Shown piece after piece: positions 1 to 64,000 of a stretch of 64,000 nt of DNA. A model generated the notes under the pieces. It ran no database searches and was not told the DNA's origin. It worked only from the letters and a program-made list of their open reading frames with translations. Position 1 is the first letter of the stretch; the number at the start of each line of letters is the position of its first letter. The position numbers were made by a program, and so were the translations under genes. Source of the DNA: Octopus vulgaris (lineage: Eukaryota); the NCBI GenBank assembly GCA_951406725.2, contig OX597814.1, positions 39,246,001-39,310,000 of the forward strand, given 5' to 3'.

Positions 1-24
1 GCTTGTATGTATATGAATAATAAT

Positions 25-232
25 AAGAATCATTTCTACTACAGGCATAGGCCTGACATTTTGCGGAAGGGGACATATCGATTACATCGACCCCGGTGTT
101 TCACTGTTAATTAACTCATCGATCCGAAAGTATGGAAAGCAAAGACGGCCTCGTCGGAACTTGAACACAGAACGTAACGACGAAAGAAATGCCACTAAGC
201 ATTTCGCCCTTATGCTAACTATTCTGCCAGCT
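25..232 (-). mobile_element. tRNA-derived SINE, family A (degenerate copy)
   Basis: Reverse complement aligns by eye to the copy at 18466-18697 (agctggcagaa..ttagca..gggcgaaatg, ggggtcgatgtaatcga). Confidence 0.75.
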
Positions 233-234
233 GG

Positions 235-261
235 CTACTTACTACTACTACTACTACAACC

Positions 262-292
<31 letters not shown>

Positions 293-418
293 AGGATGAA
301 GCGGATGATGATGTTGATGATGAGGATGATGATGATGATGATGAGGATGATGTTGATGATGATGATGATGATGATGATGAGAAGGAGGAGGAGGAGGAAG
401 AGGAGGAAGAGGAGGATA
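235..418. repeat. Compound trinucleotide microsatellite (CTA)n(CTG)n(GAT)n(GAG)n
   Basis: Seen directly; explains the poly-L/M/R ORF 161..439. Confidence 0.95.
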
Positions 419-427
419 GATACTTTG

Positions 428-900
428 ATGCAGTATTAGGCAGTGACTCTCATGACTTCTGATCTTAACTGATTGGAAGTGTTAACATGTACATGATTTG
501 TCTTGATGTAAAAGATGGACTACAACAAATATTCTACTCAACACTGCAGATTTGACTGACAGTCGCTTGACCAATTGCAGCTGAGCATGTCCCTCAGTAA
601 CTGACTATATGTACATCACTGATCACGAGCAGGAATAGTAGGGAAAGGCCACAGCCCTGCGTTGAGAGTGATTCTTTAGTATTTGAATACTTCACACTTG
701 CAATCTGATTGTCCTTCTTAATTCTTGCTATTACAACAGCCTTGTATCCATTCACAAACCTACTGATTATGGCGACTTCCTCGGTATCCAACATTCTTAC
801 GATGACGTCATCCGCGCACGTCAATAGAGATCTCTTGTCTCTCAGTACTTCCTGCTTATGTGCGTATTTGCTTGAGCGGTATTGCATGAATAATTCATGA
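428..900 (-). mobile_element. Possible decayed non-LTR retrotransposon RT fragment
   Basis: Minus-strand ORF 594..887 contains LTCADDV, resembling the RT (Y/F)ADD motif; no other motif confirmed. Confidence 0.3.
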
Positions 901-1657
901 GTGATAGGACACTGCTAGCAGACGAACGGTGTGATTATACGCATTCCCTATGGGCGGTCTGTTAATTTAACCACCGGACAGATGGCTTGCACATAAAATC
1001 AAATCAATCTTTGAAAACTAACTGCCCCAATGACAGCTGCTCTCTATCGAAGACCTACCTTATTATAGATCGCACAATATATCTAGTTTTCTAGACTAAA
1101 ATATATACTTACCTCAGCTGTTCAAAGCCAAAGAATTCCTGACATTAGAAAGTTTAAAATGTACAATGGTTGTAATATGTGCTCCTGAAATTATATAACT
1201 AACGAAAGAATTCCTTTGCGATTGCTAGAAATAGCAACCAGATTTTCCATAACGCGCTCCCGAACATCATTCAACAAGAAAAGTCCAGCCAATTATACGT
1301 AAAAACTAGGTGGGGTGATGAAGGTTGTGTGACTATAATTATATGTCAGCTCGATCAAAAACACAAGCCGAACATGCAACACATAATAATGAAAACCTAT
1401 CACAGAACAAACAGCTAACTATCGGAGCAGTCCAAAATATTAATCCTAAACCTATTGATGCCAACAAATCTAACACGCTTATCAAATATATATATCTATA
1501 ACAATACAAAACAAAAGCGATTGTTTTATTAAACGATACAAGCAAAAAAAAAATGATGTACAATAACGTTAGAAACAGATACATGGAAACTACAATAATA
1601 TAATTATTAATGGTGCTAGAGACTTACACATATCTAATATCGATTTCACAGGAACAT

Positions 1658-1720
<63 letters not shown>

Positions 1721-2184
1721 AGGAAGAAGTAAAAGTCAATTGAGTGAGCTGTGCTTCAAAGCTGATACTTTCAGTTATCGAGATAAAACGCAAAACCCAA
1801 ACTGACGCTGGAGAAAACTCTTGAAAAATAATATAAATAATGATTATAACAATGACTTGAATAGTATGACCAATTATTTCTAAAACTGTCTCAAAGCAAC
1901 ATTTAATCGATTTAATCAGTGAAGTATTTAGATGGTACTTATTCTAGCGAATCCGGAAGGAAGAACGTTAGAGTTGCTGCAAGGATAGGATATGAATACA
2001 TACTGCAAAGGTACATAGATACATATCACGATAGTTTCAATGTATCAAGTTACAGAGTCCCTCAGCTCAGTAAAATAATACATATTGTTCTGCTACATAA
2101 TTAGTATGTAACGAAATCTAAGACCCATCTATTATACACACATTTCTTTATACACATTTCAAATACGCTGAGAAATAAATTATT

Positions 2185-2342
2185 GATGTAGGAGTTGCTG
2201 TGTGGTAAGTAGCTTGCTTACGAACGACATGGTTCCGGGTTCAGTCTCGCTGCGTGGCACCTTGGGCAAGTGTCTTCTACTATAGCCTCGGGCTGACCAA
2301 AGACTTGTGAGTGGATTTGGTAGAAAGAAGCCAATCGTATAA

Positions 2343-2388
<46 letters not shown>

Positions 2389-2611
2389 GTGTGTTTATAT
2401 GTTTCTGTGTCTGTGTTTATCCCCCACCCCCAACATCACTTGACAAGCGATGCTGGTGTGCTTACGTCCCACTAACTTAGCGGTTCCACAAAAGAGACCG
2501 ATAGAATAAGTACTAGGCTTACAAAGAATAAGTCTTGGGGTCGATTTGCTCGACTAAAAGGTGGTGCACCAGCACGGCCAGAGTCAAATGACTGAAACAA
2601 GTAAAAGAGTA
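2185..2611 (+). mobile_element. tRNA-derived SINE, family B (CORE-like body, internal TA/TG microsatellite)
   Basis: B-box-like gggttcagtc, ccttgggcaagtgtctt body, 3' tail actgaaacaagtaaaagag; near-identical copies at 17452, 44139 and 59983. Confidence 0.9.
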
Positions 2612-3404
2612 TATGTGTTTACTAGAAATCGTAAATCAGGGATGCAGCTAACATTCTGGGTTAAAGTCAAACCAAAGCTCCTTTAATTTGCAGTGTATTA
2701 CTGTTCTCTCAGCCATTACCAATGACGACGTAACGTAGCTGTATAATATAGATTATGTCTTCGATTCTGCTCCATAGTCAAATGTCTTTAAATTGGTAAA
2801 TATATTCTCCCCCGAATAGAAATAATAATTTCAATATATTTTTCAAAAATGTTTATGCTACACACACAAAGGAGAGGGTAAAGTATAATAATTCATATAT
2901 GTTGCTCTTTCTATGAGATTTTAGCTGTTGGGAAAGCGGTAAAAATAACAGGCATCACCTTTCAAGATGCAATAGATATAAAGCTCATAACAAAGAATAT
3001 ATATTTTCGTTCTTACTCTCTTAATGACCTGGTAATTTCAGAACTACTTATGTTGATGTCTTTGCTCGCCACTAAAAGAACATATATGTGCACTTTACAC
3101 TATCTCAAGCGTTAAATACTTGAGAAATACTAAAAAAGACAATTTCAAAGCAAATTCTGTATTTCTTGGTTCGTTATAGCCTTTCAACAATCTTATAGGT
3201 TTCCAAAAACCGTGTAATTTCTATAGTTACACTGGATATGTGTGTGAGTGTGTGTGTGTGTATGTGTATGTGTGTGTGTGTGTGTGTGTTTGTAAGATTG
3301 TGCATGTGTCCTTGTGGGAATATGTATACACCTAAGTATATGTCTGCGTGTGTGCATGTGTGTGTTCATATATATATATATATTTGTGTATATATATATA
3401 TATT

Positions 3405-3447
<43 letters not shown>

Positions 3448-5164
3448 ATATTGCCTTATGTGCATAAGTTAATATCTTATTAAGGAATTTTTATTCAAAC
3501 ACACACACGCACACACATATATATATATATATTTGCATGTATGTGATGCGTGTATGTGCACATGTCTGCATCTGCATATGTGTGTGTATGTGCTCACACA
3601 CAAATACATTGCGAACATAGACAGAAAGCTTTTGATAAATAACTATCAAATATCAAGCCATAACTTGCTTATAGATTGATGAATATGTTATCAAATTTGA
3701 AATATTACATCTGTAATATATCTTTTTTAAATATCCTTTATTGAAAATGACAATTTCTCTATTACGGAGTAAAAAATATTTTTCAAAAATGAATGAAGAA
3801 AGCCTTTTTATATCAAAAGAATAAATGCAATGATCTATCGACTAGTGGGCTATAAAATATTTATGTCTGGCGATAAATAAGATATCGTATTTGTGACATT
3901 CATCTGGTACATTGATGGAGATCTGTTATATAATTTAGTATATATAGAATGAAACTACTATATTTTCTGATGACTTTGGGGAAGCGAATAATGTTAAGCA
4001 AGTGATCAGGAGCAGAGAGATAGAAGGCTGCAGTGTTTCTTGTGTTGCTGTCTCTGTTCTTGCTGTTGATGATGATTATCATGGCGGTGGTGTTGATGAA
4101 AATCAATAATAAGATATGTTGTCACAACAATGTGTTTTCACGAGACATGTCATTAATCTTTTAGAGAAATCTATTTAACTATGTTGCATCTCATTTATAC
4201 GTAGAGGTCCCTGGTCTATTTCCTTTCGACCAGGTATCATCTTTCGAATAATTTGTTGAAAATATAAAGTGAGCACTCTATCAAAGATTCAATGGCTGAT
4301 TATGACTTTTCTTTTAAATATTTCTGGGTTACAGAGAAATATTTCAATAGTGATGTATATATACTTATCGTCTTCACATAAAAATTATTGACTTTATTTA
4401 TCTGTATATAAACAGTAAAGAAAATCTAAAGCGTTTTATCCTCAGTTACCAGCACGTATAAAAACTAACCCATGAATCTCACCATAGGAATACTATTTAA
4501 GGAACACTTATAATATGGAGTGGTAACACGAAGAAATATGGAAAAGCATATAGGTCATATTTATACAGAGATACTAATAAATAAATATATGTGAAGTAAA
4601 AGCAGCTATAGTATAATGAATACAATTAACAACATATACTTAAAGTATATGCTTGGTGTCTTTCTCGGAGACTGCAATGGCGTAGGGAAATGTATACACT
4701 CTCAATGCGCCGGGCGTTAAAAGAACCTCGAAGTCATAGACAGGTGAGGTACCTCATCCTCACTCCCATTTGCGAGCGATGGAAACCGATGTAGAGTTGC
4801 TTTTACATTATACGCAGATTTTCTCCTACGTTTGCAATCTCTGTGCATGCCGTATATGGTTTTACAAGCCGTGAGCATAAAAGTTGTGGAATGGCTAGGT
4901 GACTTGCCTTCAACCCTAGCTACAAAAATCGCAAAGCATCGGTGTCTATCACAACCAGATGGGTTTAATTGTGAGTTACGTCACCTCTCCATGGCTCTAA
5001 GCTATTTTAACGCCCAGAGATTTAAGACTTTATATATATTCCACCACGCTATTGCGGTTACCGGAGAAAAAAAAAACATACGTTAAGTATATGTGGTTAT
5101 TATTATTTAATATACTTGGGAAGCTTTTACATTCTCTCTCTTTATGTTTTTTATTTCTCTCCAC

Positions 5165-5337
5165 AACGCTTTGTGTGGTATTGTCTTTACATCTCCGTAA
5201 TCCCCGAAACTTAGCAGTTCAGCAAAACACATCCATAGAATAAGTACATGGATTCAAAAATAAGTCCTGAGGTCGATTTATTCGACTAAAATTTCTTCAA
5301 CGCAGAGCCCCAGCATGGCTGTAGTCTAGTAACTGAT
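5165..5337 (+). mobile_element. SINE family B, 3' half (degenerate)
   Basis: aacttagcagttcagcaaaa..atagaataagtac..gaggtcgatttattcgactaaa..cagcatggc matches the family B 3' region. Confidence 0.65.
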
Positions 5338-5744
5338 CAGACGACGTTTATTTGATAGTAGAGTAGGCTAATGGACAGCACATACAGTTGATCACAATAA
5401 GCAAATAATTTCTGTAGACCGTTCGCCAAAGAGCTGAACTCCATTATGTCGTTCTCGACGGGAGAGTCAATCGGGAGAGAACTACAATAAATAAGGAACA
5501 GATCCGTTTCTCACAGTACAGACAGATCCCTCTGAGTGAATACATAAAGAGATGTGCAGGTAATTTCCAACCACACTTTACAGTTTTCCCTATGTAGCAG
5601 CGTAAAGAAACAATTTCAGTACAAGAACGTTTAAATAAAGAAAATTTATTCATCGAATAACACAATCAAAAGCACAAGCATATATATATATATAAACACA
5701 CACACATAGAAACGTGCACATAGACACACGCACACAATAATTTG

Positions 5745-5998
5745 AACTCTAAGTCCCTTAAACCACTGGAACCATGAGAGACTAACCCAGAAGCAAAGCA
5801 AACGCCATGATAGATCGTTAGCTCCTAGACGCATTTTTTTCTCTCCTTGTTTCTCCCTTGTTTTTTTCTGTGTATCTTTCTGTCGAAGAGCGTAGGCTCG
5901 AAACGTAAAAGACTTTTTCTATTTCTATACTAATACATTTGTTTGTTTGTACTCCACCTGCCTTCGTCTTTTTTTTAATTTCGTAAACTTTACCGTTA
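5745..5998 (+). mobile_element. Penelope-type terminal repeat (solo pLTR)
   Basis: Similar to the 3' terminus of the Penelope-like element at 9960-10130 (gaagagcg.aggctcgaaacgtaaaagact...cttcgtctttt); ends in (TA)n. Confidence 0.7.
5875..5912 (+). ncRNA. Minimal type I hammerhead-like motif, A6U core variant
   Basis: tcttt-CTGTCGA-A-gagc(gtag)gctc-GAAA-C-GTA-aaaga: perfect stems I and II, loopless palindromic stem III (ACGT). Confidence 0.55.
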
Positions 5999-6074
5999 TA
6001 TATATATATATCACTCCTTTACTTGTTTTAGTAAAGGGGCTAAACTGATGCTGGAGCACCACCGTAATCTTACT

Positions 6075-6600
6075 GATTTCCTCATACTCCTGTATGTGCC
6101 TTTATCCCAGTTGTTGGCCTATTTGGTATATAAGGATGTTTGTATCCGCTGCCCTCGTCTGTAACTCAAGTAGGGCTGTTGGCTCATCCGGTATTGTGGA
6201 TAGGAGGATGTCTTTTTCCTTTTTGAAGGCATCTACTTACACTTTATGCAGATTTCTTAATTTTTGTGATAGGGCATTGGATATCTGTGGGATTTTGAAC
6301 CCTATAGTATTGCAGTACCTCGTCCTGAATTTACATACATTGGATGGTACCTTTGGTACAATACAATGGCGGCTATTTCTTGCATTTGTATAAAACTCAA
6401 TGCCGAAATTAGGCACTAGCCCTTCTTGAGTTTTCCATTTGTAGATTGTATTTCGTATCTCTTGTGCCTTAAGTACAGGGAGTAAAGTTGCAGTTTTCTC
6501 AGCCTAATTAAGTAGCTCTTCCATTGCACTCTTTCATACTTTTTAGTGTAGTTGCGTTGTATTGCTTCAAGCTCCGCTGTTAGTTTGGCACTGTAAACAG
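6075..6600 (-). mobile_element. CR1-like LINE ORF2 C-terminal fragment (decayed)
   Basis: LEAIQRNYTKK..SYLIRLRKLQLYSLYLRHKRY (ORF 6416..6700) parallels VEAPQRAITKK..DYWGRLEKLKLYSLQRRRERY in ORF 58314..59681; downstream LLSTIPDEP parallels FLQEIPDKP. Confidence 0.75.
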
Positions 6601-7121
6601 AGAGGCAGAAAAAGGGTGAGGTTGATAGGTGATTGTGAACCAAGATGTATTTAAGAATATTTCTTGTGGTGTATGTAGTTGTTTGTGGGATTTTGCACAT
6701 TCAATGATACTGTTGAGCTGTAAAAGGTTATTCCATAAGCCATATAACGTAGACTTGATTTTGTCATCAGAAATATTGTGTGCGCAAATAGGCCAAGGAT
6801 GAACAATTGAAATAAGCGATCGCTTTAAATATGATTAAGGAATTATAGTACGTAATTCTAGACCGCTAAATATTCATATATAATGTTGGTGCGTGTACTA
6901 TTTTCTCAATGACACTATATCAGCAGGGTTTACATTATTCTGATCTATATTTCTTTAAACAACTAAGAGTTATTTTTACATAGACTTCCTCGCCCTCGTA
7001 CTTCTTCATGGAAACACTGGGGTATATCCATATTCTTGCATGCATTTCAGTACCGTCTATATCAATCGAGGAATATTGATCAATTGCTTCAAAGTAATTT
7101 CCCTAATTATTACTGAGTTAA

Positions 7122-7163
<42 letters not shown>

Positions 7164-7712
7164 ATTCAAATACATACACACATCGCTCGCTCAAACACGT
7201 TATAAACGTGCATACAAAAGAAAAGCAATCATCATTAACTTTATGCTAAAAGTAGATAAAATTAACCAATCACTATGACGTGCTCATAAATATTTAAGAA
7301 GTCTATAGTAATTTTGTTATATTCTCTGTAAAACATAAATATCTTGGAGCATAAAAGATAATGAGTTTTATTTTTCAATGGTTTTCATTTATTGCTTTGC
7401 ATTTATCTCTGTTCCAAACATACATACTTGTAGTCTTCGAGTTGTAGTCGTTATAGAGTAAGAATTGTTTAATCACAACTTACATTTTCGCAATATAATA
7501 AAACACTGATTAGCTCTCCGTAGGAAAATGTTTCCTGTGCAATGTCATAGGAATATCATTACATATATTTTGTATATGTAAGGTTGCATATACGTTAGAT
7601 AAAATCGCAACTACTCCACGAGCATAGATTGAAGACATGATTCATCAATGTATATATATATATGTGTGTGTGTATGTATGTATGTATGTATGTATATATA
7701 CACAAACCCAAA

Positions 7713-7745
<33 letters not shown>

Positions 7746-7769
7746 TATATCCACAACACTCCATCTACA

Positions 7770-10130
7770 TCAAACGAAAAGAAATGCTTCACCGATTTGG
7801 ACCGCCGACCATCCCATTGGACGCTAGCTACTGGCCAGTTCCTAGCCGTTGATCATTTTGCAGGCATCTGTGAATATATTGTGGACCAGTTTAATTTTCA
7901 CAGGCGTTCCTGACATCTGAACAACTACCCAACCGAACTCTCGGCACTTCGATGTTTCCGACACCGCAGATGCTTTATCATTAATCCGGCCGACATCGGT
8001 GGAGCCTTGGTGGTGTGGTACGCAGACCTCTACAAAGCCGAAGCTCTTCGCCGACTTCAAGACACCTACTTCTATTGCCCTTTGCCTTCCAACCCAACGC
8101 CTATTACACAACAGACTGTGTCCTCCACCATCCATGACCTCATCTCTTCCTACCGTCTTCCTCTCACCGTCTCCAACCTCATTGTCCGCACTCCACGCAA
8201 CTCCAGCATTTACTTCCTTCCGCAAATCCCCTAATCCAACAAGGCTGGCCGGCACATCGTCTCCGTCTGTAACTACTCCACGGAACTGACCTCGAAACAC
8301 CTCGACCGTGTCCATACCCCCGTAGTGGCTTCCTTCTCACACATCCACAACATTAACAATGCTCTTCCTGGCCCCTCTAAACGTTTCTTCACTCTGATAT
8401 CAAGAGTCTACATACGGTGATCCCTCATCACGAAGAACTGCTTGTCCCCTGCTTCTCGTTCGTGAGTGAATTTTACCAAAGTATCGGGATTGGTCATGGG
8501 AACGAGAATCGGCCCCAGCTATGAGAAACTGTTTGTTGCCTACATTGAGGATCAAATATTTTCAAGAGTCACTGGCCCCACTCCAGCACTATACGGTCCT
8601 TATATTGATGACTGTATCGGTGCAACCTCCCGCTCCCGCGAACAACTATACTCCTTCCTCTCTTTGGTCCCGTCCTTCCATCCTGCCCTTCAATTCTCCT
8701 GCACCATTTCCAACACTTCCGTCGCCTTTCTCGATATATCAGTCAACATACACAACTCCGCTCGTACTACATCCATGTAATAAAAACACAGCGACTTACA
8801 CTCATACCTCAACTTCTTCTTCTCCCCCCACCTTACACAAACCAAGCTCTCCATCCTCTACTCCTAATTCCTCCGTCTGCGTAGGCTCTGCAGTGATAAC
8901 CATGACTTTGAGACTCAGTCTCAACTCAGTCTCAAATTCATCCTTCGTGGATATTCCCTCACCACTATCCATAACTTGCAAGAGCACTTTCCGTGTATCG
9001 TGCCTCTGTTCTCTCTCCCCGCACCCGCCCCACCATTAGCCGTCTCCCTTTTCCCCCACCTATCACCCCTCCATTCTAACGTACCATTCTCCGAGCCTTC
9101 CGGCGACTCCAGTCCGACACCTCCACTTCGCACATCTTCCCCAAACGAGCGCGCAACCTACGTGACATCTTTGTACACTGTATCTTCCCTAACCCCACCT
9201 CCAAAATTTTGGGTCGTTCTCCTGCTCCCGCTCATGCTGCCACACTTTCCCCTACCTCTCCAACACTACCATCCTCACAAGCACCTATCATCGTTTCTAT
9301 CTGATTTCTTTATCTGCACTTCTAGCAAAATCATTTATTGCATTTGTTGCTGTTTCTGTCCTTCTCTGTACATCGGTCAAACGGGACGCCGTTTGGCTGA
9401 CCGGTACGCGGAGCACCTCCAAGACATTAGATTCGGCAATGAAAATCCGGCCTCGCGCTATTTCCGCTCTACCGGTCATTTATTACAACACCTGTCTTAG
9501 TTTGAAATGTCTCTGCACAGGGGCCAACCGGACTCCCGCTGTCGCCGTGAACAGGAAATAATCATCTCTCTACGATCATTTCTGCCACATTACTCAACTC
9601 TCATCCCCTCTTCATCTAACTCCCCTCCTCTCCTCTCATCATCTGACACCTACTTCCTCTCTTCACTCCTACCCAAACTCTACCTTCATCGATACCTACT
9701 CCATCCAACTCTACTCCCACACACCTCACTCCCACATACTCCGCCCCTACCATCACATCCACACCCTCACAAACCCATAACCCAACACCTCCGAAACGCA
9801 ACATACACAACCACATCACACCACCCCGCACACACTAGCACTGACCACTTTCCAGCACCCACATCATCCACACATTTTATCATCTCCCCTTCCTCCTAGC
9901 TCACCTGTCTAACTAACTTTGTCTATCCAGTCGCCATGATTAACGGCAAACTTCAAAAGCTTTCAGTTTCTTTATTATCTCTGATTATTTGATCGTGTTC
10001 CATTCTGTTGAAGAGCGAAGGCTCGAAACGTAAAAGACTATTTACCTTCCCGAGCGTCAAACTATTACACCTTATTGTTGTTTATACAACTGTCTTCGTC
10101 TTTTGTTTTCCTGTAAAATTCAACTGTATA
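7770..10130 (+). mobile_element. Penelope-like element, frameshifted: RT + GIY-YIG, CA-rich 3' region, pLTR
   Basis: Fragmented frames give NPADIGGALVVW, GLVMGTRIGPSY, YGPYIDDCIG, VAFLDISV (RT) and IYCICC..CPSLYIGQTGRRLADRYAEHL (GIY-YIG); pLTR with HHR-like motif at ~10000. Confidence 0.9.
10000..10037 (+). ncRNA. Minimal hammerhead-like motif, A6U core variant
   Basis: CTGTTGA-A-gagc(gaag)gctc-GAAA-C-GTA-aaaga; stem I partly decayed. Confidence 0.5.
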
Positions 10131-10184
10131 TATATATATACACATATACATTCAGGAATATATATATATATATATATATATATA

Positions 10185-10558
10185 CTAGCAGTATCGCCCG
10201 GCGTTGCTCAGGTTTGTAAGGGAAATAACTATAAAGCATTTTTAGAGAGTTATAGCCAAAAAATAGCAAAAAAATGGAAAAAAATGATGGTAAATTTTTT
10301 TGAGAGTAAAAAAAGGTGGAGTTGCGTCCCCATGACAGTTTGCGGTTTGTGTTTCAGATTCTCGACCCCATGTCGAATTTATCGATTTTTTCAGAACTGG
10401 GGGAACTTTTCAAAATTTCCGCTGCGTTAGTTTTGAATTATGACATTGGGCTATGTGTGTGTCAAGTTTCATCAGAATCGGTTGAAAGCCGTGGTCAGGG
10501 TGAGGGTACAAGCAAACAGACACACAGAAACACGCACAGACAAACTGCCGTTTATATA

Positions 10559-10560
<2 letters not shown>
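10185..10560 (-). mobile_element. Non-autonomous Helitron-like element
   Basis: Minus strand starts TC(tatataaacggcag) and ends CTAG, with a subterminal GC hairpin (gcccggcgttgctcagg on +); sits between A and T in (TA)n without an evident TSD. Confidence 0.75.
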
Positions 10561-10585
<25 letters not shown>

Positions 10586-10590
<5 letters not shown>

Positions 10591-10817
10591 TGCAGCGTGG
10601 AAGTTGTTTGTAAGCCATTTAAGAAACAAAAGCCGTTCGATTCACTTCAACATTTAAGTTGAAAATATTTTGACAAAGTAAACTTAAATGTTGAAGTGAA
10701 TCGAACGGCTTTTGTGTGTTTCTTAAATGGCTTACAAACACCTTCCACGCTGCAATTGTTTTCGTTCCAGCACACGATCTCAGATCAAATCACTTGCTAT
10801 GCGAGTACATCTCCGTA
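10586..10817. mobile_element. Fold-back element family F: inverted arm + forward arm + ~58 bp tail
   Basis: 10586-10660 is the near-perfect reverse complement of ~10681-10759; same family at 20347 and 30552. Confidence 0.8.
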
Positions 10818-10852
<35 letters not shown>

Positions 10853-13702
10853 TACAAGTAATATTCATAGCCACTTTAACATCGCTGTCCGTTCGAGCGG
10901 AATCTACTGCAATTTTTTAGCCCCAAGAGGATATTTCCTTTACCTATTTAACGATGCACAGCTGCATCCGATGTATTGGCGAGCAGGGGGGTGAACCCCT
11001 TCTAGCCCAGTAAATATTGGTACGACAGAAAGATATAATTAGGTATATCTTCATTGTATTGTGTTTTAAATGTATTTTGTCTTAAATTTAGGTTTTACCT
11101 TGCTATATTGCCATATTGGATCTTTCGGTTATTTTAATGGTGTTCACTTTACAATCCACCGATTTTAATGGACGTACCTGTTAAATTAATACGAAATATT
11201 ATCCAAATTGACATTGTAAAACATAACAGAAATTTCAGCTGCACCAATATAGATAAGTATCGTTGTTATATCATGAGGCACTTGGTGCGATTGGAATAGA
11301 CACACCATATAAACACATGAACCAACATATTAGAATGATATTCATATATCACCATTCTAACTATTCATCTCATAAATTTACCGCGCACACACACACACAC
11401 TCACACATAGAAACGAAGAGACAAACAAACGCACACACATTTACTCTCTCTCACACATGCATGCCACTCAATCCTATATATTCATACAAGAATACACATA
11501 CATATATATCTTTATATAATATACATATAATACACATATATATTGATATATGTATGTATTATATGTGTGTATATGTGTGTGTAAACATATATAATATATG
11601 TGTGTGTATGTATGTACTTACGTATGTATATATATATGTATCCGTATGTGTATATATACGGGAAAATATTCCAAGTTCATATGAAAGCGATAGATTAATA
11701 GCAATCAAATTCAATTACCTGATGTGTAAGAATTCAGGTTTATTACTATGGTCATATTTACAACAAACGTCTGTGTTAGAATGTGGACACATAATTATTT
11801 AATCAATACATTACTAAGATATTACCAATAGGTAGATGTAACAAGGTTTGTGAGAAGTGTTATGTTGGGAATGTCAAATATAACTAATTTCTGTAACAAT
11901 ATATTATCCCTTTACGTGATTGCAACACTTTTTTTCAGGCTACACACCTACGAGAAATCAGATCCGTTTCCTTTTATATTGTATGTTGACGTATTTAACT
12001 TTATAATAAATTTTCTAATGTAGTCCATTCTTAGTGCATTGCATACTTTGTCTTCTTACGTTCTCTTCTAATTTAGAATACTAATTCATTCGTGATTATA
12101 CACACACACTCACAAACATACATACGCACACGCACACATACACACACACACATATAATTGCATGCATGTACTCGCAGCGTGTGTGTATGTGAGTGAAGGT
12201 GTGTGTGCCTGCATATATGTATGTGTGTGTGCATGTGTGCACGCACGCGCGCACATGTGTGTGTGTGTTTTCCTGCTAATACACCTTTGATAGCTAGAAG
12301 CCAAATCCTTCGCCCCATTTTCATGATTCGAAGCTAATGGGTGAGGAATGCTTAGGATTGAATTATATTTCATGTAATTTTCTCAGATAATCTTCGAGCA
12401 ATTCCCAGTAACCGGATGAACACCGACACGCTTAATTTCGCATGGAATAAGAATGAGAGATTTGCGAAAATTTTTAACACAAACAGTAAGAGTCGATAGC
12501 TAATTGCTTCAGATTCCTGTCTTCTTATGTGAGCATATTTGTTGAGCATAATCAGTCATTGATCTATGTCTTATAAAACTTGCACAGCCGAGTTATCGTT
12601 TGTATGAGTTATTATTTGCCATATGAAAAAGTCCCTTTTTTCATTCGTATTTTAATATTTATATATTCTTCTGAAACTGACATTTATTGGTGTAGCATAA
12701 CCATGAGAAAACTTACAGTCTCTAATTGCTTCTTTCTATTTTCTGAATTCACATTCCACTCTATTCAGTTTTGCCTTTCACTATTCTTATTCTTACTACA
12801 ACTTTACGCTGAATACTTATATTCTTCATTATCTATGGCCGACTGTGATTGTAGTAAATTGGTATAGGTAGCAATCCTAAAGAGAATATCATTATATTTA
12901 CTACTTTACAACGTAAATATTGCCACTCAGCTTTGTATTTGATTATATATGAAACATTTATGCCAAATATTCCTAGAAAATTTACTAATGATAGAGTAAT
13001 ATCCTTTAGGGAAGATTCTAAAACTCTCCCGCCCAAATTTGTAAGGTTTACGAATAGAGTGAATGAAAAAATATTACTTTAGATTTGCAGTGACAAATCA
13101 ACCAGGCACTGTTCACTTGGTATCGTTACCTCAAGCAAATGGTAGACGTAGCAACTCAATCTGACTGAAATCGCATCTGCTATTTTCGAAATGGATGGAC
13201 GAATTTTGCAATGTGTTTCGATATACGCTGCTTCTGAACAAGGAACAAACTTTTTCGAGCTGGGTGAAGTTTATTCATTAACCTGGTCGTTCGTAGCTGA
13301 CCTTGAATATACATTTAAAATAAAAGAATAATTCCCTTAGTGAACAACTTAATTTACTCTAACAACATGTAGTGATATCATATTTAACTATGTATAAGGA
13401 TGTCTTATCGTTATGATATGAATATCAGTACTGCATATCATGCCTAGCTTTGCACGTGGTGCTGAAATCAGGTCCTTATCAATATTTGTACCCTGTTGTC
13501 GCAAAAATCAGAGAAATATAAATTCAGTCCGTGCTGGCCAAGCTAATAATCTATCATAATTTCAGTTGTTCCAGCAGACCAGTTAGTCTAAAAGTTATTC
13601 ATACTAAGCGAAAATTACAATATGGGAAAGAAGTCAATAAATTTTGGCAAGTTTGGACTAGAACTTACAGTGTACATTATTATCATATTTGTTTATTTTG
13701 TA

Positions 13703-13890
13703 AGGCGGTGAACTGGCCGTACCGTTAGTACGTGAGCAAAATGCTTATTGGCATTTCGTCCGGAATTACGGTCTATGATCATATTCCACCGAGGTCGATT
13801 TTGCTTTCATTCTTTCAAGTACCAGTTTTGGACCGATCTAATCGAATCGACACTCCCACAAACTATTTACGTTGGGACAAAATTCGAAAC
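13703..13890 (+). mobile_element. SINE family A (degenerate)
   Basis: ggcggtgaactggc..cgttag..aaaatgctta..ccaccgaggtcgattttgctttcattcttt..aagtaccagtt. Confidence 0.7.
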
Positions 13891-14034
13891 CGATATTTAT
13901 CGCTTTTGCTTAATCATTTCAACATTAACATTTATGTTGCAATTATATTAGTGCAAATTACTAATGAAAAAAAAAATTGCATTATTTATATTAGTTACAT
14001 TTGACAGATATTTGTCCTCATTTTGTTTATTATT

Positions 14035-14080
14035 AACACAACGTTTCGGCTGATATACCCTCCAGCCTTCATCAGGTGTC
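14035..14080 (-). ncRNA. Minimal type I hammerhead ribozyme motif, canonical core
   Basis: gacac-CTGATGA-A-ggctg(gagggtatat)cagcc-GAAA-C-GTT-gtgtt; core intact, palindromic AACGTT stem III (dimer type). Confidence 0.75.
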
Positions 14081-14142
14081 TTGGTGAAATTTCGAATGTG
14101 GGTTCTCATTCCTAAGGTATTTTTCGATGTTGTTATTATTAT

Positions 14143-14173
<31 letters not shown>

Positions 14174-14241
14174 ATTCAGGTCATTGCCTGGAATCGAACT
14201 CGGAATTTTGGGGTTAGTAGCTTGGGGCATATGGCATAGTG

Positions 14242-14463
<222 letters not shown>

Positions 14464-14513
14464 CATCGAAAAATACTTTAGGAATGAGAACCCAGGTTCG
14501 AAATTTCCCCCAA

Positions 14514-14559
14514 GACACCTGATGAAGTCTGGAGGGTATATCAGCCGAAACTTTGTGTT
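14514..14559 (+). ncRNA. Second hammerhead copy with two substitutions
   Basis: gacac-CTGATGA-A-gtctg..cagcc-GAAA-C-TTT-gtgtt; one stem II mismatch and G>T in stem III. Confidence 0.6.
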
Positions 14560-16089
14560 AACAACAAAGGAAATGAGGACAAATATCTGTCGAATATAAA
14601 TAATATAAATAACGTACATAATTCCTCATGTCTTAAACATAGAACTGAAAATCAATTAGATCCAACACTAAATGCAGCCATATATTGTATGTTTACTTAT
14701 TTTATTAACGAATATGCATCATTCAACACGAGTGTTATAGCATATAATCACAAGTTCTTAACGAATCACCCTCGTCTTTACATATACAAACATAAAATTT
14801 CTCAGAGTTGCTATTGCAGGATGTATCCCAAAATAGTGTTGTGTTATAGAATACCACTAAAATTGTTTCAATAACGTTGTTTGATATGCGTAAGTCAGTT
14901 TTGGTGGATCGCACTTCTCCCTAAATGATTAGCTATAATCAGCCAAATTTGAGGTATGAAAGATAATGATTTGTGTTCGGTGGTAAATGGAGGAGTTGTG
15001 ACATTAAATTCTGTATCAAGGACATTAGTCATGCAAGAAAGCTGAAATGATCTTTTCATATAATAAGCTTATTGAATGCTTTGGTTCAATACACGTTGCT
15101 CACCAAAGTGTGTTCATATTGACAATTAAATATTCCGGTTATTGCCTCGCTTTAACAATACTGTTTGTAGATATTTTCAACGCATCATTTAAAGTTCTGG
15201 TTACAGCAAGTTCACAATATCATCCATTTTCTCCTTCATATTCTCGTTTTGACATCTTTATATATTAATTCCATTCTGCATGCAATGATTCTCAGAAGCT
15301 AGTTTATCTTCTCTGGAAATTTAAATCGAACGTTAGATACGAATTCTGACCAGCATGACACTATTTAGAAGACCCAATACTGATACACGTTATATTTCGC
15401 ACTTGGAAAATACTGCAACCCATTTAAATATATCGATGTAATGGAAGCTTTGCAGAAAAGGTCAGGATACCAGGGTGTTTAGTAATACTTTATTTGTTGT
15501 CATCGGATATAAGCTAAGATGTGTAGGAAACCGTCAGGCGCATTTCAACTTCGCATATGTATTGAGAACAGCAATATACTATTTCTTTCACACACTTTCT
15601 TCTATCTCTATTCTATGTCTCGCTGTCTGTTATTGACACTGTATATATATATACTTACAACTACATATCTACACACACGACACAAAACAAACGTATGTAA
15701 ATAGCGAAGTGAATGTGTACGAATGTATTAACGTGTATGTGTATATATATATACATGCGTGTGTGTGTGTATGCATATATGTGTGCTTGTATGAACAGAT
15801 ATGTATTAATATACTATGCAGTTATCTATGTGTGTACATATGCGTGAATATATGCATGTGTGCATTTGAATATACAGACTTACATCCACATACTCACATA
15901 TACACACATAACTACATACAGTGCCGAAGTGCATCCCTTGAACAAGTTTGCATACCTGAGGCTGATAACAACATAAGACTTAGAAGGCAGCTCCTTCAGC
16001 AACATTCTTTGATAACATACAATACGTGCCGAAGGAATTCGCACGACTCTACTGCAATGTATCATCGTATGAATATATAAGCCTGTATG

Positions 16090-17450
16090 AGCAGAAGAAT
16101 ATGCATTGATATGTTAGTAAAAAGCGCCACAATAATTGTAACATCGGTCACCAAAGCATATTATCATGAACCAGTAGCCGGATTATTATCTCCCACTTTT
16201 AAGGGTATACGTTTATAATCCAAGAACAGGAAACTTCAACCAAGTACTTGATGCACAAAAATGGATAGATATGCAGGAAGAACAGTAAACTGTGACAACC
16301 TATTAAGACTTTGTGGAGTTAATGCCAAAGATATCACCCTTATCATATGCAGTTGTCTGAAAATGTCACTACGGTATTACTACCAATGAGATACAATGTT
16401 GTAGCAAAGAAATTCTGTAATGAAATCTGTCGGAATGATAACCACGAGGACAATGAAATAAGAACCCTTAATATGGTAGAAGACATAGCCACACATAATT
16501 ATAAAAGAGTACTGGTGGAATGTCCCAGTGAAGACCTAAGTAAAATGTAAGCCCAGCGAACGTGTGATGTACTGATTTGGGATGACGAAGGGAAACTGTG
16601 TACATTTGTAGAAATTAGCTGCTCAGCGGATGTTAACATATCGCTGAAGCTCAGTGAAAAAGAGAATACCTACACAGAACAATACAGAAATATGCAGTTA
16701 CTGTATCTAGATTACAAGTTCATGTTTTTACCAGTAAATATTGGGGCACTGGTATATGTAATACACATCATAAATACCAATCTTGAGAACCAGAAAGGGG
16801 AAAGCTAGTTTGAAGACTACAGATCCAGTCCATCACTGGAACCGTAAGTATCTGTAAAATGTTCCAGATGATTACATTTAAATATATATGATCAGGTCTA
16901 GATATGCAGTAAAATGTATGAGAATACATACATAAAGAAAAACATACAAATCTGCACATGTGCATACATACATGCATACAAATCTGCACATATGCATACA
17001 TACATGCATACAAATCTGCACATATGCATACATACATGCATATAAATCTGCACATATGCATACATGGATGTATACAAACATACGTGCATACATACATACA
17101 AACATACATATATACTACATACATGCATACATGCATCCATACACACATAATGCATGCATACCTACATACAAACACACACATATACATACATACACACACT
17201 AATACATGCATGGTTAAATACATATATGCATACATAGTACATGCATACATCAAATATATAATTTAAGTATATCATTTAAGCATATCTAGATATGCAAGTA
17301 TATGCATGAGAAGAAAAACAAAACATACAAAGATGCACGATTAGCTACAAACAAAAATACCATGTTACTGATGTGAAAATTCCAAAGAAGAAGTCTAGGT
17401 TAGAAACCAGCTCTTTCTCTGTTGACAATAAATCTTGAAATAAGGTGAAT
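16090..17450 (+). mobile_element. R4/Dong-like (RLE-type) non-LTR retrotransposon 3' fragment, decayed
   Basis: Frames read EYWWNVPVKT..DVLIWDDEGKLCTFVEISCSADVNISLKLSEKENTY..MQLLYLDYKFMFLPVNIGAL, a restriction-like endonuclease region homologous to 62830-63200; probable 3' UTR expanded by CATA repeats. Confidence 0.7.
16948..17066. repeat. 32-bp minisatellite, ~3.7 copies (aaatctgcacatatgcatacatacatgcatac)
   Basis: Units start at 16948, 16980, 17012 and 17044. Confidence 0.9.
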
Positions 17451-17451
17451 A

Positions 17452-17970
17452 GGCGCAGGAGTGGATGTGTAGTAAGTAGCTTGCTAACCAGACATGCGCA
17501 GTTAGTCGGTTGCTTCTTGTTGAGCTAGAGTGGACGAACTTAATCTTTGTACTGCCTTTATGGCAAATGTTTTGAAATAAAGTAGCTTGCTAACCAACCA
17601 CATGGTTCAGGGTTGTCCCACTGCGTGGCATCTTGGGCAAGTGTCTTCTGTTATAGCCCCGGGCCGACCAATGCCTTGTGAGTGGATTTGGTAGACGGAA
17701 ACTGAAAGAAGCCTGTCGTATATATGTATATATATATGTGTGTGTGTGTGTATATGTTTGTGTGTCTATGTTTGTCCCCCTAGCATTGCTTGACAACCGA
17801 TGCTGGTGTGTTTACGTCCCCGTTACTTAGCGGTTCGGCAAAACAGACCGATATAATAAGTACTGGGCTTACAAAGAATAAGACCCGGGGTCGATTTGCT
17901 CGACTAGATGCGGTGCTCCAGCATGGCCGCAGTCATATGACTGAAACAAGTAAAAGAGTAAAAAGAGTAA
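17452..17970 (+). mobile_element. SINE family B interrupted by an 89-bp insertion
   Basis: Full head ggcgcaggagtgg..., body and tail present; insertion 17491-17579 flanked by a 17-bp duplication. Confidence 0.9.
17491..17579 (+). mobile_element. Probable 5'-truncated retroelement 3' end with 17-bp TSD
   Basis: TSD aagtagcttgctaacca at 17474-17490 and 17580-17596; the insert ends with hairpin tgcctttatggca then gaaata(aa). Confidence 0.7.
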
Positions 17971-18465
17971 TGACATTCATACATCCATGCATACATACAT
18001 ACATGCATACATACATGCATACATACATACATACATACATACATACATACACAGATACATGCACACAAGGAGATAAAGAGGGAGAGATAGGGAAAGAGAG
18101 AGAGAGAAAGAAGTTAGACAGAGAAATACACACGAAGAGAATTAAGTTATTAAGGTGGTGATTTGGCGCATCATTAGAGTGGCAGATAGAATAATTTACT
18201 GAATAAGTTCCCTTCACTGCGTCTAGAACGCAAATGTCATCGCGGTCATTCATTCTGAGTTGAAACAAAGAACCACCTGAGTACTAGGATTCTTTCATTT
18301 CTACTTCTCTTACATATTTTATTTGTCTTTCTCTCTCTTTCTCTCCCCTTTCCTCTTTCGTTTTCTGAATTCTGCTAGTAATTCAATGACATATCCTTGT
18401 CAATTCCTGCCAAACTGATTCAGCTGAGAAATGGTTTCATAGTGCACATGCCTGTGGTATAAACA

Positions 18466-18697
18466 GGCGGCGAGCTGGCAGAAACGTTTAGCACGCTGGG
18501 CGAAATGCGTAGCCGTATTTAATCTGCCATTACGTTCCGGGTTCAAATTCCGCCGAGGTCAACTTTGCCTTTCATCCTTTCTGGGTCGATGAATTAAGTA
18601 CCAGTTACGCACTGGGGTCGATGTAATCGACTTAATACATATGTCTGTTCTTGTTTGTCCCCTCTATCTTTAGCCCCTTGTGGGTAATAAAGAAATA
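18466..18697 (+). mobile_element. SINE family A, full-length with 10-bp TSD
   Basis: tRNA-like head with B box gggttcaaattcc, gcctttcatccttt..ggtcgat..aagtacca module, tail ..gccccttgtgggtaataaagaaata; TSD ggtataaaca at 18456-18465 and 18698-18707. Confidence 0.9.
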
Positions 18698-19756
18698 GGT
18701 ATAAACATACGCTTCCAATTATTTTTTGGGGGATGAAACTTCAGTAGCCCCATCTAAACGTTGATCTTGAAGTTCATCAGAGTGTCTATCACATACCCTT
18801 ATTTCATGTTTTATCTCTTTCTCATTCGCCACACACTTTTCATTTCCCTTTCCCCAACACTTTAACTCCTCTGCGGTGTAAGCGGTCGCCTTCTTCAGCG
18901 TGGTTCGTATTCCGAATACATTTTTTTCTCACAACATACTTTCTTCTGCGATTCTCTTTTTCTAGGCTTCTTGGCAAATATTGATTTTGCACATATACTT
19001 TCTAGTATCATCTCTCAATGGCTATTTCTTTCTTTTTATATTCCACTTCGCAATTTCACCCTTTTTTTTTTTTTTTAGTTTTCTCTGTATCTACGCGTTT
19101 CAATTATTTTTGTTTCCTTTATTGTTCTTTGCATCACATGTTCTCTATGTTTCATACCATTAAATTTTTCTATATACGTGTGTGCATGTATGTATGTGTG
19201 CGTGTGTATCAAAACTACATGAAGAAGGTTACAAAACGGTAGAAAACGCGTGGTTAGATAAATGCATATACATATTCACCTATCATTTCCTAACATTACG
19301 TGTCTTTGTACATACATATATATGTGTGTGTGTGAATCTCTGTGTGTGTGCGCCCTTGTATGTGCGTGTGTGCGCCCGTGTATGTACGTGTGTGTGTGCG
19401 TATGCGAGAGCGTGTGTGTGTATGAGTATATATGTGTTTATGTATGTATATCGTGTCCACTATCGCGCATGGTATTTATTCTCTACTTATTGTTCATTCA
19501 CGGTCTTGAATAAAGAATTGGTATTCTTTTTTATATCTGAAGGCCACGTCGTATTACATGTAATCCAATTAGCCTACAACAAAGACAATACTATGAAGTA
19601 TAAGAGTATAAGAGGAAATAAAATTATTTTTTGTTCTGAAAAAGGAAATTATAATTATTAAATTAAGAAATAAACCATAAACTTTTATGATCTTTTAAAG
19701 AATTAATAACAATTTTGAGAGTTTAAGAGCATTAAAATATAATTGCATCCATGAAT

Positions 19757-19825
<69 letters not shown>

Positions 19826-19989
19826 GAGAGAGAGAGAGAGAGAGCAATAATGAATCTCTGAAATAGTATATATATATAAATATGGGTGTTTGTGAGTGCG
19901 TGAGTGCACATGTATGTGCGGGAGGGCGAGCGTGTGTTCGCGTGTGTATGTATGTGTATATATATACTTATATATATGTGTGTGTGTGC

Positions 19990-20059
<70 letters not shown>

Positions 20060-20346
20060 CTGTATGTATGTATGTATGTATGTATGTAGATATATATATC
20101 ATATATTATATTGAAAAATTCAAAGTTTTTTTCAGAAGGTTACTAGTCAAAAATGTACTGCGTATGTGCAATTTTATGGCCTCACGTTTGCCATTATTGT
20201 CGTATTGTCTTCTTCTTTCATAAGAATATGTCTAGTGAAAATTCTGTGAACCCATTTCAAAAAACAAAAACGGAAATCTTTTGAAAGCTGTGTATTATCA
20301 TTTGATAAACTTCCATGTAACTTTCTAGCTAGACATATGTATATTA

Positions 20347-20859
20347 CAGCGTGGAAGGTGTTAATAAGCCATTTAAGAAACATACAAAATCCGTTAGATT
20401 CACTTCAACATTTAAGTTTAATTTCTCAAAATATATTCGTCGCTTGGAGACCGCGACCTATTCACTGACAAAATTCCGTGCTGCATCTGAGAAAGTAACT
20501 GTTAGTTCATGATATATATGTACGTATGTATGTATGTGTGTATGTATGCATGCATGTATGTATGTATGTATGTATGTATGTATGTATGTATGTATGTATG
20601 TATGTATGTGCGTATGTATGTATGTGCGTATGCATGTCTGCATGTCTATAGGCATGTATATATGTATTATGTCAGTATGTACGTATGTACATATGTATGT
20701 ATGTGTGTATTTACGGAAATGTGAAGGCGTGTCTGTGTGTGTGTACATGTGTATGTAGATGTGAATGTATGTTTATGTTCTGATATGTGTGTGTTCAAGT
20801 TGTATACATGATTGTTACTTTGTTGAAGATTGTATACACTCACATATACATCTATATAG

Positions 20860-20928
<69 letters not shown>

Positions 20929-21466
20929 TGTGTATACAACCTTCAACAAAGTACTAGTCATGTATACAACTTGAACAAACACATATCGGTACACAAACAT
21001 ACGTTCACATGTACATACACATGTACACACGCCAAAACACGTCTACACATTTACCTAAATACATACATAGATAAGTACATACGTAAATCCTCACATAGAT
21101 GCATACATAATACATGTGTATAGACATGCACACATGCATACGCATGTACACATATGCACACGCACATACATGTGCACACATACATACGCAAATACATACA
21201 TACATATATACATATATACATACATGCATACATACACATATACCATTAACTAACTGTTATTTTTCAGATGTTGCACGGAATTTTCAGTGAAGGGGTCTCG
21301 GTCTCGAAGTGACAAAATCATTTTGACAAATGAAATTTAAATGCTGAAGTGAATCTAACGGATTTTGAATGTTTCTTAAATGGCTTATAAACACCTTCCA
21401 CGCTGCAATTGTTTTCGTTCCAGCACACGATTTCAGATCGGGTCACTTGCTATGAAAGTGCATACC
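20347..21466. mobile_element. Fold-back element family F, ~1.06 kb imperfect palindrome + tail
   Basis: 20347-~20838 mirrors ~20930-21405 around a (TA)n centre, including the degenerate TATG/CATA portion; tail matches 10760-10817. Confidence 0.85.
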
Positions 21467-21719
21467 TATATGTATATTGTCGTTTCTAAAATGAATAGAT
21501 CTCACATCAATGCATGAATGTGTGAGCACAAAGAGACTCACAGAGACACACACATATTCACATATAAACACACAACAACCCATATATATATATATATATG
21601 GATGTATTAATTAGATTTAATTTTAACCGCTCTCCTATTTGGTACCGTCTTGCTTTGTTCTTTTTTTAACTTTAAGAAAGTCTTACACGTTTTCATACTC
21701 CAAGATAACTTGATCATTT

Positions 21720-21875
21720 ATAAGGATCTGCGAGTTCTTTCCAAAATACCCAGTTCAACCATACATTATTTGAGATGGGTTTCTATGTACCCTGTTGGTC
21801 AATTATGATAGGTATGAACCCAAAACTCTATCTTGAGTACTTGGGTACTAGATTAGCGATTACATTATGACATCT
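21720..21875. repeat. Unclassified interspersed repeat (inverted copy at ~41240-41405)
   Basis: gataggtatgaac..cttgggtactagatt is mirrored by aatctagtacccaag..gtttcatacctactatc at 41276-41320. Confidence 0.5.
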
Positions 21876-21988
21876 AACACTTTTATTTTTCTAACGATAT
21901 AGCTGATTTCCATAACTGAATATATATACATATATATATATATATGTGTTTGTGTCTGTGTGTTTGTTTGTTCTCATATATACATATA

Positions 21989-22043
<55 letters not shown>

Positions 22044-22047
22044 GCAA

Positions 22048-22094
<47 letters not shown>

Positions 22095-22389
22095 TACATA
22101 TACTGGCATAGGTGTGGCAACATTTTAAATGTATATGCAGCTGATGTAGACAAATCAAATCTACGTTGGCAAAGGTATTTGAAGAGTCTGAAACCGGTAC
22201 TGCATTATCCATTTCTGGGTTTTTCCCTTTTCAAATGTTCTTTCTAGAGGCAAGACAAATTTTTTTCATGTTCGTTGCACACACACGTCTTTACTAGTAT
22301 ATACGCAGTGAAGCTATACAATAGCGTCGTATTTACTACGATCGCTATTTTCCAGTAAATATCGGTACTTCGTTGTACCATTTATTTAC

Positions 22390-22463
<74 letters not shown>

Positions 22464-22589
22464 CAATAAATGGTGGGGCTGTGTTGACCGCACGTGGAGA
22501 AATGATAGGCAAGGAAAAATTATAAAAAGGCAGAATGCTAAATTGAAAGAAAATTTTTATGAAAATGGGCGTATACAATATTTTGAAAA

Positions 22590-22640
<51 letters not shown>

Positions 22641-23321
22641 TTCAAACCGGTTCTCGTCGAGGCATCCTTAATTAAATTAAACAGAACACGGATTTAATCC
22701 CATGGATCTCAATCCTCCAAGGTAATTTTTTCAAGAACTATCATTAAACTCAATATAAACAAAGACTTTACAATGTATCAAAGACTTTACGCTGCATGAC
22801 ACACCAACAAACTCGTTAAATTTTGGGTCATTTCATTTTCATTTCATGAATTTTCGTGATGTTTTCATTCATTCGGGAGGTCTATGATTGCCTTGAATGA
22901 TATTGGTCTTCAAGTGACACCTGACCATTCCTAAAGCGTGAAAACACTCTTAAGATTATGCCAGAGTCCTTGTAAACTGATTGAAGCACGATGACTGTTC
23001 CGGTCACCGCTTTTCCCCAGCAGAAAACATAATTTCACGGAAGCATGTTCTTCCTACGTTTCAGCCATCGCAAGATCGACGAAGAGGGGAAAAGCACTGC
23101 AAACCAAAGACGAACCACGTAGCAGTACGACTGTTTAGAACGTTGCCTCTCAGCAGACTGATGTCTAAAGGTCATATCAAGTGGCTACTAGCGGCGGAAG
23201 CCTGAACTCAAAAGGACTTGTTCAAGAAAGAACGTCTCTCTTGGGCAGCTGCTCGTATATATATACACATACACACATATATATATATATACATGCATAT
23301 ATACATATATGTATATATATA

Positions 23322-23376
<55 letters not shown>

Positions 23377-23450
23377 AGGTATATATATATATATATATAT
23401 ATATACACAAATATACAGATATATATATATACATAAATATACATATATAC

Positions 23451-23705
<255 letters not shown>

Positions 23706-23708
23706 TAT

Positions 23709-24041
23709 GAAGGTGCATGGCTCAGTGGTTAGAGCGTCGAGCTTACGATCGTGAGGTTGTGAGCTCGAATCCCGGACCGGGCTGCGTGTTGTGTGTTCTT
23801 GAGCAAGGCACTTTATTTCACGTTGCTCCAGTTCACTCAGCTGTAGAAATGAGTTGCGACGTCACTGGTGCCAAGCTGTATCGACCTTTGTTTTTCCCTT
23901 GGATAACACTGGTGGCGTGGAGAGGGGAGGCTGGTATGCATGGGCGACTGCTGTTCTTCCATAAACAACCTTGCCCGGACTTTTGTCTAGGAGGGTATCT
24001 TCCCCATGGTCATTCATGACCGAAGGGAGTCTTTACCCTTT
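23709..24041 (+). mobile_element. tRNA-derived SINE, head X + tail P
   Basis: A box tggctcagtgg, B-box-like gagctcgaatccc, CORE-like ttgagcaaggcacttt..ccagttcactcagctg. Confidence 0.85.
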
Positions 24042-24107
24042 TATTTTATATAAATAAATATATATATATATGTATATACATATATACAGAGAGAGAGAGA
24101 GAGAGTA

Positions 24108-24178
<71 letters not shown>

Positions 24179-24180
24179 TT

Positions 24181-24224
<44 letters not shown>

Positions 24225-24907
24225 CATGCACATGTATATATGTATACATACAGATATACGCACGCACACACACACACCCACATATGTTGGTTTTTATATT
24301 ATAATCAAAAGATTGGCAGAATGTAAATTTATCATTCATTAATAAGAATATTAAAAAGAACTTCGTAATTTCGGCCAGCTTTCATAACATCGGTGTAGCT
24401 TACAGAAACTTTGAAGTTACTAACAACAATATTTTTCTTAATGAACATATATGTGTGTGTGTGTGTAAGAGAGAGTGAGAGAGAGAGATAGAGAGATAAA
24501 GTGAGTGTGTGTATATGTGTGTGCGCGCGTGTGTGTGTGCGTGTTTTTTGTGGTTGTTTCCCACCACCACTTTACAGTCGGTAGTGGTTTGCTAAATCCT
24601 CGTAACTTAGCGACTGATTCCACAAACAAGACAGAACAACTACCAGACTTTCAGAAATATGTACTTTTGTCGATTTGTTCGGCAAGCACAGTCTAGTTTT
24701 TGCCCAAACATGCTTGCACTCCATTGAATGAAACAAATGTAAGATTAGTTATATTACATTCATTAACTTTCAAGATATAAACTAAATTTGCAAGACAGCT
24801 CATATTTCTATATGTCGTTTGATTTGTTACTAATTGCAATGAAAATCCCTCGTGAATCTCGGATTAATTTTTCCTAAAAGAACCGACGTATTAAATAAAT
24901 ATACATC

Positions 24908-25155
24908 AGCTATAGAGGCAGTATTAATACTGTCAAATAATGTTTATCCCCAATTAAATGTACATGTTCTGTTAGAACAGAATATACTGCGGTAGATGTC
25001 GTGAGGGAAACTTTCATATTGTATTTGTACTCTCGATTAAATCGCCTGCGGTGAAATAAATCTTCACCATCTTCAGAGTCGAAACCACCTTATCACGTGA
25101 TTTTGAACTTATTTGGTGTTGCAACTTAACTCTCTGCCAGCGATATACAGAAATA
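24908..25155 (+). repeat. Unclassified repeat family U (copies at 41473-41770 and 41848-41962)
   Basis: Shared gcagt.(t/a)taata..taat.tttatc..at(g/a)ttctgttaga(a/g)ca..ctg(c/t)g block; the first two copies also end cagcgatata.agaaa. Confidence 0.65.
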
Positions 25156-25229
25156 AAAGGAAATGTTTGAAAAACAGGAAAAAGAAAATCTTTAGGACAA
25201 GTTCTAAAACAGATTTGGATTTAAGAGTT

Positions 25230-25400
25230 TGGAACTGGGCCAGCAATTTCGGAACTGGTGGTGGTGGGTAATTGATAACGCTGACGCCAGTGCTTAATTG
25301 GTGCGTATTTTACCACGAAAATGACGAGAGTGAAAGTCGACTTTAGCGGAATTTGAACTCAGAACGAAAAAACAGACGAAATGCTAATGATTTTCTCAGA
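25230..25400 (-). mobile_element. SINE family A (degenerate)
   Basis: aaagtcgactttagcggaatttgaactcagaacg..cagacgaaatgc is the reverse complement of the family A head/B box. Confidence 0.65.
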
Positions 25401-26049
25401 TCGCTGTCTTATATCTAAAACATATCATGCTACTAGTTATGTGATCTGGACCATCCTGCACCCAAGCAACAACAACGAAAACAAACTAAACAAAAGTAAT
25501 AACACAAAGGAAACACGATTACACCCTCAACAAAATAACAACAATATCTTCCACAACGCCGACCTTAATTTAAAATATTTAGAATCATGTTCAAGATATT
25601 AAAGATCTATAAACTCTTCGAAGTGAAATAACTGTCAACAACACCAGGAAAATACAAAGACGGAATATATGTACGTATGAATTAAAGAATTATCGTTTTT
25701 CTCTCGATGTGCTAATTGATCAGCCTTTAAAAAAGAACCAGTAATGATATTGAAAGCTTGCAGAGGAAAACATTTAGATAAGCTATTATTTATCAGAAAA
25801 GTAATACTTCTTTCTTATTGTGTATTTCTAATCTTAAGATAAATTAGCTAGGAGATAATTTATCGATCGCCGATATGTTCTCCTGGGAATTATTTAACAC
25901 TTTAGAGTTTTGTTATGAATGGTAGTTCATACAGTAGATAGGAAGGTGTTATATGTTCTGCATATTCATAGATTTATGTTTTTCTTGTCTTTTTAGCTAC
26001 ATTCTTAAAATATACAATTGTATGCATTTGTGTGTTCATATATATAATC

Positions 26050-26120
<71 letters not shown>

Positions 26121-26163
26121 TATATACATATATATATATATACATATATATATATACATACAT

Positions 26164-26264
<101 letters not shown>

Positions 26265-26395
26265 GACGTACATGCATGTGTGTATGTTTCTGTGTATACA
26301 CATGTATATATTCACAGAAGCAAACACACATGCATGTACGTATATATAGTTTGTTTATGTATGTGAAAATATGCATAAATGTATGTAGTTAGTAT

Positions 26396-26433
<38 letters not shown>

Positions 26434-26567
26434 ACACACACATACACACACAGACTGGGAGTAGAATAGAGAAAACAGAAGGATGTAGGTACAAACGCAT
26501 CGAACACAAACAATCACACGTAGAAACATACAAGTATATAACGTATATATTTGTGTGTGTATATATT

Positions 26568-26628
<61 letters not shown>

Positions 26629-26654
26629 TCTCTCCCTATATATATTTGCATATA

Positions 26655-26697
<43 letters not shown>

Positions 26698-26732
26698 TTG
26701 TATATATGTGTATATATATATATATATTTGGA

Positions 26733-26775
<43 letters not shown>

Positions 26776-28109
26776 GTGTGTGTATGCATATGTGTGTGTG
26801 TATACATATATATGTGTGTGTATATATAGGTATATGTATATATATATACATATATATGTCTGCATATATGTAAGTATATATATGCACACACACACCTGTA
26901 AATACATGAATGCGTATGTGATGTGCTATGTGGTTACATCGGCGCACTAAGCATATGTATATATACACACTTACGTACATACATTTCATACGAACTTCTA
27001 TAAGCTACAGGCACAGTTACGTGTCAATTTAATAATGCTACATTTTTATTCCTTAAAAAAAAAAAATATTTTCCTAATTTACACTAGATATCATAGTGTG
27101 GAGGAGCAAAAAGCTACTTAGGAAAATAGACTTACAACGTCTTTACTCATACTCATAAACAAATGTTTGTTAATTAGTACACATATAATTAGTAGACATA
27201 CTTGTTGTTTGAAAACCTCATATCATAGATAATTAACATCCTCAACCGTCGCGTTAGTATTCTAGTTTCTCTACAATTTCCTAGACTGGAGACTATATTA
27301 ATTGTCTACAGAGAATCAAATAACACACATTACGAGTGGGAACATCTAGATAAGAAAGTAATTTTATTGTGGTATAAATTGAAAGTTTTTATATATATTT
27401 TTTGTAATAAATTCACATGCATAATAGCGTGCGCAGAAATAAACGCATAAACAAAATTGCACATTTGTATGTGTTTGTCATTTTGTATGCACGTGCGGGC
27501 ACGTGTGTGTATGCGTGTGTGTGAGCAAGTATGTTTGTCTGTGTATGCGTTTATGATAACTAGTCACTGGAATACTTCGCAAACCATATCTTCGTTCGTG
27601 TGATCGAGGCATTTCATCAGAGTGTACTCTACAACTAATTAAAAACTATATATGGCAAGTGGCTAAAAGTCATGTATATGTGTAATAAAGAAAAAAGGAT
27701 GGGTCCTGAGTACACCTCTATAGTGAATCGGTCTCATACGTATGCATTCGAAGTACGTACACTTATACCCACTTATGCACATATGTATGCGCACACATAC
27801 AAGGTTTGTGCGCGTATGTGTGTGCGTGTATGTGTGTGAGTGCGTGCGTGTGCATGTAAGTGCTAGTGTATCAAAATATTCTATTGAACTTCAATTTTGC
27901 CTTGCGGACGTGGATTAGACTGACATGCTGCAATAGAATAAACATATTTTCCCACTCCACTCCAATTCTACATGAGATAGAGTTTGCTCTGTGTAAAATA
28001 TTTAGTACCATATACTTTTCAATTCTTACACGTTAAATATTTCGTTTTTGGATTTTATTTGCAATATTTCACAGACACAACAGAACATGTTATCTATCTA
28101 TCTATATAA

Positions 28110-28182
<73 letters not shown>

Positions 28183-28185
<3 letters not shown>

Positions 28186-28373
28186 TCCCTTTTTTCTTTT
28201 TTTCTTTTCCTTTTTTCCCCCTTTTACGATCCCTTTTGATCGAAAACCTACGCCACCCATTTTTTAAAATTCTTTTTTTTGTTTTTTGTTGTTTCTTTTT
28301 CATCCCCCAAAAGAAAAACTCTACCTTGTAACTTGTCCCATCTGTGTGCAGCCCTGTGTGGCCAATAAAGAAA
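28183..28373 (+). mobile_element. LINE-like 3' UTR fragment inserted in (TATC)n
   Basis: Pyrimidine-rich, ends gccctgtgtggccaataaagaaa; (TATC)n on both sides; second copy at 42038-42290 (-). Confidence 0.7.
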
Positions 28374-28489
28374 CTTACCTGTATATCTATCTATCTATCT
28401 GTCTGTCTGTCTGTCTGTCTCTATTTCTCTGTCTCTATCTATCTGTATCTATCTCCATATATATGTGTGTGTGTTATTAAAATAAAATT

Positions 28490-29640
28490 TTTAAAAAAAA
28501 CGGTGAAAAAAAAACAAGGGAAAACAACGATGCAAGGTCGTACCATATGCAAAGTATTGATGAGACGATCAGAGAAGGATAGAGTGGCTGTTTCACGTTT
28601 CAAGCATAGCTCTTCTTCGGAAACAGGAGACATTGTGAAGTCAAAAAGAAAAAGGAGGAGAAATAAATCGCCAACAGTCCATTTTTGAAATGACTGGAAG
28701 TAGATGGACAAAGTGCTTTCTGGGACTGGAAAGTGTGAAAAATGGTTGTTATGTGTGTGCGCGTGTGTGGTGACATGTTTGTGTGATAGCGTGTGTGTGT
28801 ATAGTAGCATGAGTTTTTGGCAGCCACTGAATATATGTGGTAGTGTGTGTGCGTATGTTAGCGCGTATGTGTGTGGCAGTAACTGAGTGTGTGTGTGTGT
28901 GTATACGTATGGTGGCAACTGGGTGTGTGTGTGAGATGCGTGGTATTAATTGTGTGTCTGTGTAGACACACAATTAACTGTTTACATGTGCTTGTGTTCT
29001 GTGAATGGTCACTGTGTTTGTGTTGCTGTCGTAGTGAGAAATCAGCAGCTATAGTGACAGGTGTGTGTATGGGTGACTGTGGAAGTGTGCATATATGTGT
29101 TTTTGCATGTGTGCGTATATGGGAGTCATGGGTAGTTAGAATGGTGTCTGAAAAGTAGTCTGAAGATATATGAATTGGTGGCTGTGGATGCATGTGTGTT
29201 GGCATGTGTATATGTGTGAACATGTGTATGGGTGCATGTGTATGTCTCAGTCTCTCTGTTCCACTCTCTCTCTCTCCCTTTACATGTATGTATGTTCGTG
29301 TATGCTGGTGGGTGTGTGTGAATGTGTATGTGCGTGCGTGTGCGTTTGGAAGTGTATGTACGTGTATGTATGCTTGTGTGTGCGTGTATGTACGTGTGTG
29401 TGTCTGTATGTATATGCTTCTATGTGTATGTTGTGTGTGTGAGTGGAGGTGTACGTGAGTTAGTGTCTGTGTGCGACTGCGTGAGAAGGAAAGAGTGGTG
29501 AGTTTGGGTATGGGTGCGTTGTCTAAAGGGTGTGTGAATGGATGGATGTGGCTGTCTGGATTGGTGAGGGTGGTTGTGTGTATGTTAGCATGTGTGTGGA
29601 CGGAATGGGAATATGTATGTGTGAGCACGTGTGTCGTCAG
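28490..29640 (-). mobile_element. 5'-truncated Penelope-like 3' end (CA-rich tract + pLTR with HHR-like motif)
   Basis: Layout as at 34215-36000; motif 28588-28626 (-): ctgttt-CCGAAGA-A-gagc(tat)gctt-GAAAC-GTG-aaacag. Confidence 0.6.
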
Positions 29641-29835
29641 TGTCTCTCTTTGTGTGTAATTTTGTCGCTCTCTATCTCTTTATAAGTATGCTTGTGTACC
29701 TGTGTGTGTGTGTGTGCATCCAGCGTTTTTTTATGTCCTGTGCCCATATATGCATGAATATATACACACATCCATACATATATACATACATACATACATA
29801 CGTACGTACAAGTGTGCTTATGTGTACCTGTATAT

Positions 29836-29903
<68 letters not shown>

Positions 29904-29973
29904 CAAAAATTTAGGAACGGCCATAATAGGCCGTTCAACCCACTAGAAATAGCAGCCAAGGCTTCAACCGCAA

Positions 29974-30028
<55 letters not shown>

Positions 30029-30059
30029 GTATGTATATGTATATATATATGTATATGTA

Positions 30060-30246
30060 AAAAAAATACAAACTGGGACAAGAACGCAAAACATTTAGAA
30101 GACGATACATAAAACACGGAAACGAAATTCGAAGCCTTCAATCTTCAGTCAAGAACCGGATCATACTCGCAATTTCGGCTGATTAATCTTGAGTTTGCTT
30201 CGATCTGGCCAGCCCCAAAAGAAAATCTAAGCCAAGCGCATTAGAT
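30060..30246. repeat. Unclassified repeat (related copy at 56530-56810)
   Basis: Shared cagt..gca(a/g)tttcgg..atctggcc(a/g)gccccaa..aaatctaagc; both flanked by (TA)n. Confidence 0.6.
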
Positions 30247-30262
30247 ATATATATATTAGATG

Positions 30263-30306
<44 letters not shown>

Positions 30307-30551
30307 GTGCAAGGGTACTGATCAGTGTGGAATATGTGTGTGCGTGTGAATAAATGTATCACAGAAGCACAGTAGGATTGTAAGAGCCAAGTGAAGGGTA
30401 TTATTTTGTGTATGCATTTTCATGAAGAAACGTAAGTAGGGGTGGGAAAACGTTTTCTTCTAGTATCTATCTCTTAACAACAAAGAAAGGATTCAACATT
30501 TAGAAATGCTAAATTAGGGCATATATCAGTGTGTATATTACTATAACAGTC

Positions 30552-30895
30552 GCAGCATGGATGACATATTTTAGCCATGCGAAAACATACAGAGTGTTAA
30601 CTTCACTTAAAAATTTACCGTCTCTAATTTTTCATCAAACATTTCATAGCGCGAACTGCGGCCTGATCTCTGGAACGAGCACTCTCTCAAAATTACACTG
30701 AAACACTCTGTACACTTCTCAATGAACAGGTCGCATGTAATATGACGTATAGTTTTACACCGTATTACAACAGATGTTTAAGTGAAGCAAACAGTTTTGC
30801 GAGTTTTTAAAATGTTAACGTGTCTTCCACGCTGCAAAAGTTTCAGTTTCAGCACTAGGTCTCATATCAAGGTATTTGCCTCGCAATTAAAACTC
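30552..30895. mobile_element. Older, diverged member of fold-back family F
   Basis: gcagcatgga..cttcacttaaa mirrored by tttaagtgaag..tccacgctgc; tail cagcactaggtctcatatcaagg resembles the family F tail. Confidence 0.6.
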
Positions 30896-33561
30896 CTAAA
30901 CTATAAAAAATTCTACATATACAGTTAATTTGTAGATAAAATGTTTATTTATAAAGAAAGGTCCGTAAAGATGTATTTTAATTAATCTTGCGTTTAGCCT
31001 ATAAATACAAATAACATTGACAGCATGTGACTTCTAACAATGGAATTTTTGCTATTGTTTCCAGGTATAAGGGGACTTTCATAAATATGAATTTGATGCA
31101 ATGAGCATAACAATGAGTATAAATTGGTCCGCCATGTATATGCACGAATGGAGTTACATACGAATGGACAAATAAGTAAAAATGTAATTAATGCAGCTAT
31201 GTTTACACATTCAGAGTTTTATTGTCTTCTGTATGTTTTGCGTATTTCTATGTTGCTATGGTTAAATATCTCGCTTTGCATATTATTAATTTTTTCCATT
31301 ATTCTAAATACTTCTTCTCATTACTCGTTATCATACAACGATCGAGAAGAATCATTATACTCAAAAATGTAAATTTTATGCATTTTTGTATACATACACG
31401 CACACGGACACACTCACACACACACACGCGCGCAAAAAAATGTATTCATGTAGTCGCCAGAAATATAACAAAGTACATCCGGGCTTGTTTCACATCTTCT
31501 AGAAGATATTCTAGGTTCAAACGATGTGGAACTCTGCAAAGGAACGGAAAAGGAAAATTTATAACAGTATACATTTGATTAACAATCAAAATGCTTACAG
31601 AATATCATTAAAGAAGTATTGAAATGTTAACTATGATACAATAAAACAAAGTAGGTATTATATATACATTAAAGAATAGCATGAAGACATAACAGAACAA
31701 ATTAAAATGATATGGTTTAACCGAAGCAACGTAACCTTGTAGAGCGCGTTTTCCTCTCCGCACTGCTTGCGTGTAACTGAAGCCACAGTGATGCAAGAAC
31801 CTTTCTGTGTAGTTGAAACGGTCTAAATGTTTTAGACGCTTCTGTTTTTAAGTTAAACCTATTAATTATACTGTTATAGCTTAATTTACACCTATTAATT
31901 ATACTGTAACAGTTTATTTAAATATGGCAATTAATAGACATAATAAAAGACAATAGAAAAATTGGGGCATAATGATAAAATTCAGGTATAATGGTAAAAT
32001 CCAATGTTTGAGTTTGTGAAGAAACTGCAGGTGATAAGATAATTTCTTTTTATTTTTAATTTTTTTTAATCACTAGGTAAAATCGATCTGTTTCACCAAT
32101 AGTTGTGAAACAATTTTTTGATCGCTGACGTATTTGATCACTATGGAGAAAATTACTAGTAAAAAAATTCCCGAAAAATAACAAAGAAATGGAGGGCAAA
32201 AGCTATAAAATAACTTAAATGTATTGAACAAAAAATTATTTCACGGAACGAAATAATCAACCAACACCTTCTCCCATTCCTTTTTCGTCAGTGATAGTTA
32301 TATTTACTCTGGAAGTTTGCGGATCAGTTATTCCATTATTCTTTTGAGTGTAATAGTTTATTTATGAACACCTTTTTTCTATTTTAAACAAAACATAGGA
32401 TCGTAATCATTCAAAAAAGTTCCCAATTCTTCATAAATCCTTTCAGATTAGAGACAAGATGAACATAACCATATCAGTCTAGAAAACGTAAGTTAACTAA
32501 GAATAGAGTTCATATAAACATAATAATAATTTTTTACTAAAATTTCAAAGGAGTAAAAATTTAGCCATTTCTCAAGGGCTACAGTACAAATTAAAATAGT
32601 GATGAAATGTACGCCTCTCTTGACAACTAATAAACATAAGAAGAATATTTGAAGATGTGGAAAGATATAAGTTTGTAAGACGCAGCTTAACACAATGAAT
32701 TGTTTCTGTACCTGACGAATGCATTATCGCGTATATCACAGAGATGTGACAGAGTGATAGCAAACTTCTACTGAAAACAATGCACCTACTTCATGTATTA
32801 AATACATTCGACGTATTTTAAGCGTTATATACAGGTACGAATATATACACACACGCACAAGCGTGAGTGCAATTTCAATGTTTCTTTTACGAAACGTCAA
32901 TACCCTTGACTTACCACCATAAATTGACTACATGTCTATAGTTTATATATAGACATGTTTATATGCAGACATAGAATTTGATATATTCCTATATAATGGA
33001 ACATATTTACTGATTTATACATACATACATTCATACACACATACATACATGCATGCATACATACATACATGCATGCATACATACATATATACATATGCAA
33101 TCATACACATAGACACATATATATATGCATTCATTTGTTCAAGCACAACCACACGCATACACACACATACACACACACATACCCATATATATTATAATAC
33201 TTATTGTTTCATTTATATATGTATCCATGTGTAAGACATATAGCTTTCCCCTTCAATTCCATCGTTTACTTCTACTCTTCAAACTGTCAATTCACTTATA
33301 CTTTTGATTTATACGCAACCGCATTTAAATGAACTTTTGACTCTAAAAACCCAACAAACATTCGTATGTGCCTAAACTTTCAGATGTCTAATCATCCATT
33401 ACAAGTTATTCTTCCACTTTTATCCTTTACAAAAATCTAAATCAATCTTGTGTCGCTGTGTATACGAAGAGACAGACACAAATGTAACAAAGCATAAAAT
33501 ATGTTGAGAATCAATTTTCTTTCAAGTACTACGTAAGAAGCACTTATAAATATATACGTGT

Positions 33562-33638
<77 letters not shown>

Positions 33639-34115
33639 AAGGTATCCACATATTTGTCTCCATATGATATGTGCATACAGACTTCAATATGTGCATGTGT
33701 GTACATTTTGCATATAAACATGGAGGTAGGTATATATATATGTGTGTGTGCGTGTGTGTCTATGTGTCTGTGTGTTTGTTTGTGTGTGTCTGTTTACATG
33801 TTCATTGTGTTCTTGAGCAGAACAATTCCTCTGAGATTACACTGCGACCATTTTGACATCTGACGTTTGATACACCATGTACCTGTGCAAACAACGTCGA
33901 TTTGATGGAGAGATCGAGGTACAGTATGGCACGAACATTTAATCCCTATGAACTAATCATCTGTGCAGGTTGTTCACAAGATATTGCAGAAACATCTTTC
34001 TAGACTGTAAGAATCTAACTTACATATTCAAATTTATGTATGTATGCATGTATATATGTATGTATATATGTATGTGTTTTTATGTATGTATCTATCTATA
34101 TAACCTCTCTCTCTA

Positions 34116-37912
<3,797 letters not shown>

Positions 37913-37914
37913 TT

Positions 37915-37978
<64 letters not shown>

Positions 37979-38360
37979 GATAGATTCATGTATGTGTTTT
38001 AATGATGTATAATCTGAATGCCACATGATAATAAACTTGTAAATTAAAATCTAAAATTAAGAATTTTAAATTTGTTTCAGGGAAGATAACATATGGAATA
38101 TGTGATGATCATCTCAATTTGGCAACAAGTAGTTAGTGATAAATAATCTCCCTATGACTCTTGGATGTTCGTTAAAGTTGTTGTTGGTAATGTTTATGTG
38201 CAATAAGTCGGTTATACGATCCACCCGATTAAAATAGGAATCAAAAGGGTCTACACTCGAAATTTGGTTGATAACTTTTAAGGTGGTGCATCAGCTTGGA
38301 GTAAATGAGAAAAGATATTTTAATGATAGATAGATATTTCGAAGATTCTTGTCTCGTGAT

Positions 38361-38687
38361 AGCTTGCTCGTGAAATTAATATGTAAGTGGCTGAGAATCC
38401 ACAGACACGTTCACTCTTTACGTGGTTCTCGGGGAGATTCAGCGAGACACATTGTGTAACAAAGCTGGCCCTTTGAAATACAGGTACAATAGAAAACAGG
38501 GAGAAGGAGTGAGAGAAGGTTGTGGTGAAAGAGTACAGCAGGGTACGCCACCACCCCCTGCTGGAGCCTCGTGGTACATTATATGTTTTTGCTCAATAAA
38601 CACACACAACGCCCAGTATGGGAATCGAAACCACAATCCCACGACCGTGAGTCCGCTGCACTAACCACTTGGATATTACACCTCCAC
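38361..38687 (-). mobile_element. tRNA-derived SINE, head Y + tail Q
   Basis: Head matches 39359-39545; tail (gtatttcaaaggg.cagc..ttaatttcacgagcaagct) matches 57715-57836. Confidence 0.8.
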
Positions 38688-39189
38688 ACCGTATCAACAC
38701 ACATAATAAATAAGTGGAGGTTTACATACCATTTAAACAGGAAAGTTTTTGTTTGAACACGAGATACATATTGTTAGTAAATCTTTCCTGCCTTAATAAT
38801 TCTCCCTTTGGCTTAACAAGTAAAGAAAGATGATTCTTGAACGCGTTCTTCCACATTTCAATTTTCACTGTTTGTTGAGAGAATTAGAGTAGGCGTGTAA
38901 ACCATTATTTGTTTAATAACGGTAACAACTGAAAATCTAACTGAAAATAATTAAACAGACGACGGCGTCGAAGTTAGTGCGACATGAATATATTCAAAAA
39001 TCTTTTATGAAGTAAATATCACAGCAGAGACATGTAATTGAATCACATGTTTTCCAAGAATATATCTAACAACAGATAAAACCATACGTGCATTTATTTG
39101 TTTCTCTTGTATAATTTTGTCTATTTACTTGTAAATATATCCATCTTCATAGGTATATCACCATACACGCATACACGCACTTGTATAAA

Positions 39190-39269
<80 letters not shown>

Positions 39270-39302
39270 TAATACATACAACGTACAAATATGTATGTAT
39301 AA

Positions 39303-39334
<32 letters not shown>

Positions 39335-39358
39335 ATGTACATGTACGTATGTACGCAT

Positions 39359-39671
39359 GTGGAGGCGCAATGGTCTAGTGGTTAGAGCATCGGACTTGCG
39401 ATTGTAGGATCGCGGTTTCGATTCCCAGATGGGGCTTTGTGAGTGTTTATTGAGCGAAACACCTAAAGCTCCACGAGGCTCCGGCAGTGTGGTTGTGGCG
39501 AGTTCTGCTGTACTCTTTCGCCACAACTTTCTCTCACTCTTTCTTCTGTTGGTCTGCTCGCTTAGCCAGCGGAGAGGCGTCATTTGAAGGCTAACACAAT
39601 GCGAAGCGCATTGTGACAAGCGATGTGTAGCAACATCTGATAGCCTGGACGGTCACGGTGGTCACGGTGAC
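39359..39671 (+). mobile_element. tRNA-derived SINE, head Y + tail R
   Basis: A box tggtctagtgg, B box ggtttcgattccc, 3' short tandem ggtcacggt x2. Confidence 0.85.
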
Positions 39672-39696
39672 GTATGTATATATGTATATATGTATG

Positions 39697-39732
<36 letters not shown>

Positions 39733-40365
39733 ATACAGTCTACATTAAAACACATTAACAGGCTTCCATCATAGGAGTCCATTACCCTAGAAAGAACAGT
39801 TAAAGTCCAAACCACAAATTAGGGATACATTCTCGAAGGGAATGAAAAATAGAAATATTTACCATCTAATTCCCGGGCCATGGTTTCTGACTTGTAGTAA
39901 ATAAAAATTATTATTTACCGAAGCGAAGTCTTGATCATATACATACATACATTCATACATACATACATACATACATACATACATACATACATACATACAT
40001 ACATACATACATACATACATACACGTATTTGTGGGATTATGTATGTATGCACAGAAAAATAGAGAAATAGAGACATAAACGATGTGAGAGACAGCGAGAC
40101 AGAGAGAAGGATAGAGTAACATTACGCACACATACTCATGTACATTAGCATGGATTTATATTTCAAAAGAATTGAGATTTTGTTTCTGGCTTATTCTTTC
40201 GTTAATTTGGCTGTCAATGTGTACATGTATTCATTTACACTTTCATTCTCCTCCGTTCACTTTAAGTGGTATTTGTGGATACATCTTCACGTATATAAAG
40301 AGAAAAGAAAATGCATATCACAGTCATTATGTCCACAGAATTCAGGGATATACAACCAACATTAT

Positions 40366-40396
<31 letters not shown>

Positions 40397-40430
40397 CACA
40401 CACACACTCACACACACACACTCTCACACT

Positions 40431-40465
<35 letters not shown>

Positions 40466-40625
40466 GTATACATATATATATATATATATATATATAGTTG
40501 GATATATAAATATGATGTACGTGTATATATGTTTATATGCATTTATATATTTATACACGATTATACACGTAAGTATGCATGCATGTATCTATGTGTATAT
40601 GTATGCATACCGACACACATAAACC

Positions 40626-40737
<112 letters not shown>

Positions 40738-41472
40738 TTGCATATGTACATGCGTGTGGTTGTGTGTGTGTGCGTATGTGTATTTGCATATGTATTTAGA
40801 GTAATAATTAAAACAGCAAATATAAATAACCGGCAAAGTGTTTGAATGATAGAATTTAATAATGATGAGAATTAAACAAAATATCTGACGTCCTTTAAGC
40901 AATGTTCAAAGGAAACGAGAGAGTGTGTACTTTAACGGAAGCACAATATTATGTAAAAATATTTAAAAGATGGAAAATGAAAGTGTTGTGCAATGATATT
41001 ATGTACGTATATTTACAAAGCATAGCCTCTACAGAGTGTGACCTTGATCTTTTTGAAATCCGTAAACAGTTACTTTCTTTATAATAGTTTTGCCCCTTTT
41101 TATTAGAGTTTTATTTAAGGAAAATCTGTGTTTTCTGCGTACTGTCAGTTATTAATTTAAATACTCATCGCAAATATTTACTGTACATGCATGTGTACAT
41201 ACGTAAATAGACACTAATGTAGTTTGAAAATACATGACAAAGATGACATCTATGTACCCTGGTAAGTACTTTGCAAATCTAGTACCCAAGCTACACATTA
41301 AGTTTCATACCTACTATCATTGCAGCAACTGGATACATGCCAACGTGTCTGGAGCAAAGTATAGCTAAACATGGAATCATGGGAAGAGTATATAAATCCT
41401 TAATTCATATGCTACAAACGATCTCGATATTAGGGATCATATATATCCGCAAAACGTAAAGGATAATATATA

Positions 41473-41814
41473 TTAGCAAAGAAAGCAGTGATAATAGTGA
41501 GAGGTAATATTTATCCCCACTCAATCCTGGATGTTCTGTTAGAACAGACTTTTCTGCGGTTGATACCCTGAGAGAAAAACCTCGTATAGGCTTTTGGTCC
41601 AGAATGCACTATTGCTTTTATCGTTAGCGGTGAGATAAATCCCTGCCATCTCCAGTGCCCTGTCCACCAGCTCTCGTGGTTTAGATATTCCTAGCTCTCA
41701 ATAATGATTCCCGCACTACCGTGAGAGATAGCAGTGACTCACGTCCCACGTCAGCGATATATAGAAAAACAGTGCCAAAACAGGCACTGGTGTCACGATT
41801 CGACAGCGTGCGTG

Positions 41815-41850
<36 letters not shown>

Positions 41851-41962
41851 CGACAAAGGCAGTATTAATATAGAGAGGTAATATTTATCTGCACTGAAGC
41901 GTGGATATTCTGTTAGAGCAAACTTTACTGTGATACTTACCTCGTGAGAAACTCTCATATCG
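41473..41962 (+). repeat. Two tandem copies of repeat family U separated by (TA)n
   Basis: 41473-41590 is repeated at 41848-41962; homologous to 24908-25155. Confidence 0.65.
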
Positions 41963-42037
41963 GAGGGAGGGTGCTGTGGAAGGGCATACGTCCGGACAGA
42001 CTCACAAAGACAGATAGATAGATCGATAGATAGATAG

Positions 42038-42290
42038 TTTCTTTATTAGCCACACAGGGCTGAACACAGAAGAGACAAATGACAAAGTAGAGCTTTTATT
42101 TTGGGGGAGAAAAAAAGAAAAAAGAAAAATATAAAATAAAATGGTGGTAGGTTTTCGATCAAAAAGGATCGTAAAAAGAGAGAAAAAATAGGGATCGTAT
42201 ATCACAGAAATATCATGATGTAAAGTGTAAAGGGGGAAGCAGATAAGGTTTATCCCTGGGAAGAAAAGCCTACGGAAAAGACCACGGTAA
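42038..42290 (-). mobile_element. LINE-like 3' UTR fragment ending at (TATC)n
   Basis: Reverse complement ttttacgatcctttttgatcgaaaacctac...cagccctgtgtggctaataaagaaa|ctatctatc matches 28183-28373. Confidence 0.7.
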
Positions 42291-43268
42291 TAATGTCACA
42301 TGTTAACACATTTATTTGCAAGTAAGTAACTCTCAGCCCAAAGTTTTCTTAAGATTGATATAACGTTCCTAAATCCAAGTAATTTCTAGGACTATTTCAT
42401 AGAAAATTAGGCTTCATTTCATAATGTACATATCAACTATATTCATTTGGAATCCTCATGTCCCGACGTTGACTACTACGACTCCGTCGTCCTAGGAGAC
42501 GCATCTAATTCCCTGTTACTCATTAATTCAAGAAAGATATCAACGCGCGTCTATTTTTGTTTATCCGATCAACTAAAAAGAATAAATATCGTACCATCCC
42601 GGTTTTTTTTTGTCTATTGAATTTTCAGCACAAATATACGCCCGCGCACACACATACGCACACACACACACAGGCTCACACAAACATACACATATATATA
42701 TATGTAGGTAGGTAGGTAAGAAAGAGAGACAGTGAGAGGTCGCAATATGAATATGAATATGAATGAGTAAGAGCCATGTATGTATATATGATAATGTGGA
42801 ATCTAATTTCATATTTATGTCTGTTTGTCTGTGTGTGTAGGTGTATGTGTGGAAGTAATACTGTACCGTCATTCACTTAAATGACGGGTATTATAAGACT
42901 GTTCGTCTATCCTTCGTTTTCGAATCCATTTATGGGCAAAGACAATTATGGAGGTTAAGTTTTTTTCTATAATTGTTTGATGATGCTATCGATATTTACC
43001 AATAGTATATTCGTCTAACAATTATCCTTTCAATATACTGTAAATTTGTTTATTGCTTAAGAAATATGTGGAAGCTTATTTCTAAGTGTGAAAGAGGTCT
43101 ATTGTATAGATTTCAATGTATCGATATTGACTGATTTGTCAACTCATTTCGTCGCAGGACGTTACGCGAATTGAGTTGTGAGTGAAACAAATGAAGATAA
43201 GAAAGTAATACGAATATAAACCAACGACAAGCAAATGTTATATATGTGTATGTATGTATGTATTTATG

Positions 43269-43305
<37 letters not shown>

Positions 43306-43390
43306 CAGGTAGATAGCTAGAGATAGATGGATAGATGAAGATAGATCGATCGATAGATAGATAAATAGATAGATATATAGATAGATAGAC

Positions 43391-43460
<70 letters not shown>

Positions 43461-43900
43461 GCAGATGGGCAGATAATAAAAAATTGAGCTAATTTTCGGA
43501 TTAAAAATAAATATCTTGAATGCGAATTAGCTATATTTCATTTTCTTAGTTGAAGTTACGTCATGGATGTCGTCCAAAATGGGAATTTGGATTGTGAATT
43601 GACAAACGCCGAAAATACATAGATTGATATATCTTAATGTACATTATAATGCTTCACGTGTGCATTGTGGTTGTCGCTAATTTTTTGTGTATACGTTCCA
43701 ATGAATGCATGTATGTTTATATTAAAGCATACAGTTTTTGCAGAAAAACGAGAATAATTAGATAAAAATTGCTCAATATCTTCTAAAAATATTATGCATG
43801 TAATTGACCGAAAAATGAGAGAAAGGAACAGAGTAAACAAAAGTTAGTCGAAATAGAATGAAAGCTAACTTAATGTGTGCGTGTGTGTTTGTGTGTGTGT

Positions 43901-43931
<31 letters not shown>

Positions 43932-44138
43932 TACACATATATATATATATACACACACATATACATACACACACCTTTGCATATAAGTATGTGTATATAT
44001 ATATATACTTATGTATATGTGTGTGTGTGTATATGTCTATATATATATATATATATATTTAGAGAGAGAGAGAGATATATACATGCATACATACATACAT
44101 GCAAACATAAATACATACAATTATATGCATACATTCAC

Positions 44139-44498
44139 GGCTGCGCAGTAAGAAGCTAGCTTCCCAACCACATGACTCCGGGTTCAGTTCCACTGTGTGG
44201 CGCTTTTTGCACATGTCTTCTACTACATCCTCAGGCCGACCAAAACTCTAAAAGTAGCCTGTCGTATATAGAGACAGAGGTAAATGCATATATTTATGTG
44301 TATCTGTGTTTGTCCCCCAATCATCACTTGACAACCGATGCTGGTGTGTTTATGTGCCCTTAACTTAGCAGTTCGGCAAGATAGACGTTAGAATAAGTAC
44401 TAGGCTTTCAAATCATAAATCATGGGGTAGGTTTTATCGAATATAACTCTTTATGATGGTGCTCCAGAATGGCCATATTCAAATGGTTGAAAAAAGTA
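44139..44498 (+). mobile_element. SINE family B (diverged)
   Basis: aaccacatgactccgggttcagttccactgtgtggc..tgacaaccgatgctggtgtg..ggtgctccagaatggcc. Confidence 0.8.
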
Positions 44499-44499
44499 G

Positions 44500-44665
44500 G
44501 TGAAGCAGCTCTTCTTTGTGCCTCCTGCCGCGATGTGGTCTCATATGGGATTTCCGATAGAAAATCGTTCATGTGATTTTTGAGCGTTTTCACATCTACA
44601 CATTGCAGATCTCTTAGGTTCCTTAGCAGGATTTTTAAAACGAGTGGTCCCATGAAATCCAAGCT
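44500..44665 (-). mobile_element. CR1-like ORF2 extreme C-terminus (second subfamily, similar to 6075-6600)
   Basis: GPLVLKILLRNLRDLQCVDVKTLKNHMNDFLSEIPYE..RAA. Confidence 0.55.
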
Positions 44666-44714
44666 GGGTACTTATCTGAAATGAAGAAGATGATATCATT
44701 GGTATAATGCAGTG

Positions 44715-45432
44715 CTAACCAGTATCCAACTATATTTGGCTTATCTGCTATTCCTTGAAGAAATTTGTCCAGATTCTGTTTAAAGATGATGGGATCCTTT
44801 TCCTCTTTGACCAGTTGTAGGACAATGATAAATAGGGCAGAATCAGTTGAGGAAAAGATTTGTGTTGCAGTGTACACGTATGTTGTGATCCTAATTTTGG
44901 CAGGGGACGTATGGACGGTAGTCCTAGCCTTTGATGAACCATGAAACTAATGTTCAGGTCGTTTGGGCAATGCTGACGGTATATTCTCCACATCGTGCAA
45001 ATGATGTACTGCTCACGGCGACGCTGGAGAGAGTAGAGTTTCAACGCTTTAATGCGGTCTCAGTAATCCTAGATTAGTTCTGACCTTAATTCGTTTAGTG
45101 AATGCCATCTAGGGTGTTACAATTTTCGAGATGTTTTGTATGGAGAGTCAGCAGGGGTCAGCAGTATTCGAGGTTTGACCGTACAAAGGGGAAGAAAAGT
45201 GGAATGATGATAACTTTTTCTCTGGACCAGAAAGATCTTAAGATCCAGGAGCTCATTCTACGAGCTATATCGAACTTATTGTTGATGTGGGCACTCCAAC
45301 TGAGATCGTCATCAACAATTACTCCTTGGTTTCTGGTGCTATTACATGTTGTGAGCGTTTCCCCTGAAGGAACAGAGTATGGCTGTTTTAGTATAGTCTT
45401 TCTTCCAAATTGCATCAGCTCAAATTTTACCT
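44715..45432 (-). mobile_element. CR1-like LINE fragment related to the 58287 element
   Basis: PYSVPSGETL..GVIVDDDLSWSAHINNKFDIARRMSSWILR and KLYSLQRRREQYIIC..QHCPND align to ORF 58314..59681; frameshifted. Confidence 0.9.
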
Positions 45433-45492
45433 CAATTAGTTACATTTTGTTTTAGACTGCCCATTGCTTCACCTCATGCATATGTATATATG

Positions 45493-45538
<46 letters not shown>

Positions 45539-45598
45539 GTATATGTATACATAAAATATATATGTATATATACACTGTATATATACATATATATATAT

Positions 45599-45679
<81 letters not shown>

Positions 45680-46924
45680 GACCCACACAATCACATACAT
45701 GTATATGAATCTATATCAAAGCAAGAATCACCGCTGAGGGCCACAACGTCAATCTCCCACAACCACTAAAAGTCACATATCATAGAAGGTTTAGCGAAAG
45801 TGTAGCAAAGTAAACAGCAGTGCACCCAGAATGGCTGCACTCCTTGCACTGACACTAAAAAAGAAAAATAAATCATAAATATACGTACGAGCATATAGTG
45901 GGGAAGAGGAAGCGTGTAAGAGGCATATATTGAGAATTTTACAATTATATACATCTAGGGAAAACTACAAATAAAATAAGAAAATTCAGTCAGGAAGTAA
46001 TGAAGGAAAATAATATTTTTGTACAATATAAATAGAAACGCATAACTTATAATAAGTGAAATAGACACAATGAGATGAAGAATTATAAATAGGGAATTCT
46101 TAATTGCAGAAAGATGGGATCTAGGAAACAGGAATGCATCTATTTTTCAAGAGAAATAAAACAAAAATAGTGATTATATTTAGAATAATTTTCCAGAAAT
46201 TATTACCAATTTTACTAAATTTCAATCCAGTTGTTTTCTGATATTGATGTGTGGGTGGCATGGAAGTATTCTAATGTGTGTGTGTGTGTGTGCCCGCGCG
46301 TATAAATTTGTAGTCAAGTGACATGTATAGAGAAGGTGAAAGTCATATGCATGCACACACACAATTATATATACATATATATGTGTATACATTATGAAAT
46401 GATATGAATGGGACAGAGATGTTGTTCAAAGTATTTTGTGTACATTTTCATAGCTTGTTTATTTATTTTCTCCTTAATCTATTACATTATATAATTAAGT
46501 AACTTTGTATTACCTTAGGATTTGGTGCAACTTAGAGATAGGCACTATGCCCTCATTGGAGATCTTGTCTTCCAACCTGGCTAACGTTGTAATTCCTAAA
46601 ATGAACTTATATTCTGTTTACTTAGAATTTAGTGTATTCAATTCCTTCTGTATGTCATGATGCATGTGTTCTGTTCTCCGTAATTTAGAATATTTAGATG
46701 GTTATTATTGATATGAATGAAGAAACTCCAAGTATTGTATCGGTTTATATATCGCTGGGTTTCCACGACAGAATCTCACGAATCGTATGGATATACGCTC
46801 CACCTTACGATGCAAGCACTGTACCTTTTTCTTTATCAATCGATTAAATCTAGTATTTAATTCCGTAGAATTAAATTGCAAATTTAGCCTCATTGGAATT
46901 TGAACACAGCAGTCAAAGAGTCGC

Positions 46925-47950
46925 AACTAATATTTTCATACATTCTCCCGCCGCCCTAATGATTCTTCCAGAATTAGAATTATTGACATTGAGGTCAAGA
47001 ATATGTCTATAAACGGTCTCCAATATTTGAAATATTCATAGAAACGCAACAATATTGCTGTGGTGTCGTCTTTTGTTACGTCTGTCTCCTATATCTCTTC
47101 TCTTTATTTTTATTGATGTGAATAATTTTATGGAAAATATACATATGAATTACAAATATACACATAAAATAATGTCTGCTAATACTTTGAAATACAATAG
47201 TTATTTTCTTCTCTTCCGTTTCGGTGTCTATTAGAGTGGTGTGTTGCAGCATATATTAAATATTTCGATCGGTGGATTTACGGTATATACTTACGCGCCT
47301 TTACTTTATAATTCCAAATCCTACTCTACTGATTTTTGACTCTGCTTCAGCTCATTATAAGTTTGTTTAAATATGTATTGAGCTGATGTTACTGCTTTAC
47401 CAGTCAAAGAAACTTGGGGGCGTGTGACTATGATATAAATCAATATTAGGTAATTGTGACAGTCGCCTTATCATCTTTGGTAACAAATTTGCAGAATTTA
47501 TATGAAGAAACTCATTTCACATGGAATTCACGGGAATATTTGAGGATACATTACCATTCCATCTACTATAGTAGTGAACATGTGTAACGTGGAAGATTTG
47601 TAATTATTCCATTATAAATATTTTTCATGAGAAAGCTAAATTATACCTCAGGAAAAACAACATAGACTGGATATTCTATTACCATATTATGTGTTAATTT
47701 TCTTTCCTTTCAAAGAAGATTAGATTTCTATATTTTACTTTAGTTGGAAGTGGGATGATTGTCTGGCTGCTGCTACTACTCTCGGCGTTTTTCTTGATAT
47801 TGATATGGTCATTCCTGGAGCATTTACAGTCATTCCGTATTCATAGTTCTGCCGCATATTTTTTGCTTACAGTTTTATAAGTATTACGTTAGAGCTTATG
47901 CTAATATTTACTTTAAATCTATGCAAAGATTTCCGATCTTCCACCATCTG
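46925..47950 (+). pseudogene. Possible single-exon class A GPCR pseudogene
   Basis: Broken frames give, in order, NNIAVVSSFVT (TM2-like), YFLLFRFG..LQHILNISIGGFTVYTYAPLLY (TM3/DRY/PLxY-like, 47200-47309), RFLYFTLVGSGMIVWLL (TM6-like) and LIFTLNLCKDFR (TM7/helix 8-like); key motifs are mutated. Confidence 0.3.
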
Positions 47951-48239
47951 TCACGTGAGTCAATCCACTTCTTATACAATATACAATAGCGAACGTCTTG
48001 AAAATGAAATCGTACATTTCTAAAGTTATTTTCAAATGGTGCTACATTGCTCTGCAATCATTTTCCATTGCTAAAATATTTTTTTCTGAATAACCTTCGC
48101 AATGTCTATGATAAACACCGCTATATTCAACAGAGGAAATTATTATCTAACGCACGCCTCACATCTTCTGCAGATGTTACTGAGAATGAAAAACAATCTG
48201 TGAACATCTTTGCGAAACAATATAAGCAAGAATTAACAC

Positions 48240-48853
48240 GGCGGACCGGCAGAATCGTTAGCGTGCCAGGAACAATTCGCAGCATTTCTTCTGGTATTAC
48301 GTGTACCCGGCGTTGCTCGGGTTTGTTTCGACCCTTTAGAATTGGAATTTTTGAACAGTAAAAATTTTGCATTATGTAGCATGTTATTCTCTTTAAGTGA
48401 ACATTTGAACATTTTTCTGGTTGAAATAACTCCGAAAAATGGCGACACAGCAGTCAAAAAATCGTAATAAATATGGATCTTCATAGAAAAAAAATCAACT
48501 TATTGATGTAAATAATTTTTGGTCTTAAGATGGTGCGATTTGAATTTCATCTTCTACGGAATAAGGAGCAAGCTTTCTTCTCTCATACACTCAATTTTGG
48601 TCAACTTGCGCCGCAGGGTCTCGGAGGAGATAGTGTTAGTTGAAGGCTACCAAACCTGCCACACACATACAACTTCAGCTTTATACATAGAGTTGAAATT
48701 CCATCCACGTTACTTCAAATTCGGCCAAGTTTGACTTTTCCTTTCATCATTTCGTTATCGATAAAATAAGTACCAGTTAAGCAGTGTGGTCGATGTAATC
48801 GAATTTAGTCTCTTCCATTAACTTGCTGGTCATGCGCCAACATTTAAAACAAA
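48240..48853 (+). mobile_element. SINE family A split by a Helitron-like insertion
   Basis: Head gcggaccggcagaatcgttagc at 48241; remainder ttcaaattc..cctttcatc..aagtaccagtt..ggtcgatgtaatcga after 48693. Confidence 0.65.
48305..48691 (-). mobile_element. Non-autonomous Helitron-like element (3' CTAG not seen)
   Basis: Hairpin cccggcgttgctcgggtttg shared with 10197-10216; the other end cacacatacaacttcagctttatacataga resembles 10535-10560. Confidence 0.6.
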
Positions 48854-50192
48854 TATAAACACGAATTTGTAAAGCAAAGAGTGAAATATATTGACGAGAA
48901 CCGAGTGACGCACGATGCTTCGGTTGACCTTTAATTACAGAAAAGATGCTACACAATTAGCCTTTCTACAATGTGATTACATAGGCTAATGAATAAATTG
49001 TTTATCTATTAGTTTATTTGTATTTCTTCTTTTTAAAATATGTTATTTATATTTCTACGAAATAATTGGTTAGTTACTTATAGCAGGTCTAATTCAACTT
49101 CATGTGAGTTTAAAGGTAAATTTTGTGAATATAATTTTCGAAATAAATAAAATATATCTGATTAAAGAAATATTTTTCTTAGCAGTGAAACGAAAACAAA
49201 ATAAAGTAATAAACACACACAGAAACACACACACGCACATACATATATCATATTATCATATGTACTCACTGTCAGAATGTAATATCCCTCACAATACAAT
49301 AATTTCGTAAACCAACACATATCAACAATAACAACCAAAACAAAACTTTGAAATGTAATAAAACAGCTGCTGCCAAATAAATATAACGTTTGATACAATC
49401 TTCACAAGAGGTGTAAGATATATAATACAATCAAGTAATTTCCACGCCGCGTTCATTACTGGTAAATGTTCGGGTTCTTCGCATTATAAAGTAATCTCAA
49501 AGAATACTATCAACTTCACAAAAAATACAAGAAAAAAATTAAACACCTGGGAGTGTTGTTGACAATGATGATGATGATGGGGGTGCTTGTTGTTGTTGGT
49601 GGTGGTGGTGTTGGGGATTGGCGGCGGCGGCGGTGGTGTTGGTGGTGATGGTGGTAGTAATGATTGTGATGATGATAATGATGATGAGTAGGGGGAGGAG
49701 GTCGTTGTGTAGTATGTCAACACGGAAAAAAATATGGGAGCGATGAAAAACAATGGTGACGATGATGTTGAATGAAATTGATAATAAAGATGAAGTTGAT
49801 AATGTTGGTGTTGACGAGGACGGTAATAGTTAAGAAGTTATCAGTCTGATAGGAGATATTTGAATGCTCAGTCATCATGACAGAACGAAAAAGATATAAA
49901 AGAAATTAAAGAAACGGGTAAAAATGTAGATAAAATAAACGTATCTGAAGATAAATTTGAGAAAATATATATAAAAACAAAACAAAAGAGCAAAATATAT
50001 ATACACAAAAATAATTGTTTTATTATATTTTTTTCCGAAGTTATGATAACTGAAATGTGTTCAGAAACTGAACAAATTGCTAAACATGATAAACTGTTAT
50101 CTCAGTAATAAAGGTCTTTCAAAATCATATTCTTGATTATGGAAATTTCACACAAATATAGGCACTCTAACACACAGACGTATGTATGTATG

Positions 50193-50223
<31 letters not shown>

Positions 50224-50732
50224 AAAATTATGTGTAACTGTGTCCAAGTTCAAATTGGTGAAAAATGTATATCAAACGATGCTGTATTTACTACGGAAAT
50301 TTGAAATTACGCATATACACACACACAAGCACAAACGCATATACAGAAGCACAACTATATACATACATAAAAGCACAGATACGCGCAGACACAAAATATA
50401 TTAATTTATTATTATTATTAATTTTTTTCCATTCGTCATCCTTAAATTCTTGCATCAAATTCTAAGGTCAACGTCGTTATAATGCATATCTTATATACAT
50501 TTTTATTCCGGCGAGGCATTTCCACTTCTGACCTCAACTAGTATCTCACCCAGACTGTCACAGACAGACAACAAAGAAGAATTGGAGGAAGATGAGAAGC
50601 TATAGGATTAGCATGAGGTTTATCCATCCCAAGATTATATTAAATAATTTGGCGAGCATGGGATTAAAATTCAGATCGCAGACATCTGCTATGGAATCTA
50701 ACCGTAACTATGAAGCAACCATTGGACAGCTC

Positions 50733-50897
<165 letters not shown>

Positions 50898-51117
50898 CAC
50901 ACACATCACATATAAGTTACTAAATACAAGTATATAGGTACACAAAAACATATATGAATATATAAATGTGGTATTTAAATGCTCCCTCCCTTTCTCTCTC
51001 CGTCTCTCTATATGTGTGTGAGCATGGCTGTGCGTGCGTGTTCGTATATTTATATATATATACATGGAAATAGACAGACAGACATATAAATAGATAGATA
51101 GATAGATGGATAGATAT

Positions 51118-51186
<69 letters not shown>

Positions 51187-51959
51187 CATATAGATAGATG
51201 TGATAAAATATTGTCACGACCCCATTTTGTCTTTCAGCTACCCAATAATTGTAACTGATGAATCGACGTACATCTTCGTGGCATTTATGTTTTTCAATCT
51301 TTTCTTGTTTGTCTTTATTTTTATAGACTCTTTGTCTTTGCAATCCAGTCATAATAAACAGCTGAACACTTCAGATGTGTAGTAAACAAAATATGAATAT
51401 TGACTATAGAAAATTGACTAGCTCTTCGTCATGCTCTGATGAGATGGCCCACTATCATAATGACGTCGTAGATATGAAGTCTCTAACAATCTATTTCTCT
51501 CTCTCTCTCCACTCTTTCTCTGTTTCTCTCTATCTCTTCCTCTCTCTCTCTCGTTGCCCACACGTGACTATCGTGCAGCTTTCTTTTCTTCACGTGACCA
51601 TCTTTCTTTTCCTGCACGGTCATGTTTTTTTTTTCTATCTCTCTTCTATCTTTTCTCCTTATGAATTTTTTTTTTCTCACAGCGTTCATTATTTGCCACT
51701 CGTTCTGGTTTAAGGAGACACCATATTTGATTTCATTCAGTTTGTATGTCTCCACTGGGAGCATCTGTCATTGAAGACTCATATAGTCGTTGAATGCTCG
51801 AAATGATTAGTAGTTAGATAGCCGACAACGGATGAAGGGACCTTTCTCTGTGTCTACTTGTGCTGTTTTCCATTTCTTCTCCTTGTTTACGTATTTAACT
51901 CGTTTTCTTACGTAATTCATATTATTTGCACCGTTGCTGATGTCCTGTACCCGTATATT

Positions 51960-52002
<43 letters not shown>

Positions 52003-52032
52003 GCACACACACACACATACACACATACACGC

Positions 52033-52078
<46 letters not shown>

Positions 52079-52149
52079 AAGTGTGATAAATACATAGAGA
52101 GAGATGTGGAGAGACAGACAAATAGATTGCTCTTGTATGAAGTACTAAA

Positions 52150-52700
52150 TTCTTATCGAGCCAATATTTTCACAAAGCTGAATGAAAATCAATTAAATAT
52201 AGGATATGGTACCGTCACTGGTCAGGAAATCTTTCTGTACATAATAATGATATGGAACTAATAATTTATGTGACTTATGCAAACTGTATGCATTAAATAT
52301 ATCCTGACAATATAGGCCACGATGGATAAGATATAATTCACAGAGAAATGCATGTCCTTCTGAGACGCAGAACACATTTCTCAAATCACCTAACCAAGAA
52401 ATTAATAGAAAGCGAACACATCCACCTTATATGAACGCTGTAAGACACTGAGGAGATAACTGAGCGGCACAGTGAGAATATTTTAAAAATTGTAAAAAAT
52501 TTGTTTGAGAATCATTCACAGTGCTCAAAATAATAGTGATACTATTAAAAAGATGCATGTAGTTAATAGCATACCTCAAAAGTTCAAGGAAAATACCGAA
52601 TGATCAGTTCAAAAGCGTTTCCACGATAACATTAGGACAAATGCAGAGGAGCTATCTTTAAAAAAATATCTCTATGTAAAAAAGTACAAATAATCTGTTA
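52150..52700 (+). mobile_element. Mariner-like transposase relic
   Basis: TVTGQEIFLY (cf. IxTGDExW), DIIHRE, THPPY (cf. HPPYSPDL) and KIPNDQFK..SYL occur in the expected order in broken frames. Confidence 0.45.
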
Positions 52701-53429
52701 CAAATTTTTCGTTGGTTAATACCATTAGTAGCCCACGTTGCTCGAGTCGCCGTAAAAGTTAAAATCGTAAAAGTGAGAAGGAGAGGGAGAAGTAAGAGTT
52801 TATAAGGTAGTTATAATATTTGAATATCCCTAAAGCAGTTATATATTTATTGATGCTACGTATGCAATACTGTCTCTATGTGCCATGCATAAGGCTTTAT
52901 CGATGAATACATGCACGTAGTTTTGTATAACTACATAACATTGTTATAACTAAAAAAAAACCTGTGTACTAGGGATAAGTTTAATGAGTGCAATTAATTG
53001 AATGAAGTTCCAGCCATTTGTTGTAGTGTATAGAACATTTAGATATATTGCTCATGCAAGCAAAACCAATCACTTTTAGTCGATACATAAGCAAAATAGA
53101 TCAGACTCCAATAAATCATTGATGCACCAAGTTTAGACATATGAATATAAATGCACCAAAAAAAAAATGTTAAGTGATAAATATTAATTTTGTCGGAAGT
53201 CACAGTTTTGTAGGGCGGCGCACCAGTTTCGTTAGTTCCAACAATAAAACTAAATAAGAAGGCTTGTAAGTGCATGCTTATACAGCTGTATGGCTACAAT
53301 TATAAATATGTGGGTGTATATGTATATATATATATATATATGTGTGTGTGTATTCGTATGTGTGTGTGTGTATTTGTGTGTTTGCGCGCGTGTGTATGTA
53401 TATATATGTATATATACACATACATATAT

Positions 53430-53492
<63 letters not shown>

Positions 53493-53678
53493 TATTTACA
53501 TACATATATACAGTCAGATTGACAACCATATTTATATATATGTACATATATTTGCATGAATACATTCATAAACGCACTTGTGCGTGTGTATATATACACA
53601 TATGTCTATATGTATGTATAGTCATATGCGTGTGTGTGTGTATGTGGGTGCTTGTGTGTATGTATGTATGCAGGTGTG

Positions 53679-53719
<41 letters not shown>

Positions 53720-54200
53720 ATATGTCTTAGCGTATGATTACATTCCAGGCAGTCTAAGAAAGAGAGTCATATATTGATTCCTTTAATTTATATGCTTATA
53801 TCCGTTGCTGTCTTCATCCATATATTTATCTATCATAGACAATTTCACACTACGACTGACCTCCGTTCGGGTAAATGTTCATTCTTTTATATCATGGACG
53901 CCATGCATATTCACTGCAAATGTTCTGTATTTTTTTCTTCACTGATTCAAAGACTAGTTCCGGTTATATCTAATCTCAACTTCTTTTGGTCAATAGAATC
54001 GTATCAATGTATTACAGAAAAAAAAATTAATAAATAACAGAATCAATTTAAGAGCTATGAACTTTAATCGCAAACGTCTCTTGTGTGTGTGTTTTTGAGT
54101 GTGTGTGTATTTGCGTGAGTGTTTGTGTGTGTGTATACATACTTATATCAATATATATATATATACGCTTACACCTATGTATACATACATAGATATACAT

Positions 54201-54231
<31 letters not shown>

Positions 54232-54232
54232 C

Positions 54233-54272
<40 letters not shown>

Positions 54273-55077
54273 TATATATATGTGTGTGTTTGTGTGTGTG
54301 TGTATACATATATATATATATAGATATATAGATTTACTGGATATGGTGCGATTCAATTTTCTCTTTCTCAATCAAGTAGATTACAAGTAGGGAATAAAAT
54401 ATATGTACTTTTTTATAAACTACAGAAACTAAGATATAAATGCAGAAAATTAATGGCTATATGAAAGTTTGAACAAAATCGTGGCCTGGTTATGTTCTAT
54501 AAAGCCCATGATACAAAGAGGTCTATATTATTCATTAGGTGACCCCCATATTAGCGTAAAGGTGGGGGTGATTTACTATGTGTGAAATCAATAATGAAAA
54601 AAATGTTCAACTGCAAAAAAATTATTTCTTTTTGTCAATAATACCTATTCTGAGTCAAAAAGCGTAACATTGGAAATCTTATATAAAATTTTCAGGGATA
54701 ATACATAAATAGTTTTTTCTTCTTTTTTCTTTTCTTTGAAGGAATGCCAGAAGGGCTGGGTATTTGGATGTTTCATTAAAAGAAACTGAACTTCGATCAA
54801 TATTCTATAGAGCCTTTTCGTTACACTTTGTAAACAGCTTTCAATACAAAACCGGGATATATCTTCAGAATGTTTTAAGATCCTCAAGTGAAAAGAAGCA
54901 GTAGATTGAATTCATTCTAGCTGATTGATATTATACATGTGTATATACGTTCTTGCTGCAGTCAAAGAGACTGTATGATGTTATATCTTAAGCAGACTAC
55001 AATTCTTTCCTTTCTGCGATTTCTCCCACCTTATGCACACATATATATATATATATATATATACTTGTGTGTGTATG

Positions 55078-55144
<67 letters not shown>

Positions 55145-55305
55145 ATATATATATATATATATATATACATACATACATATATATATATATATACATACAT
55201 ATATATAAATATATATATATATTTGTATATATGTATGTTTATACACACACATATATATATGCGTTTGTAAGGGTATATAAAAATGTATATATATATATAC
55301 ATATA

Positions 55306-55399
<94 letters not shown>

Positions 55400-56227
55400 C
55401 ACATGTATGCGTGTATGTTTTTTTCTATAGTATTTACGTATATGGGTGTGTGTTTATGTGTGTCTGTGTGAGAGATAGAGAGACTGAGCACGAAACTGTG
55501 TGTCTGTGTATTATACGCATATGCATATGTATTTTAACATCTATATGTATAGTCATATATTGCTTTTTCTTTTCACGCTTTTGTTCAAGCAATTTACAGT
55601 TTGACTCCATTTGCTATTTTGACAACTCTCTTTTCTATCATTCAGAAAAAAAAATTGATTATTTATTTTTCATTGTACTTCTTAATGTAGCAATGTAATA
55701 AAATTCTACTGTTATATTTTATTGCTAAGAGACATGGGCAAAATATTATATACATCATGTTTTTTTCTTTTATCGGTTTAGATTTTTGTTCAAACTATAG
55801 TGTGGGTTATTTTGAATTCAAATCATTGATACTTGGAATGCACGCGACATTCTCCATTTGGTGATTCGAATTGTGTTCAGTAAGTATTATCAATATGAAT
55901 ATGAGAGAAAAAGATGTGTAAGTTTGCAGAATGCTAAGTGAATTCTGAGCATTTTCATGTTCCATTGCAGGTAAATAAATCCTTGAAGTAACGGTAAAAA
56001 ATTATTAAAAAAATCATACGGATACATAATCCACAAAAATACACGATTATATATCTACATGTATGTACACATACACGCAAGTGTCTAACACAGTCTATTA
56101 AATAGGCATATTTACTCCACTGACTGGAATTTTGTCCAATTCACAGGCACAACAATACATATACTTGTGTGTGTGTTTGCGTGTTTATGTTCCTCTGTGT
56201 ATATGCGCATGTATATATGTATATATA

Positions 56228-56296
<69 letters not shown>

Positions 56297-56383
56297 AGAT
56301 ACAGATATAAACGTATATATATATATATATATGTGATATTTATATGTATGTATATACATATCTATATATATGCATATATACAC

Positions 56384-56481
<98 letters not shown>

Positions 56482-57164
56482 TTACGTGCAGGTGACCAAA
56501 AGTGTATGTACGCCACTATATGTATATATAAAGCAAAACAAAGAATGGAACAAGAACATAAGAGGTGACAACAAACATCCGGTCAATTAGTCAATACAAC
56601 AGAGGATAGGAAAAAAACAGGGAAGGGTCATTCGTAGCTTTCAATTGTCAGTTGAGTCCCATATCGTTGTTGCAGTTTCGGTCCGTTATATTCTAGACTG
56701 CTCTAATCTGGCCGGCCCCAAGGAAATCTAAGCTCAGTGCACTGGATTCTTTGGAAGAAATCAAACAAATGTATGAGAAAACAAGGACGAAAAATACGGA
56801 GAATGCCTAAAGATGTATCCCTAATTATACTATACAATATGATGTAATACAAATAAAACGCGAATTGTACAGTGTTTAAGTTTTCGGAGTTGTTAACAAG
56901 TAATTAGTCTTGACTGGTGTATATCTTACTGAAACTGAAAATATGGGAAAGAATCTCGGTCGATTCTAAGCACCTTTCATGCATAAAACACTTACTTTAA
57001 CAATTCTGCATATGGAATCACAGCCAAAATCTCAAATATTAGAATATATGCTTAAATTGAATCTCTGGAAGAATATTGTAGACTTATTAAAATCTATAGA
57101 TTTGGAAAGCATTTGGTAAATATACACATATATGTGTGTGGGTGAGTGTATGTTTCCATGACTG

Positions 57165-57248
<84 letters not shown>

Positions 57249-57465
57249 GGTGTGTGTGTGTAAATTATATGGAAACAACATAATTGTACAAACACGGAAA
57301 AACTTTCAGAACGTGTCCAAATATTAGCATATTTCAAGATATATTCTATGATTCACGTTTAAAATTGTGTATGAATAGAAATATAATCATTATGATTAGT
57401 ATACATACAGGTTCATGAGCCTAAATGAATACAGGAAAACACAGACACACAAAAAATGTGTGTTA

Positions 57466-57566
<101 letters not shown>

Positions 57567-57567
57567 T

Positions 57568-57888
57568 GAGGGCACGTGGCTTAGTGGTTAGGGCATTCGG
57601 CTCATGATCGTAAGGTTGTGAGTTCGATTCCCGGCGACGCGTTGTGTCCTTGAGCAAGACACTTTATTTTACGTTGCTCCAGTCCACTCAGCTGGCAAAA
57701 GTGAGTTGTACTTGTATTTCAAAGGGTCAGCCTTGTCACTCTCTGTGTCACGCTGATTATCTCCGAGAACTACGTTAAGGGTACACGTGCCTGTGGAATG
57801 CTCAGCCATTTGCACGTTAATTTCACGAGCAAGCTGTTCCGTTGATCGTATCAGCTGGGACCCTCGTCGTCGTAACCGGCGGAGTCTT
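57568..57888 (+). mobile_element. tRNA-derived SINE, head X + tail Q
   Basis: A box tggcttagtgg, B box gagttcgattccc; CORE-like body shared with 23709; tail shared with 38361. Confidence 0.85.
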
Positions 57889-57889
57889 C

Positions 57890-57928
<39 letters not shown>

Positions 57929-58216
57929 ATATGTATATATGTACAGGGAACACAAAGGCGTGACAGAGAGAGAGAGAGGAGAAATGAAAAGACAAGAAAA
58001 GGCGTCAACAAGTAACTATGACATTACAACCAGCCAGCCAGCCAGCCAGCCAAAGTCTTCGCTACATTTGAGGCATCTGCCAGAGGGAGTGTTTGTCTAG
58101 GATAGGACTACACAACCACAGCAGGAGATGCATTTGGACATTAAATGTAAAAGCCGGACTACATTATTTTATGCGCAACTCCGTTGTCTCCCAAGACAAA
58201 AAGGACGCCAACTATA

Positions 58217-58266
<50 letters not shown>

Positions 58267-58286
58267 CGCGTGAGTGGCTGTGTGGT

Positions 58287-59681
58287 TTCAAAAAGGGAAA
58301 CAAGTCCCTTGCAGTGAACTACCGTCCGATCTCACTCACCTCTCATATCATCAAGGTATTTGAGAGGGTGGTGAGATCTCGAATAACCCAATTTCTGGAA
58401 AGCAACAGACGGCTGATCTCTAACCAACATGGGTTCCGTAATGGAAGGGACTGCCTAACGCAGCTCCTGCATCACTTTGATGACATTTTGAGAGCTTTGG
58501 GAGAGGGCTCCAACACCGATGTCATCTACCTTGATTTCAGTAAGGCCTTCGACAGGGTCGATCACAAGATCCTATTGAAAAAACTATCCAACATTGGTGT
58601 CTCTGGAAAGTTACTGAAATGGATCAAGTGTTTCCTGACAGACAGATCTCAACATGTTGTAGTTGAAGGGGTAAAATCAAGCCCAGCCAAAGTCAGTAGT
58701 GGCGTTCCGCAAGGCACTGTGCTGGGCCCACTTCTTTTCATCATTTACATTAATGACATTAATGACATCATCAAGCACAGCAACATAAAAATCTTTGCAG
58801 ATGATTCCAAGCTACAGAAGGTCATAAATGAGGCGAGTGACCGGACATGCCTTCAGTCAGATCTACTGGCTGTTATCCAATGGGCAGAAAAAAACAATAT
58901 GCTGCTGAACGAGGATAAATTTGAATTAATCCACTTTGGAAATGAGGATGCCCTGAAACTCCCATACTCCCTTCCTTCAGGTGAAACTCTCGCGGCGTCC
59001 AACAACATCAGAGACTTGGGAGTAATTGTGGACAACAACATAAGCTGGGCCACTCATATAAACACCAAAGTTGACATGGCCCGCAGAATGTGTTCCTGGA
59101 TTCTCAGAACTTTCCAGTCGAGAGATATCCACACCATTATCCTTCTCTTCTCCACTTTTGCCCGACCCCACCTTGAATACTGTTGTCCACTGTTGTCTCC
59201 CCACACAATACAAGGTATCATAAAAGTTGAAGCACCTCAAAGGGCAATCACAAAAAAGATAGATGGCATGACAGGCCTCGACTATTGGGGTCGACTAGAA
59301 AAGCTAAAACTCTATTCTCTCCAACGTCGTCGTGAGCGCTACATCATCTGCATGATGTGGAAAATATTCCATCAGCATTGCCCAAACGATGTTGGCATCA
59401 CCTTTAAGGTACATCCAAGGCTTGGGCCCAGTGCCATCCGCCCAAAACAAAAATCGCACTCTCATCGCATAACAACAATACGGCACAATTATTTCACCTC
59501 AATTGGCCCCGCTCTCTTTAACATTACACCAAAACACATTAAAAAAGAAACTGACCCTATAGGGTTCAAGAAGTCTTTGGACAGATTCCTTCAAGAAATC
59601 CCGGATAAACCCCCTACACCCGGATATGTCTCTGTAAACAATAACTCTCTACTTGAGTGGGCCATAGTGCCCAAATTCTGA
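58287..59681 (+). CDS. CR1-type LINE ORF2, RT domain and C-terminus, uninterrupted but 5'-truncated (no APE domain, no true start)
   Basis: Frame open from FKKGNKSLAVNYRPISLTS; QHGFR, DVIYLDFSKAFDRVDH, GVPQGTVLGPLLF, FADD, RDLGVIVD, RPHLEYC; stop TGA ends at 59681. Confidence 0.9.
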   Translation, partial: FKKGNKSLAVNYRPISLTSHIIKVFERVVRSRITQFLESNRRLISNQHGFRNGRDCLTQLLHHFDDILRALGEGSNTDVIYLDFSKAFDRVDHKILLKKLSNIGVSGKLLKWIKCFLTDRSQHVVVEGVKSSPAKVSSGVPQGTVLGPLLFIIYINDINDIIKHSNIKIFADDSKLQKVINEASDRTCLQSDLLAVIQWAEKNNMLLNEDKFELIHFGNEDALKLPYSLPSGETLAASNNIRDLGVIVDNNISWATHINTKVDMARRMCSWILRTFQSRDIHTIILLFSTFARPHLEYCCPLLSPHTIQGIIKVEAPQRAITKKIDGMTGLDYWGRLEKLKLYSLQRRRERYIICMMWKIFHQHCPNDVGITFKVHPRLGPSAIRPKQKSHSHRITTIRHNYFTSIGPALFNITPKHIKKETDPIGFKKSLDRFLQEIPDKPPTPGYVSVNNNSLLEWAIVPKF

Positions 59682-59770
59682 CTTGAAAGACTTCACCAGG
59701 TGGTGCTATTAAGTTAGACATGACCTGGGCCAATAATGGCCGAAACCTATCAAAGTATCAAAGTATCAAA

Positions 59771-59771
<1 letters not shown>
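58287..59771 (+). mobile_element. 5'-truncated CR1-type LINE with (TATCAAAG)3 tail
   Basis: Short 3' UTR ending in an 8-bp tandem repeat, as in CR1-clade elements. Confidence 0.85.
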
Positions 59772-59814
<43 letters not shown>

Positions 59815-59819
59815 TTATA

Positions 59820-59975
59820 ACTGAAATTTACAGAAAAACAAAAGACGAAGACAGGTGTATAGCCAACAATCAAGTGTATTAGTTTAACGCTTGGAAGGTG
59901 AGAAAGTCTTACGTTTTTGGTCTACACTCCTAGCTGAAATGTACACGAGGAAATAAACAGAGATACGATTAAATG
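59820..59975 (-). mobile_element. Penelope-type pLTR fragment (family of 5745 and 9960)
   Basis: aaaacaaaagacgaagacag..aaagtcttacgttt matches the reverse complement of 10025-10120; HHR core decayed. Confidence 0.65.
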
Positions 59976-59982
59976 AGAGGGG

Positions 59983-60376
59983 GAGTGGCTGTGTGGTAAG
60001 TAGCTTGTTTACCAACCACATGGTTCCGGGTTCAGTCCCACTGCGTGGCACCTTGGGCAATTGTCTGCTACTATAGCCTCGGCCCGACCAAAGCCTTTTA
60101 AGTGGATTTGGTAGACGGAAACTGAAAGAAGCCCGTCGTATATATGTGTATATATATGTGTGTGTGTGTGTTTGTGTGTCTGTGTTTGTCCCCCTAGCAT
60201 CGCTTGACAACCGATGCTGGTGTGATTATTTCCCCGTTACTTAGCGGTTCGGCAAAAGAGACCGATATAATAAGTACTGGGCTTACAAAAGAATAAGTCC
60301 CGGGGTCGAGTTGCTCGATTAAAGGCGGTGCTCCAGCATGGCCGCTGTCAAATAACTGAAACAAGTAAAAGAGTAA
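59983..60376 (+). mobile_element. SINE family B; its first bases lie upstream at 58265-58286
   Basis: Near-consensus body and tail; gagtggctgtgtggt duplicated at 58272-58286 and 59983-59997. Confidence 0.9.
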
Positions 60377-60381
60377 ATGAG

Positions 60382-60413
<32 letters not shown>

Positions 60414-61057
60414 CGCGTGCGTTTATATGTGTGCTTGTGTGCATGTGTGTGCATACATATTTAAGTGCGGCTGTGTGGTTAGAGTCTTTCATATGTATCT
60501 GTGGTTCATTATTCAGTCCCAAAGCATGTGATATTGAGGGAATCTTTTCTACCAAAGAATCGTCAGTGGATTTAGTTGTTGGAAACTGAAAGAGAGTCGT
60601 CGTGAATATTTATACACAACCGCACGTTTCCGCGCACGCACGCAGAAACCTACACATGCACTAATGTTTATGTGTGTGTGAAGATAGATAGAAAGACAGA
60701 GACAGTCAGAGAAGGGAGGGGAGAAAGATACAATGATGAGAATGTGTGTTTGAGTAGATTAATATATTAACATATATGAGTTTAGAATGAATGATATGAT
60801 AACTACACATGAGCCTTCCTTCTATGTCATCTAGAATATGTAATCAGATTTGCTTGAATATATCTTGTTTCCAACACCTGAAATTGTTGTCACCTCTGCA
60901 CCCTAAATAGGTTATACATTTATATCATCCATTTTGATTATAATCTGTATTTTAGCGTCTACACATATATTTCACTGCTTTGTGTCTAAGTCTGTAACTA
61001 AATTTGATTTTGCGTAATAGCGATTAAATATACTTAGATTATAATGTTTGTGTGTAC

Positions 61058-61095
<38 letters not shown>

Positions 61096-61385
61096 AGAGC
61101 AATGATCCTGGTCGTACAGAACACGCCCAAGGCAACCAAGTAATAGTAATTCTAATCTGTAAAGACATAAAGACATGGTTGAAGTTAGTTGTAACCGACA
61201 TTACTCTCTCGTACATAATTGGTATTTGCTAGGAATTGATAAAATGCAGTTATCACAGGCCAACGTATAGGAATGAACAGAATTACAATCTAACACACTA
61301 TGAGCAATTTTGAGCTACGTGCATATAATTATAGGCGTGTAGGTATGTGTGCATGCGTATATAAATTTTCTTATATACATATATG

Positions 61386-61499
<114 letters not shown>

Positions 61500-61950
61500 T
61501 ATATATATATACATGTGTATATATACATATATATGTGTGTATAAATATATGTATATAGCATATATATACATTCATATATAAGTGTTCAAATATGTGTTTG
61601 TATGCATATTGAATGAAAGAGAGTGTTTGAGAGAAATATCTCTTTGTCACCAAATATGTGCGTGTGTATGCCCGTGCATGAGTGCGTATATGTTTTAGCG
61701 AGGGTATGCTGACAATTTTTGACCATTTGTAACCTCAGACTATAAAATTTCCAATCCCTGTTGTAGAATTGAAATACACTTAAATAATTGAACTTCACTA
61801 AATACATTATAACAGTAGTAAATTAGATTTCCCATACGTATATTTTCCTTCCCTACAGTGTCTTTAAGAATCCTTTTGAAATCAGGACAACTTGAAAATT
61901 CAAAGTTTGGAATATTTCACCATTCATACAAATTTTGCAATGTGTGTCTT

Positions 61951-61987
<37 letters not shown>

Positions 61988-62009
61988 GTATGCATGTAAT
62001 GTATGCATG

Positions 62010-62072
<63 letters not shown>

Positions 62073-62320
62073 AAATACTTTATATTCATTTAAAAGAAAA
62101 AGAAAATGAAGATTGGGAAGTTAATTGTTTATTATCGACAACAACAACAAAAAAAGATCTCTCTTCCAGCTGTTCCAATTAACACTCAGTGAATATTAAT
62201 TAAATACAAAATTTATATGACCTGAGAATAATATCTTAGGAGGGAAAAATATACCATTGAATGTTTTATATGTTTTTATGAATTTATTACATCAGTATTC
62301 AGAATTATCTTTCTATTGTG

Positions 62321-62364
<44 letters not shown>

Positions 62365-62677
62365 GGATAGTTTGGGCTATCTTCTTGCATGTTGAAAAAT
62401 AGATGATGTACCGATTTAACTAAAACGTCTATAATTCACCTTGATACGAATACAAGCTGTTAGCCGGCGAGACGAATAAAAACAATTTTTAAAAAAAATT
62501 ACTGTCAGTTAATAGTGTACTATAGTTTCGGAGTTAACTTGTAAATGAAATAAATCAAAACATAAAAATAGTAATTTGATTTAAATTATTGAATTGTACG
62601 TTCCTTGGCACTCTCGGCCCATATTTACGAAGAAACATGAATGTACATAGATACACATATACACACAAACACACATA

Positions 62678-62743
<66 letters not shown>

Positions 62744-62829
62744 CATATATATTGTATATATATATATATATATATACATACATATAGGTACATGCAAACA
62801 TATATATGAATATAAATATGCATATAAGG

Positions 62830-63200
62830 GTACAGGATGTCACCAAATGGAATGTTCTTATCAAAACTTCTGTCAAACGTAAGCTAAATAGACCGGACAT
62901 TGCTGTTTGGGAGAGAGGGACAATGGTATGTACCATCACAGAGCTTAGCTGCCCTGCAAATATAAATATATCTTTGAAAATCAACTACTTCACAATCCTC
63001 CAGCTTCTATATCCAGAATATGAATTCACATTCATACTAATAATGATTGGAGCATTAGGTTTTGTTAATAAATGCTTAAAAGAGAATCTGGATAAACTGG
63101 GATTTTCTGAAAGAGAATTGACCGACTGATTCTTTCGTTTCAAGTCCAATCTGAGAGTGGAACAGTATAAAATATGCAAAACTTTTTTCAAGTTCCAAAT
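62830..63200 (+). mobile_element. R4/Dong-like RLE domain fragment
   Basis: WNVLIKTSVKRKLNRPDIAVWERGTMVCTITELSCP..LQLLYPEYEFTFILIMIGALG: the RPD..E restriction-like endonuclease signature. Confidence 0.75.
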
Positions 63201-63554
63201 CTGAGTGTGTCTTTGTTGACTACATCCCTAAGATGGAGCCTTGTATCTTTGTCGGAAACTAGTTCCCTCCACAGTGGAAGATTTATAATAATAAAAAAAG
63301 AAAAGAGGCGTACATATGAGGCGTTGATCTTGCGACAAGATAAGAGTGTTGGAAAAAATTCCACGCCGGATAAGATTTAAAATCCAGGCGAGATTAATTT
63401 TGCGACTTTGGTGGTAAGTAGTAATGAACTATTTTGATAGACTTTATCTTCGATAGTATTGCTTGCGTGTAGAGATGCGACTTGCAAGCATTTGTAATTG
63501 TCATGCGTAGCACAACTAAGGAAACCGTACATACATTTGAAGATATATGGTCAA

Positions 63555-63558
<4 letters not shown>

Positions 63559-63629
<71 letters not shown>
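63559..63629. repeat. (CA)n microsatellite
   Basis: Seen directly. Confidence 0.98.
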
Positions 63630-63631
<2 letters not shown>

Positions 63632-64000
63632 ATCTGTGTACGGAATCTATTTAATAATCTACTTGTTCTTTCACCTGTAATGCTTTACTTAGTTAGAGAG
63701 GTAGAGTGAGTTAGCGGTGGAGTAAAAGTGACAAAAATATAGGGAAGGGAAGAGTGCGCGTAGCGAGGAATGAAGTGAAGAAGCAGTAGAAATAGATGCT
63801 GAATAAGGCCAAATGCATTACATGATTAGTTGAAGCGGGAGACGAAGAAGGACCAGAAAAAAGAGATGGCCAATGGATGGACAGGGACGGACAAGGGATG
63901 CAGTGATATTGAGAGACAGATAGACAGACACGCAGACAGAGAGAGATAGCGTTTGTATTGTCAGAGTAAATATATATCGACAGCAAGAAAAACTAGATAT

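Follow-up and report, generated by a model that had tools for sequence, protein, structure and literature searches.

Minimal hammerhead motifs have been described in the pseudo-LTRs of metazoan Penelope elements, where, as a rule, A9 is followed by an additional base and stem III is palindromic; these motifs cut poorly in vitro, and a stem III formed by two copies pairing through the palindrome has been proposed for them (available sections of Cervera and de la Pena 2014, PMC4209133). The cores presented there carry C3:G8 or a natural U3:A8. Natural U3:A8 hammerheads were also described by Perreault et al. 2011 (PMC3088659, available sections), and represent a compensatory change at the tertiary 3:8 pair that takes two transitions and keeps the pyrimidine-purine order. 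In the hammerhead of an Anolis Penelope element, either C3G or G8C alone abolishes cleavage while the double change partly restores it; cleavage of this element needs protein, and its insertion is independent of cleavage (available sections of Frangieh et al. 2024, PMC11167929).

The analysed window is a stretch of 64,000 nucleotides from Octopus vulgaris (contig OX597814.1), and it contains copies of a repeat, here called family F, that is found throughout the genome. Family F resembles the metazoan Penelope hammerheads of PMC4209133, as far as the available text describes them, in its location, the extra base between A9 and G10.1, the G10.1-C11.1 pair, the palindromic stem III, the open stem I, the thousands of solo truncated copies and the inverted pairs. 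It differs in its core, which is G3:C8. Like U3:A8, this is a natural compensatory change at 3:8, but it takes two transversions, flips the purine-pyrimidine order and places a C at the general-acid position. The same C3G/G8C swap has been engineered (PMC11167929; review PMC8495972; available sections of both), whereas in family F it occurs naturally, has become fixed and is found in young elements whose frames are open. Our literature search, which mostly did not reach subscription papers and so may have missed an earlier report, returned no natural G3:C8 hammerhead and 'G3-C8' only as a laboratory variant; within the literature searched, this core is thus known to us from laboratory mutants only. 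On balance we favour the reading that family F carries in its Penelope end repeat a minimal hammerhead of type I whose 3:8 pair is fixed as G3:C8 and which would likely cleave weakly after UUU. If this is correct, a third Watson-Crick state of the hammerhead 3:8 pair is found in nature, and whole families with thousands of copies escape descriptor searches.

The window copies and their parent element

Two arms flanking (TA)28 form a fold-back at 20347-21463 of the window, and 406 of 465 aligned bases are identical between them (Table 1). The preliminary description had proposed a fold-back family; the fold-back stands, and what had been missed is that an autonomous Penelope-like element has it as its pseudo-LTR. 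The region at 20347-21463 is a decayed copy of a 5'-truncated, inverted insertion of this retroelement. Its inverted arm is 73-85% identical to the sequence 3' of the ORF in a young element (L334), and longer copies extend upstream, across a 3' UTR rich in microsatellites, to a frame that ends in GIY-YIG. The four core 7-mers and the 17-mer that had been reported (the latter, at 10661-10677, comprising GAAA, the palindrome, UU and the 3' strand of stem I) were all found at the positions and on the strands given for them, and the stem II described for the best arm is perfectly paired. It had also been said that no single copy is intact, and indeed all four window copies are damaged: the second relic has no hammerhead fold, and a descriptor search of the window returned no G3:C8 hammerhead. 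The arms at 30664 and 30722 had been placed in the same family, an assignment that did not hold. They are relatives of far greater age than the young family F, with 67-78% identity to it and to an older family, S3; when the old window copy served as query in a DNA search, the matches were of 72-78% only, and no family of its own was defined for it. Elsewhere in the window, on the minus strand at 14080-14036, an unrelated repeat contains an intact, ordinary C3:G8 minimal hammerhead with position 3 at 14075, a 6-bp stem II, an extra A and an ACGT palindrome.

Table 1 Positions of the family F features and their older relatives in the window
Feature	Position	Strand	Detail
Inverted arm	20347..20839	-	3' UTR end and pseudo-LTR of Penelope-like element
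(TA)28	20870..20925		Fold-back centre
Forward arm	20926..21463	+	3' UTR with microsatellite-like sequence, pseudo-LTR, tail
Best hammerhead relic	20422..20472	-	Compared with family majority
Best relic, stem I 5' strand	20472-20466	-	
Best relic, core	20465-20459	-	GTGAATA; G3, C8>T
Best relic, extra G	20458	-	
Best relic, stem II	20457-20453 with 20443-20439	-	Perfect 5 bp, 9-nt loop
Best relic, GAA and mutated A15.1	20438-20435	-	A15.1>T
Best relic, U16.1	20430	-	
Best relic, U17	20429	-	
Best relic, predicted cut	20429/20428	-	
Best relic, stem I 3' strand	20428-20422	-	One mismatch
Second, more decayed relic	21280..21330	+	G3, G8, G9, broken stem II, G12>A
Inferred ORF start (ATG 21380) and optional tail	21380..21463	+	
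Second fold-back copy of family F	10586..10810	+	Forward arm truncated at G12
Old diverged relative	30715..30870	+	Core 30722-30728; A3, C8
Old diverged relative, inverted position	30560..30680	-	Core 30670-30664

A protein search led to young copies of the element, six of which were fetched (L334-L339, 95.5-99.2% identical, with frames of 713-1,025 aa). An intact G3:C8 motif lies approximately 1 kb behind the stop codon in all six, and within 10 kb in one of three older copies (L340-L342); one such intact copy is at L334:462-515. The 1,025-aa frame comprises a YVDD motif along with, at its C terminus, the GIY-YIG domain (PF01541, above cut-off, E=1.8e-5). Its assignment as a reverse transcriptase (RT) draws on homologues that bear the name of RT-domain proteins and contain PF00078; the Pfam RT family gave no direct match to the frame itself, and a search of solved structures with the ORF gave no match. 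A CX3CxxC linker precedes the endonuclease in L334 and L053. The element is likened, by features rather than by an RT tree, to the Neptune/Nematis type of EN+ Penelope elements (available sections of Craig et al. 2021, PMC8557442), with which it shares the RT, the C-terminal GIY-YIG, the intervening cysteines and the linker, and also (TA)n flanks, inverted 5'-truncated copies and an optional tail, of approximately 55 nt in family F vs 30-40 bp in that account. The best protein relative of the element bears the source label Octopus vulgaris, and a search of metagenome contigs returned no relative.

To look at copies independently of their core, we used a sample of 99 distinct copies, taken from 100 listed of 8,090 matches, on one contig, to an anchor approximately 65 nt downstream of the predicted cut. 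The 3' ends in this sample fall into two groups, with 45/99 ending at the anchor and 54/99 ending 53-62 nt further on, and a pseudo-LTR, an inverted 5'-truncated copy and an optional tail are all seen in the family F element. The hammerhead is located upstream of a putative ORF start that lies 92 nt downstream of the motif and was placed by its homology with the opening codons of a 1,312-aa frame in a sister family, S4. Coding constraint on G3 and C8 was considered and rejected, as in a young copy no open frame crosses the motif and reaches the ORF. The idea of one spliced 5' junction common to the copies is unsupported, with 16 different 4-mers in 33 copies. Just 5' of the motif, at 20478-20505 on the minus strand of the window, there is a splice-acceptor-like stretch (a CTAAC branch-point-like sequence, a pyrimidine run and AG), and 47 of the 99 copies start within a few bases of it. 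Many of the best matches to the window's subfamily are on contig C16, and an insertion among family F pieces, on the minus strand at L062:4194-5291, holds a frame of 366 aa that belongs to a different Penelope-like element.

A very different reading would make the repeat a DNA element, of the fold-back or miniature inverted-repeat kind, whose resemblance to a hammerhead is due to chance. An inverted piece does lie within 480 nt of 62 of the 99 copies, by a loose criterion, and Rfam returned no hammerhead among 150 listed of 481 window matches, nor on an intact G3:C8 copy. However, Rfam also returned none on a sister copy with the ordinary C3:G8 core, so that its silence is uninformative here. 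The repeat directly continues RT/GIY-YIG frames, both stems recur around an ordinary core in its sister families, and published accounts of Penelope-like elements include tails and inverted 5'-truncated copies (PMC8557442, available sections). We regard this reading as extremely improbable, and consider it refuted by the young RT/GIY-YIG frames that carry the motif. The fold-back would instead arise from the insertion mechanism of the element itself, by 5' truncation and an inverted copy, with no DNA transposon involved.

The core of family F across the genome

An exact-pattern search of the genome returned 6,805 copies with G3 and C8 and no match to the reversed control pattern, as well as 434 copies with G3 and a base other than C8 and 284 with a base other than G3; reversed controls across these core-count searches gave 0-2 matches. 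Copies that combine G3/C8 with a perfect stem II and GAAAAT number 5,041 (control 0). Among 100 listed matches of the 284 non-G3 copies, C3:G8 is seen in two, and both belong to other families. The core-independent sample agrees: of its copies, 72 reach position 3, and 66 of these are G3:C8, none are C3:G8, and the remaining six are single other states at 3:8. The full descriptor is passed by 39 of the 68 copies that cover stem I (38 G:C and one T:G), compared to two matches in 30 shuffles of the window.

Beyond the swapped pair, the rest of the core has the sequence of a hammerhead. U4, G5, A6 and A9 are kept, such that only the standard C3...G8 core of the usual descriptor fails to match, and the anchor sample retains G12, A13, A14 and A15.1 in 78/82, 81/84, 83/84 and 82/84 copies, U16.1 in 85/86 and U17 in 86/86. 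Stems I and II, G10.1-C11.1 and the extra base after A9 are present. The common variants lie 5' of stem I, in loop II or downstream, or convert one stem I pair to a wobble. The consensus that had been reconstructed from damaged window copies is therefore the genome-wide majority and is intact in thousands of copies; this holds for G3/C8, for GAAA, for the paired stems I and II, for the 6-nt stem III palindrome and for the UUU site, and the hammerhead reading is not refuted on any of these points. In contigs from four sequencing runs with organism labels A-D, which drop rare variants and to which a likeness filter was applied, no alternative letter exceeds 3% at position 3 or 8. One of these runs, X4, shows ten A>G sites at L012:1480-1680 compared to two apiece in the remaining runs; this would fit A-to-I editing of fold-back transcripts, and species differences are possible too.

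Related families and the history of the swap

The state of the 3:8 pair differs by family, with G:C in F and S3, C:G in S2 and S4, and U:G in S1. Family S3 is older and is 80% identical to F at majority level. We see G3:C8 in 20 of its 30 copies and C8 in 28 of 30, though the query copy had C3; in S3 copies found by exact pattern, 7/11 have G3 and C7 and 8/11 have G3:C8. In the old family S1 (L274-L303), 27 of 30 copies show the wobble U3:G8; stem III has 2 bp and is not palindromic. C3:G8 is present in one of the two S2 copies seen. The young family S4 has 54% protein identity over 814 aa and frames up to 1,312 aa; in six of seven fetched copies (L343:6383-6434, L344-L348, L353) its hammerhead, which has a bulged stem I, combines C3:G8 with C9, and the seventh is changed at G5.

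Families S3 and F are identical at 12/12 core and 20/20 stem positions but at only 77/113 others. S3 was found with a pattern that fixes 15 positions, and when these are removed the comparison is 18/18 for core plus stems vs 76/112 elsewhere (p=0.003); the core alone, at 8/8, is not significant (p=0.10). The differences between the two families (N7, loop II, one stem I pair changed from U-A to G-C, and the palindrome shortened from 6 to 4 nt) are, as judged from sequence, of the kinds a hammerhead allows. A wider alignment of 22 copies from five families, picked by loose motif patterns that lean it towards the model and with related rows, has 85.7% of cells paired vs 80.1 in shuffles and 23-47% with slid partners. 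Changes on both sides are seen in 7 of 15 pairs, a level that 41 of 500 shuffles also reach, and the 3:8 column is GC in 14 copies, UG in four, CG in two and unpaired in two. Given how the rows were picked and that they are related, these pair counts are supporting evidence only; the covariation at 3:8 rests on one swap event. With C3:G8 as the general state, we take the swap to be derived; it probably arose once, from C3:G8, before the split of F and S3.

One could argue that the ribozyme died at the first change, that the second was chance, and that the motif has since been copied as a neutral passenger. That a single swap event is seen, that the motif was noticed for its compensatory look and that mismatched cores transpose are all compatible with such a history. 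We nonetheless find it improbable, as families differing at approximately one third of other positions have the same core and stems, and as changes within family F fall in loop II or outside the motif, or form a wobble.

Folding, cleavage and the role of the motif

For an intact young natural copy, stems I and II are predicted with pair probabilities of 0.71-1.0 (z=-3.0). The predicted minimum-energy fold of the monomer pairs G3 with U17, extending stem I, and the predicted lowest-energy dimer is not a double hammerhead. By analogy with C3:G8, positions 3 and 8 would form a tertiary pair. Cleavage sites with U17 are weak. We suggest that the swap may have been tolerated owing to U17 in place of C17; U17 is also present in S1, S3 and S4. 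A trap related to the mispairing of G3 and position 17 is discussed in PMC3884650 (available sections). On the favoured hammerhead reading, stem III would be too short to form alone and two motifs would pair through the AAUAUU palindrome. Cleavage after UUU would then be weak or slow, proceeding as a dimer or aided by the element's protein. Slow, assisted cleavage is what would be expected given that minimal Penelope hammerheads cut poorly in vitro and that the Anolis double mutant was only partly rescued.

Several observations bear on whether the element needs this cleavage. The predicted cut site is spanned by 86 of the 99 anchor-sample copies and none of the 99 starts at it, while 47 start 54-64 nt upstream, indicating that the templates were uncut. 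G3:G8 copies, which are predicted to be dead, number approximately 143, where the mirror transversion at position 3 would predict 28, a fivefold excess based on hand counts from 100 listed matches of each of the 434- and 284-match sets. They occur on several haplotypes, some of them beside ORF remnants (L084-L103, L062, L053). Such numbers and settings indicate that mismatched sources did transpose, and the U3:G8 of S1 and the C9 of S4 show that the core tolerates changes within this clade. Taken together, uncut templates, the G3:G8 excess and the U3:G8 and C9 families mean that selection on catalysis is at best weak or intermittent. The G3:G8 copies are not supported as a surviving intermediate of the swap, as S3 already has C8 and G8 is found on several F haplotypes.

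A purely structural role is thus a serious rival of the catalytic reading. Here the fold, of hammerhead descent, would still be selected, but for protein binding or for RNA folding near the start of reverse transcription, and G3:C8 would be kept or tolerated without meaningful cleavage. This would agree with the derivation of copies from uncut RNA, with the spread of G3:G8, U3:G8 and C9 cores, with the fact that F/S3 conservation is significant for core plus stems and not for the core alone, and with the Anolis element, for which the available sections of PMC11167929 describe catalytic mutants with no insertion effect and no reads ending at the cut. Against it, the core position that changes (to A, C or U) while the others stay is N7, which is the only free one in a catalytic hammerhead, and the outcome of the two transversions is exactly a restored Watson-Crick pair at 3:8. 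We consider a structural role possible but the less probable explanation. If the motif does cleave, mainly uncut RNA would be used in transposition, with the cut useful in the long term and unneeded for each jump.

A broader proposal can be drawn from the same sequences, namely an active G3:C8 lineage with C as the general acid, which made one crossing through a dead intermediate, has been selected for cleavage in several cephalopod species across both old and mobile Penelope families, and has gone unseen by CUGANGA-based censuses; we see this as evenly poised between right and wrong. Within one clade and one genome, C3:G8, U3:G8, G3:C8, G3:G8 and C9 cores, each with its copy number, form a natural series that bears on whether Penelope-like elements need hammerhead cutting.
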